DNA of 63,687 bases, the filler included. It is 7 parts of 7 records of this genome, joined end to end, with 100 filler letters (N's around TTAATTAATTAA, not from the genome) between each part and the next. Parts side by side here need not be neighbours in the genome. Positions count along the whole stretch, not along the records: positions 1 to 9,825 come from SRR22947725_1405; 6 more parts are not named here. The stretch is one strand, 5' to 3'. The notes below the pieces were generated by a model. That model made no database searches and had not been told where the DNA came from. It saw only the letters and a list, made by a program, of their open reading frames with translations. A program made the translations under genes and the position numbers. Each line of letters starts with the position of its first letter. The first letter of the stretch is position 1. This document shows positions 1-63,687 of the stretch, piece after piece.

Positions 1-1
1 A

Positions 2-112
2 ACTAGATGTCCAAATCCTTCCCATGAATGCAAAGAAGGTAAAATAGAAATGGGCCTTATTGAAGTTGCTCCAGATCACTGGGTTGATCAATGCTGTGTA
101 AATTGCAACTAA
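2..112 (+). CDS. 3' end of a peptide/nickel ABC transporter ATP-binding subunit (Cys-rich C-terminal extension), partial
   Basis: Manual translation TRCPNPSHECKEGKIEMGLIEVAPDHWVDQCCVNCN* fits the 'RCP...C...L.EV..DH.V.C' tail of DppF/OppF; 4-bp convergent overlap with the next gene. Confidence 0.6.
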   Translation, partial: TRCPNPSHECKEGKIEMGLIEVAPDHWVDQCCVNCN

Positions 113-1206
113 ACTAAACTTAAAATATTTTTTGATATTTGGGCTATTTCTTTTTTAGACATGTATTGATGGCAGGGTAAATTAATTATTTCAGAGCTAA
201 TCATTTCTGTGGTTTTTAAATTAAAATTCTCTCCTAATTTTTTATAGCACACATCTTTGTAATTAATTGGCAAATATCCCAATGCGACTTTAAAATTTTT
301 ATCATATAATTCTGAATAAATTTTATTTCTATTCTTCACTCTTATCGTAAAATTTCTCCATGCGGATTTGGAGTTATCTAAAACTTTTTGAAATTTTATT
401 TTTTTAGAGTCTAATAAGTTCATATACATCAAAGCATTATGATTTCTCTTTTCAATATACATATCTAAATGTTTTAAACGAATATTTAATATTGCTGCAT
501 TAATAGAGGACATTTTAGAATTATATCCAATTAAATCAGATTTCACTGGCCATTTTGAAGGTCTACTTCGTCTGCCATAATCTCTAAGTTTTTTAAGAGT
601 ACCAAATAATTTTTTATTATTTGTAGTTATTATCCCTCCTGGACCAATCCCATCTAGCACTTTTCCTGGATTAGTACTAAAAACACTTAGATCGGATAAA
701 CTGCCAATTTTTTTTTTATTATACTCTGCCCCAGTAGCAAGACATGCATCTTCAATAACTAAAAGATTATTTTTCTTTGCAATAAATTGAATCTTTAACA
801 TTTCAGCAGGATTTCCAAATAAATGTACCGGCAGAATGACTTTAGTTTTTTTATTAATTCTCTTATCAAGTAATTTGGTGTCTATATTAAAAGTATCTTC
901 ACAAACATCTATCCATTTTATTCTAGCACCTGTTAAAGATATTGCATGACTGGTTGGTATGTCCGAGTTAGCGACAGTTATAACTTCGTCGTTAACTTTT
1001 AAATTCAGAGCTCGAAGTGCTAATAAAAGCCCCATAGAACCAGAAGAAACAGTTACAGAATATTTAACTCCACAATACTTGCTAAAATTTTCTTCAAATC
1101 TCTCAACCTCTTCTCCCATTTCCAAAATTCCTTTGTTTAGAATTTTATCGACAGATTTAAGAATTTCTTTTTTGATTGATTGGTAGTGTTTTTTTAGATC
1201 ATACAT
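109..1206 (-). CDS. DegT/DnrJ/EryC1/StrS family PLP aminotransferase
   Basis: V.RFE..F..YCG, PVHLFG, IEDAC, FSTNPGK (PLP Lys), GGIITT, GYNSKM motifs. Confidence 0.9.
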   Translation of the reverse strand: MYDLKKHYQSIKKEILKSVDKILNKGILEMGEEVERFEENFSKYCGVKYSVTVSSGSMGLLLALRALNLKVNDEVITVANSDIPTSHAISLTGARIKWIDVCEDTFNIDTKLLDKRINKKTKVILPVHLFGNPAEMLKIQFIAKKNNLLVIEDACLATGAEYNKKKIGSLSDLSVFSTNPGKVLDGIGPGGIITTNNKKLFGTLKKLRDYGRRSRPSKWPVKSDLIGYNSKMSSINAAILNIRLKHLDMYIEKRNHNALMYMNLLDSKKIKFQKVLDNSKSAWRNFTIRVKNRNKIYSELYDKNFKVALGYLPINYKDVCYKKLGENFNLKTTEMISSEIINLPCHQYMSKKEIAQISKNILSLV

Positions 1207-1210
1207 AAAA

Positions 1211-2455
1211 TCATAATTTTTTAATGATCACTCCATAAAGAACATCAAATACGGTCATAAAATTTTTAATACTCATAAATTCTTTAGGGTTATGACTACC
1301 ATGTTTATTACGAATAAATAACATTAAAGAAGGGATACCAAAATTTGCAAAAACACTAGAATCATGACCAGCACCACTTGGCAAAATCATAGGTTTCATC
1401 TTAATTGATTTTGAATAATTCTCAAAAACTCCAACTAATTTTTTACTCATTATTGCAGGTTCTGAACTTGTTTCTTTTCCTAAAGAAAATTTTGTTTTTG
1501 TTTTTAACTCAATTCTCTTTACTTTACGTAATAAATAATTTTTTGTACTTTTAAGAACTGCTTTCGAATTACTTCTTACATCAATACAAAAACTTACGTG
1601 TCCAGCACTTTTAGCAAAAGAATGTTCTTCTAAATCTGTAAAGAATTGACCAAAAGTTATAGTTAAATCTTTTCCTTTTTTTAATTGATGTTCCCAATAA
1701 GCATTCATTTCATTAACTAATGATGACACTGCAACCACTGAGTCTTTTCTATAGTCAATTGGAGTAGCTCCAGAATGTAAGTACTCTCCTTTACAAACAG
1801 CATCTCTAAATCTAAAACTGCCTCTTATGCTAGTAACTATGCCTAAAGGTAGTTTATTTCTTTCTAGCACTGGTCCTTGCTCTATATGAGGTTCAATAAA
1901 ATATTTGAAATTTTTTAAATCAAACTTAACCTTACCTTGACTTACTTTATTGGCATCAAATCCAGACTTGTTGATATGATAAAATAAAGATTTTTTAGAA
2001 TCAGATCTAATAAGAGAATGAAGAAGTTTTTTATCAAACTTACCGACAGCTATTTTACTTCCAATATAACTATAAGGGAACCAGCAGCTTTCTTCACCTC
2101 TAATACCCATTACACCAATCGAAAAATTAGGTATAATATTATTTTCATAGAGAGTTTTAATTAAAATAATACCCATTAGTACTCCAGCTAAACCATCAAA
2201 ATTACCTCCATGTTTTTGACTATCTAGGTGAGATCCAATCACAACTATTTTTTTTGATTTGCCTTTATATAAAGCTAAAAAATTCCCTCCATAATCAATC
2301 TCTATTGAATTAGAAAATTGTTTTAATTCTTTAATTAGAAATTTATGAGTTAAGTTTTCACCTTTACCATAAGTTTCTCTTGTCACACCAGGATTTGCAG
2401 ATGTTAGTGATTTAATTTTATCAAAAAGATATTTTGAGTATTGAGTATTATTCAT
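1211..2455 (-). CDS. M20 family Zn amidohydrolase (allantoate amidohydrolase / N-carbamoyl-amino-acid hydrolase type)
   Basis: GSHLDS..GG.FDG..GV, EES, EPHIEQGP.LE, HSGATP, SGAGHD, SHNP.E; start moved to the ATG at 2455, which overlaps the end of the upstream gene. Confidence 0.88.
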   Translation of the reverse strand: MNNTQYSKYLFDKIKSLTSANPGVTRETYGKGENLTHKFLIKELKQFSNSIEIDYGGNFLALYKGKSKKIVVIGSHLDSQKHGGNFDGLAGVLMGIILIKTLYENNIIPNFSIGVMGIRGEESCWFPYSYIGSKIAVGKFDKKLLHSLIRSDSKKSLFYHINKSGFDANKVSQGKVKFDLKNFKYFIEPHIEQGPVLERNKLPLGIVTSIRGSFRFRDAVCKGEYLHSGATPIDYRKDSVVAVSSLVNEMNAYWEHQLKKGKDLTITFGQFFTDLEEHSFAKSAGHVSFCIDVRSNSKAVLKSTKNYLLRKVKRIELKTKTKFSLGKETSSEPAIMSKKLVGVFENYSKSIKMKPMILPSGAGHDSSVFANFGIPSLMLFIRNKHGSHNPKEFMSIKNFMTVFDVLYGVIIKKL

Positions 2456-3353
2456 CAAAATTTGCATACCAATGATTAGCAATATCCTCTCTTTTGCATA
2501 CCCAAATCTTGTTAAGGCTTTTTATATGCTTGATAATTTTTTCTATAGCAATAATTCTACCAGGCCTTCCGATTAACCTAGGATGAAGGCCTATATTCAA
2601 CATTTTAGGTTGATGTGAACCTTCTTTGTATAAATAATTGATAGAGTCACATACATATTCATAAAATTGTGTTGCACCACTAAACCCCGATGGTAGCTTA
2701 AAATGAACATCGTTCGTATCTAAAGAATAAGGAATTACTAAATGTTTTTTTCCTCCAGTCTCAACCCAATGAGGCAGATCATCATTATATGAGTCACTAT
2801 CATATAAAAAATTCCCATTTTGAATAAGCAATTTTCTAGTATTTTCGCTTGGTGCATACCTACAGTACCAACCTTTAGCTTTTTTATTAGTTAGTTTTAA
2901 AATTAAATCGTAAGCTTTTTTTATTTGTTTTTTTTCAGTAATTTTATTTAATTTATAATGCTCTTCCCATTTATACCCATGACAACATATGTCGTTAGAA
3001 GAATATTTAATGTGTTCACATATTTCCTTATTTTGAAGAAGTGTCAAAGCACATACAAAAAAAGTATGTGGTAGTTTATAATTATCGAGTAATTTAGCTA
3101 TCCTCCAAAAACCTACTCTTGATCCATATTCATAAATTGACTCAATTGCTAAATCTCTTTGATTTTGATTGTGCCTTCCACCAGGAACTTCAGATAGCCC
3201 TGACTCAGATTTTAGATCTCCAAGCAGTGGAGAATATTCCGACCCTTCTTCAACATTTATTATGAAATTTATTGCAAGTTTTGATTTTTTTGGCCAATTT
3301 GGATTAGGTGGTTCTTTGCCATAGCCGGTAAAGTCTCTTTCTAAAATTTTCAT
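2448..3353 (-). CDS. puuE: PuuE-type metal-independent allantoinase (polysaccharide deacetylase fold)
   Basis: RDF.GYG..PP.P.WP, N.EEG.E, ES.YEYGSRVGFWR, HGYKW (Glu-His-Trp triad), YDSDSY.DDLP, PY.LD.ND, GLH.RL.GRPGR. Confidence 0.8.
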   Translation of the reverse strand: MKILERDFTGYGKEPPNPNWPKKSKLAINFIINVEEGSEYSPLLGDLKSESGLSEVPGGRHNQNQRDLAIESIYEYGSRVGFWRIAKLLDNYKLPHTFFVCALTLLQNKEICEHIKYSSNDICCHGYKWEEHYKLNKITEKKQIKKAYDLILKLTNKKAKGWYCRYAPSENTRKLLIQNGNFLYDSDSYNDDLPHWVETGGKKHLVIPYSLDTNDVHFKLPSGFSGATQFYEYVCDSINYLYKEGSHQPKMLNIGLHPRLIGRPGRIIAIEKIIKHIKSLNKIWVCKREDIANHWYANFDE

Positions 3354-3362
3354 TTTTTTTAA

Positions 3363-4346
3363 TTACCATTCGCCTTCAATTATAGCAAAGAAACAACACC
3401 ATTCACCAACTGTTACGTTAGGAAGTGCTCTCAATCCAAATATCATTCCATTTTCTGGAGCTAAAAGTTTACAAAGTTTATTTCCATAGTAATCAATAAT
3501 TGTTGCAATATAATCGTTTTTATTCATCATTGTTAAAAATTTAATTTCAGGGTTTGGAAGGAAAATTCCACTTTTAGGTGCCAGTAAAGCTTGTTGAAAT
3601 CCTTTATACCTTACTGAAGGATAATGAGTCGTACCATTTATCATTTTATAATGAGTCAGAATATTAATACAAGCTTTAAGCAATGTTTTACCAACATTTA
3701 AGAATGCTCCTGGAGCAGTAGAAGATCGTCCACCTAATTCTACAGTTAAAGCAGGTTTACCAAGCTCAGACATTACAGCCATAGGGCTTTTCGAAGTTAC
3801 ATTAGAGTACAAACATACTCTCCAATCCTCCCCCATTGCTCTTGCTAATTCTTGAGTTTTACTATCAGTAGCAGCAAACATTGCTTCTGCTAAATAAGAA
3901 TGGCTACCTCCTGAATGAATAGATATTTCCATATCTGCAAATTTCACCATCCATTCCATATGAATACTAGCAATTCGTTCACTTAAATATCCATTTTCTC
4001 TTCCAGGATAGATTCTATTCATATCATAAGAAAACATGTCAAGAGGATTTCCTCTTTCTGCCGCTTCCATTGCAGGCACATTAATAACTGGAACAAGGAC
4101 AATAGATCCTGATAATTCTTTTGGATCTATAGTTTTTCTTAAAAGTGAGCAGGTTAAAATACCTTCTGGCTCATCACCATGAATCCCTCCATTGATCCAA
4201 AAACATGGACCATCATTTTGACCATTGATAATCGTTACAGGTATAGTAATCTCTCCACCACCTGCTAATTTTTCAACAATAATTTTTCCATCTTTAATTG
4301 TCCCTGGAAGTGCCTTTGCTGTACCTATCTCAATAGAAGTTGTCAT
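3363..4346 (-). CDS. Succinylglutamate desuccinylase/aspartoacylase (M14, AstE/AspA/DoeB-like) deacylase
   Basis: GIHGDE.EG Zn motif, DMNRIYPG, IHSGG, TVELGG, C-terminal AP..G barrel-sandwich. Confidence 0.88.
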   Translation of the reverse strand: MTTSIEIGTAKALPGTIKDGKIIVEKLAGGGEITIPVTIINGQNDGPCFWINGGIHGDEPEGILTCSLLRKTIDPKELSGSIVLVPVINVPAMEAAERGNPLDMFSYDMNRIYPGRENGYLSERIASIHMEWMVKFADMEISIHSGGSHSYLAEAMFAATDSKTQELARAMGEDWRVCLYSNVTSKSPMAVMSELGKPALTVELGGRSSTAPGAFLNVGKTLLKACINILTHYKMINGTTHYPSVRYKGFQQALLAPKSGIFLPNPEIKFLTMMNKNDYIATIIDYYGNKLCKLLAPENGMIFGLRALPNVTVGEWCCFFAIIEGEW

Positions 4347-4347
4347 A

Positions 4348-4848
4348 TTATACCCCTGAAATTTTGTGTTTTTCTAATTCCTCTGCTGTATATACCTGCA
4401 TAAATTCAATTTCAGTTCCAGATACTTCATCGTCTAAGAAAGCAACAAATCCCTCAGGATGTGGGTGACTTCCATACACTTTGCAAGCTTCACATATCCT
4501 TAGCTTAGCATTATGTTTTTTTGCATGATCTAAAACTTTATTTATATCGTCCACTTCATAACAAATATGATGCAGACCCTCACCATATTTTTCAATCCAT
4601 TCTGTAAATCTCCCAACTTTATTCAACGATTCACAAAGTTGAAATTCAATATCATTTATAAAAAAAATTGCGACTTTAGTTTCTGCCTTTTCCCAAATGA
4701 CTTTTTCAGTTTTAGAAGATACAGATAAAAAAGATTGAAAATTTAATAGAGCTTTATCTACACTTTTGACTGCAAAAGCCATATGCTTGATTCGCATTGA
4801 TTTATCTTGATTTAGGCGTGCTCTTTGACGATAATCCATATATTTCAT
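4348..4848 (-). CDS. VOC/glyoxalase family protein, methylmalonyl-CoA-epimerase-like
   Basis: IKHMAFAV, GEGLHHICYEVDDI, IEFMQ metal-ligand pattern; the start could be the later Met (MRIKH). Confidence 0.8.
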   Translation of the reverse strand: MKYMDYRQRARLNQDKSMRIKHMAFAVKSVDKALLNFQSFLSVSSKTEKVIWEKAETKVAIFFINDIEFQLCESLNKVGRFTEWIEKYGEGLHHICYEVDDINKVLDHAKKHNAKLRICEACKVYGSHPHPEGFVAFLDDEVSGTEIEFMQVYTAEELEKHKISGV

Positions 4849-4896
4849 AATTTACCAGAGAAAATATAATGCCAAAAGATTAATAATATCAATTAT

Positions 4897-4917
4897 GTGA
4901 TGACATATTATCATCAC
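4897..4917. promoter_or_regulatory. Putative LysR operator GTGATGA-N7-TCATCAC
   Basis: Perfect 7-bp inverted repeat containing T-N11-A (T4901..A4913) in the 86-bp divergent intergenic region just upstream of the LysR start. Confidence 0.7.
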
Positions 4918-4934
4918 TTATCTATAGTCAAATT

Positions 4935-5846
4935 ATGCTTTCAATTGAATATAGATATTTTTACCAATCAGCTTTAGATAGCTCTATAAGAAAAGCTTCT
5001 CAAAATTTAAATATTAATTCCTCAGCTATAGTAAGACAAATTCAAAAACTCGAGGATAGATTACAAACAAAACTTTTTATAAGAAATGCAAGAGGTTTAG
5101 AGTTAACTGAAGAAGGAAAATTATTATTTGATCATCTGAGTATACAAAATGAAACAAATCAAAATTTTCTAACAAATTTAAAAGAAAATAAAACTAGCAC
5201 TACAGGAGAGATTAATATCTCAACAGGTGAAACATTTGCTGTTCAATTTTTATCACCAATAATTTCTAAATTTAGAAAAGTGTATCCAGATGTAAAAATT
5301 AAAATATCATCTAGACAGCCAGAAACTATCATTGATAACCTAATAACAAATAAAACAGATTTTGGAATTTCTTTTGCTAAAAATTTACCGAGTACACTAA
5401 AAACTATTTATGTATGCAATTTTCCTATGGGCATGCTTTGCTCGCCTGCACATATATTAGCTAATAAAACTGAAATTTCATTGGAGGATTGTTTGAGATT
5501 TCCACTAATATTTCATCCAGGGACTGTAACATTTTGGAATTCAATACAAAGAGAAGTTGGGGAAAAATTATTTTCAATAAATCCCAATTTGATATCCAAT
5601 TCATTTGCATTTATTAAAAATTATCTAATTGAAGACATTAATTATTTAACTTTTTTTACAAGCGTAGGTTCTGTCAGAGAGATTCAGAGTAAGAGTTTAA
5701 TCTTTAAAAAAATTAATCACAAATTATTTCTAAATAATAAAGTTGGGATTATAGTTTCAAAGAAAAATAGATTAAAAAAGTATACTGAAGAATTTATTGA
5801 TTTAATTAAAAAAGAGTTTCAAAATTCAGAAGCTGCTGATTGTTAA
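4935..5846 (+). CDS. LysR family transcriptional regulator
   Basis: N-terminal HTH SIRKASQNLNINSSAIVRQIQKLE..L...LF.R..RG..LTEEG; 303 aa; divergent from the operon. Confidence 0.95.
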   Translation: MLSIEYRYFYQSALDSSIRKASQNLNINSSAIVRQIQKLEDRLQTKLFIRNARGLELTEEGKLLFDHLSIQNETNQNFLTNLKENKTSTTGEINISTGETFAVQFLSPIISKFRKVYPDVKIKISSRQPETIIDNLITNKTDFGISFAKNLPSTLKTIYVCNFPMGMLCSPAHILANKTEISLEDCLRFPLIFHPGTVTFWNSIQREVGEKLFSINPNLISNSFAFIKNYLIEDINYLTFFTSVGSVREIQSKSLIFKKINHKLFLNNKVGIIVSKKNRLKKYTEEFIDLIKKEFQNSEAADC

Positions 5847-5852
5847 AAAAAA

Positions 5853-7553
5853 TTAAATTAATGATTCAATTTTAGGCATTAAATTAATTAATTGCTTGGT
5901 ATATTGATGATCAGGCTCGTTAAACAATTTTTCAGTTTCATTTGTTTCACAAATAGCACCGTTTTTAAGAACGATAATTCTATTACACATCTGTCTGATA
6001 ACAGGTAAGTCATGACTAATAAATAACATTGTAAGATGAAGTTCATCTTGAATATCTTTTAATAGATTTAATATTTGCGCCTGAATACTTACATCTAAAG
6101 CTGATGTAGGTTCATCACAGATTAATAATCTTGGCCGTGTAGCAAGAGCTCTTGCAATAGAAATTCTTTGTCTCTGTCCTCCAGAAAATTCATGGGGATA
6201 TCGGTCTAGAGATTTTCTTGTCATTCCAACAATATCAATTAAATCATGAACATTTTGCTCCAAGTCATTTCTAGTGATACTTTTTTGAAAAAATTTAATA
6301 GGTTCAGCAATAATATCTTTTACTTTGAATCTTGGATTTAATGATGAGTATGGATCTTGAAAAATCATTTGTATTTGACCTCTACTCTTATCAATTTGAT
6401 ATTTTCTTTTAAAATTATAGAGTGATAAACCATTATATTCTAGCTCTCCAAATGATGGTCTTACAAGACCCGTAATAATTTTAGCAATTGTTGATTTACC
6501 AGAACCTGACTCTCCAACTAAACCAAGTGTTTCTCCTTCGAATAACTGAAAGGAAACATTGTTTACTGCCTTAACTGCCTTATCACCTATTTTTTTTCCA
6601 TAAGTGATAGACTGATCGTCAAAAATTTTTGTTATTTTTTTTAACTCTAATAATTTTTGATTAGTATTTTGTCTTACACCCCAAGTTTTAATAATATTTT
6701 TCGTTAAATTAGCTGAACTTGATGTAATTTCTGACCCATCAGGACCGATAAGTTTGAATCTTTCAATTTTTTTATTTGTTGGTGGAACTGAAATAACTAG
6801 GCTACGTGCCTCTGTAGATTTTGGCTGAGTTAGTAAATCCTTTGTATTGCCTTGCTCTACAATTAATCCATGACGCATAACAATAACTTTATTTGTAGTT
6901 TCTGCAATAACGCCCATGTCATGAGTAATAATAATAACTCCTAAGTTTCTTTTTTTTGTAAGTTCTTTTAATAATTCTAAAATTTGATATTGGATACTAA
7001 CATCTAATGCAGTTGTGGGCTCATCTGCTATTATTAGATCTGGCTCACAACTTATTGCTAAAGCAATAACAACCCGTTGACGCATACCTCCACTAAATTG
7101 GTGAGGATAATCTTCAATTCTTTTAGTAGCATTTTCTATCCCAACTTCTTCTAGAAGATTAATAGATTTTTTAAGAGCTTCATCGTAGGATAAATTTAAA
7201 TGTGTTTGTATTGTTTCTATTAATTGATCTTTTATTTTAAAAAGTGGATTTAATGAGGTTTGTGGATCTTGAAAAACAAAACCTATTTTTTTTCCTCTTA
7301 TTTTTTGGATAATTTCTTCATTATTTTGCAATTCTTGATTGTCTATTTTTATTGTGCCATCAGTAATTTGACCAGGTGGATCTATTAAATTAATAATGGC
7401 ATTAGCTATAGTTGATTTACCTGATCCAGACTCACCAACAATTCCAAGTATTTCACCTCTCTCTAATGTAAAATTAACATTACTACTCGCAACTATAGTT
7501 TCTTTTCTAGTTTTATAACTAATGTTTAAATTTTTAATTTCTAATAAACTCAT
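5853..7553 (-). CDS. Dipeptide/oligopeptide ABC transporter, fused double ATPase
   Basis: Two Walker A motifs (GESGSGKST), YPHQFSGGMRQR and YPHEFSGGQRQR, DEPT; start MSLLEI at 7553 (ATGA overlap with the permease stop). Confidence 0.95.
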   Translation of the reverse strand: MSLLEIKNLNISYKTRKETIVASSNVNFTLERGEILGIVGESGSGKSTIANAIINLIDPPGQITDGTIKIDNQELQNNEEIIQKIRGKKIGFVFQDPQTSLNPLFKIKDQLIETIQTHLNLSYDEALKKSINLLEEVGIENATKRIEDYPHQFSGGMRQRVVIALAISCEPDLIIADEPTTALDVSIQYQILELLKELTKKRNLGVIIITHDMGVIAETTNKVIVMRHGLIVEQGNTKDLLTQPKSTEARSLVISVPPTNKKIERFKLIGPDGSEITSSSANLTKNIIKTWGVRQNTNQKLLELKKITKIFDDQSITYGKKIGDKAVKAVNNVSFQLFEGETLGLVGESGSGKSTIAKIITGLVRPSFGELEYNGLSLYNFKRKYQIDKSRGQIQMIFQDPYSSLNPRFKVKDIIAEPIKFFQKSITRNDLEQNVHDLIDIVGMTRKSLDRYPHEFSGGQRQRISIARALATRPRLLICDEPTSALDVSIQAQILNLLKDIQDELHLTMLFISHDLPVIRQMCNRIIVLKNGAICETNETEKLFNEPDHQYTKQLINLMPKIESLI

Positions 7554-8473
7554 CTCTTTTTTAATTTTGGATTTAAAGCATCTCTCATCCAATCTCCTAA
7601 AAGATTTATAGATAAAGCTAGGACTACAAGAAATATTGCAGGAAAAAATGTTATCCACCACTCACCAGAAAATAAAAAATTATTTCCAAATCTAATAAGT
7701 GTTCCTAAAGAAGGAGTCGTTGGTGGCACCCCAACTCCTAAAAAACTCAATGTAGACTCTGTTATGATAGCTAAAGCTAAACCTATTGTTGCAATTACTA
7801 GAATAGGTCTAAGAATATTTGGTAATATATGCTTAAACATTATAATAATGTTTGATAAACCAATAATCCTTGAAGCTGAAACATACTCTTTGTTTTTTTC
7901 AACAAGAGTTGATGCTCTGGTAACTCTAGCAAACTGAGGCCATTCAGAAATACCAATAGCAAAGATTAGAACATAAATTGCCATCTCGTCATGCATTGAT
8001 CGGGAAATTACTGCTCTAGCTATTCCATCTACTAATAAAGCCATCAAAATAGTTGGTATAGTTAATTGTATGTCAGTAACGCGCATCACTATTATTTCAT
8101 ATCTACCACCTATATAACCAGCCGTTACACCTAGAAAGACCCCTAATATCATTGCAAAAAAAATTGATGCAAAACCAACAATTAAAGAAATTCTTGAACC
8201 ATAAATCATAGTAGAAAACATATCCCGTCCTTGTTGATCAGTACCTAGAAAAAAACTTGCACTTCCTCCTTCGGACCAAACAGGCGGTGTAAAAGCATCC
8301 ATTAAAGAAACGCTCGCCGGATCAAATGGATTGTAGGGTGCTACTATTCCTGCAAAAAAAGAGCAAAGAAAAATGATAAAGAAAATACTCGAAGAAATAA
8401 TTGCTATTTTTGAATTAAAAAAACTAAAGCCAATATCGGTATCATATATTTTATTAAAAGTTTTTTTAATCAT
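7550..8473 (-). CDS. Peptide ABC transporter permease (DppC/OppC)
   Basis: LGTD.QGRD....IYG.RISL, HILPN, LSFLG.G, NLLGD.MRD.L.P. Confidence 0.95.
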   Translation of the reverse strand: MIKKTFNKIYDTDIGFSFFNSKIAIISSSIFFIIFLCSFFAGIVAPYNPFDPASVSLMDAFTPPVWSEGGSASFFLGTDQQGRDMFSTMIYGSRISLIVGFASIFFAMILGVFLGVTAGYIGGRYEIIVMRVTDIQLTIPTILMALLVDGIARAVISRSMHDEMAIYVLIFAIGISEWPQFARVTRASTLVEKNKEYVSASRIIGLSNIIIMFKHILPNILRPILVIATIGLALAIITESTLSFLGVGVPPTTPSLGTLIRFGNNFLFSGEWWITFFPAIFLVVLALSINLLGDWMRDALNPKLKKR

Positions 8474-8475
8474 TA

Positions 8476-9453
8476 TTATTCACTCTCTTCTTTCAACCTA
8501 ATTCTTGGATCAATAAAATAATAAGTAATATCAACTATAAAGTTTATCATTACAAAAATAAAAGCAACCATAATCATATATGCGGACATTATAGGTATAT
8601 CGACAAAATATACGGCGTTAATAAATAAGGAGCCCATACCAGGCCATTGAAAAACAGTTTCAGTAATAATTGAAAATGCAATTAAGGTACCAATATTTAT
8701 ACCTGTAATTGTGATAACTGGTATTAAACCATTTTTGAGTGCGTGTTTATAGTTGATAACATTATTTTTTATTCCTCTTGCTCTAGCAAATTTTATATAA
8801 TCAGTTTGTAATATTTCCATCATTTCCGCTCTTACTAGTCTGATTACATAAGTCATTTGAAAAAGGCTTAGTGTCACAGATGGAAGTATTAGAGCTTTTA
8901 AACCAGATAAAGTCAAAAAACCTGTTGTCCAAAAACCTAAATCAGTTACTTCTCCTCTTCCAAAGGATGGAAGAACACCTAAAATTACAGAAAACAAATA
9001 AATTAACATAATTCCAATGATAAATGTTGGAAGTGAAACTCCAGCTAAAGACACAACAAGAATAACATTTGAAATAAAGCTATCTCTATTAATTCCTGTA
9101 TAAACTCCTAAAATTGTTCCTATTATTATTGCTAACATTGCAGAAACAAAAACTAATTCAAGAGTAGCTGGTAATCTTTCTCCAATTAAATCTGAAACTT
9201 CTCTTTTTAATTGATAAGATATTCCAAAATTCCCTTGAATTATATTTCCAATAAATCTTGAAAATTGAATGTAAACGGGATCATTCAATCCCAATACTTC
9301 TCTCACTTCAGCTCTTCTCTCATCTGAAGCATCTTCTCCAGTCATGCTGTTAACAGGATCTCCAACAAAATTGAATAAAGAAAATGAAACAAAAGCAACA
9401 ACAAACATAACAAGAATAGATTGAAGTAGTCTTTTAAAGAAATAGCTGATCAT
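8476..9453 (-). CDS. Peptide ABC transporter permease (DppB/OppB)
   Basis: GDP, LGL.DP...Q, RLPATLEL, DYI.FARARG, HALKN, E.VF.WPG.G, DPRIR. Confidence 0.95.
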   Translation of the reverse strand: MISYFFKRLLQSILVMFVVAFVSFSLFNFVGDPVNSMTGEDASDERRAEVREVLGLNDPVYIQFSRFIGNIIQGNFGISYQLKREVSDLIGERLPATLELVFVSAMLAIIIGTILGVYTGINRDSFISNVILVVSLAGVSLPTFIIGIMLIYLFSVILGVLPSFGRGEVTDLGFWTTGFLTLSGLKALILPSVTLSLFQMTYVIRLVRAEMMEILQTDYIKFARARGIKNNVINYKHALKNGLIPVITITGINIGTLIAFSIITETVFQWPGMGSLFINAVYFVDIPIMSAYMIMVAFIFVMINFIVDITYYFIDPRIRLKEESE

Positions 9454-9462
9454 TATATGAAA

Positions 9463-9491
9463 TTCTGGTCAGGATATTTCACTGACCAGAA
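9463..9491 (-). promoter_or_regulatory. Intercistronic stem-loop after the substrate-binding protein gene (mRNA stabiliser or attenuator)
   Basis: TTCTGGTCAG-N9-CTGACCAGAA, a perfect 10-bp stem between the SBP and permease genes. Confidence 0.6.
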
Positions 9492-9506
9492 ATTTTAAGT
9501 TAATTT

Positions 9507-9825
9507 TTAGTTTACGTTTGCAAATCTAAATAATGGTTCGTTGTTCATTCTAATAGGAACATCGACATTACTTTTAGATGCTTGGTTAACAACTTGGTGG
9601 TGTAAAGGCAAGTATGTTACGTCGTCTTGAGTGATATCCCAAGCTTCTGCAATCATAGCATTCCTTTTATCCAAGTCTGTTTCAACACCCATTGCTGCAA
9701 CTAACTCGTCAACTCTAGCGTTAGAGAAATTTACCTTATTCCAACTACCAGCGCTGTCAAATAGATATGAATATACATAATGACTGTCAAAAGTTGGAAC
9801 ACCCCAACCTAACATGTACATATCA
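9507..9825 (-). CDS. Peptide ABC transporter substrate-binding protein, C-terminal fragment (contig end)
   Basis: YMLGWG.PT.D, WN...FSN.RVD.L, YLPLHHQ typical of SBP family 5. Confidence 0.85.
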
Positions 9826-9925
9826 NNNNNNNNNNNNNNNNNNNNNNNNNNNNNNNNNNNNNNNNNNNNTTAATTAATTAANNNNNNNNNNNNNNNNNNN
9901 NNNNNNNNNNNNNNNNNNNNNNNNN
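9826..9925. other. Artificial contig spacer (N44-TTAATTAATTAA-N44)
   Basis: N runs flanking a six-frame stop linker; composition changes across it. Confidence 0.99.
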
Positions 9926-9926
9926 A

Positions 9927-9971
9927 GTTTCAGTTGGACCATCAAGAGATCAAACAATTTATAGGGATTAG
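9927..9971 (+). CDS. purA: Probable 3' end of adenylosuccinate synthetase (partial)
   Basis: Manual translation VSVGPSRDQTIYRD* resembles the PurA C-terminal 'VS.GP.R.QTI' motif; only 14 aa visible. Confidence 0.55.
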   Translation, partial: VSVGPSRDQTIYRD

Positions 9972-9992
9972 TTTTATCAATTCGGGAGAGAT

Positions 9993-12224
9993 ATGAGAAA
10001 CCTTCTAACTTCACTCGTTCTGCTTTTTATTTTCACTGTAGCTATTTTTTTTGGAGGCGCAGTCCTTAAGGTTTTTGGAACATTGGATGGCCCTGGTGTC
10101 ATAGAGGGAAAAGCTTTACCAGGCAAAGCACTTGAAGATAGAGTCAACAGAGTCAATGCCGTTAAATCTGAATTAGAAGTTTCGGATGAAAAGCAAATTC
10201 TGTTTGGCGATCTCCATGTTCATACAACTTACTCAACAGATGCATTTATGTGGTCTTTGCCTTTTATGAATGGCAAGGGAGCATCACCATTGGCAGATGC
10301 GTGCGATTATGCAAGATTTTGCTCAGCTTTAGATTTCTGGTCTATTAATGACCATGCTGAAGCCAGCACCCCTAGAAAATGGTTGGATACCAAGCAAAGC
10401 ATTCAGCAATGTAATAATTTATCAGAAGGGACAGATGACTTGGTAAGCTTTTTAGGCTGGGAATGGACCCAAGTTGATCCTACTCCCGATAATCATTATG
10501 GGCATAAAAATGTTATTTTTTTAGAAACTGATGAGGCTTTGGTTCCCCCAAGAGCTATTGGTTCTGGAGGGGTTGCTCCTTTGGTTATGAGATTGGGTTT
10601 ACCATGGACCATGTCTGCCTTGCCGGCAACCTTAGATTTAAAAAATAGAGATAGGTTTTTTGCATTTGATAAATTCTTTGAAGAAATCAAGGCCACGCCT
10701 ATATGTCCTGAAGGGGTTAATACGAGAGATCTGCCTGTCAATTGTTATGAAGAGGCCAGCAATCCAAACCTATTGTTTCAGAAACTAAAAGATTGGGAAA
10801 CGCCTTACATGGTCATTCCTCATGGGACAACTTGGGGATTTTATACACCCCCAACATCAGATTGGAAAAAGCAGCTTACAGATTTTCAAGATGATGAGTC
10901 TCAATTTTTGTTTGAAATTTATTCAGGTCATGGCAATTCTGAAGAATACAGAATATGGAATGATTCAAATATTAATTCACAAGCGGAGATATTTTGCCCT
11001 GAACAAACCGAAGATTTTTTACCAACCTGTCAACAGGCAGGCAATATTATGGCTCAAAGATGCGAAGACTCTGGGATGGATGAACAGACTTGTAAGTATC
11101 TTGTAAACCAAACAAAATTATTTTCTGCACAAATGGGCTCAACAGGATATGCGGCTGTTAATGAAACTGATCCAGATGATTTTTTAAATGCAGGACAATG
11201 CAATGACTGTTTTTTACCATCTTTTAACTACAGACCGCTAGGTTCAGCGCAGTATGTTTTAGCTTTAAGTGATTTTACCGACAAAGAAAATCCGAAACGC
11301 TTTAAGTTTGGGTTCATTGGTTCAAGTGATAATCACGGCGCTCGACCAGGGACCGGTTATAAAGAAATTGATCGACTTTATAATACTGAAGCAAACGGCT
11401 TTAATGATCCCTTGTTTGAAAAGTTGAGTTCTCTTAGACGCCCCAAGGGGAAATTAGAACCTTCCTATGTAAATCTAGGCAATACATCTTTAACCAGTAT
11501 CTTAGATTTAAATATTGCAACAGACGCTGAAAGGCAAAGTGCTTATTTCATGTCAGGTGGCTTGGTTGCTGCCCACTCATCATCTAGAAACAGGCAATCA
11601 ATTTGGAATGCCTTGGAAAGAAAAGAGGTTTATGCAACTTCAGGCCCAAGAATTCTTTTATGGTTTGATGCAGAAGTTCAATCTCAATCTTTAGCAATGG
11701 GAGCTGAAGTTAATAGCAGCCAATCGCCAGTATTCACTGTAAAAGCCGCAGGTTCTCTTAAGCAAAAACCTGGGTGCCCTGATTATAGTAATAATGGATT
11801 GAGTAAAGAGCGTTTAGAAAAGATATGTAACTCTGAATGTTATAACCCAAGCAATGAAAGAAGAGTTATTACTAGAATTGAGGTGATTAAAATTTTACCT
11901 CAACAATATGAAAATGAACCTGTTGAAGGTTTAGTGGAAGATGTTTGGAAGACATTCCCGTGTAATAGCACTAGTTGCCAGATCTCATTTGAAGATGAGC
12001 AATTCTCAATTGGACGAAGAGATGCTGTTTATTATGTTCGAGCCATTGAGGAGCCTTCGCCAACTTTATCGGCAGATCCACTAGGGTGTGAATTTAACGA
12101 AAATGGTGAATGTATCAAAACTGAAATATGCAGGGTAGGGGTTAATGAAAATAGAGATGGGTGTGTTGCACCCGCTGAGCATCGAGCTTGGTCTAGCCCA
12201 ATATATGTTAATTACTCTTCTTGA
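9993..12224 (+). CDS. DUF3604 family PHP-like metallo-hydrolase with N-terminal membrane anchor
   Basis: FGDLHVHT..S.DA, NDHAE, GWEWT, HKNVIF, IPHG, GFIGSSDNH, EVYATSGPRI, YYVRAIE, RAWSSPI; GGGAG RBS. Confidence 0.85.
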   Translation: MRNLLTSLVLLFIFTVAIFFGGAVLKVFGTLDGPGVIEGKALPGKALEDRVNRVNAVKSELEVSDEKQILFGDLHVHTTYSTDAFMWSLPFMNGKGASPLADACDYARFCSALDFWSINDHAEASTPRKWLDTKQSIQQCNNLSEGTDDLVSFLGWEWTQVDPTPDNHYGHKNVIFLETDEALVPPRAIGSGGVAPLVMRLGLPWTMSALPATLDLKNRDRFFAFDKFFEEIKATPICPEGVNTRDLPVNCYEEASNPNLLFQKLKDWETPYMVIPHGTTWGFYTPPTSDWKKQLTDFQDDESQFLFEIYSGHGNSEEYRIWNDSNINSQAEIFCPEQTEDFLPTCQQAGNIMAQRCEDSGMDEQTCKYLVNQTKLFSAQMGSTGYAAVNETDPDDFLNAGQCNDCFLPSFNYRPLGSAQYVLALSDFTDKENPKRFKFGFIGSSDNHGARPGTGYKEIDRLYNTEANGFNDPLFEKLSSLRRPKGKLEPSYVNLGNTSLTSILDLNIATDAERQSAYFMSGGLVAAHSSSRNRQSIWNALERKEVYATSGPRILLWFDAEVQSQSLAMGAEVNSSQSPVFTVKAAGSLKQKPGCPDYSNNGLSKERLEKICNSECYNPSNERRVITRIEVIKILPQQYENEPVEGLVEDVWKTFPCNSTSCQISFEDEQFSIGRRDAVYYVRAIEEPSPTLSADPLGCEFNENGECIKTEICRVGVNENRDGCVAPAEHRAWSSPIYVNYSS

Positions 12225-12657
12225 GCCAGGCTGCTTGGTTTGTCTTGAGCCACTCGTCTAGTTTTGCATTTACAAATTTATAAGAATTTGGATTTGAGAA
12301 TTTCTTTGCTAAACGAATACACTCATCAATGACTACAGGATGAGGTAGTTCATTTGCACGTATTTCTACTATTCCAAGCCACAAAATAGCTTCATCTATT
12401 ATTTCAAGATGTTCGCCCTCGTTGTTCTTGAGATCTCTCGTAATTTCTTTTAAGTCGTCTGATTGTTCAAAAATATTTTCTAATCTTTGTGTAAAGTAAT
12501 TAAAGTTTATTTTTTTTGGAGTATTTTCTTTTAGGAATTGCTCTATTAGAGAATTTAAATTTGATGCATGAAATATATATTGATAGATAGCCTGCACTAA
12601 GCATTCTCGGGTTTGAAGCTCTTGTTTATGTTTTCCGAGATTTTTAGACATCATCAA
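12208..12657 (-). CDS. nusB: Transcription antitermination factor NusB
   Basis: RE..VQA.YQ, VVIDE.I.LAKKF, KFVNA.LD; follows ribH. Confidence 0.92.
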   Translation of the reverse strand: MMMSKNLGKHKQELQTRECLVQAIYQYIFHASNLNSLIEQFLKENTPKKINFNYFTQRLENIFEQSDDLKEITRDLKNNEGEHLEIIDEAILWLGIVEIRANELPHPVVIDECIRLAKKFSNPNSYKFVNAKLDEWLKTNQAAWLKKSN

Positions 12658-13099
12658 TGAGCATTTCTACAAGTGATTGAGCTATTTCTTTACCTTTATT
12701 CAGTTTTGATGCATTGGTTCGTTCATGAGCTTGAGATACATTCTCAGCAGCAATCAAACCAAAGCCAATGGGTTTATTTGCAGCAATACTTACCTGCATC
12801 AATCCTTGGGCTGATGATTCAGAAATGAGCTCATAATGGGTTGTTTCTCCTCTAATCACTACTCCATAAGCAATGACCCCATCTGCATGAGCTAACTCTT
12901 TCTGAGCTGCATGGACTAATTCCCAAGCACCTGGAACATATACAATTTTTAAGTCAGTGAATCCAAGAGACTCTAAATGCATTCTTCCAGATTCTACTAA
13001 TTCATTAACAAGCTCAGCATTCCACTTAGACGCCACAATAGTAATTTTCTTGCTAACATCAATTTTATTTGATGTGTATGAGAATCCATCCTTGCTCAT
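12644..13099 (-). CDS. ribH: 6,7-dimethyl-8-ribityllumazine synthase
   Basis: VPGAWEL, GVVIRGET.HY, PI.FG, NKG.E. Confidence 0.95.
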   Translation of the reverse strand: MSKDGFSYTSNKIDVSKKITIVASKWNAELVNELVESGRMHLESLGFTDLKIVYVPGAWELVHAAQKELAHADGVIAYGVVIRGETTHYELISESSAQGLMQVSIAANKPIGFGLIAAENVSQAHERTNASKLNKGKEIAQSLVEMLIDDV

Positions 13100-14172
13100 T
13101 GTTCAAATCCAGTTACTTCAAGATCAAACCCAGATAAGGACGGGTATTTCACAGGAGTTCCAAGCAATTTAATTTTTCGCAATCCAAGTTCTTTAAGAAT
13201 TTGCGATCCTATGCCCACAGTCTTTGTTTCTGGTTTCACTTGTGATTTTGTTCCCATGAGATCATGCATCACCTCATCGGCATCTTGATAATTTCCAATC
13301 AAAAGCAAAACACCACATTCTTCTTTGCCAATTCTTTTAAGGGCATTTTCTAGGTTGAGCCTTTTACCAAATCCCTCAACACCAATTAAGTCATGCAACG
13401 TATTGGGAATATGAACTCGAACAAGCGGGGAATCAGATGAGCTAAGATCACCTTTAGTAAAGGTTAAATGGAGATTATCAAAGATACTATCTCTCCATGC
13501 AGAAAGCTCAAATTCCAAACCATCAATTTCAACAGATTTTGAGTATTCGAGATGAACAGATTTTTCCTTAAGAGCACGGTAATGAATCAAATCAGCTATT
13601 GTCCCAATTTTCATTTCATGGGTTGAAGCAAATTTTATCAAATCATCTCTTCGGGCCATGCTCCCATCTTCGTTCATAATTTCGCATATAACCCCAGCTT
13701 CCTCAAGACCTGCCAGTCTAGCCAAATCACATGCAGCTTCTGTGTGGCCCGCACGACTCAAGACTCCACCTTCAAAGGCTCTTAGGGGAAAAATATGTCC
13801 GGGTTGAACTATATCTTCTGGTTTGGCATTCTTTTTTGCTGCTGCAATTATAGTTCTAGCTCTATCTTCAGCAGAGATGCCTGTGGAGATTCCTTCAGCT
13901 GCTTCAATTGAAACAGTAAAACCGGTTCCATGTTTTGCTCGGTTATTATTAGTCATCATGGGAAGATTGAGCTGATCACATTTTTGAGGAGACAGAGGCA
14001 AACAAACCAAACCTTTTGCTTTACTAATCATGAAATTGATTTTTTTATCATTTACAAGCTCTGCAGCGCAAACTAAATCGCCTTCATTTTCTCTATCCTC
14101 ATCGTCTAGCAAAATAACCATTTTGCCAGCTGCGATATCCTGAATAATTTCTTCGGTTGTATTGAATTCCAT
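13096..14172 (-). CDS. ribB: 3,4-dihydroxy-2-butanone-4-phosphate synthase fused to a degenerate GTP cyclohydrolase II-like domain
   Basis: DDEDRENEGD, FTVSIEA, PGHIFPL, RAGHTEA; the C-terminal domain lacks the Zn-binding Cys residues. Confidence 0.93.
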   Translation of the reverse strand: MEFNTTEEIIQDIAAGKMVILLDDEDRENEGDLVCAAELVNDKKINFMISKAKGLVCLPLSPQKCDQLNLPMMTNNNRAKHGTGFTVSIEAAEGISTGISAEDRARTIIAAAKKNAKPEDIVQPGHIFPLRAFEGGVLSRAGHTEAACDLARLAGLEEAGVICEIMNEDGSMARRDDLIKFASTHEMKIGTIADLIHYRALKEKSVHLEYSKSVEIDGLEFELSAWRDSIFDNLHLTFTKGDLSSSDSPLVRVHIPNTLHDLIGVEGFGKRLNLENALKRIGKEECGVLLLIGNYQDADEVMHDLMGTKSQVKPETKTVGIGSQILKELGLRKIKLLGTPVKYPSLSGFDLEVTGFEQ

Positions 14173-14206
14173 TTTTCTTATATAGGCATTAAATGCTCAA
14201 ACACAA

Positions 14207-15319
14207 TTAAATATCCTTGTTGTAGTAGGTTGTTTTGACGTCATCTTTAAATCTTTCTACTCTCATCATTTTTAATTTCACTGATGTCTTTATCTTGTCG
14301 GGCGCTTTAACGCTGATGGCATCCTGGCTTTCCTTGCCTAAAAACATGGGTGCAGTATATAGCACCAATTCATCAAATAAATTATTAACGAGAAAAGCAT
14401 TTAAAGTTTTTTGACCCCCTTCAACTAAAATACTGGAAATATTTCTACTTAGAAGATCTTGCAAAAATTCTTTTAGGAAATTCTTCTGTTCGTATTTTAA
14501 ATATTCTATATTTTTAGATTTTTTAGATAATTTCGCAGAGCCAACAATAACTTTTGAATTACCAGCAAAAATTTTACTAACTTTTTTTGATCTCTCGAGG
14601 TTACCAAGAATAATTTTTACTGGCTGCTGTATTGTTTCACCCTTTCCCAAACCTAATTCATTTTTAGTCAAGCGGACTGTAAGGGATGGATTATCTAACT
14701 CAGCTGTATTTCTTCCAATTAAAATCCCTTTTACTTTTGATCGAATGTGATGGCTGTCTTTGCGTGATTCAGGATTTGAAATCCAGTTACTTTCTCCATT
14801 GTTAAGTGCGATTTTGCCATCAAGTGATTGGGCACTTTTCAGGATGATGTAAGGGCGAAATTTTTTTTGATTCGTGAAAAAAATTCGATTTAATTCTTTG
14901 CACTCATTTTTAAGAAGCCCAACGCTTATTTTAATCCCTGCTTTCTTGAGCTGCGTGATTCCTCGTCCATTAATTTTTGGATTGGGATCAAGGGTTCCGC
15001 AGAATAACTTTTTAATCTGATATTTTATTAATGCATTCGAGCATGGCGGGGTGTTTTTTTCAATCGAGCATGGCTCAAGGTTTACATAGACAGTTGATCC
15101 GGCAATTAATTTAAGAGCTTTTTTTGCTCCAAAATTTTTCTTACAGTTATTTATCGCATTTATTTCCGCATGCTCTTTGCCATATTCCTTGTGCCAACCT
15201 TCACCAATTATTTTATTATTTTTTACAATCACACAACCAACCATGGGGTTTGGTTGAACTTTTAGTCGACCTCTTGCTGCAAGCTCAATGGCTCTAGCCA
15301 TAAAGTCGAGGTCTTTCAT
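14207..15319 (-). CDS. ribD: Riboflavin biosynthesis deaminase/reductase
   Basis: [17 protein letters not shown]...TPPC, SLDGKIA, ILVEGG. Confidence 0.95.
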
Positions 15320-15795
15320 TTTTTCTTTTTAGTTCTTTTTAACTTTTCTTTGGACAAGGAGGATATCTCTTCGGCAAACTCTTTGATATCTTGGAAGTCA
15401 CGATAGACAGATGCAAATCTTACATAGGCAACCTGATCAACTCTTTTAAGATGTCGCATCACAATCTCGCCAAGCTGCCGCGAGGCTATTTCTCTTTCAC
15501 CTAGTTGACGAATTTCAGTCAAAATACTGCCAAAAACTCCTTCAACCTCTTCAGTAGATAATGGCCTTTTTTCAAGGGCTCTAAGCATCCCACCTTTTAA
15601 TTTAACACCATTAAAGGGCTGCCTTTCACCATCGCTTTTCACGATCCTTGGTAGAGCAAGATCGGCAGTCTCAAAGGTTGTAAACCTTGCATGACAGACT
15701 TCACATTCTCTTCTTCTTCTAATCTGCGAGCCATCACCCACCAGCCTTGAGTCAATCACTTTGGTATCTTGGGCTTGGCAAAAAGGACAAAACAT
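15316..15795 (-). CDS. nrdR: Transcriptional repressor NrdR
   Basis: MFCPFC....T.VIDSR, IRRRREC..C..RFTTFE, ATP cone, [10 protein letters not shown]. Confidence 0.97.
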
Positions 15796-15797
15796 TT

Positions 15798-16120
15798 TTA
15801 TTTATACACTGGAAACCTTTTACACATTTCAACAACTTGATCTTTAGTAGAATTAATTTTATCAGCATTACCAAGGTCAAGAACCACATCACAAATCCAA
15901 TTAGTTAAAATTTCTACTTCTTCGTTTTTAAAACCCCTTGTAGTAACAGCAGGTGTGCCCAATCGAATGCCTGAAGTTACAAATGGCGATTGGGGGTCAT
16001 TGGGAACGGCGTTTTTATTTACTGTTATATTTGCTTGCCCTAAAGCTAGTTCGCAATCTTTACCGGTCAATCCTTTGCTTCTTAAATCCATCAAAACAAT
16101 GTGGTTATCAGTTTTACCAG
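15798..16120 (-). CDS. glyA: Serine hydroxymethyltransferase, C-terminal fragment
   Basis: [37 protein letters not shown]. Confidence 0.95.
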
Positions 16121-16220
16121 NNNNNNNNNNNNNNNNNNNNNNNNNNNNNNNNNNNNNNNNNNNNTTAATTAATTAANNNNNNNNNNNNNNNNNNNNNNNN
16201 NNNNNNNNNNNNNNNNNNNN
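16121..16220. other. Artificial contig spacer
   Basis: N44-TTAATTAATTAA-N44. Confidence 0.99.
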
Positions 16221-17045
16221 ATCTACTTTTGTTGGATCTTTTCCGGAAAAAGCTCCACCACCGTGTGGAGCAGCCCCACCATATGTATCAACAATAATTT
16301 TTCTTCCTGTAAGACCAGTGTCGCCATCGGGACCTCCAATTATAAATTGGCCTGTAGGATTTATATAAATTTCTTTTGGATCAAGATCAGTTAAAAAATT
16401 GTCTGGTATAGATTTATGAATATATGGAATAATCGCTTCTCTTACTTTTTCCTGATTTAAATCTTTAGAATGCTGGGTTGATATAACTACAGATGTAACT
16501 TTCACCGGTTTTTCATTTTCGTATAACATGGTAACTTGGCTTTTCGAGTCAGGCTCAATACCCTGAAGAGTTCCTTTTTTTCTATCTTCAGCCATCAACC
16601 TTAGTATTTTGTGTGAATAATGTATTGGCGCTGGCATTAGTTCATCTGTTTCGATACATGCGTAGCCAAACATTATACCTTGGTCTCCTGCTCCCTCATC
16701 TTTATTATGTTTAGAGTCAACACCCATAGCAATATCTTTAGATTGTTCATGAAGGAATAATTCGACATTTGCTGTTTTCCAACTGAAACCTTCTTGGTCA
16801 TAACCGATATCTTTAATACAATCTCTAACTTTAGAAATTAATTCCTCTTTTACGATTTTAGGTCCTCTTGTTTCACCTGCTAGAACAACTTTATTTGTAG
16901 TAGCAAGTGTTTCACATGCTACCCTTGAAAACGGGTCCTTTAACAAATACGAGTCTACAACCATATCAGATATTCGGTCACATACTTTATCAGGATGACC
17001 CTCTGAAACAGACTCACTCGTAAATAAAAATTTATTATTTGTCAT
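16221..17045 (-). CDS. metK: S-adenosylmethionine synthetase, 3'-truncated
   Basis: [52 protein letters not shown]. Confidence 0.98.
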
Positions 17046-18592
17046 TTTTTTCTGTAAATTAAAAAGATAAAAAGATATGTAATTAAAAGACTAAAAAATA
17101 TCAAATCATTTTTATTTTTATTCGATTTTATCAACGGTATTTCTAGTTCAATATTACCTGCTTCATTGCGATTTAATTGCTTAATTATATTACCTTTATT
17201 ATCGATAATAGCACTAATTCCTTTATTAGCGGATCTTATCAAAAATGTATTGCTTTCTACTGCTCTAAAAATCGATTTAGCTAAATGTTGGTTGGGTCCA
17301 ATGGTATTACCAAACCAACCATCCTCAGAAATATTAACAATTAAGTTAGTTTCTTCATTTGATTTTTGGACCAGGTCTGTAAAAATAATTTCGTAACAAA
17401 TCAATGGCAAAATACTAAAATTATCTAGAGTAATATTTTTATTAGTTTGACCTTTTAGAAAAGACCCGTGTCCCTCTGTAATTTTTTTGAGACCAAAATT
17501 ATTTAAAAATTTTTCAAAAGGTAAAAACTCACCAAATGGAACAAGTTTTCTTTTATTGTAATCATCAATAATTTTTAAATTACTGTCTAAAGCTAACATG
17601 CTATTATAGTATTGCCCCGATATTGAGTCTAACTTATTAGACCCAAGAATTATGTAATGATTTTTAGAAAAACTTTTCTTGATTAGTTCTTTAAAGACTA
17701 AGATTTCATTGAAATTATAACCACTAAATACACCTTCAGGCCAAATAAATAATGTCGTTTTTTCTTTATTAGGTTCGCTATATCTAATTATTTTTTTTAA
17801 CCTTTCTTTAATTTCATCTTTGTTTAAACCATATTTTAATTCGAAATTTGGTGAAACCACTTTTATCAATTTTTTGTTTTCTACTGTTTCTAGAAATCTT
17901 TCATTTTTGTTTAAAGTGTAGTCTCCATAGATATATAAACTTAAAATAAATAATACAGATAAGGATAATGTAAATATTTTTTTTATTTTACTAATTTTAA
18001 AAAAAATAATTATTGGTAACGTAAATAATGTCACAACAATTAAGTTATAAGCGTACAATCCTATATAATTTAAAATTTGTATGATTTCTATTAACCAAGA
18101 TGTGCTGTAGGCCCACAGGTTCCATGGAAATCCAGTTAATAATTTTGCTCTCAAATAATCTGAAAAAGATAAAATTCCTGCAAAAAAAACTAATGAAGAA
18201 AAATTAAATCTTAGATTTTGACCAATCAATAAAGTGGGGATAGCCATAAATAAACTTAAAAATAATGGAATAAAGATTAGTCCAAAAGGAATTAAGATCT
18301 TAAAATTATCATCAAATGTTAATGAGTTAATAATCCAAGAAACGCCACTTAAATAAAAACCGAAGCCGAAAGATAAGCCAAATAAAAATAAATTAATTTT
18401 ATATGGTTTCTTTCTATAAATAGATTGAGATTTTTTTGAGATATAAACAATTGTATAAAAAAAAAGAGGAAATATTATGAAATTAATGATGGTTATATTA
18501 AAAGGTTGAAACGATAAAACAGATAAAGAACCAATTGAAAACGGAAAAATAAATAAAATAAAATATCGACTGTCAAATAATTTTTTAATCAT
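17042..18592 (-). CDS. lnt: Apolipoprotein N-acyltransferase
   Basis: GFPW, WPE, YNK..LVPFGE..P, ICYE.IF, DGWFG. Confidence 0.95.
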
Positions 18593-19052
18593 TAATGAAA
18601 CTAGAATACTTTTTTTCTATTTTTTTCATTGCTAAAAAATCTTTATCTTTTTTGTGATTATATCCAAATAAATGAACTAGCCCATGTATCCACAAATTAT
18701 TAAATTCAATTTTAAAATTCTTTGTTTTTTTTTTGTTTTTAATTTCATTAAAATTAATAATTATATCTCCAAGATAAATTTCTTTTTCTTTAATTAATCT
18801 TTTGTTTAATTCTTTTTTTGTGTAGAAAGGAAATGAAAGAACATCTGTTGATTTGTTTTTTTTTCTAAATTTACTATTTAAATTCTTAATTTCCTTATGA
18901 CCTGAGAGTAACAATGTAAAATAAATTCTTTTTTTTTTTAATTTTTTATTTTTGTTATTAAGTTTATTAATTTTTCTATCAATATAGCTATTTGGATTTT
19001 TTATATACCTATACCAACTTGTGTTTTTTGTTATTACATTAGCTTTTATCAT
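18585..19052 (-). CDS. ybeY: rRNA maturation endoribonuclease YbeY
   Basis: TDVLSFP, LGDI.I, HGLVHL.GY.H. Confidence 0.93.
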   Translation of the reverse strand: MIKANVITKNTSWYRYIKNPNSYIDRKINKLNNKNKKLKKKRIYFTLLLSGHKEIKNLNSKFRKKNKSTDVLSFPFYTKKELNKRLIKEKEIYLGDIIINFNEIKNKKKTKNFKIEFNNLWIHGLVHLFGYNHKKDKDFLAMKKIEKKYSSFIND

Positions 19053-20043
19053 CAGTGCTTTTTTTTTGATAAGCTCTAATAATTTTTGAAACTAGAGGGT
19101 GTCTTACAACATCATTGTGATCAAATTCGATAATTTTAATTTCTTTTAAATCTTTAAGAATTTCTCTTGATTTAATTAAACCAGAGTGAGATTTATTGAG
19201 CAAATCTATTTGGCTAGGATCACCATTAACAACTAATTTTGAATTTTCTCCTATACGTGTAAAAAACATTTTAATTTGAGTTTCTGTAGCATTTTGAGCT
19301 TCGTCTAAAATTGCAAAACAATTTTTCAGAGTTCTTCCTCTCATAAATGCTAATGGTGCAATCTCAATTTCACCTGACTCAATTTTTTTATCTATTTTAT
19401 CCGCACCAAAAAGTTCATACAAAGCATCATAAAGTGGTCTTAAGTATGGATCGACTTTTTCTTTCATATCGCCGGGTAAAAATCCAAGCTTTTCACCTGC
19501 TTCAACTGCTGGTCTAGATAATATGACTCTATCAATTTTCTTATCCATTAATAAAGTTACGCCCACTGAAACTGCTAAAAAACTTTTCCCTGTTCCAGCT
19601 GGTCCTAATGACATCACAATATCATTTTCCTTCAGGGCTTTTATATAATCAGATTGTTTTTCTGATCTAGCTATAACTGATTTTCTAGGTGTTTTAATAA
19701 GCTGTTTAAAAGATTTTATATTTGACTCTTCTGTTTCTATATTTTTTTTCACAGACAAAAGTATATCCTCTTTTTCAATTATGTTCGTTAAAATATATTT
19801 ATTAATCAAAAATTTGATTGCTTCACAAAAAGTACTTGTTTTTTCTTTATTACCTTTACATGTAATTGAATTGCCCCTGAAAAATACATCTGTACTTGTT
19901 AATTTTGAAAGATATTTTAAATTTTGATCGAACTGCCCTACAATCGACATTAACATTTCATTATCATTAATTGAGATATTTACTGTCTGATCATCAATTT
20001 TTTTTATGATTATGTTTTGTTCAAGTTTGCTTATTTCTGACAT
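19039..20043 (-). CDS. phoH: PhoH family ATPase (YbeZ)
   Basis: GPAGTGKS, RPAVEAGE.LGFLPGD, APLAFMRGRT, ILDEAQN. Confidence 0.95.
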   Translation of the reverse strand: MSEISKLEQNIIIKKIDDQTVNISINDNEMLMSIVGQFDQNLKYLSKLTSTDVFFRGNSITCKGNKEKTSTFCEAIKFLINKYILTNIIEKEDILLSVKKNIETEESNIKSFKQLIKTPRKSVIARSEKQSDYIKALKENDIVMSLGPAGTGKSFLAVSVGVTLLMDKKIDRVILSRPAVEAGEKLGFLPGDMKEKVDPYLRPLYDALYELFGADKIDKKIESGEIEIAPLAFMRGRTLKNCFAILDEAQNATETQIKMFFTRIGENSKLVVNGDPSQIDLLNKSHSGLIKSREILKDLKEIKIIEFDHNDVVRHPLVSKIIRAYQKKSTDDKS

Positions 20044-20050
20044 CTATCGT

Positions 20051-21385
20051 TTATGCTGCATAATTGTTTTGATTCAATTTAGAAAGAATTTCACCATAAA
20101 GTGTGTTGTGATTTCCACTTGTGATTTTAACCTTTTTTATTTCTCCAACCAGACTTTCATCACTTTTTACTATCACAGAATTTAAATGTTCATCTCTTCC
20201 AAAATATTTATTTCCATCTTTAGTTTTGTTTTCAAATAAAACGTTGGATATTTTGCCAATTAAAGTTTCCCTATATTTTGTTTTAATTTTTTCTGCAATG
20301 CTTTGGAAGTTAATTAACCTTTTCTTTGCTTCAGATTGATTAACTTTTTTTAATCTATATGCAGGTGTACCTGGTCTTGCACTAAAAATAAATGAGTAAG
20401 AATTAATATATTGCACATTTTTAATTAATTTTTCAGTCAATTTAAAATCTTCCAAGGTTTCTCCGGGGTATCCAATTATGAAATCACTTGAAAATTTTAT
20501 ATTAGAATTAACTTTATTTAATTTCTCAATTATTCTTTGGTATTCTTCAATTGTATGTTTTCTATTCATTGCCTCTAAAATCTTATTAGAACCACTTTGA
20601 ACTGGTAAATGAATAAGTGGCATTAATTTTTCACACTCTATATGTGCATTAATTAAATCTTGAGTAAAATCTTTTGGATGAGATGTTGTATATCTTATCC
20701 TTTTTAAATCATTTATTTTAGAGATTTCAAATATCAAATCTGAAAGTTTTTTATTTTCGAAACTGTAAGCATTTACATTTTGACCTAAAAGAATTATTTC
20801 TCTCGCTCCATTATTAACTAGTTGTTTTGCTTCTTTTAATAATTCTTTAAATGATCTTGAATACTCTGCTCCCCTTGTATATGGGACAACACAAAACTTA
20901 CAAAACTTATCACAACCTTCTTGTATTGTTAAAAAAGATGAAATTTTATTGCATGAATTTTTTAAAGAATTTAAGGTATCAAATTTTTCAATTACATCAA
21001 ATTCAGTAAAGTTAATTGGTTTTTGTTTTTTTTCCAAATTTAAGATTATATTATTTATTTTGTGATATGATTGTGGTCCAATTACAGCATCAATATATTT
21101 TTCCTTTTTTAATAAAATATCTCCTTCTGCTTGCGCTACACAACCTGTAACTAATATGATGGGTTTTGATTTTTTTCTAAATTTTTTTTTAACTCTACCT
21201 ATATCGTGATAAACTTTATCTGTTGCTTTTTCCCTAATATGACAAGTATTCAAAACATAACAATTAGCTTCTTCTAAATTTTCTGCTTTAAGATAATCTA
21301 TTTTTTTTGTTATATCATAAATACGATTGCTATCGTATTCATTCATCTGACATCCAAAAGTTTTAATGAATATTTTCTTTATCAA
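20051..21385 (-). CDS. miaB: tRNA methylthiotransferase MiaB
   Basis: TFGCQMNEYDS, NTCHIRE, CDKFCKFC radical-SAM motif, HLPVQSG, TRAM tail; TTG start. Confidence 0.96.
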   Translation of the reverse strand: MIKKIFIKTFGCQMNEYDSNRIYDITKKIDYLKAENLEEANCYVLNTCHIREKATDKVYHDIGRVKKKFRKKSKPIILVTGCVAQAEGDILLKKEKYIDAVIGPQSYHKINNIILNLEKKQKPINFTEFDVIEKFDTLNSLKNSCNKISSFLTIQEGCDKFCKFCVVPYTRGAEYSRSFKELLKEAKQLVNNGAREIILLGQNVNAYSFENKKLSDLIFEISKINDLKRIRYTTSHPKDFTQDLINAHIECEKLMPLIHLPVQSGSNKILEAMNRKHTIEEYQRIIEKLNKVNSNIKFSSDFIIGYPGETLEDFKLTEKLIKNVQYINSYSFIFSARPGTPAYRLKKVNQSEAKKRLINFQSIAEKIKTKYRETLIGKISNVLFENKTKDGNKYFGRDEHLNSVIVKSDESLVGEIKKVKITSGNHNTLYGEILSKLNQNNYAA

Positions 21386-21386
21386 G

Positions 21387-21708
21387 TTATTTTTTTATTT
21401 TAGAACCATAAAGCTCTAGTTTATGATCGACAAGATTATAACCTAATTTTTTTGCTATTTTTTCTTGAAGTTCTTCGATATCTTTATCAACAAATTCGAT
21501 TATTTCACCGCTATTTATATCTATTAGATGATTGTGGTCGTCACTTATTTCATATCTAGCTTTGCCGGCTTTAAAATCATGCTTAACCAATATTCCAGCT
21601 TCTTCGAAAAGCTTAACTGTTCTATAAACTGTAGCTATGCTTATTTTGTTATCTATTGAAGTAACCCTTTTATGTAACTCATCTACATCAGGATGATCTT
21701 TTGAGCCA
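21387..21708 (-). CDS. fur: Fur family regulator, 5'-truncated
   Basis: Frame extends to the contig edge: DHPDVDELH..., ISIATVYRTVKLFEEAG, RYE...HNHLID..SG.IIEF. Confidence 0.9.
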
Positions 21709-21808
21709 NNNNNNNNNNNNNNNNNNNNNNNNNNNNNNNNNNNNNNNNNNNNTTAATTAATTAANNNNNNNNNNNNNNNNNNNNNNNNNNNNNNNNNNNN
21801 NNNNNNNN
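21709..21808. other. Artificial contig spacer
   Basis: N44-TTAATTAATTAA-N44. Confidence 0.99.
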
Positions 21809-21835
21809 TTGCTCTACCGACTGAGCTATCTGGGC
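21809..21835 (-). tRNA. 5' fragment of a tRNA (acceptor 5' strand plus D-arm), most like tRNA-Phe
   Basis: Reverse complement GCCCAGATAGCTCAGTCGGTAGAGCAA; the anticodon is lost at the contig edge, so the isotype is inferred. Confidence 0.75.
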
Positions 21836-21948
21836 AATTAAGGAAAAAGAATTATAACTGAACTGTGCTTGGTGGAGAATAGTTACCAGGAATATAAATA
21901 TTAATGGATGTATTTCACAGATTTTTAAATTTACTCTAAACTAAATAA

Positions 21949-22836
21949 ATGGCAATACAACATGTCAGCCCGGATACAAATATAGATGTAATTCTAGATA
22001 TCATTGAGCGTGATGCAGCAGTCGTCATTGATAATGTATTAACCAAAAAAGATCTTGATGATATTAAAAATGAGCTGAGCCCATATCTTAAAAATGATAT
22101 AGAGGGTGATAATGAGTTTACTGGATTTCAAACCAAAAGAGTTGGAGCTCTTATGGCAAGATCGCCCAAGTGTCGTGAGTTAGCCCTTAATCCAACAATC
22201 AATGCTTTATCGGCAAAATTTTTAGAACCCCACTGTGATGGATACCAACTCCATTTCACATCTGCAATTTCTATTGGGCCCAATGAAACACCTCAAATCC
22301 TTCATAGAGATCGAGGAGTATGGGGTGGATATGTGCCGAGGAAAATAGAAACACAATTTAGTACTGTGTGGGCCATAACGGATTTCACCAAAGAAAATGG
22401 TGCGACCCAAGTTGTGCCAGGTTCACATAAATGGGATAAAGATAGAATGCCCCTTGATGAAGAGGTTGAAAGTGCTGAAATGAATGCAGGCTCAGTATTT
22501 ATTTATACCGGATCTGTAATGCATGGTGGTGGAGCTAATCAAACGTCAGAAAATAGACTTGGTGTTTTTTTGCACTATGCTCCAAATTGGCTAAGACAGG
22601 AAGAAAATCAATACCTCTCTTGTCCTCCTTCAATAGCGAAAGAGCTAGAGCCTGAACTTCGAGATCTAATGGGTTACTCCCAAGGCGGTTACGTTTTAGG
22701 ATTCTTTACCGACCCAACAGATACTGAGGGAAAATTTGAATCAGTATCGCCCAAAAAACTCTTCGGAGAAGATATTGATCGGTTTAAAATTGCTTCATCT
22801 GAGGAGCTGGTTAAAAGCTCTACCAAAAACAATTAA
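21949..22836 (+). CDS. Phytanoyl-CoA dioxygenase (PhyH) family Fe(II)/2OG oxygenase
   Basis: Q.LHRD (HxD), WAITDFT.ENGAT.VVPGSH, HGGG.N....R, WLRQEEN. Confidence 0.9.
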   Translation: MAIQHVSPDTNIDVILDIIERDAAVVIDNVLTKKDLDDIKNELSPYLKNDIEGDNEFTGFQTKRVGALMARSPKCRELALNPTINALSAKFLEPHCDGYQLHFTSAISIGPNETPQILHRDRGVWGGYVPRKIETQFSTVWAITDFTKENGATQVVPGSHKWDKDRMPLDEEVESAEMNAGSVFIYTGSVMHGGGANQTSENRLGVFLHYAPNWLRQEENQYLSCPPSIAKELEPELRDLMGYSQGGYVLGFFTDPTDTEGKFESVSPKKLFGEDIDRFKIASSEELVKSSTKNN

Positions 22837-22865
22837 CAGCATTTTAATTAAATAAGATTTTTTCC

Positions 22866-23825
22866 ATGACCGAACACCTAAAACTTTACCCTGCAATTAA
22901 GCCCTATGATACTGGCTTCATCAGTGCAGATGAGCATGAGATTTATTATGAACAAAGCGGAAATCCAAATGGGAAACCAGCTGTTTTTTTGCATGGTGGG
23001 CCTGGCGGAGGAGGCAGCGAGGCTGTCAGAAGGTTCTTTAATCCCGAGGCCTACAGAATCATTGTGTTTGATCAAAGGGGATGCGGCAGAAGTAAGCCTC
23101 ATGCTTGTTTAACAAATAATACAACTTGGGATCTGGTTAATGATATTGAATCCTTAAAGCAAAAATTAGGCATTGATCAATGGTTAGTTTTTGGTGGTTC
23201 TTGGGGAAGCACTTTGGCATTAGCTTATGCTCAAACTTATCCAAGTTCAGTGAGTGAGATGGTTCTTCGTGGAATTTTTATGCTCAGAAAAAAGGAACTT
23301 GATTGGTTCTATCAAGATGGAGCCAGCCGTATTTTCCCAGAGGCATGGAAAAATTTCATTAACCAGATTGATAAATCTAAGAGAGATAATTTAATGCAGG
23401 CCTATCATGAAATTTTTATAGGATCGAATGAACAAAAAAGCTTGAATGCTGCTATTGCTTGGTCAAAATGGGAGGCTGCCTGCAGCAGCATAGACTATTC
23501 TCCAGAGCGAGTTGAAGAATTCTCAAACCCAAAATTTGCCCTGGCTTTTGCTCTAATTGAAAATCATTATTTTATGAATGCTGGTTTTCTAAATGATGAA
23601 AATCAATTATTAGATGGTGTAGAAAAAATTAGGTCAATTCCGGCAATTATTGTTCAGGGTAGATATGACATTGTTTGCCCAGCTGGAACAGCCTATGAAC
23701 TTTCAGAGCGATGGCCAGAGGCTTCTTTGGTTATCGCGCCCTTTTCCGGTCACTCAGCTTTTGAAAAAGAAATTACTCATGAGCTAATTTTAGCCACTGA
23801 CAAATTTGGTGGCGTGGATAGATAA
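22866..23825 (+). CDS. pip: Proline iminopeptidase
   Basis: HGGPGGG, DQRGCGRS.PHA, FGGSWGS (nucleophile), GRYD, GHSA. Confidence 0.95.
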   Translation: MTEHLKLYPAIKPYDTGFISADEHEIYYEQSGNPNGKPAVFLHGGPGGGGSEAVRRFFNPEAYRIIVFDQRGCGRSKPHACLTNNTTWDLVNDIESLKQKLGIDQWLVFGGSWGSTLALAYAQTYPSSVSEMVLRGIFMLRKKELDWFYQDGASRIFPEAWKNFINQIDKSKRDNLMQAYHEIFIGSNEQKSLNAAIAWSKWEAACSSIDYSPERVEEFSNPKFALAFALIENHYFMNAGFLNDENQLLDGVEKIRSIPAIIVQGRYDIVCPAGTAYELSERWPEASLVIAPFSGHSAFEKEITHELILATDKFGGVDR

Positions 23826-25049
23826 ATGCAATCATATGTTTTGCATTTAGAGTGTTCTAAGACAGGGGTTATTTATCCAGCAGATCAAATTCATAATCTT
23901 TCAGATGATGGAATGCCATTATTGGTTAGATATGATCTTAAAAAAATTAAAGAGGAACTTTCCAAAGATAGTTGGTGTGTGGAATCAGCACCAGGTTTTT
24001 GGCGCTATCAAGCATTGCTTCCTGTCTCAAACGCTGCTTCTAGAATTTCTTTGGGAGAGGTTATCACCCCTCTAATTCCTCTAAAAAAAAGCTCAGATTT
24101 ACTAGGTGGAAAGCAAGGAAATATTATTGTTAAGGATGAGGGGAGACTCCCAACTGGTTCTTTTAAAGCCAGAGGCTTGGCCCTTGCTGTTTCTATGGCA
24201 CATCAATTTGGGCTTAAACACCTGGCAATACCTACTAATGGAAATGCTGGAGCTGCATTGGCAGCTTATGCAAGACAAGCAAATATCAAAGCAACGGTTT
24301 TTTGTCCAGATGATACGCCTAGGGTAAATGTTCAAGAAATTCAGCTTCAGGGAGCCGATACATATCTTGTCAATGGACTAATTAATGATTGTGGGAAAAT
24401 CGTGCTTGAAGGAAGAGAGCAAGTAGGTTGGTTTGATGTCTCTACACTTAAAGAACCATATAGAATTGAAGGCAAAAAAACTATGGGCTTTGAACTTACA
24501 GAACAAATGAATTGGAGTTTGCCAGATGCAATCTTTTACCCGACAGGCGGGGGCACAGGACTCATCGGAATGTGGAAAGCATTTGCAGAGCTAAAAGAGC
24601 TTGGATGGCTTACAGGCAAACTACCTAAGATGATTGCTATTCAATCTTCAGGATGTGCACCAATTGTTAATGCTTTTGATAATGGCCTGGATCATGCTCC
24701 TTTATGGGACAACGCAAAAACCGTTGCGTCAGGTATCAGGGTGCCAGCTGCCATTGGTGATTTTTTAATTCTTGATGCTATTCGCCAATCAAATGGTTGC
24801 GCTCTGGCTGTGGAAGATGAGCATATTATCAATACGAGAGATATGATCTCCAAAGAAGATGGATTATTGCTCTGTCCTGAAGGGGCTGCAACTGCAGCTG
24901 GATATCAAATAGCCCTTGAGAAAAAAATAATCAATGAAGATGAAAAAGTTGTGCTCTTTAATTGCGCTTCTGGATTGAAGTATCCAATGCCAGATTCAAA
25001 TCAAGCCATTGATAAAAACTCTGCTATTAAATATAACCAGTTTACTTAG
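23826..25049 (+). CDS. thrC: Threonine synthase (fold-type II PLP)
   Basis: LGE..TPL, KDEG.LPTGSFKARG, GNAG, EGKKTM, PTGGG.G, PEGAA. Confidence 0.8.
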   Translation: MQSYVLHLECSKTGVIYPADQIHNLSDDGMPLLVRYDLKKIKEELSKDSWCVESAPGFWRYQALLPVSNAASRISLGEVITPLIPLKKSSDLLGGKQGNIIVKDEGRLPTGSFKARGLALAVSMAHQFGLKHLAIPTNGNAGAALAAYARQANIKATVFCPDDTPRVNVQEIQLQGADTYLVNGLINDCGKIVLEGREQVGWFDVSTLKEPYRIEGKKTMGFELTEQMNWSLPDAIFYPTGGGTGLIGMWKAFAELKELGWLTGKLPKMIAIQSSGCAPIVNAFDNGLDHAPLWDNAKTVASGIRVPAAIGDFLILDAIRQSNGCALAVEDEHIINTRDMISKEDGLLLCPEGAATAAGYQIALEKKIINEDEKVVLFNCASGLKYPMPDSNQAIDKNSAIKYNQFT

Positions 25050-25051
25050 TA

Positions 25052-26233
25052 TTAGCCCTTTCCAGAATTAATGTGCCTCAAATCACCATAAGCTAAATAA
25101 ATCTGCATTTCATCATGAGCGTCATAATCATGAATTCTCTTTAAATCATTTCCTGGGATATTTGTATATTTCATCGCAGCATTTCTCGCTGCTACTAATA
25201 ATGGATTTTTCATATGATAAATTTTGCCTTGCATCATTGAGAGTCTTTGTATTTTTTTGGTGCGCTTGCTGCGCACATGATCATAAGCTTCTTGAGCATT
25301 TACTAAGTTAGTCATATGCTCTTTGCAAGCCTTAGCAAATGAATACGAATCTTCAATTGCCATACAGGCGCCTTGTCCTAAGAATGGAACCATGGGATGA
25401 GCAGCATCACCAAGCAGAGTGATATTTTTTGCAATCATTGATTTTAAAGGAGGTCGGATATAGATCCCCCATTTATAAAGTGTTACAGAGTCCTCAAGTG
25501 CTGGAAATATCTTTGAGTCATAAGCGGAAAAATCATCCAATAAATCTGAAATAGAGCCCTCTTCTTTCCATGATTCTTTAAATTGATAATCTTCTTTCTT
25601 AACTGCAACAAAACTAACATCGCCCTCTTTATTGATTGGATAACTAACGATATGACTGTCAGGGCCAAGTGCAAAATGGATTTTCTGAAGGTTGGATTTA
25701 CCTATCCCCCTCCATGCACTATAGCCACTATATTTAGGATCTTGATTAGCTGCAAAAAAAGTATCTCGGATTGATGATCTTATGCCATCGCATGCTGCTA
25801 AGTGCTTAAGGGTGTATTTATTTTCATTGGTAAATGTAACTTCGCATTTAGCTACATCAAAGCTGGCAAAATCATGATGGTGAAAAATCTCTCCACCTAG
25901 ATTTATGTATCGAGAATACAGCAGTGACATTAATGTTTGTCGACGTGTTGTTAAGACCTCTGGTGTTGGGAATGAGGATATTTCCTTTTGCGGCCCTTGA
26001 ATTGAAGCCGCAGAATGAACGAATGATTGATTCTTCAAATCATTATAAATCTCTAGTCTATCTAGCAGGCGCAATGCATTCGAAGAAAGGCTAATTGCAG
26101 CACCATGCGAAGTTTCTTCTGACATCTTTTCAAAGATAATTGCTGGAATACCCTGTTCTGAAAGAGCGCATCCAAGTGTTAGGCCTGCTATCCCTCCCCC
26201 TATAATTCCAATATGATTTCTATGATCGCTCAT
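25052..26233 (-). CDS. FAD-dependent monooxygenase (salicylate/3-hydroxybenzoate hydroxylase-like)
   Basis: GGGIAG, DG..S.IR, LLGDAAHPM.P.LGQGA.MAIED. Confidence 0.9.
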   Translation of the reverse strand: MSDHRNHIGIIGGGIAGLTLGCALSEQGIPAIIFEKMSEETSHGAAISLSSNALRLLDRLEIYNDLKNQSFVHSAASIQGPQKEISSFPTPEVLTTRRQTLMSLLYSRYINLGGEIFHHHDFASFDVAKCEVTFTNENKYTLKHLAACDGIRSSIRDTFFAANQDPKYSGYSAWRGIGKSNLQKIHFALGPDSHIVSYPINKEGDVSFVAVKKEDYQFKESWKEEGSISDLLDDFSAYDSKIFPALEDSVTLYKWGIYIRPPLKSMIAKNITLLGDAAHPMVPFLGQGACMAIEDSYSFAKACKEHMTNLVNAQEAYDHVRSKRTKKIQRLSMMQGKIYHMKNPLLVAARNAAMKYTNIPGNDLKRIHDYDAHDEMQIYLAYGDLRHINSGKG

Positions 26234-26318
26234 TTAATGATTTTCCTTGACTTAAAGCATGCTCTAAGTTGTATAGTGCTTTATAGATCTTACTATTTAA
26301 ATCACTTGAGGAGATAAA

Positions 26319-27431
26319 ATGAGTACAAATAAACAAATTACTTCTACTGTAACTGATGCTGGAAAACTAGAAATAGCCATTACTGAGTCTGAGCGTCCTG
26401 TTCCGGGTGATGATGAGGTGCTAATTCAAGTAGAAGCGACTCCCATTAACCCCTCTGATTTGGGTTTATTAATTGGGCCGGGTGATATCAATACACTCAA
26501 AGCTGAAGACTCAAAAATCATAATGGATGTTCCAGAAGCAATTATGGGCGCCATGAAACCAAGACTCAATAAACCAATGCCAGTGGGTAACGAAGGCTCT
26601 GGAATAGTTATCGAAGCTGGAGCAAATGCACAAGAATTACTAGGCAAGGTTGTAAGCGTTGTTGGGGGCGGAATGTATTCTCAATATAGATGTCTACCTG
26701 CAGCTAGCTGCATGGTCATGAATGAAGGAACTGAGCCTCGAGATTGCGCATCAAGCTTTGTAAATCCTCTCACTGCTCTTGCTATGGTTGAAACCATGAA
26801 AATGGAAGGACACACAGCGCTTGTCCACACAGCCGCAGCCTCTAATTTGGGTCAAATGCTTGTAAAAATATGCGTAGATGATGGGGTGCAGCTGGTAAAT
26901 ATTGTTCGCAAGCAAGAACATGTTGATCTGTTGAAATCTATTGGCGCAGAGTTTGTTTGTAACTCATCCGATGATGACTTCATGGAGCAATTAACATCGG
27001 CTATCACTGAAACAAAAGCCACTCTTGCCTTTGATGCGACTGGGGGTGGAGAATTGGCTGGAAAAATCCTTACTTGTATGGAAGTTGCAGCAAGAAAAAA
27101 TGCGACAGAATATAGCCCCTATGGGTCTACTGATCATAAACAAGTCTATATTTATGGGGCGCTCAATCAGTCAGGGATTACGCTGCCAAATAATAGAAGC
27201 TTTGGAATGTATTGGGGGATTGGCGGATTTTTATTAACGCCGTTTCTAGGCAAAGTTGGCTTTGAAAAAGTTGGCGAGCTTCAGGCTCGAGTTGCAAACG
27301 AAATCAAAACTACTTTTGCAAGTAAATATACTCAAGAAGTCTCTCTTGAAAAAGCTCTAACTCTTGAAGCCTTGATGGTATATGCAAAACAAGCCACAGG
27401 AGAAAAATTCTTAATCAATCCCAATGGTTAG
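26319..27431 (+). CDS. Zn-free medium-chain oxidoreductase (enoyl-reductase/quinone-reductase-like)
   Basis: PINPSDL, GNEGSG, VNPLTA, TAAASNLG, DATGGG. Confidence 0.85.
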   Translation: MSTNKQITSTVTDAGKLEIAITESERPVPGDDEVLIQVEATPINPSDLGLLIGPGDINTLKAEDSKIIMDVPEAIMGAMKPRLNKPMPVGNEGSGIVIEAGANAQELLGKVVSVVGGGMYSQYRCLPAASCMVMNEGTEPRDCASSFVNPLTALAMVETMKMEGHTALVHTAAASNLGQMLVKICVDDGVQLVNIVRKQEHVDLLKSIGAEFVCNSSDDDFMEQLTSAITETKATLAFDATGGGELAGKILTCMEVAARKNATEYSPYGSTDHKQVYIYGALNQSGITLPNNRSFGMYWGIGGFLLTPFLGKVGFEKVGELQARVANEIKTTFASKYTQEVSLEKALTLEALMVYAKQATGEKFLINPNG

Positions 27432-27466
27432 AGAATAAGATAACCTAGGATAATTTTTTATCAATT

Positions 27467-27496
27467 AAAAAAGGGGGCCAAAGCCCCCTTTTTTTT
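27467..27496. terminator. Bidirectional rho-independent terminator
   Basis: AAAAAA-GGGGGC-CAAA-GCCCCC-TTTTTTTT between convergent genes. Confidence 0.9.
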
Positions 27497-27511
27497 GAAA
27501 TTAAAATTGTT

Positions 27512-27883
27512 CTAAATTAATGCCATTGCCATCATCACCAAGCAAACAATTGAGCCAAGCCAAAGCAATGTTCTAATTCTTGCAAAGCCAGCAATATATG
27601 TCACAACATGCCCTACTCTCAATGCAAGCCACCAAAACGCCAAGCCCGTCACATCTACAGATAATTGCATGGACATAAGAGCCAATGCTAAAAATATTGG
27701 TAAAGTTTCTTGTAAATTTGTATTCGCTCTCATGGCTCTCCCGGCCATGACAGTTAACTCATGAGGCATAGGCTCATCTCTGTTCGAGCCCAACCAAGGA
27801 AAATTTTTCATGTTGAAAGATGCGGGGATAAGCCAGGTTTGAAATAAAGCAAGCAATAAAGCAGCAATAATATAAGTCGTCAT
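27512..27883 (-). CDS. MAPEG family membrane protein
   Basis: Hydrophobic helices, G.NRD, RA.RA..N..E.LP.F, R..H...Y. Confidence 0.85.
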   Translation of the reverse strand: MTTYIIAALLLALFQTWLIPASFNMKNFPWLGSNRDEPMPHELTVMAGRAMRANTNLQETLPIFLALALMSMQLSVDVTGLAFWWLALRVGHVVTYIAGFARIRTLLWLGSIVCLVMMAMALI

Positions 27884-27914
27884 AAATTCTCTCCGAAATT
27901 ATTAAAGTTAGAGT

Positions 27915-28703
27915 TTAAACGATTGAAATAGTCCCTTCAAAGTAAATGACACTGCTACCAGAAATATAAACCCTATCTTTTTCTAATCTGCAAATTAATT
28001 TACCTCCTCGTTTGGAGAGTTGATGTGCTTCAAGCTCATCTTTACTCAATTGGCTGGCCCAATAAGGAGTCAACATCGTATGTGCTGATCCCGTTACAGG
28101 ATCCTCTTCAATCCCTGCTTCTGGATAAAAACACCTTGAAACAAAATCTACCTCATCTCCAGGAGCAGATATTACAAGACCTCTAGCATCTAGTTTTTTA
28201 AGAAGGGAGAAATTAGGCTGAATGTTTTTTATTTGTTTTTGATTTTCAAAAACTGCTAAATAATCATCTTTGCCCCTAAGTAACATTAATGGCTCAATGC
28301 CCAATATTTCTAAAAATAAGGGGTCTGATTTAATCATAACTGGTAGATCGCTTGGAAAATTGAGACAAAGCCCATCTTCAACCTTAGTGATTTTTAAAAC
28401 TCCGCTTTTGGAATTAAAATTAATTTCCTCTCCCGCTAAGTCAGAATAGTAATCAAAAAGTATGCGGGCACTTGCCAAAGTTGCATGACCGCAAAGATCT
28501 ACTTCAATGGATGGAGTAAACCATCTTATGGATAGCGGACTTTCATGGATGGTGACAAATGCCGTTTCAGATAAATTGTTTTCAGCGGCTATGGATTGCA
28601 TGACCTCATCTTTAAGTGGCGATTCTAAGATGACAACTGCAGCAGGATTGCCTGAAAATAATTTATTGGCAAAAGCGTCAACTTGATACATTTTCAATTT
28701 CAT
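27915..28703 (-). CDS. PhzF family epimerase/isomerase
   Basis: QVDAF....F.GNPAAV, N.SETAF, EVDLCGHATLA, EDPVTGSAH. Confidence 0.93.
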   Translation of the reverse strand: MKLKMYQVDAFANKLFSGNPAAVVILESPLKDEVMQSIAAENNLSETAFVTIHESPLSIRWFTPSIEVDLCGHATLASARILFDYYSDLAGEEINFNSKSGVLKITKVEDGLCLNFPSDLPVMIKSDPLFLEILGIEPLMLLRGKDDYLAVFENQKQIKNIQPNFSLLKKLDARGLVISAPGDEVDFVSRCFYPEAGIEEDPVTGSAHTMLTPYWASQLSKDELEAHQLSKRGGKLICRLEKDRVYISGSSVIYFEGTISIV

Positions 28704-28758
28704 GAAGTTATTTTACCTAATGGAGCTTTCAAGGCTAGAATGAATAAAAAGGATCAAC

Positions 28759-29219
28759 TTGAGCCCAGATAAACTAACAATCAAAACAAAATTAGCTTTT
28801 GGGGTAGGCGCAACAGGTGAAGGTGCAACCAATTGGATTTTTGCTGGTCTGACCTTCTTTTTTTACAATCAAGTCCTTGGTCTATCTGGGTCACTGACAG
28901 GCTTGGCAGTTTTAATCGCAATTATTTTTGATGCTGTTTCTGATCCTATTATGGGGTCTATTTCAGATCGATTTATATCTAAGCTTGGACGCAGACACCC
29001 CTTCATGTTCGCTGCACCTTTTCCTACAGTCATAGCAATCTATCTAATGTTTTTTCCACCAGATGGGTTGTCTGAGTATGGCTTATTTGGCTGGCTGATT
29101 TTTTCAACTATCTTACTTCGACTGAGCATTACTTTATTTGCAGTGCCTCATTTGGCTTTAGGGGCTGAGCTATCTGACGATTATTTTGAGCGCAGTCGGG
29201 TCATGAGTTACAACAATCT
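28759..29219 (+). CDS. GPH/MelB-type MFS transporter, 3'-truncated
   Basis: FFYNQVLGLS, DA.SDP.MG..SDR..S..GRRHPF, PH.ALGAEL..DY.ER. Confidence 0.85.
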
Positions 29220-29319
29220 NNNNNNNNNNNNNNNNNNNNNNNNNNNNNNNNNNNNNNNNNNNNTTAATTAATTAANNNNNNNNNNNNNNNNNNNNNNNNN
29301 NNNNNNNNNNNNNNNNNNN
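29220..29319. other. Artificial contig spacer
   Basis: N44-TTAATTAATTAA-N44. Confidence 0.99.
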
Positions 29320-30328
29320 AATATTTATAAATAAAAGCAGGATCTTTAATAAAATTTCTACCAACAGCTATTAAGTCTACCTTATTTTTTTTAATCGCTT
29401 TCTCAGCAAATGATAAATTTTCAATCTGACCTGATGATCTGATAATAATTTTAACTTTTTTTTTTATTTTTGAAGCAACATTTAACCTGAAACCTTTGAA
29501 AAACTTTAAATTAGTTTTAGTTAATATTCCTCCACTGGAGACACAAATATAGTCTAAGCCAATTTTTTTAAGGTGATGTGCTAAATAAATTGACTCTTTT
29601 AATTTAATTCCTTTTTTTAAATGGTCTGTGCCAGTAATTCTAGCACCTAAAATTTTTTTTTTTGGCCAAATTTTTCTAACTTTTTCTGCGATTTCTAATG
29701 CAATTCTACATCTATTTTTTAAACTACCTCCGTAACGATCTTTTCTTATATTTGATATAGGTGATAAAAATTGATGCAAAAGATAACCGTGAGCCATATG
29801 AATTTCAATTCCGTCAAAACCACAGCTATTTGCTAATCTAGAAGTTTTGACAAAATCATTGACTATTTTTTTTATTTCTATTTGAGTTAGTGTTTTTGGT
29901 GTTGGCCAATTTTTATCTTTTTTAATTGAAGATGCCGACACAGTTCTCCAATTTTTTTGTGTTTTTTTAAGTGCCGCATTAGATTTTACCCATGGAATAT
30001 GAGAGGAACCTTTTCTACCAGCGTGTGATATCTGTAGACTAATTGGTGTTTTTTTATCATATGATTTTAGAAAGGAAACTAATTTTTTGAAATCTTTCCC
30101 TTGTTTTTTAGTATTTAAACAAAGATCAGCATGCGTAATTTTTCCAGTATTATTTACAGCTGTTGACTCTAACATTAACATTGATGCCCCTGATGTAAGC
30201 AACTTCAACAAATGAGAATAATGCCATTTTGATGGAGAACCTTCTTTTGCTGAATACTGGCACATTGGAGAAACAACAACTCTATTTTTAAGTGTAAATT
30301 TTCCAACTTTAACTTTATTAAAAATCAT
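29320..30328 (-). CDS. Old yellow enzyme (YqjM-type NADH:flavin oxidoreductase), 3'-truncated
   Basis: NRVVVSPMCQYS, HAGRK, EIHMAHGYLLHQFLSP.SN.R.D.YGGS..NR. Confidence 0.93.
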
Positions 30329-30795
30329 TTACAAAAAATAAATTCATTATGTGGATGGAAAATTGCTTGGGGATAGGACCAATAGGTTTCTATAAAAAAT
30401 AAATTTAAAGCCTTTCCTAATTTTGGAATATGTGGCACGCCATCACTGTCAATCATTGAATTAAAAGGTGTGGCAAATCTTAACCATTCGCCTTTTGGCT
30501 GATCTAAGTAAAGTTCTCTACAAACTAAAGCTATTACTGGATCAACGGGTTTAAGATTAAGTTTTTTTGCTTTTTCATAAACTTTTTCAAGTTCAGTTTG
30601 TTTATTAAAGTTCAAATCTTTTAAGGAAACTCTATATAAATTAATAGGAAGTTTAATAATTGTTAAATCAATTTTTTTTTTCCCAAAAATATCATCTATC
30701 CAAGGGCTAGTTTTAAAATTTTTTTTTTTTAAATCACTAAGCAAATCTTTTGAATTATCATAATTTAAATTAGTAATTGTTTTCCAAACTTTCAT
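30325..30795 (-). CDS. Hypothetical protein, possible C-type-lectin-like fold
   Basis: Intact 156-aa ORF coupled to both neighbours; motif YLDQPKGEWL...DSDG.P...W..P....P..EF.F. Confidence 0.7.
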   Translation of the reverse strand: MKVWKTITNLNYDNSKDLLSDLKKKNFKTSPWIDDIFGKKKIDLTIIKLPINLYRVSLKDLNFNKQTELEKVYEKAKKLNLKPVDPVIALVCRELYLDQPKGEWLRFATPFNSMIDSDGVPHIPKLGKALNLFFIETYWSYPQAIFHPHNEFIFCK

Positions 30796-31527
30796 TTATT
30801 TTCCTGCAGTCCAGCCTCCATCAGAAATAATAGATGTACCAGTAATTGATTTAGCTGCACTAGTGGTTAAAAAAAAAACTATAGATGCGATTTCTGATTT
30901 TGTTGAAAATTTATTAAGAGGAATTTTTTTCCTAATAAGATTTAACCTACTTGGAGTTTTTTTTTGTTCAAATGGTCTTACTAAAGTTTTTGTTGGAGCA
31001 ACAGTAATTGCTCTTATACCGTATTTAGCTAAGTCAAGTGCCATTGATTTCGTCATTCCCTCTAAACCAAATTTTGATAGACAATACAGTGTTCGATTAT
31101 ATGCACCTACATGGCCAAGTTGTGAGCTAATACTAATTATTGTTCCTTTAATTTTTTTCTTTATCATTTTCTTTGAAAAAATTTGAGAAATTTTATATGT
31201 AGCTCTTAAATTCACGTTTACTAAATCTGTAAATTCTTTATCAGAAACGTTAGTAAAAAATTTTGTGTTTGCCATTGCTGCGTTATTGATGACATTATGA
31301 ACATAATTAATTTTTTTAAGTTTATTAATAAAATTCATATTTTTTAAATCCCCAATAAAAATTTTTATTTTAATTCCATACTTTTTTTCCAAAAGTTTTA
31401 AACTATTTTTTTCCTTTTTTTTTCTAATTAACAAAAAAAGGTCATGTTTCTCCTTAGCAAATTTTTCAGCAATTTCTCGTCCTATTCCATACCCTGCACC
31501 AGAAATTAATGTTTTTTGTCTAATCAT
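30796..31527 (-). CDS. Short-chain dehydrogenase/reductase
   Basis: SGAGYGIG, NNAA, ISS, YCLSK (YxxxK), ITG....DGG. Confidence 0.93.
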   Translation of the reverse strand: MIRQKTLISGAGYGIGREIAEKFAKEKHDLFLLIRKKKEKNSLKLLEKKYGIKIKIFIGDLKNMNFINKLKKINYVHNVINNAAMANTKFFTNVSDKEFTDLVNVNLRATYKISQIFSKKMIKKKIKGTIISISSQLGHVGAYNRTLYCLSKFGLEGMTKSMALDLAKYGIRAITVAPTKTLVRPFEQKKTPSRLNLIRKKIPLNKFSTKSEIASIVFFLTTSAAKSITGTSIISDGGWTAGK

Positions 31528-32441
31528 TTTTTTTGAATATCTTTTATTTTATATATTTTTCTCCATTCATCAGCCGAACTAGCGCCTAGTACAGTTCCCT
31601 CGGCATTACATTCTGAGCAAGGACTGTTACATCTTTTACCTTCTAATAAATTTTTTCTATATTTAGTTATTGCTTTATCTGTCCAAATATCAAATAATTT
31701 GCTTTGCATAACATTGCCGGTGGTTATTCTTCTTTGCCAATCTTGTGGGCATAAAAAAACATCTCCATTCCAATCAATTAAAACTGAATAGGATGGATAG
31801 TTGCAGAAGGTAAAAGTTTTGACGTCATCTTGGACTCCAAGATCAATTGTTCCAGTTCTATTAGTTAATTTAAGACCAAAATCTTTGTCTGCACCGAACC
31901 ATCTTTCTCTAAGGATCATAAAGTCTTTTGGAACACCAGAATCTTTAAGCATTTTTTTAAACTTTATTACTTGCTCAGGCCCATCATACAAACTTATTAA
32001 AAGTTTATTCACATTAGAATTATATAGCTTTGTTATAATAGATGGTTTTAAAGTGTCTCCATTAGTAACAACTTCCACGAATGCAGCCTCAGCTAATTTA
32101 TTACATATTTCAAATATATTTTTATGAAGCATAGGTTCGCCGTATCCACAAAGAACTACTGAGCCTTTGTATTTTATTTCCTTTAAATTTTGCGTAAGTT
32201 TATTGATTAATAACATACTCATTTTTTGATATGTATCTGGTGCTATTTTTGGATCTGATTTTGGGCAAAAAGAACAAGATCTATTGCAAACATCAATTAG
32301 ACTTAATTCAATCCAACTTGGTATTGGAACACCTTTGTGAAAAACAAGCTTATCATCAACAATTACTGTTCTTCTTTTAATGTTTATTTCAATTTGTTTG
32401 TTTACTTTTTTAGTTCTTTTAAATGATTGAATATTTTTCAT
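31524..32441 (-). CDS. Radical SAM protein with SPASM/Twitch domain
   Basis: CNRSCSFC, GYGEP, TNG; C-terminal C..P...V.ID..G.V..C..D.....GN.....DIW ... PC..C. Confidence 0.92.
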   Translation of the reverse strand: MKNIQSFKRTKKVNKQIEINIKRRTVIVDDKLVFHKGVPIPSWIELSLIDVCNRSCSFCPKSDPKIAPDTYQKMSMLLINKLTQNLKEIKYKGSVVLCGYGEPMLHKNIFEICNKLAEAAFVEVVTNGDTLKPSIITKLYNSNVNKLLISLYDGPEQVIKFKKMLKDSGVPKDFMILRERWFGADKDFGLKLTNRTGTIDLGVQDDVKTFTFCNYPSYSVLIDWNGDVFLCPQDWQRRITTGNVMQSKLFDIWTDKAITKYRKNLLEGKRCNSPCSECNAEGTVLGASSADEWRKIYKIKDIQKK

Positions 32442-32499
32442 TATTAATTGATTAAATTTTTTTATATTTCTATTGTATTAAAGTAAACCTTTAAATTTT

Positions 32500-33675
32500 T
32501 TATTTAAATTTATTATATATCATATCCCATTCATTTAAGTGTGGAAATTGTGGTGTCTTATAGTTTAGATAAAATTTAGAAAATTTTTGATATTTTTCAT
32601 TATTAATATTAAGCAATGAGTTCATTTTTTTTTTTAGATTAAAATTATAATTTAAATCTACATTAACCATTTCAAGCGAAAGTTTATCTCTATAAAATTT
32701 TATTGAGTCACTGTTTTCTAAAGATATAGAGTCAAAAACCTTAAAATTCAAAAGTAAAATTGGTTTTTTGAGTAAAATAGCCATATCTATTGCTGAGGAG
32801 GATTGTACTACCACAAACTTTGAATTCTTAATTAGTTTTGACGTTTGATCAAAATAGAAATTTTTTTTAATAGGCACATTATTTTTACTTCTTCTAAAAT
32901 GAGCAGCAATTTTAGTATCAATTTTAAAATTTTTTGACAATAGATCAAAAATATTGTCTAAACATTTCCAATATTTAAAATGATTAATAAAATTGCATCT
33001 ATTTTTTAAAACTTTAGATTCCCAAGAGTTTTCTAGCTCGGAGTCCAAAAAAACAAAATAATTTTTAGAATTTTTTTTTGATTTTATTTTTTCACATGTA
33101 GAGTAATGAAATGAATTAACCTTTATAAAGTTATTAATTTTCTTGTTTTTAAAGTTATTTTCTCTGCTTTGATTTTCTATTATAAAGTAATTAGGTCTGC
33201 AGGAAAATATCTTTAACAAAAATTTATTGATAAAAAGACAAAAAGTATTGAAAATTTTTTTCAATGTGAAAATTAGTCCAAATTCATAAATCCTAGATAT
33301 TTTTTTTGTAAAATTTTCTTTGCCATGGGTATATTCATGCCACTCAATTTTTTTTAATATGATACAGCCTTTTAATTTCATAATTAATTCAATTAACATA
33401 GACTTTAAAGAACTTCCTGATTTGTTTAAAAAGTAAGTGTTTCTTTTAACTTTTTTAATATTTTTATATAATTCATAATAACTTTTTATGTTTATAAAAT
33501 TTTTATTTTTTTTTGGTCTATATTCAGTTTTTTTATATTCAAAAAATAATTTTTTATTATCTATATAAAGTATTGACCAAAATAATTTCTTTAACCCACT
33601 TTGCTTATGTCTTAAATTATATCTTTCAACATTAGTTTGATTTAGGTTTTGATTAACTAAAATTATTAATTCCAT
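32500..33675 (-). CDS. Hypothetical protein, probable GT-B fold glycosyl (nonulosonate) transferase
   Basis: C-terminal FVFLD...IAAHFR...LIK.S.FVV..SSSAI..AILL.KP pattern; island context; start set at MELII. Confidence 0.5.
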   Translation of the reverse strand: MELIILVNQNLNQTNVERYNLRHKQSGLKKLFWSILYIDNKKLFFEYKKTEYRPKKNKNFINIKSYYELYKNIKKVKRNTYFLNKSGSSLKSMLIELIMKLKGCIILKKIEWHEYTHGKENFTKKISRIYEFGLIFTLKKIFNTFCLFINKFLLKIFSCRPNYFIIENQSRENNFKNKKINNFIKVNSFHYSTCEKIKSKKNSKNYFVFLDSELENSWESKVLKNRCNFINHFKYWKCLDNIFDLLSKNFKIDTKIAAHFRRSKNNVPIKKNFYFDQTSKLIKNSKFVVVQSSSAIDMAILLKKPILLLNFKVFDSISLENSDSIKFYRDKLSLEMVNVDLNYNFNLKKKMNSLLNINNEKYQKFSKFYLNYKTPQFPHLNEWDMIYNKFK

Positions 33676-33689
33676 AAAACTAAAGAAGT

Positions 33690-34730
33690 TTATTTTTGAC
33701 CGATATCTTGCCAACTATCTTCATTAATGGGGAAAACTCCAACTTTACCACCTCTTTTTTTTACTTTTTTAATTAAATTATCCATTTCAAGGGGTTCATT
33801 TTTTTTAAGGTTTTTTATAACTTCGGGTTTAAATAAATATAAACCAATATTTGCTAAATAATTGATACTGGGTTTTTCTTCTATATTTTTTAATTCCCCA
33901 TTGGATTTGATTTTACATGATCCATAAGAAAGAATGAATTTTTTTGATGCAGCAACTAGTGAAATTTTAAAATTATTTTTTTTATGAAAATCATAAAATT
34001 TTTCCAAATTTACTGATACAAGCGTGTCACAATTAATCACAAAAAAATCGTTAATAATTTTTCCTTTGAGCAATGAAAGAGCGCCAGCAGTGCCTAATTC
34101 CTTTTTTTCTTCTAAGTAATTAATATTAGAAATTTTATTTTCTTTAAGATAGGTTTTGATTAAATTCTTTTTGTAATTAAGACTTAAAAAGATTTTTTTG
34201 GCTCCGTACTTAGAAAAATTATCTATTATTGTTTCCACAGCAGTTTTATCTCCAACAGGTGACAAGGGCTTAGGAAAAAAGTTAGTAAAAGGTTTTAGTC
34301 TCACACCCCTCCCCCCTGCCATTATAAGTATAGATGTATTTTTTAATTTATTATTTAAAGAAATTGTATCTAAATCTTTAGCAAGGATTATTTTTTTAAC
34401 TTTTTTTTTCTCGTCAACAACTGGTATTATATCTATATGTTCATTTTTTGTTTTTTTAATAATTTCTTTAGATGATTTATTGCCAAGCTCATAAGATTCA
34501 TTATTGGTTCCATTAATTTTAATATAGAAAGGTTTAATCCGGATAAATTTTTTTATATTAGAATTTACATCTGCTCCATTTAATAAAGCTCTTCTCACAT
34601 CTCCGTCTGTTAGGGTTCCTTTTAAGTAATTATTTTTATCTACAACAATAAGACACTTACCTTTATTTTGCTCGAGTTTAATCAATGCCTCTTTAATTGC
34701 ATTGTTTATATTTACAAGATAATTATTCAT
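33690..34730 (-). CDS. CBS-domain sugar-phosphate nucleotidyltransferase (PtmE-like)
   Basis: CBS pair (GTLTDGDVRR), IMAGG.G.RL.P.T...PKPL, LGTAGAL, EKP, W.DIG. Confidence 0.88.
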   Translation of the reverse strand: MNNYLVNINNAIKEALIKLEQNKGKCLIVVDKNNYLKGTLTDGDVRRALLNGADVNSNIKKFIRIKPFYIKINGTNNESYELGNKSSKEIIKKTKNEHIDIIPVVDEKKKVKKIILAKDLDTISLNNKLKNTSILIMAGGRGVRLKPFTNFFPKPLSPVGDKTAVETIIDNFSKYGAKKIFLSLNYKKNLIKTYLKENKISNINYLEEKKELGTAGALSLLKGKIINDFFVINCDTLVSVNLEKFYDFHKKNNFKISLVAASKKFILSYGSCKIKSNGELKNIEEKPSINYLANIGLYLFKPEVIKNLKKNEPLEMDNLIKKVKKRGGKVGVFPINEDSWQDIGQK

Positions 34731-35885
34731 TTAATTTATAAATTTTTTTCTTAGCAACTTATCATTTTTTTTTAAATCAATGATTATTTTAATAACTCTA
34801 TTTATGCTTATTTTACTTTCATAAGGGTTTTTTATATTTTTAATCTTTATCTGAAATTTATTACTTTTTGCTTTTATAATTGATTTAATAATATTAGTTT
34901 TTTTATGATCACAGCTTATAACATTTTTGGGAAAGTGTTTACCATTTTGTCTGGTACCAATGTTTACTACTGGTTTTTTGAAAGATGCTGCCTCTACAAT
35001 TCCACTTGAGGAGTTTCCTAGGACAAGTTGAGAGTTTTGTAAAAAGTTTGAATAAAGTTCAATACCAGCATTTTTAATAATAAGGTATTTTTTGTTATCT
35101 TTAAACTTTTTAAAAAAATTTATTATTTTGTCATACCCTGGGTCAGCGTTGGGATAAGTAAAAATGACATTCATTTTAGTTTTTTTTATAGATTGGAAAA
35201 GAGCTCTTAATTGACGTTTTAAGTATCTTAATTCTAAAGTAACTGGATGAAAGGTAAAAAGAATATAGGGTCGGGAAAAATCAAATTTATATTTTTTATT
35301 TAAATCTTCTAATTTAATTTTTTTTTGATTTTTTAAAGTTTTTAATTCATGCATGCCAATAGTTTTTATTCGCCAACTTTCTTCTCCCATTTTAATTAAT
35401 CTTTTTTTATATTTATCTATTAAAACGAGATGATAATGACTCATTTTTGTAATCGCATGTCTTATTAGTTCATCAATAGCTCCTTCTGTGCTTGCACCAC
35501 CAAATAAATGTAAAACTGGGATATTATATGGTGCTGCAGCTAAAGGACCTGCTATCATCTCGTATCGGTCACCTAGCACAATTATTAGATCTGGATTTAT
35601 TTCTTTAATTTTTGAACTTAAAAAAGATAAGTCAATTAAAAAATCTTTAGATATATGGTTTATTTTTTTCTTTTTTTTATCTGATAAAGATTTTTTGTTA
35701 TTTTTTAAAATTTTAAATTTTTTAGAAATATAATTTAATGTTTTTCCAAAAACTTCTTTTTGATGATTGCTTCCTACACACAAAAAAAAGTCAGCTTTTT
35801 TGTTCTTATTCAATTCATTAATTATCGGGAAATAGCGATCATAATCAGATCGTCCTACTGATAATGCAATTATTTTTTTTTTCAT
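34731..35885 (-). CDS. neuC: Hydrolysing NDP-sugar 2-epimerase (NeuC/LegG type)
   Basis: R.DY, LGDRYE, GAIDE.IRHAITKMS, FHPVT, GNSSSGI.EA, NIG.RQ.G. Confidence 0.9.
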   Translation of the reverse strand: MKKKIIALSVGRSDYDRYFPIINELNKNKKADFFLCVGSNHQKEVFGKTLNYISKKFKILKNNKKSLSDKKKKKINHISKDFLIDLSFLSSKIKEINPDLIIVLGDRYEMIAGPLAAAPYNIPVLHLFGGASTEGAIDELIRHAITKMSHYHLVLIDKYKKRLIKMGEESWRIKTIGMHELKTLKNQKKIKLEDLNKKYKFDFSRPYILFTFHPVTLELRYLKRQLRALFQSIKKTKMNVIFTYPNADPGYDKIINFFKKFKDNKKYLIIKNAGIELYSNFLQNSQLVLGNSSSGIVEAASFKKPVVNIGTRQNGKHFPKNVISCDHKKTNIIKSIIKAKSNKFQIKIKNIKNPYESKISINRVIKIIIDLKKNDKLLRKKFIN

Positions 35886-36862
35886 TAATGATTTTTTAGA
35901 TACCAATTTATAGTTTTAATTAGACCCGTATTTAATGATGTAAAATTTTTAAATTTTGAATATTTAACTGTTTTTTTCATATCCGGTGATCTTCTCTTGG
36001 GTGATCCTTTTGTTATTGGGCCTCTTATAATTTTAGATTTTTTGTTAACTAATTTTTTTATAACTTGTGCAAGATCGAGCATTTTAATTTCTTCTTGCAT
36101 ATTACCAATATTAAAAGTTTGATTTTTAATTTTTTTATTTAATGATAATTTAGTAATTTGCTGGATTGCATCGTTAATATAGCAAAAAGCTCTTTTATGG
36201 TTAGGTGAAAAAACTATTGTTTTTTTTATTTTTTTTATTTTTTCTAAACTCATCTTACGAATAAGTTCTGGTATCACATGACTTTGACCCATTCTTGGTC
36301 CGTAGATATTGTGAGGTCTTAAAATAATATATGCTAAATTAGAAAGCTGCAAAAGCTTTTCATTGAATATTTTAGATAAAAAATAAGAGTCTCTATCAAT
36401 AATATCATTTTCAATTAATATGTCATTTTTTTCATTTATTGGAAATTTAACTAAATTTTTTTTAATCAAATTTGAATAAACTTCACTAGTTGAAAATACT
36501 ATTAATTTTGGAGATTTTTTTAATGATTTGGAAAAATCAATTACATTTTTTAATGTATTAACATTATTCAAAAAAGCACCATAAGCATCTTGATTAATAT
36601 TCTTAACTCCAACTGATCCTGCTAAATGAAAAATGTGAGATAAATTAAGTAACCTAATATCAATTTTATTTTGAAGATTTACTTTAAAAAAATGAACATT
36701 TTTATTTTTTAAAAAATTTTTAAATTCGTTATCTAACCTTCCTCTTGATAAATTATCCAATATATAAAGGTTATCTGCTTTTTTAATTAAAGATTTAGCT
36801 AATGAAAAACCAATAAATCCTGCTCCACCTGTTATTAAAAAATTATTTTTATTATTCGCCAC
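35885..36862 (-). CDS. NAD-dependent nucleotide-sugar epimerase/dehydratase
   Basis: TGGAGFIG, HLA, STSEVY, YFLSK, RPHN.YGPRM. Confidence 0.9.
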   Translation of the reverse strand: MANNKNNFLITGGAGFIGFSLAKSLIKKADNLYILDNLSRGRLDNEFKNFLKNKNVHFFKVNLQNKIDIRLLNLSHIFHLAGSVGVKNINQDAYGAFLNNVNTLKNVIDFSKSLKKSPKLIVFSTSEVYSNLIKKNLVKFPINEKNDILIENDIIDRDSYFLSKIFNEKLLQLSNLAYIILRPHNIYGPRMGQSHVIPELIRKMSLEKIKKIKKTIVFSPNHKRAFCYINDAIQQITKLSLNKKIKNQTFNIGNMQEEIKMLDLAQVIKKLVNKKSKIIRGPITKGSPKRRSPDMKKTVKYSKFKNFTSLNTGLIKTINWYLKNH

Positions 36863-38207
36863 CTAATTTTTCCAGTTTTAATTTTTTTTTATTCATATAG
36901 GTTATTTGTGAATTATTTAAAACACAGTTAATATCGAAATATATCGGTTTTTTTGCAAATTCCTTTTTTTTAATTTTTAAATAATGCAGGTGTTTTACAG
37001 AAAAGATTATTAAATCAAAATCTTTAAATTTTGGTAGTATATTTACAATTTTTAAACTTTTATAAACATCTTTAAATACAGGGTCATGTACTATAATTTT
37101 AGACCCAAAATTTTTAAGTCTTTTAGCTAGATCAATTGATGGACTATTTCTAATATCTGGTACATCATTTTTATATGCAGCACCCAAAATTAATATTTTT
37201 TTATTGCGGAATGATTTAATTTTACTTTTAATAAATTTTAGTGAGGATAAAAACATATTTTTATTTATCTTTAATGAAATATCTGTGATTGGAAATTTCA
37301 AATTTTTTTTAAAAAAAATTTTATCTGAGAAACCACTAAAAATTGGATCTTTAGGCAAACAGTAGCCTCCTACTCCTAATCCCGGTCTCATTATATTATT
37401 GTGAGTGGGTCTTAATTTAATAGCATTAATTATTTGGTTTAAATTAATTTTTGATACAAACGAAAATTTTGTCCACTCATCTATAAATGCAATATTAATA
37501 GCTCTGTATGAATTTTCTAATATTTTTGAAGCTTCACAATCAATTAAATTTTCAAATTCAAAAAATTTGTATTTTTTATAATTAACGAATTTTTTTAAAA
37601 AATTTTTACATTTAATTTTTGATATAGTATTCATGCCTGAATAACATCTATAATTGTTAATAATGGAGTCTATATAATTGTTTCCAGGCATTATTCTTTC
37701 ATAAGAATAACAAAAAAAAATATCTTTTATATTTAATTTTCTTCTTTTTAATCTACTTTCTAATGTTGGTAAAATTATTTTATCGCACGTTCCAGGAGGC
37801 AATGTAGTTTCAACTAATATTAGAGATTTTGGTTTAATATGTTTTCCCAGTTCATCGAAAAATTTTTTTAACTCTAAAAATTTTTTTCTAAAATTTGATT
37901 GATTAAAATCAAATCCTATACTTATAACTACAATATCAGATTTCGAGACATTTGCTATTTTATTAGAAAATATAATTTTGTTTTTTGTAATAGCATTTTT
38001 AATTAATTTATTAAATTCTTTATCACCTAGACTAGTGTTAGAAAATTTTTTTTTACCGACTATATTATTAATTTTTGAAATATTTTTATCAATTCCATTT
38101 ACTTCAAAAAAATTTTTATTAGACACATTTTTGCTATTTGCTAAAACGCAGGCTGTCGGAAAACCAACGAACCCGAGTCCAATTACTGAAACTATCTCTT
38201 TTTTCAT
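36852..38207 (-). CDS. Nucleotide-sugar dehydrogenase (UDP-Glc/GDP-Man dehydrogenase family)
   Basis: GLGFVG, ETT.PPGT, ERI.PG, K.LEN.YR..NIAF, G.GVGG.CLPKD (catalytic Cys), YK.DV.D.R.SP. Confidence 0.9.
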   Translation of the reverse strand: MKKEIVSVIGLGFVGFPTACVLANSKNVSNKNFFEVNGIDKNISKINNIVGKKKFSNTSLGDKEFNKLIKNAITKNKIIFSNKIANVSKSDIVVISIGFDFNQSNFRKKFLELKKFFDELGKHIKPKSLILVETTLPPGTCDKIILPTLESRLKRRKLNIKDIFFCYSYERIMPGNNYIDSIINNYRCYSGMNTISKIKCKNFLKKFVNYKKYKFFEFENLIDCEASKILENSYRAINIAFIDEWTKFSFVSKINLNQIINAIKLRPTHNNIMRPGLGVGGYCLPKDPIFSGFSDKIFFKKNLKFPITDISLKINKNMFLSSLKFIKSKIKSFRNKKILILGAAYKNDVPDIRNSPSIDLAKRLKNFGSKIIVHDPVFKDVYKSLKIVNILPKFKDFDLIIFSVKHLHYLKIKKKEFAKKPIYFDINCVLNNSQITYMNKKKLKLEKLGGE

Positions 38208-38866
38208 TTTAATAATAAATATTTTTTTACTTTGTTAAAATCATGAATTGTATCTACATCGCAAGTGAATTTTTTTGAATGTAATATCACTGGATGTGTT
38301 TTACTTTTACAATAAAAAGATTTATTTTTTTTTAAAAAAGCTTTGCTAGCTATAAAGAAATTCCCATTAATTTCAAAAGCTTTTTTTTGTTTTTTTTTGA
38401 GTTTGCAAAGGTAATTTTTTTTTATTTCAAAAGAATTTTTATATTTAGAGTAATTTTCTGATACACTTACTACAGAATTTTTTGATTTTGATTTTTTAAA
38501 TTGCCTATAACCTCTTGTAATTTGTTTTACTGATCTTATCGGAGAAGTTGGTTGTAATAATAAAATACTGTCTACTTTAGCAATTTTTTTTTCATATTCA
38601 TCGATTATTTGAATTACTGCTTTTGTTAAATCTGTATTATTTTTAGAAAATTTTTTTGGACGTAAAAATTTTCTTATATTTTTTTTTTTAGCCAAAATTT
38701 TTTCTAATATTATTTTATCGTCAGTTGAGACAACTATATCATTAATGAATTTTAATTTTTTTGCAAAATCCACTGTCCAATTAATTAATGGTTTTCCAAG
38801 TAATTTTTTTCTATTTTTTTTTGGTAATCTAATGGAGCCTTTTCTGGCAGGAATAATTGCAATCAT
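38204..38866 (-). CDS. neuA: CMP-nonulosonate synthetase (NeuA/LegF type)
   Basis: AIIPAR.GS.RLP.KN...L.GKPL, VSTDD, LLQPTSP.R, NG, D.DT..DF. Confidence 0.92.
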   Translation of the reverse strand: MIAIIPARKGSIRLPKKNRKKLLGKPLINWTVDFAKKLKFINDIVVSTDDKIILEKILAKKKNIRKFLRPKKFSKNNTDLTKAVIQIIDEYEKKIAKVDSILLLQPTSPIRSVKQITRGYRQFKKSKSKNSVVSVSENYSKYKNSFEIKKNYLCKLKKKQKKAFEINGNFFIASKAFLKKNKSFYCKSKTHPVILHSKKFTCDVDTIHDFNKVKKYLLLK

Positions 38867-38868
38867 TA

Positions 38869-39948
38869 TTAATTTGATTTTCTAATTTCTAGAATTTTTT
38901 TTGCTCTAACTTTACTAAAATAATTTAATAAAAAAGGAATTCTCCACTTAATTGCTTTTGGAATTAACCAACTTTCGTTGCTAGATATCTTGTAATTTAG
39001 TATTGCTTTTCTTACATCACTGTCTTCAACTATTTCACAAGTAATTTGATTAAGTCTTATTTTTCCTTTTTTAGCTTCTATCTTGCCTTGAAGAATTGAC
39101 CTTGAAAAAGATATTAAAGCACTAATAATAAAAAAAATGAATCCTTGATTACTTAATTGTTCGGAAGATGAATGTGAAAAATTTTTTTTTTGAAGACAAT
39201 TATATATCCGTTGCCTTACAATTTTAAAATTCTCAATGGGAAAACCTTTATTTATTCCCTCAGAAAGTGCCGTATTTTCATTAGGTCGTATAAAGTATGA
39301 ATAAAGTTGTTTTCGGATATATTTAGCTTTTTTAATATAAGGAATTATATCCCACATAAAAGTATCATCCTCTAAATATCTTAATCGTTCATCAAATAAA
39401 ATTTTATTTTTGGCAATTATGGACTTTTTTATCAATCTACCCGTCAAACCAAATATCTTTCCAGAATACAAAGGGTCATAAAAACGTTTTTTTATTTCTT
39501 GTGAAAAATTTTCTTCTGTAAATATCTTATCATCATTATAATCAAATTTTTCTTCTCTTAAGTTTTTAAAATTTTGTATCCATTTTTTATCACAAAAAAC
39601 TAAATCGTAATCTTTTTCCAAAGCAGTTTCATAAAGTTTTGATAAAGTATTTTTTTCAATTATGTCATCAATATCTAAGAAAAAAATATAGTTACCATTT
39701 GCTTTGCTCAGACCAATGTTTCTTGCTGCGGATGGCCCAGAATTATTAGATAACTGAAAAATCTTTAAATTAAAATTTTTATGATTCTTTATTAATTTCA
39801 AACTTTCGTCAGTTGAACAATCGTCTATCATAATTATTTCGTATGGAAATTTAAAATCTTGAAGAGCCAAAGATTCAAGACATTGATTAATATATTTTAC
39901 TGCATTGAAAAATGGAATAATCACACTTATTTTATAAGTATCGGTCAT
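38869..39948 (-). CDS. Glycosyltransferase family 2
   Basis: ISVIIP.FN, IDD.STD.S, NSG.S.ARN.GL, FLD.DD, ED. Confidence 0.93.
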   Translation of the reverse strand: MTDTYKISVIIPFFNAVKYINQCLESLALQDFKFPYEIIMIDDCSTDESLKLIKNHKNFNLKIFQLSNNSGPSAARNIGLSKANGNYIFFLDIDDIIEKNTLSKLYETALEKDYDLVFCDKKWIQNFKNLREEKFDYNDDKIFTEENFSQEIKKRFYDPLYSGKIFGLTGRLIKKSIIAKNKILFDERLRYLEDDTFMWDIIPYIKKAKYIRKQLYSYFIRPNENTALSEGINKGFPIENFKIVRQRIYNCLQKKNFSHSSSEQLSNQGFIFFIISALISFSRSILQGKIEAKKGKIRLNQITCEIVEDSDVRKAILNYKISSNESWLIPKAIKWRIPFLLNYFSKVRAKKILEIRKSN

Positions 39949-39968
39949 TCTATTAAATAAATTATAAT

Positions 39969-41201
39969 CTAATTGTAAGTCTTAAAAGAAAGAGGTTTTG
40001 GAGTTTGTATTCCCGCTTTAATTACACCTTTTCCGTCGTAACCGAGTTTGCTTGAAGGGTCGTAAGGACGACCATCACAAAAATCACATCCTGGAAAAAA
40101 TTTTGCAATTTTGACTAGTCTTTTGATTTGTTTTTTAATTTCATTTTTAGAAAACAAATCAACATAATCAGATGGATTATCTGGTATTGCGTTTAAATTT
40201 GCTGCGTTTGCAATAAATGGACATCTATATAATTTTCCATTCAGCAATGTGTAAAGATATTTTACACAGCATTGCTTAAATACCTCTGTTAATTTAGCGG
40301 CTGATCTTTTGTGATGCCTGATGCTGCTGCAGTCAACCCAATTATCAGCTGGTGTTGATGAAAAATTTATATCAAATTTATTTAATTGGCTATGTAAATT
40401 TTCAAGGTTTCTAGATAGCTTTCCGTATTCAGTAATAATGAAATTCACATTTTTATTTTTCTCAAAAGGAGCAAGTTTTTCATCTTTAGGAGCAATCGTT
40501 CCATTTGTATAAATAAAAACTTTTCTTTCTGGATTTTTATCAATTATGCCTTTAACAATTAAATCCCAATTTCTATTCATTAATGGTTCACCTCCAATTA
40601 CCCTGAATTCTGAAATATAATCTACATTATCATTTAAAATTTCAATGGCTTCAATAGTTTTATTACCATCACTATTTTCAGGTTTAATATAATATTGCAT
40701 TAAATTAGAACAGCTTTTGCACTTTAAAGAACATCTTTCCGTAATCATAACGTCTACACTTCTCATATACAGTTTATCTGTATCAAAAAATACCTCATGA
40801 CTTTTTTTATAAACCGATAATCTAGTTTTCATAAATTCTTGAGATATTTGATGACTATGATTAGTTACGTCATAATTTTTGATAAGCTCTAAACCAGAGT
40901 AAAGATCATAGTATCCCAGTCCATTTAATTGCTCAGAAATATCTTGTACTTGTTGTGTCGCAATTATAATTCTAGCTTTTGGAAATTTATTTGGTAAATC
41001 AGGTGTATGCACAATTTCTAAATTACAAAACTTCTCACTTATTTTACGTTTTTCACTATCACAAAATGCAACTACATTTATTCCAACATCACGACAAGCG
41101 TAGGTGATTGCCTCAGCTTCTTTTAACGCTGCCGCTATTATTACAGGTGGGCCTTCTTTCTTTAAAGCTTTGATACAATTTTTATTTACATTTATTAGCA
41201 T
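39969..41201 (-). CDS. Radical SAM protein with N-terminal Rossmann-like domain
   Basis: CSLKCKSC, IGGEPL, TNGT; C-terminal CC...L.NGKLY.CP and CDFC; N-terminal V.AFCD...K...IIIAT domain. Confidence 0.88.
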   Translation of the reverse strand: MLINVNKNCIKALKKEGPPVIIAAALKEAEAITYACRDVGINVVAFCDSEKRKISEKFCNLEIVHTPDLPNKFPKARIIIATQQVQDISEQLNGLGYYDLYSGLELIKNYDVTNHSHQISQEFMKTRLSVYKKSHEVFFDTDKLYMRSVDVMITERCSLKCKSCSNLMQYYIKPENSDGNKTIEAIEILNDNVDYISEFRVIGGEPLMNRNWDLIVKGIIDKNPERKVFIYTNGTIAPKDEKLAPFEKNKNVNFIITEYGKLSRNLENLHSQLNKFDINFSSTPADNWVDCSSIRHHKRSAAKLTEVFKQCCVKYLYTLLNGKLYRCPFIANAANLNAIPDNPSDYVDLFSKNEIKKQIKRLVKIAKFFPGCDFCDGRPYDPSSKLGYDGKGVIKAGIQTPKPLSFKTYN

Positions 41202-41225
41202 AACATTTTATACACCTAGATTTAT

Positions 41226-42374
41226 TTATTTAACAGGAAATTTTTTCACCCATTCATTGTTTTTTTTTTTCCACAAATTATGATTTCTCCAAGCTTCGGC
41301 TATATCCCAAAATTTATCCTCCGATAAATTGGCAAATTCTAAAAATTCTTTAAAATATAAACTAGGAAACTCTGTGTCATATTTATGAACTAGTGCAACA
41401 GCTTCTTCTCTTGTGATATATCCTTCTCTTACTTCTCTAGCAGCATTTGCCGTACATCGACCATGTCCAAATTTCAATAAAGCAAACCATTGATGGAATG
41501 GATCCATTTTATCATCTATCGAAGAATACTTTGTATACGTTCCTTCTGTTCTTCTAGTGTTAGGTTGAAACCCAGTATTCTTAGTAGCATAATAAAAATT
41601 GCTATGATTAGACCAGTTTTTAAAATATCCGTAAAAGTAAGAGTCACAAACTTTGTTATCAAAATCTTTTTCTTCAGCAGGATAAAAAAAACTTAGTTCT
41701 TCTTTAGTAAAGCCTTTATCTAACCAAAAGTCTAATGTGTAATTGGAAAAATAAACTTTTTTAAATTCCTCCATTGTTAGATATTTTTTATCCCAACTTT
41801 CTGGGGATCCCCCATATTCAGCTTCAGCATTTTCACCTCTGAAGATTAAATTAATTCCATATTTTAATGCAATTGTAACTGGAAATAAAACTTGACCATA
41901 AATAAAACCCTGAAAAGGATCTCCCATTTCAGTCATTGCTACTTTAGCTAATTTTTTTTTAACATCACCTTTAGGCATTCCCAAAATTATGTCAAAACCA
42001 CTATCGTTAAAACTATTTATATTTTTCCAACCAATTTCTGTATATCTTAAAGGTGACCAAGTAACTGTCAGTGGGTTCATTTTATATTTATGCTTAAGTT
42101 CGTGAGCAACATATGCCGAATCTTTTCCTCCGGATGACGGCACAACACAATCATATTGCCCATTTTTACTTCTGTGTTTTTCGAGAAGTTCAATTAACTC
42201 CTCCTCTCTTTTGCTAAAGTCTATTTTTTCTTTGTACTCAAAATACCTACATGCGCTACAAATTCCTTCTTTATCAAAAACAATTCTTGGTCTTTGATTT
42301 GAAACCACACATTTCTTACAAAAAATAACTTCCTTGGGTAAGTTATATTTTTTTGATACATCAATTTTTTTCAT
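41226..42374 (-). CDS. N-acetyl-sugar amidotransferase (WbuX/PseA/PtmG family), copy 2
   Basis: FC.KCV.SNQRP, C.AC, SGGKDS PP-loop, M.PL.VTW, GTY.KY.S.DD, G.GR. Confidence 0.9.
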   Translation of the reverse strand: MKKIDVSKKYNLPKEVIFCKKCVVSNQRPRIVFDKEGICSACRYFEYKEKIDFSKREEELIELLEKHRSKNGQYDCVVPSSGGKDSAYVAHELKHKYKMNPLTVTWSPLRYTEIGWKNINSFNDSGFDIILGMPKGDVKKKLAKVAMTEMGDPFQGFIYGQVLFPVTIALKYGINLIFRGENAEAEYGGSPESWDKKYLTMEEFKKVYFSNYTLDFWLDKGFTKEELSFFYPAEEKDFDNKVCDSYFYGYFKNWSNHSNFYYATKNTGFQPNTRRTEGTYTKYSSIDDKMDPFHQWFALLKFGHGRCTANAAREVREGYITREEAVALVHKYDTEFPSLYFKEFLEFANLSEDKFWDIAEAWRNHNLWKKKNNEWVKKFPVK

Positions 42375-42375
42375 T

Positions 42376-43047
42376 TTATTTTTTAACTGCTGAAATAATT
42401 ATTTCATTTTCAAAAGTATTGAATATTTTAAACATTGCACGTCCCACATCTTTTACTTCAAATCCACAACTTTTTATTATTTTTATAAAATTACTTTTAT
42501 TAGGAAAAAACATTTGAAGTCCATATTCATTGTCTTGGTGAGTGGTATAAATATTTTTTTTTTTATTAATAAGTTTATAATTATTTTTACCATCTAAATT
42601 TGAGTCAATTATTAATTTTCCATTTTTTTTTAAAAGTTTATTAAAAAATCTTACATATTTAACAGCGTTATCCTTTGTTCCTAGATTATTAAAAACAGAA
42701 AAACAAATAATATAATCAAAAACAGATGATTTATGTCTAAAAAAATTTTTATTTTTAGATAAATTCACTATTTTATAATTTTTACGAATCTTATTTAGTT
42801 TTATTTTTTTTCTAACTTTTTTTAAAGCATATTCTGAAATATCACAGAAAGTTACATGATATCCTTTTTTTAATAAATGAATTCCATTTGTACCTGGCCC
42901 GCAACCAAAATCTAATACATTACCTGATATTTGATTGAAAAATAATTTTTCAAGTCTTACTAGTTCTATACTTGGATAACCTTTATCGTATCCATCTTTA
43001 TAAGTAGACTCGTAAGAGTTTATTGTTTTCTTTGAAATTTTCATCAA
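42376..43047 (-). CDS. Class I SAM-dependent methyltransferase
   Basis: YPS..LVR, VLDFGCGPG, D.S..AL, FDYI, LK..G. Confidence 0.88.
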   Translation of the reverse strand: MMKISKKTINSYESTYKDGYDKGYPSIELVRLEKLFFNQISGNVLDFGCGPGTNGIHLLKKGYHVTFCDISEYALKKVRKKIKLNKIRKNYKIVNLSKNKNFFRHKSSVFDYIICFSVFNNLGTKDNAVKYVRFFNKLLKKNGKLIIDSNLDGKNNYKLINKKKNIYTTHQDNEYGLQMFFPNKSNFIKIIKSCGFEVKDVGRAMFKIFNTFENEIIISAVKK

Positions 43048-43997
43048 TATTCTTTTATTTTAGATACTAGATAATTCATTTTTTTTTTTAAATAAAAATT
43101 TTTTACATTTTCAATTATTAATTTTTTCCTTCTGAATAAATTTGTAGATATGCCAGCTTGGTGATCAGTCAAAATAAAGTTACTATTTGGATCGTAAATA
43201 ATTTTTTTATTCATTTTAAACGATCCTGTATTATCTATTCCAACACCCATAAATTTTTTCTTTTTTATAAAATTTTTAAGATCTTGTATTTTTATTGTTT
43301 GATCTCTTGATATATTAATAAAAAAACAATTTTCCCTCATATTTCTAAAAATACTTTTATCAAAAAAATTTTTTGTCTTTGATGTTAAAGGCAAAGAATT
43401 TATTATAATTTCATAATTTTTAACAATTTTTTTCAAGTTTTGTAATTTATAATTTTTTCTAACATATTTACTCATTACTCTGCTGTCATTCACTGAATCA
43501 ATCACTGCTCCAAAAGAAAATAATTTTTTAGCAATTTCCAATCCAATGCCTCCAAATCCAGTGATTAAAACTTTTTTATCTTTGATTTCAGTTGGTCTTA
43601 AAAAGTATTTTTCTCTGTCCAATGAAAATAAGCCTCTAGTAAGAGCCAGTAATAATGCCAAACAGTGTTCTGACACATTTGGACCTTGTATTTTTTTTCC
43701 TGATGTAAACTTAAAGTTATAAGATTTCATGTAAGGCAAGCACTCGTCGATACCTGCTCTAGATAAATGTAACCATTCAAGTTTTTTAAATTTTTTATGT
43801 TCTTTACTTAAAAATATTGACAAACTTTTTTTAACTGGCCATTCATATAGAACTACTAAAGCATTAATATCAATTGAACTAGTCTTAAAAAAATTTTTAT
43901 CAGTTATATTTATAAAATCAAAATTTTTATATTTTTTTTTAAAATCTTTGATTTCTTCTTCATTAAACCCTACTAAACCTAATTTTTTAAATTTCAT
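43044..43997 (-). CDS. D-isomer-specific 2-hydroxyacid dehydrogenase family protein
   Basis: AG.D, VSEH, GFGGIG, LPLT..T, INISR, T.H.AG. Confidence 0.85.
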   Translation of the reverse strand: MKFKKLGLVGFNEEEIKDFKKKYKNFDFINITDKNFFKTSSIDINALVVLYEWPVKKSLSIFLSKEHKKFKKLEWLHLSRAGIDECLPYMKSYNFKFTSGKKIQGPNVSEHCLALLLALTRGLFSLDREKYFLRPTEIKDKKVLITGFGGIGLEIAKKLFSFGAVIDSVNDSRVMSKYVRKNYKLQNLKKIVKNYEIIINSLPLTSKTKNFFDKSIFRNMRENCFFINISRDQTIKIQDLKNFIKKKKFMGVGIDNTGSFKMNKKIIYDPNSNFILTDHQAGISTNLFRRKKLIIENVKNFYLKKKMNYLVSKIKEY

Positions 43998-45191
43998 CTA
44001 TTTCCACACTGCAGATTTTAGAAACCATTTTCCGTCCTTTTTCTCCCATAAATGTTTAGGTCTAAATTTATCTATAATTTCATTAAATTTTTCCTCTGTT
44101 AAATCCAAATATTCTAAATTTTCTTTTAAAAATGTTTTTGGATATTCTCCGTCATATTTTCTTACTAAAGCAACTGCTTCATCTCTGTCGATAATTCTAT
44201 TTCTAACCTCCAACGCGGCATCATCAGTGCAGCGACCTCTACCTGTTTTTATAAACCAAGTATAATGATGCAAATCGTCAATTTTATCGTCTATTGAAGT
44301 GTATTTAGAATAAGTTCCATCTGATCTCTGTTCTCGAGGTTTAAAATTACTTTTTTCAGCAGCTAAATAATAGTTTGTATGTGGATTTTGATTTTCAAAA
44401 AAAGGTAAAACTAAATTTTCAATATCGTGTTTTATAAACTCTTTTTCCTCAATAGGCATATAAGGCTTCATATCATGCTCATTTATTCCATATTTTTTTA
44501 AATCATAATAATTGACACCCCCAAAAAATAAATCTTTTTTATTCTTATAAGTAAAAACTTTTGGATTTATAGAAACTCCACCCTGCCATAAATCATCGTC
44601 ACCAGCTTTTTCAGCTTGAGCATCTCCATACATAATAAATTTTATACCATGTTGAATTGCCACTTTTACTGGCCAATACAATTGACCTAAAGCAAATGGT
44701 TGAAAAGGATGTAATAAATTTTCAAAAGCCAGTCTTGTTAAAATTTTATGTACTTTGGGGTTTGGGGTAAAAAGGATGTTATCAAACCCGCTATTTATCC
44801 AGTTTTGAAAATTTTGATAACCAATATCTGTATACATATGTGGTGCCCATGTAACAGTAAGAGGATTCATTTTATACTTAGATTTCATTATATGTGACAC
44901 CCAAGAACTATCTTTTCCGCCACTTCCAGGAATTAAAATATCATAACTTCCATCATTTTTACGGAACCTATTACAAATTTCTTTTAATTGTTTCTCTTTT
45001 AAATCCCAGTTAATTTTTTTTTTTTTTTCAAAATATAAGCATGCTGAACAGATGTTGGTAGTTTGATTAAATGAAGTTCGATTTTTATAAGTTTCTTTTG
45101 CATCTTCATGCTGTATTGAACTAACATACCTTTGGTTAGACTCCACACATTTAGAGCAGAAAATTACTTTTTCATTTGTAAGTTTGTTCAT
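43998..45191 (-). CDS. N-acetyl-sugar amidotransferase (WbuX/PseA/PtmG family), copy 1
   Basis: FC.KCV.SNQR, C.AC, GSGGKDS, TWAPH.YT.IG, HPFQPF, GTYSKY.S.DD. Confidence 0.9.
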   Translation of the reverse strand: MNKLTNEKVIFCSKCVESNQRYVSSIQHEDAKETYKNRTSFNQTTNICSACLYFEKKKKINWDLKEKQLKEICNRFRKNDGSYDILIPGSGGKDSSWVSHIMKSKYKMNPLTVTWAPHMYTDIGYQNFQNWINSGFDNILFTPNPKVHKILTRLAFENLLHPFQPFALGQLYWPVKVAIQHGIKFIMYGDAQAEKAGDDDLWQGGVSINPKVFTYKNKKDLFFGGVNYYDLKKYGINEHDMKPYMPIEEKEFIKHDIENLVLPFFENQNPHTNYYLAAEKSNFKPREQRSDGTYSKYTSIDDKIDDLHHYTWFIKTGRGRCTDDAALEVRNRIIDRDEAVALVRKYDGEYPKTFLKENLEYLDLTEEKFNEIIDKFRPKHLWEKKDGKWFLKSAVWK

Positions 45192-45823
45192 ACTTTTAAA
45201 AGGTCTTTAATTGTGAATTTTAATAATTTAAGTCCGTTCATGCCGCTTTTTTCTGGATGAAATTGAAATCCGACGACATTGTTTTTTTTTACTATAGCTG
45301 GAAAGTTTATATCATAATACTTGCACTTTGCCATAATATTTTTATTATTAAGAGGGAATGCAATATAAGAATGGATAAAGTAAAAACTTCTTTCATTTAA
45401 TACAAGCTGTTCTTTTTTCAAGTTTTCCTTATTTTCAAAAATAATATTACTCCAGCTAATGTGAGGAACTTTTACATTTTTAATTTTACTTTTTTTATCT
45501 ATTTTTTCAATATTTCCTTCAATTAAATTCAAGCCATGGTGCTCGCCCATCTCAAAACTTTTGGTAAAAAGCATTTGCATGCCTAAACAAATTCCAATCA
45601 AAGGCTTTTGCTTAGACACTTCATTAAGAATAATATCGAACAAGCCTTTTTTTTTAAGCAAATCTATAGCATTTTCAAAAGCGCCAACTCCGGGGAGTAT
45701 TATCAAGTCTGCATTAATAATCTCTTCCTTTACATTTGAAACTAAATATTTTAAACCAATTTCATCTAGTGCTCTTTTTAAGCTTAGTATATTTCCGCAA
45801 CCATAATCCAAGATTAATATCAT
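45188..45823 (-). CDS. HisH-like glutamine amidotransferase (WbuY-type ammonia donor)
   Basis: DYG.GN, LPGVGAF, GICLGMQ, FYF.HSY, QFHPEKS; position beside the amidotransferase. Confidence 0.9.
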   Translation of the reverse strand: MILILDYGCGNILSLKRALDEIGLKYLVSNVKEEIINADLIILPGVGAFENAIDLLKKKGLFDIILNEVSKQKPLIGICLGMQMLFTKSFEMGEHHGLNLIEGNIEKIDKKSKIKNVKVPHISWSNIIFENKENLKKEQLVLNERSFYFIHSYIAFPLNNKNIMAKCKYYDINFPAIVKKNNVVGFQFHPEKSGMNGLKLLKFTIKDLLKV

Positions 45824-46575
45824 TGATTAAAATTTCTAACTTTTATTTCATTATCAATTGCGTATTGCCTAATTTCTCTAATAGTCATTTTTTTATAGTG
45901 CAACATATGAGCAATAGCTACTCCATTGGCTCCAGCTTTTTCAGCTTCTTTAATATTCTTAGTGTCACCAAAGCCTCCACTGGCAATGACTGGTATATTT
46001 ACTGAGTGAGAAACAGACCTTATTAGCTCATTATCAAATCCTTTGCGGGTTCCCTCCTGGTCCACTGATGTAAGTAAAACCTCTCCTGCTCCAAAATCAG
46101 CGGCTTTTTTAACCCAATCTATAACATCTAAATTAGTTTTTTCTCTTCCAGTTTCAACGTAAGCCTCCCATTTCTTTTCTGAAATTTTTTTTGCTTCGAC
46201 TGATAGTATCACTGCTTGAGAACCAAATCTTTTTGATAATGTATTGATGAGTTTTGGCTCTTGCACTGCTCGAGTATTAATTGCAATTTTATCTGCGCCT
46301 GAGTCAAATATTTTTAATGCATCATCTACACTTCTTATTCCACCTCCAACTGTAAATGGGATAAAAATTTTTTCACTAGCTAATTTAATAATTTCATGCA
46401 GGCTGTTTCTATTATATAAACTTGCAACCATATCCATAAATATTAGTTCATCTGCTCCACCTTTATAATATTCAATTGCAAAATCATTTGGATTTCCAAC
46501 AACTTTCAAACCTTCTAAATTAATAGCTTTAATAAGGTTTGGTCCTTTAATATCTAATCTTGCTATAATTCTCAT
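45820..46575 (-). CDS. HisF-like cyclase subunit (WbuZ-type ammonia tunnel)
   Basis: RIIARLDIKG.NL.K, GADEL, VGGGIRS, GAGE.LLTS.D.EGT..G.D, IASGG. Confidence 0.9.
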   Translation of the reverse strand: MRIIARLDIKGPNLIKAINLEGLKVVGNPNDFAIEYYKGGADELIFMDMVASLYNRNSLHEIIKLASEKIFIPFTVGGGIRSVDDALKIFDSGADKIAINTRAVQEPKLINTLSKRFGSQAVILSVEAKKISEKKWEAYVETGREKTNLDVIDWVKKAADFGAGEVLLTSVDQEGTRKGFDNELIRSVSHSVNIPVIASGGFGDTKNIKEAEKAGANGVAIAHMLHYKKMTIREIRQYAIDNEIKVRNFNQ

Positions 46576-46581
46576 TAAAAT

Positions 46582-47754
46582 CTATTTAACTCTTAAACTC
46601 AAAGAAGGGCTACTTGGCAAATTTATAGTTCTGTTAAAAACGTCCAATGAGTTGTTTATCTTATCGGATGGACAATTTTTAAACACCTTAAGTGTATGTA
46701 ATGGTCTCCAAGTATATCTAACGCCATATCCTTTTTTATTTAATAAATTAGAAAATTTATCTCTAGTTTTCTTACTAGAAAAAATAGCAATTATTAACCA
46801 ATAATTAATTTTTGATCCGACAGGTTCTTTAATTAATTTAATTCCTTTAAAGTCTTTGAATAAATCATAATAAGATTGAAAATTTTTTCTTTTAGCAATT
46901 AAAATTTTTTTTAAATTTTCGATTTGAGCACATCCAACTGCTGCTGATAAATTATTCATTCTATAATTGAATCCAACATAATCATGAAAGTGATCGTATC
47001 TTTTTTTTAATTTAGCATGAGTTGATAAATGCTTTAATTTTTTTGCTACATTTCTATTATTTGTAATAATTGAACCACCTGCTCCAGTAGTCAAAGTTTT
47101 ATTTCCATTAAAGCTCAAAATACCTATATCACCGAATGTTCCAAGGTGTTTACCTTTATAATAAGAGCCTACAGCTTCTGCGGCATCTTCAATTAAAATT
47201 ATATTAAATTTTTTACAAATTTTTTTAATTTCATAAATTTTACATGGTAAACCATAAACATGAACTACTATTAATGCTTTTATTCTTTTTTTTGAAAATT
47301 TATTAAAAGATTTATTGCCTCTTTTTTTTACTATTTTTTTTAAATAAATTTCCAACCTTTTTGGACAAACGCCAAAATTAGTTTTTTCTATATCAACAAA
47401 ATTAGGCGTTGCATTACAATATTTTACAGCATTAGCTGTAGCAACATAAGTAAAGCTAGGAAGCAAAACCTCATCATTTTCATTAATTTCATAATTATGC
47501 AAAGCCAAATGTAGTGCGGCAGTACCAGATGATGTTGCTATAGAATACTTGCTTTTTGTTATTTTACAAATTTTGTGTTCAAAGTTATCGACAAATTTTC
47601 CGACTGATGATACAAATCCAGTGTTTATACAATTAAGTAAATATTTTTTTTCATTTCCAAAGAAAATAGGATCGTGCAGTCTTTTACTTTTGTTTAAAAA
47701 AAATTGCTTCAATTTAAATGAAATTTTATCTAAATTTTTTTTATCAATAGTCAT
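46582..47754 (-). CDS. legC: LegC-family sugar aminotransferase
   Basis: LH.P.F.GNEK.YL..CI.T.FVSSVG.FV, EDAAE, SFNGNK..TTG.GG, HL.T.AK, NYRM.N. Confidence 0.8.
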   Translation of the reverse strand: MTIDKKNLDKISFKLKQFFLNKSKRLHDPIFFGNEKKYLLNCINTGFVSSVGKFVDNFEHKICKITKSKYSIATSSGTAALHLALHNYEINENDEVLLPSFTYVATANAVKYCNATPNFVDIEKTNFGVCPKRLEIYLKKIVKKRGNKSFNKFSKKRIKALIVVHVYGLPCKIYEIKKICKKFNIILIEDAAEAVGSYYKGKHLGTFGDIGILSFNGNKTLTTGAGGSIITNNRNVAKKLKHLSTHAKLKKRYDHFHDYVGFNYRMNNLSAAVGCAQIENLKKILIAKRKNFQSYYDLFKDFKGIKLIKEPVGSKINYWLIIAIFSSKKTRDKFSNLLNKKGYGVRYTWRPLHTLKVFKNCPSDKINNSLDVFNRTINLPSSPSLSLRVK

Positions 47755-47786
47755 TTTATTTTTATATATTTTTTGTGTTACTAGTA

Positions 47787-48569
47787 TTACAAAAAGAAAG
47801 GATCTTTTAAAATTTTAGCATTAAATTTTTTTGCTTTTAAGTCTATATTTTTATCAAAATATTTAATAAGCACCCTTTCATTAAAATTTATTTTTTTTGA
47901 ATATCTTATTTCTTTAGATTTATCTGCAGGAAGACTTTTAATTTCAAAGATAAATCTATCTTTTATTCTTTCTATTAACGAATTAAATGCTGATTTTACT
48001 GCTGACATTGTATATTCAAAAGGATTTTTGATATTTTGATCTGGCATAGCATGATACAAAATTTCACCATTATCTAAACCTTTAGAAAGCAAATGTATTG
48101 TTGATCCAACAAGATGAGGGTTTCCATCGTATAAAGCCCAAAAATTACAATCATTTCCTCTGTAATATGGCGAAACTCCGATGTGAATATTTATTGCTTT
48201 TTTTTTAGTAAGAAAATCGATCAAGTCACCTTTAATATAACTACTACCAAAAACTATATAAAGATCACTATTTAAAAAATCCGACAAAATTTCTAGATTA
48301 CATTTATTTAAATCTCCAGACAAAATGGATAAGATTTTAATATTATTTTGTGAATTTATATAACAGCTTCCAAAATACTTTTTCTGAGCCTCATTTACAT
48401 TATGAAAGTATTTCTGCATAATTTCAGTAGCAGGATAATAACCTGGAACCTCACCTGGAAAAATTGTGCCACATTCCTGTATAACAAATAAATCATCACA
48501 AATACCTGAAAGTAAATTTATTAAGTGATTATGTCTAAATCTATTTGCTGTAAAAAGAGTAATTTTCAT
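47787..48569 (-). CDS. Formyltransferase (N10-formyl-THF-dependent family)
   Basis: INIH.G.SP.YRG....FWA......G.TIH.....LD.G.I. Confidence 0.75.
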   Translation of the reverse strand: MKITLFTANRFRHNHLINLLSGICDDLFVIQECGTIFPGEVPGYYPATEIMQKYFHNVNEAQKKYFGSCYINSQNNIKILSILSGDLNKCNLEILSDFLNSDLYIVFGSSYIKGDLIDFLTKKKAINIHIGVSPYYRGNDCNFWALYDGNPHLVGSTIHLLSKGLDNGEILYHAMPDQNIKNPFEYTMSAVKSAFNSLIERIKDRFIFEIKSLPADKSKEIRYSKKINFNERVLIKYFDKNIDLKAKKFNAKILKDPFFL

Positions 48570-48577
48570 AATTTTAA

Positions 48578-49546
48578 TTAATTTTTATTTTTAATATCAA
48601 AAGGATCAATTCTCGCAATCTCTAGATTAGAGTTATTGATTTTTTTCATTTTTTTTTCCTTTTCTATCAACATGCTATCTTTAAATGCAAGTTTAATACC
48701 TAATTTTTTTAAGATATTTAGTGAATTATCATTATAACTTCCGCATGGATGGGAGGCTGTTTTAATATAGTCAATAGGTTTTTTAATAATTTTTGATAAT
48801 ATATTTATATTTTCAGTATATTCTTTTAATTGATCTTCATATGATAATTTCTCAATTTTAATTGGATGAGTATGTGAATGAAGACCAACCTTATGACCTA
48901 GCTTGTCTAATAAAATAATGTCGTCTTTATTCATAAATAAAGTAGAATATTTATCCTCTGCTTTAAAATTTTTTTTCTTCATTAAATTAAACATAATTTG
49001 TTCAAAAGATTTTTTTTCCTTAATAAAATCAGATCTAACTAATCTAAATTTTATATCTTCGATAGAATAAAATGGGTATCTTTTTTTTTTTTCTAATATA
49101 ATTTTTTCTTTTTTTTTAAAAAAATTTTTAAGATTTTGATTTAAGTTTTTATAAAACAAAATATAAAATTCATTAATATTTTGAAAATAGTTTGTTCTAA
49201 AATATCTAAAAATTTCTAAATTATCAGGTTTTCCTTCTAATACTGAGGAATAAACATAGAAAAAACTTTTTATCTTAAAGTCCTCTAAAATAGGTAAAGC
49301 AATATCAATTCCTGATTTATGAGCATCATCAAAAGTAAAACACACATGATTTTTTTTAAGTTTGCCCTCTAGAAGTTTTTCATAGAATATTTCTGCGTCT
49401 AATATATTTTTTCTACCAATAATTTTAATTATTTGACGAAAATCATCACTAGAAAGAGATCCATGAGCTTTTTTATGAATTTCTTTGTCATGAAATAAGT
49501 GAAAAACAACGCCATGATAAAAATTTTTTGAGTAAGCTTTAATCAT
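48578..49546 (-). CDS. Polysaccharide deacetylase family protein
   Basis: TFDDA, GLHSHTH, HP.G.Y, RID. Confidence 0.85.
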   Translation of the reverse strand: MIKAYSKNFYHGVVFHLFHDKEIHKKAHGSLSSDDFRQIIKIIGRKNILDAEIFYEKLLEGKLKKNHVCFTFDDAHKSGIDIALPILEDFKIKSFFYVYSSVLEGKPDNLEIFRYFRTNYFQNINEFYILFYKNLNQNLKNFFKKKEKIILEKKKRYPFYSIEDIKFRLVRSDFIKEKKSFEQIMFNLMKKKNFKAEDKYSTLFMNKDDIILLDKLGHKVGLHSHTHPIKIEKLSYEDQLKEYTENINILSKIIKKPIDYIKTASHPCGSYNDNSLNILKKLGIKLAFKDSMLIEKEKKMKKINNSNLEIARIDPFDIKNKN

Positions 49547-49625
49547 TTATTTAATTCTATTCTGAAAATTATTGAAAATACTAATTTAGTATTAAGATTG
49601 GTTAGATCTTTTTTTATTAAATCTT

Positions 49626-50295
49626 TTATTTAATATTCTTTAACATTATTAATCTATTATTCTTAATTGTTCTTTTTATTTTTTTACCTATAATCTTGTT
49701 AAAATCATTGGGTGATATTCCTGTGCCAGGTCTTTTAAATAAAATATCACTTTTTTTAATTATTGTATTTTTTTTGAGTTCTCTAGCACTTACTAAACTT
49801 TTTCGAGCAACTTTTTGAACATTTTTTTCATCTTTTGAGAAATTTTTTCTCCTACTACCCAAAATTAATTCGAGTATACGAATTTTTTTTACTAAATTTT
49901 TTAACTCCAAAATTGTCATAGATGATTTATGATCTGGACCATTAAATTTTCTTGAAATCGTTACATGTTTTTCTATAATCTTTGCTCCTTTTGCAACCGC
50001 GGCTAGACTGGCTTCATCTCCTAATGAGTGGTCAGAATAACCCACTTCTTGATCAAATTTTTCTTTTATTGTATCGATAACGTTAAGATTTAAATATCTT
50101 TTTTCTGCAGGGTATGAACTAACACAGTGCATTATTGTAATATCTTTATTTCCATGTTTTTTTAATTTATTAATTGTGTTTTTAATTTCTTTAAATGAAG
50201 CCATGCCAGTAGATAAAAGAACTCTTTTCTTTTTTTTTGCAATATAATTAATCATATCAATTGAATTTATTTCACCAGATGGAATTTTAAAAAGG
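49626..50295 (-). CDS. neuB: Nonulosonate synthase (NeuB/LegI), 5'-truncated
   Basis: LSTGM, HC.S.YP, GYSDH, IEKH.T, GPDH, C-terminal SAF domain KRPG.GI. Confidence 0.93.
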
Positions 50296-50395
50296 NNNNN
50301 NNNNNNNNNNNNNNNNNNNNNNNNNNNNNNNNNNNNNNNTTAATTAATTAANNNNNNNNNNNNNNNNNNNNNNNNNNNNNNNNNNNNNNNNNNNN
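50296..50395. other. Artificial contig spacer
   Basis: N44-TTAATTAATTAA-N44. Confidence 0.99.
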
Positions 50396-50396
50396 T

Positions 50397-51209
50397 ATTT
50401 TTCAACCTGCTGAAGAAGGAGCTCCGGCTGGGGAGGAAGGGGGAGCTGAGTTAATGGTTAAGGAGGGTGTTTTAAAAAATCCTGATGTTGATGCAATCTT
50501 TGGTCTTCATATTTGGTCTCAAATTAGCGCTGGACAGGTTTACGTTAGACCTAAAGGTATAATGGCTGCAGTAAATGAATTTAGAATAGATATTGAAGGT
50601 GTTCAAACTCATGGGTCAACACCTTGGACAGGAGTAGATCCAATTGTTACTGCATCTCAAATGATAAACTCCATACAAACTATTGTAAGTAGAAACATGC
50701 CTTTAACTGAAGCTGCTGCCGTTGTTACCATTGGAAGTATTCATGGAGGAGTAAGAAGCAATATTATTCCCGAAAGTTTGTATATGTTAGGAACTATAAG
50801 AACACTTGATAATAAAATGAAGGAAGTTTTATTACAAAGGCTTGAAGAAATTGTTAAAAATATTGCTGAAGCTAATAATGCTAAAGCAAAAATAACATAT
50901 CAAGTTACTTATCCTATAACATATAATGATCCAGATTTGTATGAACAAATGTTACCATCCCTTAAAAGAATAAATGGCTCTGAAAATGTTAATTCAATGA
51001 ATGCTATTACTGGTGCAGAAGATTTTTCTTTTTTTCAAGAAAAAATTCCGGGAATTTATTTCTTTATTGGTGGAGCTAAAAAAGGTACAGATCCTCTTAA
51101 GGCGGCTCCTCATCATACACCTGATTTTTATGTTGACGATTCAGCTATGATTACAGGATTAAAATCAATGACAACTCTAGCATTAGATTATTTAAAAAAC
51201 AACAAATAA
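50397..51209 (+). CDS. M20D amidohydrolase, 5'-truncated
   Basis: IFQPAEEG, GLH, HG..PW.G.DP, AEDF, HH.PDF. Confidence 0.9.
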   Translation: MFQPAEEGAPAGEEGGAELMVKEGVLKNPDVDAIFGLHIWSQISAGQVYVRPKGIMAAVNEFRIDIEGVQTHGSTPWTGVDPIVTASQMINSIQTIVSRNMPLTEAAAVVTIGSIHGGVRSNIIPESLYMLGTIRTLDNKMKEVLLQRLEEIVKNIAEANNAKAKITYQVTYPITYNDPDLYEQMLPSLKRINGSENVNSMNAITGAEDFSFFQEKIPGIYFFIGGAKKGTDPLKAAPHHTPDFYVDDSAMITGLKSMTTLALDYLKNNK

Positions 51210-51272
51210 AAATAAATATTAGTTACTTTCATAATACTGTTTTAGTAATCTAAAAGTTTCTAGAATTTAATA

Positions 51273-51288
51273 GTTACTTAAAGGTAAC
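51273..51288. promoter_or_regulatory. Palindromic putative operator GTTAC-N6-GTAAC upstream of the pirin gene
   Basis: Inverted repeat in the intergenic region; a second AGTTACTT half-site near 51221. Confidence 0.4.
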
Positions 51289-51342
51289 AAGTTAATTTAT
51301 ACAACCAATTTTAGTAATATTGTAGATGTAAAAAAATTTAAT

Positions 51343-52095
51343 ATGTCAGTTTTAATTTTTAGTAAGCAAGACCAGGCTTCAGGAAACTTTAATAATGGTG
51401 AGATTTTGGAAAAAAAACCCATTGGATTCCTTCAAGATGGTGGAGAATTAAAGCCATATTCAAATTTATTTTATTGGGCAGATGCATGGACTCCCTCATT
51501 TAGAAGCACAATAGGTTTACATCCTCATCAAGGATTTGAGATATGTAGTTTTGTTATTGAGGGAAGTATAAAACATTTTGATTCACAACAGAACAAATGG
51601 ATTGAATTAAAAAAAGGAGATGCTCAGATTATTAGATCTGGAAATGGAATATCTCATGCAGAAGAAATTTTAGATAATTCTCGAATGTTTCAAATTTGGT
51701 TTGACCCAAATATTTCCAAAACAATTACACAACCTGCAACTTATAGTGATTATAAACATGCTTCTTTTCCTGTATTAAAAAAAGAAAAAATAAGTATTAC
51801 AACTATCAAAGGGAATGATTCTCCTTTTCAAATGGATTCAGAAGGAATAGAAATTTATGAAATTAAATATGATGATGGGCTTCATGAAATTAATTTAGAT
51901 TCTAAGAAGATTTATTCTTTTTTTATAAAACAAGGAAATCTTTTGCATGAAAATAAAAACCTAAATGAGGGTACTTTTATTAAAATTGAAAAAGAATCTA
52001 AATTTAATTTTAAGGCTAGTTCTGATTTAGAATTATTTGAAATTAGATCTCCTTTGAAACTCAGCTATTCTGCTTACTATCAGAGATTTAATTAA
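51343..52095 (+). CDS. Pirin family protein
   Basis: HPHQGFEI, G...H.DS, GISHAE, FQIW. Confidence 0.88.
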   Translation: MSVLIFSKQDQASGNFNNGEILEKKPIGFLQDGGELKPYSNLFYWADAWTPSFRSTIGLHPHQGFEICSFVIEGSIKHFDSQQNKWIELKKGDAQIIRSGNGISHAEEILDNSRMFQIWFDPNISKTITQPATYSDYKHASFPVLKKEKISITTIKGNDSPFQMDSEGIEIYEIKYDDGLHEINLDSKKIYSFFIKQGNLLHENKNLNEGTFIKIEKESKFNFKASSDLELFEIRSPLKLSYSAYYQRFN

Positions 52096-53708
52096 AATGG
52101 CTTAACTCTTAATCTGGTTTCTTTTTCAAAAGCATATCCGATCTGTAAAAGTTTGTTTTCAGTATAAGATTTTGAAATAAATGTTAAGTTAAAAGGTTTA
52201 CCATTTTTATTATAACCCATTGGAATAGTAAGGCAGGGATAATAGGCTCCGGCGGCGTAACCTGCGTGGTAATTATTTATAGAAATAATAGCATCCAATT
52301 TATGTTTTTTAATTGCTGTATTAAAATATTTCTTTCCCTCGGTTTTAATTCTGGTTTTGATTGAGGATATTTCATTAAATTTAGTAGAATCACTAATAAT
52401 AGATTTAAAAATTCCTTGTCCATAAGGTGCTCTATTTAATGAATCTTTCTTATTAAATTCAATAATATCATTTACACTTTTAAAAGAAATATTGTTGTTT
52501 TTAAAATACACGGGAAGATCATTTTTCATGTCATAGTCAAGAATCTTTCTAAAACCGTTAAAATTAATTTGAGGTGGATTGAATTTTATAATAGCCCCTC
52601 CCAATTTTTCAATTTTATTTACTGCATTTAAATAAAGAGAATCATTTAAAAATTCATTAAATACTCCAAAACGTTTTCCTTTCAATGAGGAACTAACTAT
52701 AGATTCTAAATCAATGTCTACATTATTTACTGACATAGAATCATTATCATCAAATCCAGAAATCGCTTTTAAAACTATTGCGTTGTCAATTACGTTTTTT
52801 GTCATAGGTCCAGGAGTATCTAACGTACTAGATATTGGTACTATTCCTGATCTACTTACTAGACCAATAGTGGGTTTTAGACCTACAATGGAATTTGCTG
52901 AAGAGGGAGATAATATAGAACCCGACGTTTCGGAGCCTAATGAAACACTAGAGAAATTTGCAGAGATAGCAGCTCCACTACCTGAACTTGATCCACCAGA
53001 GTCAAAAATCTTTCTTCCATATGGATTTAAAGTTTGTCCCCCTAAAGCACTGTAACCCGAAGGACAGTTATTACAGAAATAGTATGCCCATTCACTAAGG
53101 TTAGTTTTACCAAGTATTAAAGCTCCATTTTCTTTTAATTTGTCTACAACAAAAGCATTTTTAGACATATTGTTATTTAAAGCAAATGATCCGGCTGTAG
53201 TGGCTAAACCTTCATAATTAATATTGTCCTTTAAAAGAACTGGAATTCCATGTAATGAATAAATAGATTCAGGTTTTATTTTGTCTTTTTCTCTAGCCTC
53301 ATTTATTATGTTTTGATTAATACTTATAATTGAATTTAAATATTGATTTTTATTAAACTCAATAGATTTTATTCTGTATAAATAGAACAATACCAATTTT
53401 TCATAAGTAAGTTTTTCATCTAAAATGCTTGTTTGAATTTCAGGAATACTTTTTTCAATTATTAATGGTTTAAGAAAATTGTATTCTTTTTCACTGAATT
53501 CGATTAAATCCTTATTAATATTTTTAAACCAATCGTTTTTAACTTCATATTTAGATTGAATTAATTTGAATTGCATTCTTTTATTAGCATGACTTTTGCT
53601 TTGTCTAATCTCATTAGATTCATCATAATTTTGCCACGAAATAGGATTATTACAGCCTATGAATACAGATATAAATAAAAATAAAATCGTTTTCTTCATT
53701 ATTTTCAT
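52092..53708 (-). CDS. Amidase-signature family lipoprotein
   Basis: Lipobox FIGC; LHGIPVLLKDNI, GK.NLSEWA, GGSSSGSG, G.ETSGSI.SP. Confidence 0.9.
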   Translation of the reverse strand: MKIMKKTILFLFISVFIGCNNPISWQNYDESNEIRQSKSHANKRMQFKLIQSKYEVKNDWFKNINKDLIEFSEKEYNFLKPLIIEKSIPEIQTSILDEKLTYEKLVLFYLYRIKSIEFNKNQYLNSIISINQNIINEAREKDKIKPESIYSLHGIPVLLKDNINYEGLATTAGSFALNNNMSKNAFVVDKLKENGALILGKTNLSEWAYYFCNNCPSGYSALGGQTLNPYGRKIFDSGGSSSGSGAAISANFSSVSLGSETSGSILSPSSANSIVGLKPTIGLVSRSGIVPISSTLDTPGPMTKNVIDNAIVLKAISGFDDNDSMSVNNVDIDLESIVSSSLKGKRFGVFNEFLNDSLYLNAVNKIEKLGGAIIKFNPPQINFNGFRKILDYDMKNDLPVYFKNNNISFKSVNDIIEFNKKDSLNRAPYGQGIFKSIISDSTKFNEISSIKTRIKTEGKKYFNTAIKKHKLDAIISINNYHAGYAAGAYYPCLTIPMGYNKNGKPFNLTFISKSYTENKLLQIGYAFEKETRLRVKPF

Positions 53709-54976
53709 ATAATATTTATCAAATTTTCCATTCTCATTCCTCTTGAGCCTTTAATAAGAATATATTTTGAAGTTATTGGAAACTTTTTAATATGTTTATT
53801 TACTTCATCCTTAGTTTTATAAAAAAAAGGAATTTCAAACTTATCTTTTTGTTTAAAAAATTCATTTCCGATTAAAAAAATATTTTCAAAATTATTTTTT
53901 ACACAAAAATCAATCAAGTCATGGTGTTCTTTTTCAGATTGATTTCCTAGTTCAAACATATCTCCTAAAATAACTGATTTCTTACCCTGTTTTTCTATTA
54001 AAGAATTTATTGCAGAAATCATACTTGTAGGGTTAGCGTTATAGGCATCTAGTATAATTAATTTATTATTTTTTTCTATTATTTGAGATCTGTTGTTTAA
54101 TGGAATATAATTAGATATCGCTTCTTTTATTTTTTCAATTGAAATATTGAAATAAAGGCCTATAGATGTAGCAAATGCTATATTATGATAATTATAATTC
54201 CCTGTAAGTTTCGAATCTACTATAAAGTCGTTATAATTCAGACCAGCATAATTAGTGTCTTTAACTTCTTTGAATATATAATTAGATTTAACTTCACTAC
54301 TAAAACTTATTTTATTGCCAACAAATTGATTTTGTACGGGATCATCATTATTTATAAATGCTTTTTTATTGTTGTTAATTAGAAAATCATATAACTCGCT
54401 TTTTCCTTTTATTACGCCTTCAATACTACCGAAACCTTCTAAATGAGCTTTGCCAAAATTTGTTATCAATCCAAAATCTGGATTAATTAAATCTGTTAGT
54501 AGTTTAATTTCGTTTAGATGATTTGCTCCCATTTCAACTATAGCAATTTCTGTATTCTGCTTAATTCTTAAGAGAGTTAGAGGAACTCCAATGTGGTTGT
54601 TTAAATTTCCAATTGTTGAAATGATTTTGTATTTCTTTTTTAATACTTCACTTATTAATTCTTTTGTAGTGGTTTTTCCATTACTTCCAGTGAGTGCAAT
54701 TATTTTGGTTTTTAAAAGTTTGGACCTGTGAAATTTGGATAAATCTTGTAAGGATTTTAAAACATTTTTGACTTTAATAAATTTTGGATTGTTTAATGAT
54801 TGGTCATCAACAACTGCATAACTAGCACCATTTTTGATTGCTTCTTCTGCAAATTTGTTTCCATCGAAATTTTCTCCTTTTAAAGCAAAAAATATTGAAC
54901 CTTTATTAATTAGTCGAGTGTCAGTAGAAACTGAACTTGATTCTTTAAAATATTTATAAAGTTCTGACGAAATCAT
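53705..54976 (-). CDS. murF: UDP-MurNAc-tripeptide:D-Ala-D-Ala ligase
   Basis: TDTR, TGSNGKTTTKE, NNHIGVP, EMGANH, DAYNANP.SM, GDM.ELG, KGSR. Confidence 0.96.
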   Translation of the reverse strand: MISSELYKYFKESSSVSTDTRLINKGSIFFALKGENFDGNKFAEEAIKNGASYAVVDDQSLNNPKFIKVKNVLKSLQDLSKFHRSKLLKTKIIALTGSNGKTTTKELISEVLKKKYKIISTIGNLNNHIGVPLTLLRIKQNTEIAIVEMGANHLNEIKLLTDLINPDFGLITNFGKAHLEGFGSIEGVIKGKSELYDFLINNNKKAFINNDDPVQNQFVGNKISFSSEVKSNYIFKEVKDTNYAGLNYNDFIVDSKLTGNYNYHNIAFATSIGLYFNISIEKIKEAISNYIPLNNRSQIIEKNNKLIILDAYNANPTSMISAINSLIEKQGKKSVILGDMFELGNQSEKEHHDLIDFCVKNNFENIFLIGNEFFKQKDKFEIPFFYKTKDEVNKHIKKFPITSKYILIKGSRGMRMENLINII

Positions 54977-55022
54977 CAGTTAAATATAATAAAATACAAA
55001 AGAAAAGATATGAGTAATTAAT

Positions 55023-56594
55023 TTATCTTTTTCTTGATTTTTTAGTATTTCTTACTTCACCTAAATAAGACATTGCACATCTAAATCCAATAAAGTTTGA
55101 ACTCATAGATTCTAGCTGATATCTTCTTTGTGCAGGATCAAGATAGTATGCTCTGTCCAACCACGAACCACCTTTGTAAACTCTTGCCTTATCACTAATT
55201 AGCGTTGTAGGTTCGAGCTTAGGGTTATTTAAATCAGGAGAATTATACATTTGGGATTTTCCTGATGAACTAAGGTAATCTCTTGTTGATTTTAAGTCAC
55301 CATCATTAAAATTTCTGTTATCACTCTTGGAATAATTCAATCTATCTATATCTTCTTCATTGAGAACTTCCTCAACAATCGATCCAGGTAAATTTTGTGC
55401 AGAAATTGAATCAGTATTTTTTGTAATTAATACTTTTCCATCTTCTCCAATTTTTGGATTGAAATATTGATTTCCTCTATAATAACTAATATCATTCATC
55501 TCCTCATCAATAATAGGTCTATAAACATCAGCAACCCATTCAGCAACATTTCCAGCCATCCCATAAATTCCAAAATCATTTGCAGGATATGATTTAACTG
55601 ATGTTGTAATTCCAGAACCTGATTCGGACCAACCTGCAATACCTCCATAGTCACCGTCTGATAATTTAAAATTTGCTAGTTGATCACCTTGATTTTTTCT
55701 CTTACCGGATCTAGTATACTCTCCGCTCCATGGAAATTTCTTTTTACCTCGGTATAAGTTCATTTCTGAAATTTCACTTAAAGCAAGAGCAGCATATTCC
55801 CACTCTGTTTCTGTAGGAAGTCTGTATTCAGGAAGTAATAATCCACTTTCTCTTTTGACATTATTATAAATTATTTCTCCATCTTCATTAGTTTCAGTCT
55901 GTTTACTGTCTGCCATTTCGTATATTTTTCCACCGAAAGATTCCCCAGGGTTTAAAAAATAAGCTTTAGTATTAAAAGAATATCCATTTACTAAACTATC
56001 AGGATGTATTGATTCAGGTCTTAAATATCCATTTTCAACTAATATTCTTTCATTTACTCTGTCTGTTCTCCATTTAGCAAAATTAGTAGCTTGTTTCCAA
56101 CTTACACCAACTACAGGATGATTTTCAAATGCTGGATGTCTTAAATAATTATTTACCATATCTTCATTGAAACCAAGTGGATTTCTCCATACTAAGGTGT
56201 CCGGAAGAGCAGCTTTATATATATTAGGGTAATCTTTTGAAAAAACTTTATTCATCCAAAATAAATATTCAACATACATTGAATTTGTAACTTCAGTTTC
56301 ATCTATAAAAAAGGATCTTACATATTGTTGAGTTGGACTATTGTTCCAATCGTGCATTACGTTGTCTTTTACATTACCTTTTGTAAATGTTCCTCCTTCA
56401 ACAAAAACTAATCCAGGGCCAGTTTGCTGCCCTTTAAATGATTTATTGTTTTTGTATCCACCGTCTTTAGTGCTGATTTTCCATCCAGTTGCGTTAGAGA
56501 TATTTCTGTTATTTTTAAAAGGATTGTTATTACAACCTATTATTGAAATAAGAATAAAAAGTAAAAAAGATTTTAAGACTATGTTAAATTTCAT
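55023..56594 (-). CDS. gldJ: Gliding motility lipoprotein GldJ (FGE-sulfatase fold)
   Basis: Lipobox IIGC; ATGW, GPGLVFVEGGTF, V.HDWNN.P, PDTLVWR, RLPTE.EWEYAA, MAGNVAEWV; upstream of murF as in Flavobacteria. Confidence 0.9.
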   Translation of the reverse strand: MKFNIVLKSFLLFILISIIGCNNNPFKNNRNISNATGWKISTKDGGYKNNKSFKGQQTGPGLVFVEGGTFTKGNVKDNVMHDWNNSPTQQYVRSFFIDETEVTNSMYVEYLFWMNKVFSKDYPNIYKAALPDTLVWRNPLGFNEDMVNNYLRHPAFENHPVVGVSWKQATNFAKWRTDRVNERILVENGYLRPESIHPDSLVNGYSFNTKAYFLNPGESFGGKIYEMADSKQTETNEDGEIIYNNVKRESGLLLPEYRLPTETEWEYAALALSEISEMNLYRGKKKFPWSGEYTRSGKRKNQGDQLANFKLSDGDYGGIAGWSESGSGITTSVKSYPANDFGIYGMAGNVAEWVADVYRPIIDEEMNDISYYRGNQYFNPKIGEDGKVLITKNTDSISAQNLPGSIVEEVLNEEDIDRLNYSKSDNRNFNDGDLKSTRDYLSSSGKSQMYNSPDLNNPKLEPTTLISDKARVYKGGSWLDRAYYLDPAQRRYQLESMSSNFIGFRCAMSYLGEVRNTKKSRKR

Positions 56595-56662
56595 ATGATA
56601 TACTTTTTTGTGCAATATAGTAAATTGTTTAAAAAAATAATTATTCATTAATAATCATTATT

Positions 56663-56670
56663 TATATTTG
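56663..56670 (+). promoter_or_regulatory. Bacteroidetes -7 promoter element (TAnnTTTG) ahead of porV
   Basis: TATATTTG ending 6 nt before the ATG at 56677. Confidence 0.5.
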
Positions 56671-56676
56671 TATTTT

Positions 56677-57810
56677 ATGCACAATTTCAAGGGTTACAGT
56701 ATTTTTATTTTAGTAATTTTATTTAATTCAAACCTGTACTCACAGGATAGAAGGGTTATTACAACAGCCGTGCCATTCTTGATGATTTCTGCCGATGCAA
56801 GAGCTTCAGGACTTGGTGAACAAGGTGTCGCAACATCTCCTGATGCATTTTCTCAGCATTGGAATCCTGCTAAATATGTTTTTTTAGATAATAAGTCTGG
56901 GGTCGGGGTTAGTTACACACCTTACTTAAGTAAATTAGTTAGTGATGTTTTTTTAGCAAATATTAACTACTACAATATCATTGACGATAGAAGTTCTTGG
57001 TCAACTAGTTTTAAATATTTTAGTTTAGGAGATATTGATATTCTTCAAAACCCTCAGGATATTCCTTATTTAGAAAATCCAAATGAGTTTACTTTAGACG
57101 CTTCATATATATTAAAATTGAGTGACTATTTTTCAATGGGTGTAACTGGAAGGTTTTTAATGTCAGACGTAAAATTACAAAGCGTCAGCTCAGATTCAAG
57201 CTCTGCAAACTCATTTGCAGTTGATATTTCAGGATTTTATCAATCTGAAGAAAGAGCTTATGAAAATTTTAATGGATTATGGAGATTTGGATTTAACATT
57301 TCCAATTTAGGGCCCAAAATGAAATATGAAGAACTCGGTAAGGAAAATTTTATTCCTACAAATTTAAAGCTAGGTTCTGCATTTGATTTTATTTTTGATT
57401 CGTCTAATAAACTTTCAATAAATCTTGAGTTTAATAAACTTTTAGTCCCTTCTCCTAGTATCCCAATATTAAACACCAATAATCAAATAATTGGTTACAA
57501 TCAGGCCGATGTAAATTTTTTATCCGGTTTATTTAAATCATTTGGAGATGCGCCAGATGGTTTTAGCGAAGAATTAAAGGAAATAACTCTTGCTTTGGGT
57601 CTTGAATACACTTATGATGATTCTTTTGCTCTTAGAATTGGTTATTTTGGAGAAAATGAAAACAAGGGGGCTAGAAAGTATGTAACGTTTGGAACTGGTT
57701 TTAAATTAGAGGATATTAATTTAGATTTATCTTATCTTTTGTCTACCTCTAATGTGATAAGTCCGTTAGAAAACACGCTGAGATTCTCTTTTACATATAA
57801 TTTTAAGTAA
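56677..57810 (+). CDS. porV: Type IX secretion outer-membrane shuttle PorV
   Basis: Signal peptide; ITTAVPFL.I.ADARA.G.G..GVAT..D..SQ.WNPAK, SYTP.L, KG.RK, PLENTLRFS. Confidence 0.92.
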   Translation: MHNFKGYSIFILVILFNSNLYSQDRRVITTAVPFLMISADARASGLGEQGVATSPDAFSQHWNPAKYVFLDNKSGVGVSYTPYLSKLVSDVFLANINYYNIIDDRSSWSTSFKYFSLGDIDILQNPQDIPYLENPNEFTLDASYILKLSDYFSMGVTGRFLMSDVKLQSVSSDSSSANSFAVDISGFYQSEERAYENFNGLWRFGFNISNLGPKMKYEELGKENFIPTNLKLGSAFDFIFDSSNKLSINLEFNKLLVPSPSIPILNTNNQIIGYNQADVNFLSGLFKSFGDAPDGFSEELKEITLALGLEYTYDDSFALRIGYFGENENKGARKYVTFGTGFKLEDINLDLSYLLSTSNVISPLENTLRFSFTYNFK

Positions 57811-57917
57811 ATCAATATTTTTAATTTTATTTATAATCTATTAATTAGATACATTAACTTTACAAAAAAATAAATAATTCGAAGTATAAGTAAGAATTAT
57901 AAAATAGAATTTATTAA

Positions 57918-57989
57918 ATGAAAGAAATAACGAAGGAAACTTATTTGAAATGGTATGAGGACATGCTGTTTTGGAGAAAGTTTGAAGAT
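57918..57989 (+). CDS. pdhA: Pyruvate dehydrogenase E1 alpha, 5' fragment
   Basis: Manual translation MKEITKETYLKWYEDMLFWRKFED, a typical flavobacterial PdhA N-terminus; pdhA usually lies downstream of porV. Confidence 0.75.
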
Positions 57990-58089
57990 NNNNNNNNNNN
58001 NNNNNNNNNNNNNNNNNNNNNNNNNNNNNNNNNTTAATTAATTAANNNNNNNNNNNNNNNNNNNNNNNNNNNNNNNNNNNNNNNNNNNN
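57990..58089. other. Artificial contig spacer
   Basis: N44-TTAATTAATTAA-N44. Confidence 0.99.
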
Positions 58090-58390
58090 CTAGGGTGGCT
58101 GCTGACCGCGATCCCAATGCTGCAACCAAACTTCCAACAATAAAAACACTGAGACCCGCAACGAGCATTGGCTTGCGGCCAAATCGATCGGAGAGATAGC
58201 CGTAGGGCACTTGTAGCAAAGCTTGGAACAAACCATAGATCCCGAGGGTGAGCCCTATCAACATAGGACCACTGCCATAGAGCTTGCTCGCAGCCAGGGT
58301 AAAAACAGGCAAAATGCTGAACAAGCCCAACATTCGAACGAAGTACAAAAGGCTTACAATGGCGGCCGTCGTTCGTTCTGATGTGTTCAT
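58090..58390 (-). CDS. YajR-like MFS transporter, 5' part
   Basis: RMLGLF..LPV, GIYGL.QA.LQ.P.G.LSDR.GRKP; divergent from uvrA as in gammaproteobacteria. Confidence 0.85.
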
Positions 58391-58662
58391 GGATCTCACT
58401 TAAGGACAATCTGATCTTTGCGAAATGACGTTCAAACCCTTAGTATCGCTACCAGCTCATTAGTTGCCATCAAGAAGCGCTGAAGGACCCTCATCATATA
58501 GCCGCTAAAACGGTCGCAGCGTCTGTTTTTGCGATGCATAGACTGGGCGAAAGATGATAGCAGGGTTTGCGATTACTCGCACGAATCAGCGCCTCGCCTT
58601 GCCTTATTGTGAGACAACGCCGCACCCAAAAGCAGCATAATGATTACCTCGGGATGTCGACC

Positions 58663-61509
58663 ATGCTTAAGAAAACGATTTCGATCCGGGGCGCTCGCAC
58701 CCACAATTTAAAGAATGTTGATCTCGATATCCCGCGCGATTCCCTGACCATCATTACAGGGCTTTCTGGCTCCGGAAAATCATCTCTTGCTTTCGATACG
58801 CTCTATGCAGAGGGTCAAAGGCGATACGTTGAAAGTCTTTCGACCTACGCTCGGCAATTTCTCGCGATCATGGAAAAACCCGAAGTCGATCACATTGAAG
58901 GGTTATCACCTGCGATTTCTATCGAACAAAAATCGACGTCGCATAACCCACGATCAACGGTCGGCACCATTACTGAAATCGCAGACTATCTGCGGCTGTT
59001 GTTCGCACGGGTTGGCACCCCCCATTGCCCAGACCATCATCAGCCTCTCAAAGCACAAACTGTAGCCCAAATGGTCGACCTGGTTTTAGAAACACCACTT
59101 GAAACCCGGCTAATGTTGCTCGCACCCGTTGTTCAGCAAAAGAAAGGAGAGCACCAACAAGTTTTCAAACAGTTAGCCGCCCAAGGTTTTGTGCGAGCGC
59201 GGATCGATGGGGTCGTGACAGACCTTGATGATTTACCGACGCTGGATAAACAAAAGCGACATTCCATCGAGGTTGTGGTCGACCGTTTTAGTGTTCGAGC
59301 CGACCTTGCGACCCGATTAGCGGACTCCTTTGAAACCGCTATCCAGGCGTCGGGAGGCCTCGCTATTATCGCCTACCTTGATGAGCCCGATAAAACGAAT
59401 ATGCTGTTTTCAGCGAATTATGCCTGCCCCACCTGCGGTTATTCCATGCCGGCCTTGGAACCAAGGATCTTCTCGTTCAATAATCCTAACGGCGCCTGCA
59501 AAACTTGTGACGGCCTCGGAACCAAGCGCGTGTTTGACCCTGACGCCATCATTCGAGATGACGAGCTGGCCATCTCAGAGGGCGCTATTTCAGGCTGGGA
59601 CCGCAGGCACGTTTATTATTATCAATTGTTAGAGCAAATCGCGGCCCATTATGATTTCTCCTTGGAGCAACCGTTTCGAGCACTCTCTGAGGCGCATCAA
59701 GCGGTCATTTTATACGGCAGCGGCGAAACCGAAATTCCTTTTTACTATGCAGACCAAACCGGCCAACGCGTGCTGAGACAGCATCGGTTCGAAGGCATTA
59801 TTCCGAACCTTGAGCGACGCTATGACGAGACCAGCTCGCAGGCCGTCAAAGACCAACTCGGGCAATGGCTTCATGAGCGGCAGTGCGCCGCCTGCACCGG
59901 ACAGCGATTGAATCCCGGCGCCTTAGCCGTCACCATTCAATCCAAGAATTATGCCGATATCTCAAATCTTAGTATTGAAGATGCCTTTCAGAGTCTTAAA
60001 ACACTGAACCTCGATGGGCAAGAAGCCGAAATCGCCAAAAAGATTGTCAGCGAAATACTGGCTCGGCTGGGTTTCCTGATCGACGTAGGACTTAATTATC
60101 TTTCCCTGGCACGACCGGCCAATACGCTCTCAGGCGGTGAAGCGCAACGCATCCGTCTTGCAAGCCAGATTGGCGCAGGTCTCGTCGGCGTTATGTATAT
60201 CCTGGATGAACCCTCAATTGGTCTTCATCAACGAGACAATCAACGACTCCTGAGCACCTTGAACAGACTACGTGATCTTGGTAACACCGTTATTGTGGTT
60301 GAACATGATGAAGAAGCCATTCGATCGGCCGATTTTATTGTTGATATTGGTCCAGGCGCGGGTGAATTGGGCGGCGAGATCCTGGCCTCAGGAACGCTTC
60401 AGGATATCCTTGACTGCCCAGCGTCGGTTACTGGCCAGTTTCTATCCGGTGCCCGACGGGTGGCGGTGCCGCTCGATCGACAGCCGCCAAGAGACGCGCA
60501 ATGGCTCAAGCTCCTTGGGGCATCTGGTAATAACCTGCAAACCCTGGACCTGGCCATCCCAATCGGTCTGCTGACCTGCATTACGGGTGTCTCTGGGTCC
60601 GGTAAGTCGACACTGATTAACCAAACCCTATACCCGGTTGCTGCCACTGCATTGAATGGTGCAACCACCCTAACGGCCGCACCCTACGCTGCGATTGAGG
60701 GCCTAACATTTTTAGATAAAGTCGTTGATGTCAGTCAAAGTCCCATTGGTCGAACACCGCGCTCTAACCCGGCAACCTACACCAATATCTTTACCGCGAT
60801 TCGCGATCTTTTCGCGGGTACGGCTGAGGCAAGGTCCAGAGGCTACAAGTCTGGCCGGTTTAGCTTCAACGTTAAAGGGGGTCGCTGCGAGGCGTGCCAA
60901 GGCGATGGCTTGATTAAGGTCGAGATGCATTTCTTGGCTGATATTTATGTGCAATGCGACGAGTGCGAAGGCAAACGCTATAACCGCGAGACGCTTGAGA
61001 TTCTCTATAAAGGGCGCTCCATCGATGCCGTTCTGCATATGACCGTGGATGAAGCGGTGTCCTTTCTAGGCGCAGTGCCCGTGATCAGGCGGCGGCTAGA
61101 GACCTTGCAGGAAGTGGGGCTCGGCTACATCCGCTTAGGTCAGAGTGCAACAACCCTATCCGGCGGTGAAGCTCAGCGCGTTAAACTGGCGCGGGAACTC
61201 GCCAAAGTGGATACCGGCCGAACCCTTTACATCCTTGATGAGCCAACGACCGGATTACACTTTCATGATATCGATCAACTGCTCGGCGTTATCCACAAAC
61301 TGCGTGATCGTGGTAACACCGTGATCGTGATCGAACACAACCTTGATGTGGTTAAAACCGCAGACTGGGTCATTGATCTTGGTCCAGAAGGCGGGGCAGG
61401 GGGCGGACGCATCATCTGCGAAGGCACGCCAGAAACCGTGGCGGCTCACGCCGCCTCATCAACCGGACAATATTTAAAGCCACTACTTGAGCAACATTTT
61501 ACCAGCTAG
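58663..61509 (+). CDS. uvrA: Excinuclease ABC subunit A
   Basis: [32 protein letters not shown], zinc fingers, two [17 protein letters not shown]; start set at MLKKTI. Confidence 0.98.
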
Positions 61510-61518
61510 CCGGCGACA

Positions 61519-62703
61519 TTAGGCGCTTGCGTACACACTTTGGACCGCATCAATCGCCTGCCCTCGGTGGATGGGTGCGTTACTTTGAGCAAGAACCGCC
61601 TCAAGCGCCGAAACGCACAATAAAACATTTTCAGGTCGACTAGCATATCCCATCAGACCAATTCGCCAGACCTTTCCAGCGAGCGGGCCCAGACCAGCTC
61701 CGATTTCTAAGTTATAAGATCCAAGCAGCGCTCGGCGAATCAACGCCTCGTCAACACCCGCTGGCACCTCAACCAAGTTGAGCTGCGCAAGTCGCTCGGA
61801 CTCCGGTACGAAAAAGCGCAGACCCATTGCCTCAAGCCCCGCTTTAAGCGCCTCATGATTCTGCGCATGACGCGCCCATGCTGCCGAAAGCCCTTCCTCT
61901 GTTGCCATCAACAACGCTTCATGCAACCCGTACAGCGCATTAACTGGCGCAGTATGATGATAAGCCCGCGTTGAGCCTGCACCCCAATATCCCATCACGA
62001 GATTCATGTCTAAAAACCAAGAGGGTACTGGCGTCTTCCGCGTCTGGGTAAGGCTCGCTGCACGTTCAGACATCGTAAAAGGAGAAAGCCCTGGGGCGCA
62101 GGACAGGCACTTTTGCGTGCCGCTATAAACGACATCAGCGCCCCAGCCATCTACGTCAACCTCACAACCGACCAAGGACGTCACACAATCGACAATGGTC
62201 AAACAACCAGCTGCATGAGCCAGTTCACATAAACTTTTCGCATCCGATCGAACCCCAGTTGAGGTCTCAGCATGGACAAAGGCAACAATTTTAGTGTCAG
62301 GATGCGCCTGCAATGCCGAACGCAGTTGCTCCGGGTCAATTGCACGCCCCCAAGCCGTCTCAAGCAAAACCAAGTCACCGCCGAACCGCCGTACGTTTTC
62401 CGCCATACGGCCACCAAACACACCATTTTGTAGGATGATCACCTTATCGCCTGGCTCAATTAGATTCACGAAACTCGCCTCCATCCCCGCACTACCCGGT
62501 GCTGATAGCGGAATGGTTAAAGCGTTCTGAGTTTGAAACACGCCCTGCAACATCACTTTAATCTCATCCATTAACCGGATGAACTCGGGGTCTAAGTGCC
62601 CGATGGTCGGTTTCGCCATCGCTGTCAAAATTCTCGGATGCACGTCGGACGGACCCGGCCCCATTAACGTTCTTGGGATTGGTAAAAACGTTGTGATCAT
62701 CAC
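61519..62703 (-). CDS. Alanine-glyoxylate / serine-pyruvate aminotransferase (class V PLP)
   Basis: LMGPGPS, GHLDP, VHAETSTG, D.V.S, SGTQKCL, YHHTAP, RIGLMG. Confidence 0.92.
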   Translation of the reverse strand: MMITTFLPIPRTLMGPGPSDVHPRILTAMAKPTIGHLDPEFIRLMDEIKVMLQGVFQTQNALTIPLSAPGSAGMEASFVNLIEPGDKVIILQNGVFGGRMAENVRRFGGDLVLLETAWGRAIDPEQLRSALQAHPDTKIVAFVHAETSTGVRSDAKSLCELAHAAGCLTIVDCVTSLVGCEVDVDGWGADVVYSGTQKCLSCAPGLSPFTMSERAASLTQTRKTPVPSWFLDMNLVMGYWGAGSTRAYHHTAPVNALYGLHEALLMATEEGLSAAWARHAQNHEALKAGLEAMGLRFFVPESERLAQLNLVEVPAGVDEALIRRALLGSYNLEIGAGLGPLAGKVWRIGLMGYASRPENVLLCVSALEAVLAQSNAPIHRGQAIDAVQSVYASA

Positions 62704-62760
62704 GGTTATCCTTTTCTCAGGCCTTTAACTCAATACTGGTTAAGGCGTCTTATCAAACGC

Positions 62761-62787
62761 AAAAGGGCCGGATGAACCGGCCCCTTT
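62761..62787 (-). terminator. Rho-independent terminator of the rpoA-rplQ operon
   Basis: GGGCCGG-N5-CCGGCCC stem followed by TTTT on the minus strand, about 20 nt after the rplQ stop. Confidence 0.75.
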
Positions 62788-62805
62788 CTTTCCCTTGAAC
62801 TTCGT

Positions 62806-63204
62806 TCAGGCTTCTTCTACGACATCCAAATCTTCTTCATCGGGAATTTCCCGATCTACTAACTCTACAAAGGCCATCGGTGCTTTATCACCTGCTCTAA
62901 AACCCGCCTTCAAAATTCGAGTGTAGCCGCCTGGACGATCCTGAAAGCGTGGCCCCAAATCAGTGAAAAGCTTACCGACAACCGCTTTATCACCCGTCCT
63001 GGCAAACGCCAACCGACGATTCGCCACAGAATCTTGCTTCGCCAGCGTAATCAACGGCTCAGCAAACCGTCGCAATTCTTTGGCTTTTGGCACAGTCGTC
63101 TTTATGACCTCGTGTTCCATCAGCGAGCAAGCCATGTTCTTGAACATTGCCTTTCGGTGAGAGGCGTTCCGGTTGAGTTGCTTTCCACTTTTTCTATGAC
63201 GCAT
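62806..63204 (-). CDS. rplQ: 50S ribosomal protein L17
   Basis: MRHRKSG..LNR...[22 protein letters not shown]. Confidence 0.98.
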
Positions 63205-63249
63205 GGTAGTTCCTAATCTAACTTAGCTCGGCTTGTTCAGACCGATGAT

Positions 63250-63687
63250 TTAACCTAACAAACGATCGTCACCCCGTAAACTCATGGGTGGCCAGTTCTC
63301 TAGTCGCATTCCCAGTGACAATCCGCGTGATGCCAAGACATCTTTGATTTCAGTGAGTGATTTCTTACCTAAATTCGGTGTTTTCAGCAGTTCCACTTCG
63401 GTCCGGCGAATCAGATCACCAATGTAGTAGATGTTTTCAGCTTTCAAACAGTTTGCCGAACGAACGGTCAGTTCAAGATCATCTACCGGTCTTAACAGGA
63501 TCGGGTCGATTTGTTCTTCAACTTGCTTCTCTTCTGGCGAATCACTGCTTTCTAAATCGACGAAAACGGCAACTTGTTGCTGCAAAATTGTTGCTGCTCG
63601 ACGAATTGCTTCTTCAGGATCAATCGTGCCATTGGTTTCAAGATCAATAATAAGCTTGTCCAAATCAGTTCGCTGTTCAACCCGCGC
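63250..63687 (-). CDS. rpoA: RNA polymerase alpha subunit, C-terminal part
   Basis: [43 protein letters not shown]. Confidence 0.98.

Follow-up and report, generated by a model that had tools for sequence, protein, structure and literature searches.

A LysR-associated hydrolase and DegT aminotransferase operon of a marine SAR11 bacterium and its relation to a larger catabolic cluster in other phyla

The five-gene operon and its surroundings

The window analysed (the whole stretch of 63,687 nucleotides, seven joined parts) carries near its left end a head-to-tail run of five minus-strand genes (109-4848), as determined from open reading frames and family scans. In order, these encode: (i) a VOC protein resembling glyoxalase and methylmalonyl-CoA epimerase (4348-4848; PF13669), (ii) an AstE/AspA-family zinc deacylase resembling DoeB (3363-4346; PF24827, 86 bits), (iii) a PuuE-like ring-amide hydrolase with the polysaccharide-deacetylase fold (2448-3353; PF01522; TIGR03212, 343.5 bits), (iv) an M20 amidase of the hydantoinase/carbamoylase family (1211-2482; TIGR01879, 238.9 bits, cut-off 204), and (v) a PLP-dependent aminotransferase of the DegT/DnrJ/EryC1 family (109-1206; PF01041, 292 bits). 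Gaps are 1 nt (VOC/AstE), 9 nt (AstE/PuuE), and 4 nt (M20/DegT), while the PuuE-like and M20 genes overlap by 35 nt if the longest M20 reading frame is taken. The overlap shrinks to 20 or 8 nt with the in-frame ATG at 2467 or 2455, one of which is probably the true M20 start.

A LysR-type regulator gene (4935-5846, plus strand; PF00126 and PF03466) is divergent from the VOC gene across an 86-nt spacer and is kept beside the operon in the mapped SAR11 loci. The spacer holds a perfect 7-bp inverted repeat, GTGATGA-N7-TCATCAC (4897-4917), a candidate LysR operator that is conserved in the alignment of SAR11 LysR/VOC spacers (n=6); the pattern is present in 8 of 171 loci, and seven of these eight are SAR11 LysR/VOC spacers.

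The only terminator-like site found on the minus strand lies inside the AstE-like gene, with none between operon genes. RNA-library contigs from four metatranscriptome runs, which are no proof of a single transcript and may include DNA carry-over, span 44-4806 and bridge the AstE/VOC and PuuE/M20 junctions in all four runs and the M20/DegT junction in two (X14, 1061-1369; X15, 1103-1354). Small gaps or overlap, the lack of an intergenic terminator, and the bridged junctions together support the reading of a co-transcribed operon, and since the gene order is seen again in related genomes and metagenome contigs, the arrangement is more than chance. The five-gene set is thus a real, transcribed operon of a marine SAR11 (Pelagibacterales) bacterium. 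The initial annotation, which had described five tightly packed genes, a divergent LysR gene, and peptide-type ABC transporter genes on both sides, is borne out by the reading frames and family scans, and its view of a LysR-associated catabolic unit combining ureide-type and deacylase-type hydrolases with a sugar-type aminotransferase is supported.

On the left, 111 nt of the window (2-112, plus strand) belong to a gene for a DppF-type ABC ATPase; they form its 3' end, run convergent to the operon, and overlap the DegT stop by 4 nt. The entire 339-aa gene, with PF00005 and oligo_HPY domains, is carried by metagenome contig L127, which is 99.5% identical over window positions 1-6161. It closes a convergent operon whose other genes encode DppD/F, a cyclic amidohydrolase, a 476-aa protein of no family, a class I aminotransferase, and an Xaa-Pro-dipeptidase-like amidohydrolase. 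To the right, on the minus strand, lie genes for a fused DppD/DppF-type ABC ATPase (5853-7661; two ABC_tran domains and oligo_HPY), the C subunit (7550-8473; PF00528 and OppC_N) and B subunit (8476-9453; PF00528 and BPD_transp_1_N) of a Dpp/Opp-type permease, and a 3' remnant comprising the last 104 codons of a family-5 substrate-binding protein gene (9507-9821). The homologous binding protein is 536 aa long in the related genome G001, and the closest genome (G010) retains the gene intact at 95% identity. Homology to relatives ends at 9825, beyond which GC content climbs from about 0.30 to about 0.39. Because the binding-protein gene is reduced to a remnant in this genome, uptake through the right-hand importer is doubtful.

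A conserved core in a cross-phylum gene cluster

Across phyla, high-GC bacteria share a large, uncharacterised gene cluster for catabolism, and the VOC, AstE-like, and PuuE-like genes are its conserved three-gene core. The SAR11 core is 52-60% identical to that of the other bacteria (57-60% for AstE-like homologues in other phyla). Among 80 metagenome loci (68 high-GC, 0.46-0.70; 12 low-GC), 36 formed a core subset with VOC and PuuE-like matches and an AstE identity of at most 62%. A class I aminotransferase gene stands in the gene chain directly upstream of VOC in 31 of these 36, a ureidoglycolate-lyase-like (UGL-like) gene follows the PuuE-like gene in 28, and a DHDPS-like gene does so in 17. 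M20 and DegT matches were confined to low-GC SAR11-type loci, none being detected in the 68 high-GC loci (E<=1e-15, coverage >=50%).

Rebuilt from metagenome loci, the cluster is centred on a DUF4438 pair and counts about 25 genes; it shares with the SAR11 island both the core and the remaining genes. In G001 and G010 these remaining genes lie 15-25 kb off with their order kept and without AstE, PuuE-like, UGL-like, or DHDPS-like genes; they encode M24, Ldh_2, two DUF4438 proteins, M32, a class I aminotransferase (57% identity), a second VOC protein, an epimerase-like protein, GFO, SDR, and a dimeric M20. Relative to the larger cluster, the SAR11 core is split off under LysR, VOC is duplicated, and M20 and DegT occupy the position of the UGL-like and DHDPS-like genes. 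In five SAR11 island genomes, the UGL-like gene had no orthologue, its best match (32% identity) lying beside a canonical PuuE gene, and the DHDPS-like gene had none within the island. The SAR11 operon is a rearranged fragment of this cross-phylum cluster. The five-gene unit initially described stands; its membership in a much larger conserved cluster was beyond what the initial annotation could see.

Identity and linkage of the DegT aminotransferase

Like the DegT sugar and cyclitol aminotransferases (PseC, LegC, QdtB 3frk, WbpE, 7b0d), the operon protein matches PF01041 over its full length and has the invariant lysine (K182, invariant in our alignment). Its top NCBIfam matches are PseC (237 bits, cut-off 423) and LegC (191 bits, cut-off 420), with all equivalogs far below cut-off, and its top PDB match is 7b0d, 'Glutamine--scyllo-inositol transaminase' (270 bits). 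Unlike these enzymes, it is encoded in a catabolic hydrolase operon without sugar-nucleotide genes and forms a separate SAR11 clade (identity at least 56% within SAR11 and at most 46% outside); a second DegT-family gene in the window (46582-47754) is 29% identical to it. No DegT enzyme is known to act on simple amino acids.

Among 116 genomes of the family of G001, orthologues of DegT (>=67% identity), AstE-like, and M20 were found in 16, 17, and 18, respectively, and the 474-aa gene of the convergent operon in 18, nearly the same set as the operon genes. As this island of about 40 kb is inherited as a whole, presence and absence cannot tie DegT to the operon over its neighbours. DegT accompanies the operon in all 12 SAR11 genomes that have M20 and DegT on one contig: the two are adjacent in seven (G010, G062, G057, G007, G069, G022, G064) and 8.3 kb apart in five (type B; G001, G055, G053, G068, G063), so DegT is conserved with the other four genes, within 8.3 kb throughout, and the lack of conservation that the initial annotation named as refuting its view was not seen. 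Three metagenome contigs (L109, L119, L127) also show the adjacency.

In type B, and in type C (contigs L098 and L102), DegT lies outside the operon and is divergent from an SDR-SDR-amidohydrolase set, so it must have its own promoter there; the LysR/VOC dyad was not found upstream of these separately placed genes. Such arrangements raise the alternative that DegT is functionally unrelated to the hydrolases and instead works with the neighbouring SDR and GFO/IDH/MocA dehydrogenases in a module of its own for amino sugars or aminocyclitols, an 8.3-kb block having been lost from, or never inserted into, the adjacent-type genomes. Consistent with this, the type B gene is convergent with a GFO/IDH/MocA gene (112 bits to the inositol 2-dehydrogenase model, 104 bits to UDP-GlcNAc 3-dehydrogenase), all types keep GFO, SDR, and epimerase-like genes at other places in the island, the scyllo-inositol transaminase is the top PDB match, and none of the 68 high-GC loci has DegT within 10 kb of the core. 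Furthermore, the closest non-SAR11 DegT with readable surroundings (43% identity; L003) is a sugar-pathway enzyme, its gene lying in an NDP-sugar biosynthesis cluster with FdtA, 4,6-dehydratase, and glycosyltransferase genes.

However, DegT is retained in four adjacent-type genomes in which orthologues of its other neighbours were not found (amidohydrolase in none of the four at E<=1e-40; SDR matches of just 32-37% identity). M20 and DegT are 4 nt apart in this genome, and in relatives their matched segments are separated by 7-27 nt, which leaves no room for a promoter; the junction is bridged by RNA-library contigs in two of four runs, and DegT identity declines in step with that of M20 across lineages (92/94, 72/78, 68/73, 67/74, and 64/66%). 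We consider an unrelated DegT unlikely. Transcription of DegT with the other genes is supported by adjacency in the seven genomes and by the bridged junction; it does not extend to the five type B genomes and type C, where the gene is separate.

Proposed function and alternatives

None of the five operon enzymes reached an NCBIfam equivalog cut-off, hence every chemical step discussed here is derived from family membership. VOC scored 61.9 bits against TIGR03081 (cut-off 115) and 34 bits against PDB 3rmu; the AstE-like protein scored 93 bits against the DoeB model TIGR02994 (cut-off 402.7) and about 83 bits against PDB 3cdx and 6twl. M20 fell below every allantoate-amidohydrolase model (AllC, 181 versus 598) and the ErtE model; its PDB matches were 1z2l (126 bits), 3n5f (123 bits), and 1r3n (114 bits), and its family also holds allantoate amidohydrolase, L-carbamoylase, and beta-alanine synthase. 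The PuuE-like proteins scored 343-358 bits against the allantoinase model TIGR03212 (cut-off 424.6), and the window's own about 298 bits against PDB 1z7a and 3cl6; they are paralogues of allantoinase PuuE. The IHGDEPEG motif (HxxE) is invariant across aligned AstE-like proteins which, together with K182 of DegT, makes the enzymes look active.

With middling confidence, we propose that this LysR-associated, co-transcribed operon serves to remove nitrogen from an imported ring-amide/ureido and/or N-acyl compound that is related to allantoin or hydantoin but is not allantoin. A Dpp/Opp-type ABC importer would bring the compound in, the VOC protein may isomerise or racemise it, and the PuuE paralogue would open its cyclic amide. 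The AstE-like zinc deacylase and M20 amidase would then cleave N-acyl or N-carbamoyl bonds, yielding NH3 and CO2 (or an acid) and leaving a free primary amine, which DegT would hand to a 2-oxo acid so that the nitrogen ends in glutamate. Scavenging of nitrogen from an amino compound that bears N-acyl or ureido groups, one of two routes put forward in the initial annotation, fits better than the allantoin route but is unproven. Literature searches found no described pathway with VOC, AstE-like, PuuE-like, M20, and DegT, in agreement with the earlier remark that none was known.

Two described systems offer partial parallels. Hydantoin utilisation (Hyu) employs hydantoin racemase, hydantoinase, and an M20 L-N-carbamoylase. 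The operon resembles it in its logic of racemisation, ring opening, and decarbamoylation and in its TIGR01879-family M20 with a match to L-carbamoylase 3n5f, but differs in having a PuuE-fold ring opener rather than a cyclic amidohydrolase, a putative racemase of the VOC rather than the Asp/Glu-racemase type, and an added AstE-like deacylase and aminotransferase. In ectoine degradation (DoeA/DoeB/DoeD, or EutD/EutE/Atf), as proposed here, an AstE-family deacylase precedes an aminotransferase that takes the freed amine; M24 creatinase-like hydrolases, another shared element, are encoded in the wider SAR11 island, and 6twl is the DoeB structure. However, the AstE-like protein is far from the DoeB cut-off, the operon is without DoeA, and PuuE-like, M20, and VOC have no place in ectoine breakdown.

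In the known allantoin pathway, PuuE is followed by AllC (M20) or allantoicase and then by ureidoglycolate lyase, with an optional ureidoglycine aminotransferase, PucG/HpxJ. The same superfamilies recur here in the same order, a PuuE-type opener being followed by M20 (SAR11) or a UGL-like protein (other phyla), and an aminotransferase attends the core in both versions. The operon could accordingly be a second complete ureide pathway, with the PuuE-like protein as allantoinase, M20 as allantoate or ureidoglycolate amidohydrolase, and DegT replacing PucG/HpxJ as a non-orthologous aminotransferase of ureidoglycine or glyoxylate, yielding oxalurate or glycine. True PuuE is the nearest paralogue of the PuuE-like protein, the allantoate amidohydrolase 1z2l is the top PDB match of M20, the UGL-like gene at the M20 position in other phyla points to ureide chemistry, and in two of five SAR11 genomes searched (G001, G053) the paralogue alone was detected. 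Nevertheless, all ureide equivalog models were missed, including by the UGL-like gene of other phyla (74 bits, cut-offs 160-280), and the known route gives VOC and the AstE-like protein no role; nor is DegT a class V enzyme, having no PF00266 match. Moreover, every operon member is a paralogue below curated cut-offs with canonical genes elsewhere in the same genomes: canonical PuuE (438-448 bits) occurs in three of the five relatives (G010, G057, G022), with a weak ureidoglycolate-lyase-like match (26-32% identity) within about 2.5 kb. A SAR11 purine route of PuuE, allantoicase, and ureidoglycolate lyase has been outlined (PMC11698098). As the PuuE-like protein is below cut-off and canonical PuuE lies elsewhere in three of five relatives, an ordinary allantoin route is unlikely; the purine route with a non-orthologous aminotransferase suggested initially is not supported, and such a second ureide pathway appears distinctly improbable.

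A further alternative is that the cluster, this operon included, degrades a di-N-acylated amino sugar, a nonulosonic acid resembling pseudaminic or legionaminic acid, or a muropeptide or other glycopeptide. Two or three deacylases would act on N-acyl groups and aminotransferases on amino groups, while the carbon skeleton would fall to dehydrogenases and a NanA-like lyase. This reading accords with the PseC and LegC matches, weak matches of the other-phyla DHDPS-like gene to NanA (71 bits) and of the epimerase-like gene to LegB (43.5 bits), conserved GFO and SDR genes, and the carbohydrate-esterase-type deacetylase fold (PF01522) of the PuuE-like protein, but is very improbable, as all four matches are far below cut-offs, the PuuE-like protein is much nearer allantoinase than sugar deacetylases, the carbamoylase-family M20 and UGL-like gene favour ureido over acetamido groups, and the peptidases (M32, M24, dimeric M20, Xaa-Pro dipeptidase-like) are left unexplained.

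Returning to nitrogen removal from an allantoin- or hydantoin-related compound, the replacement of the UGL-like and DHDPS-like genes by M20 and DegT suggests that the SAR11 version would give ammonia and glutamate where the version in other phyla would release urea.

Organization, expression and regulation of the operon

The operon lies on the minus strand at positions 109-4848, near the left end of the window, in a Pelagibacterales (SAR11) bacterium. Read from its right-hand end, it encodes a VOC-fold protein (4348-4848; PF13669), an AstE/AspA-type zinc deacylase (3363-4346; PF24827), a PuuE-like amidase of the polysaccharide-deacetylase fold (2448-3353; below the TIGR03212 cut-off), a hydantoinase/carbamoylase-family M20 amidase (1211-2482; TIGR01879), and a DegT-family aminotransferase (109-1206; PF01041). 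Intergenic gaps are 1, 9, and 4 nt, and the PuuE-like and M20 genes overlap by 35 nt when the longest ORF is taken (20 or 8 nt from the in-frame ATG at 2467 or 2455). A LysR gene (4935-5846; HTH_1 and LysR_substrate domains) diverges from the operon across an 86-nt spacer and is followed on the right flank (5853-9453) by genes for a fused DppD/F ATPase and a pair of Dpp/Opp permeases. A convergent gene for a DppF-type ATPase has its 3' end in the 111 nt to the left of DegT, as seen in metagenome contig L127, which matches positions 1-6161 at 99.5% identity, continues 6.6 kb further, and runs through that gene. Open reading frames, family matches, and this contig bear out the initial annotation in describing five packed genes with a divergent LysR gene and ABC transporter genes on both sides. 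The G+C content of the first 9.8 kb is approximately 29-31%, the homologue search gave a protein labelled 'Pelagibacteraceae bacterium' as its closest named match (89% identity), and the nearest genome records come from single-cell or metagenome assemblies; genomic context was drawn from relatives (the SAR11 genome G001 and others) and from metagenome contigs. An Rfam scan of positions 1-12000 (E<=0.1) returned no RNA family, and hence no riboswitch was seen.

Homology to relatives ends at position 9825, within the gene for the family-5 binding protein of the neighbouring ABC importer; only the last 104 codons of this gene are left (9507-9821), and the protein has 536 aa in G001 and is intact in the related genome G010. 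Past 9825, G+C shifts from approximately 0.30 to 0.39, followed by a 743-aa DUF3604 gene (9993-12224). The truncation reflects either a genuine loss, replacement, or insertion in this strain, or a contig mis-join. Between 10000 and 62000 the window is a G+C mosaic (0.36-0.39 at 10-16 kb, 0.39-0.40 at 22-28 kb, 0.22-0.25 across much of 32-50 kb, and 0.49-0.54 at 58-62 kb) that resembles a flexible island region beside a high-GC element.

Six metatranscriptome runs contain 31-50% of the sampled words of the stretch, and in the four examined, contigs span positions 44-4806 and cross gene junctions. The PuuE/M20 and AstE/VOC junctions are crossed in all four runs, PuuE/AstE in three (with at least 31 nt on each side), and M20/DegT in two, namely X14 (1061-1369) and X15 (1103-1354); no terminator-like sites were found on the minus strand between operon genes. 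The operon is likely transcribed, apparently as a unit, co-transcription being graded as likely because a contig need not stem from one transcript and carry-over of DNA is possible. The LysR gene has almost no contig cover in the RNA libraries, whereas the operon is covered, a difference that hints against DNA carry-over, short of being evidence. The six RNA runs with near-identical operon sequence (X14-X19) are labelled 'freshwater metagenome', whereas the DNA samples containing such sequence are from seawater or estuaries. At positions 3103-3143, some contigs in all four runs diverge at 3103 (before) and at 3137 or 3143 (behind) into unrelated, AT-rich sequence, which may represent a co-occurring strain differing within the PuuE-like gene or a rearrangement there.

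Operators of LysR-type regulators conform to a dyad containing T-N11-A. The LysR/VOC spacer holds a perfect dyad of this type, GTGATGA-N7-TCATCAC (4897-4917), which together with the divergent HTH_1/LysR_substrate regulator places the locus among LysR-type divergent operons. It is kept in six aligned SAR11 spacers, and the pattern occurs in 8 of 171 fetched loci, seven times in a SAR11 LysR/VOC spacer, making it a good candidate for the LysR operator. Promoter-like sites at 4892-4863 (minus strand) and 4900-4928 (plus strand) are only suggestions, since such sites show no enrichment (26 observed versus 33.9 expected).

Linkage of DegT to the operon

We surveyed 116 species genomes of the family of G001 and found orthologues of DegT (at least 67% identity) in 16, of the AstE-like protein in 17, and of M20 in 18. 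M20 and DegT share a contig in 12 genomes, with DegT directly after M20 (7-27 nt between matched segments) in G010, G062, G057, G007, G069, G022, and G064, and approximately 8.3 kb away in G001, G055, G053, G068, and G063; the two genes are on separate contigs in three others (G109, G002, and G054). Apparent exceptions are all contig-end cases: G025, G094, and G096 are without DegT, and G108 has DegT at a contig end and no operon. G094 was considered as an operon lacking DegT; this is unproven, as its contig stops approximately 500 nt past M20, and likewise for G025 and G096. Given the 12 one-contig genomes and the locus maps, with adjacency in seven, we reject the possibility, raised beforehand as fatal to the initial annotation, that DegT is not conserved with its four neighbours.

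Three arrangements were distinguished. In type A (the window, L127, G010, and G057), ABC transporter genes and LysR are followed by VOC-AstE-PuuE-M20-DegT and then by a convergent operon encoding DppF, DppD, a cyclic amidohydrolase, a 476-aa family-less protein, a class I aminotransferase, an amidohydrolase, and M24; G069, G022, and G064 share this layout with an EamA gene added. In type B, M20 and DegT are separated by an 8.3-kb block of opposite-strand genes, which encode an additional Dpp/Opp transporter and its binding protein, an amidohydrolase, and a pair of SDRs, and DegT is followed by GFO/IDH/MocA and EamA genes. In type C (loci L098 and L102), DegT is divergent from SDR-SDR-amidohydrolase, followed by LysR and then by an operon in the order SBP-permease-permease-VOC-AstE-DppD-DppF-PuuE-M20, where SBP is a substrate-binding protein. 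In types B and C, DegT is thus transcribed separately despite its conservation, and a search for the LysR dyad in front of the separated DegT gene found none. The SDR-DegT spacer of one separated locus (L002, 9900-9945) has a different near-palindrome, TTGTATA...TGTATACA, which may be the site of another regulator.

Types B and C also speak for an alternative in which DegT is an unrelated sugar or cyclitol enzyme, brought next to M20 because the 8.3-kb block was lost or never inserted, as do its best PDB match (7b0d, a scyllo-inositol transaminase) and a 43%-identity relative in an NDP-sugar context (L003). DegT matches PF01041 over its full length (292 bits, residues 10-360), and K182, which we take to be the PLP lysine, is invariant in alignment A1; against the NDP-sugar equivalogs PseC, LegC, RfbH, ArnB, WecE, and DesI, its best score is 236.7 versus a cut-off of 423.5 (PseC). 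Unlike the locus of L003, that of the operon has no dehydratase, isomerase, or glycosyltransferase genes. DegT is kept where its type B partners are missing: four type A genomes contain no orthologue of the type B amidohydrolase (E<=1e-40) or of the type B SDR (matches of 32-37% identity only), and DegT is the only gene of the type B DegT neighbourhood that is always retained. With RNA contigs bridging M20 and DegT as well, we regard this alternative as unlikely.

The gene for the 474-aa protein of the convergent operon is found in 18 of the 116 genomes, nearly the same set as the operon. The whole island is inherited together, and for this reason co-occurrence alone cannot assign DegT to the operon. 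This 474-476-aa protein (L127:9390-10820, minus strand; G001:C2:292713-294134) has no Pfam or NCBIfam family, is 85-100% identical among the 18 genomes, and is better conserved than its neighbours; its gene, in the operon convergent with DegT, lies between those for a hydantoinase/allantoinase-like cyclic amidohydrolase and a class I aminotransferase.

Enzyme families and a parent cluster shared across phyla

None of the five operon enzymes reaches an equivalog cut-off, and only the broad TIGR01879 family model is passed. The PuuE-like protein scores 343.5 bits against PuuE allantoinase (TIGR03212; cut-off 424.6), and its orthologues in five related genomes score 345-358 bits. A second PuuE gene, scoring 438-448 bits, is present on another contig in three of these five (G010, G057, and G022), within approximately 2.5 kb of each genome's only match to a ureidoglycolate-lyase-like (UGL-like) protein, a weak one (26-32% identity to the query). 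This pair agrees with the SAR11 purine route described in PMC11698098, which runs through PuuE, allantoicase, and ureidoglycolate lyase. In G001 and G053, both incomplete genomes, the paralogue alone was seen. The PuuE-like gene of the operon is unlikely to be the genome's own allantoinase clustered with purine/ureide genes. The M20 protein falls short of AllC (TIGR03176; 181 bits, cut-off 597.75) and of the allantoate amidohydrolase models NF006768-NF006775 (best 314.5 versus 399, NF006771), and exceeds the subfamily cut-off of the hydantoinase/carbamoylase model TIGR01879 (238.9 versus 204 bits); in the PDB it is related to AllC, L-carbamoylase, and beta-alanine synthase. The AstE-like protein belongs to the AstE/AspA superfamily (PF24827; 86.4 bits, cut-off 25) and scores only 93.4 bits, over residues 31-243, against the N-acetyl-DABA deacetylase DoeB (TIGR02994; cut-off 402.7). 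Its IHGDEPEG segment is invariant across ten sequences from several phyla, leaving intact the HxxE that is presumably the zinc motif. The VOC protein is a VOC-fold member only (PF13669), scoring 61.9 bits against methylmalonyl-CoA epimerase (TIGR03081; cut-off 114.95), and the DegT protein has no match to PF00266, the class V fold of PucG/HpxJ, at E<=0.001.

From the sub-cut-off scores and the canonical PuuE elsewhere, the operon enzymes are paralogues of ureide enzymes and presumably act on another substrate. A true second allantoin route is improbable, as the curated cut-offs are missed and the canonical genes coexist in related genomes; a diamino-sugar, nonulosonic acid, or muropeptide substrate, for which weak sub-threshold matches are the sole basis, is more improbable still. 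We favour the stripping of nitrogen from an imported ring-amide, ureido, or N-acyl compound other than allantoin.

Homologues of the AstE-like protein with 57-60% identity occur in distant bacteria (source names include Microvirga, Mesorhizobium, Meiothermus, and Paracoccus suum). A tblastn search of a plasmid collection with this protein gave no match at E<=1e-40, and in a class-level sample only 1 of 401 alphaproteobacterial genomes, G001 itself, had a match at E<=1e-80, such that the gene is rare there. A metagenome scan yielded 80 loci, comprising 12 low-GC (0.28-0.32) SAR11 types and 68 high-GC (0.46-0.70) loci, none of the latter with an M20 or DegT match (E<=1e-15, coverage at least 50%). 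We chose 36 loci with VOC and PuuE-like matches and AstE identity of at most 62%, grouped the genes around them into clusters, and scanned a single representative of each. The order in these foreign clusters is a small ORF, M32 carboxypeptidase (17 loci), class I aminotransferase (31), VOC, AstE-like, PuuE-like, UGL-like (28), DHDPS-like (17), GntR (12), NAD-epimerase-like (21), and GFO/IDH/MocA (19), and in L146 M24/creatinase-like, Ldh_2, and two DUF4438 genes lie ahead of the cluster in divergent orientation. Eight non-SAR11 loci (L085, L087, L103, L104, L108, L115, L160, and L161) represent a further variant of the core, with a VOC-AstE-like distance of 2-3.4 kb and no PuuE-like gene detected.

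In SAR11 island genomes, the rest of this cluster is found 15-25 kb from the operon with its order kept: M24, Ldh_2, two DUF4438 genes, M32, and class I aminotransferase (57-62% identity), followed by a second VOC (54%), epimerase-like, GFO (60%), SDR, and dimeric M20 (65%) genes. AstE, PuuE-like, UGL-like, and DHDPS-like genes are absent between the second VOC and the epimerase-like gene, and across five SAR11 island genomes we found no orthologue of the cluster's UGL-like gene, nor, within the island, of its DHDPS-like gene. Because the remainder sits at this distance without these four genes, the operon is a split-off sub-module (duplicated VOC, AstE-like, and PuuE-like) under LysR, in which M20 and DegT occupy the position held elsewhere by UGL-like and DHDPS-like genes. 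The second VOC (8369-8851 in L172, which is G001:C2:295000-314000; 8656-9138 in L173) is 49% identical to the operon VOC, and each shares 54-59% identity with the single VOC of non-SAR11 clusters, suggesting that VOC was duplicated in the SAR11 lineage. DegT was also considered as a stand-in for the foreign class I aminotransferase and rejected in this role, since SAR11 islands keep the true orthologue (59-62% identity); they also carry a second class I aminotransferase paralogue (45%). NCBIfam scans of the foreign cluster genes and the 476-aa protein returned no equivalog.

Proposed function and significance

A route can be outlined that is consistent with the family of each enzyme, the intact HxxE of the AstE-like protein and invariant lysine of DegT, the operon structure, and the positional replacement. 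A Dpp/Opp-type importer, whose genes are interleaved with the enzyme genes in type C, would take up a compound bearing a cyclic amide or ureido group and N-acyl groups. The compound would be isomerised or racemised by VOC, its ring opened by the PuuE-like amidase, and its N-acyl or N-carbamoyl bonds hydrolysed by the AstE-like and M20 enzymes, after which DegT would pass the remaining amine to a 2-oxo acid. While a UGL-type lyase would convert a ureido carbon to a carbonyl and release urea, M20 and an aminotransferase could reach the same carbonyl with NH3, CO2, and glutamate as products, a plausible advantage for a nitrogen-limited cell with a streamlined genome. In its full form, the proposal is that SAR11 remodelled an ancient pathway for an abundant nitrogen-rich marine metabolite, replacing the urea-releasing UGL-like/DHDPS-like steps with M20 and DegT such that all nitrogen ends as ammonia or glutamate without urease, with DegT acting catabolically on a free, non-nucleotide amine; we advance it very tentatively, as an improbable reading.

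The operon is real, conserved, and likely expressed, and its enzymes are uncharacterised paralogues. In the open literature we found no description of its gene set or of the DUF4438 cluster, and nothing relevant on 7B0D or on a SAR11 allantoate amidohydrolase; PMC4016543 concerns a ureidoglycine carbamoyltransferase and is unrelated to the operon. A regulator-controlled importer-plus-hydrolase operon for nitrogen scavenging is already familiar; what is new is the relation of the present operon to the larger cluster.

The operon is present in roughly one in six species-level genomes of the family of G001, near-identical DNA occurs in seawater and estuary metagenomes from ten studies (the best match being possibly the window's own source sample), and contigs of four metatranscriptome libraries contain it. 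Few bacteria in the ocean are as abundant as SAR11, which live on dilute organic nitrogen. As a compact, separately regulated piece of an approximately 25-gene cluster common to several phyla, the operon, with five enzymes, one regulator, and one importer, offers the most tractable way in to the substrate of that cluster. If the replacement by M20 and DegT is real, it would exemplify a streamlined genome rewiring a pathway to save nitrogen, and would broaden the known roles of DegT aminotransferases.
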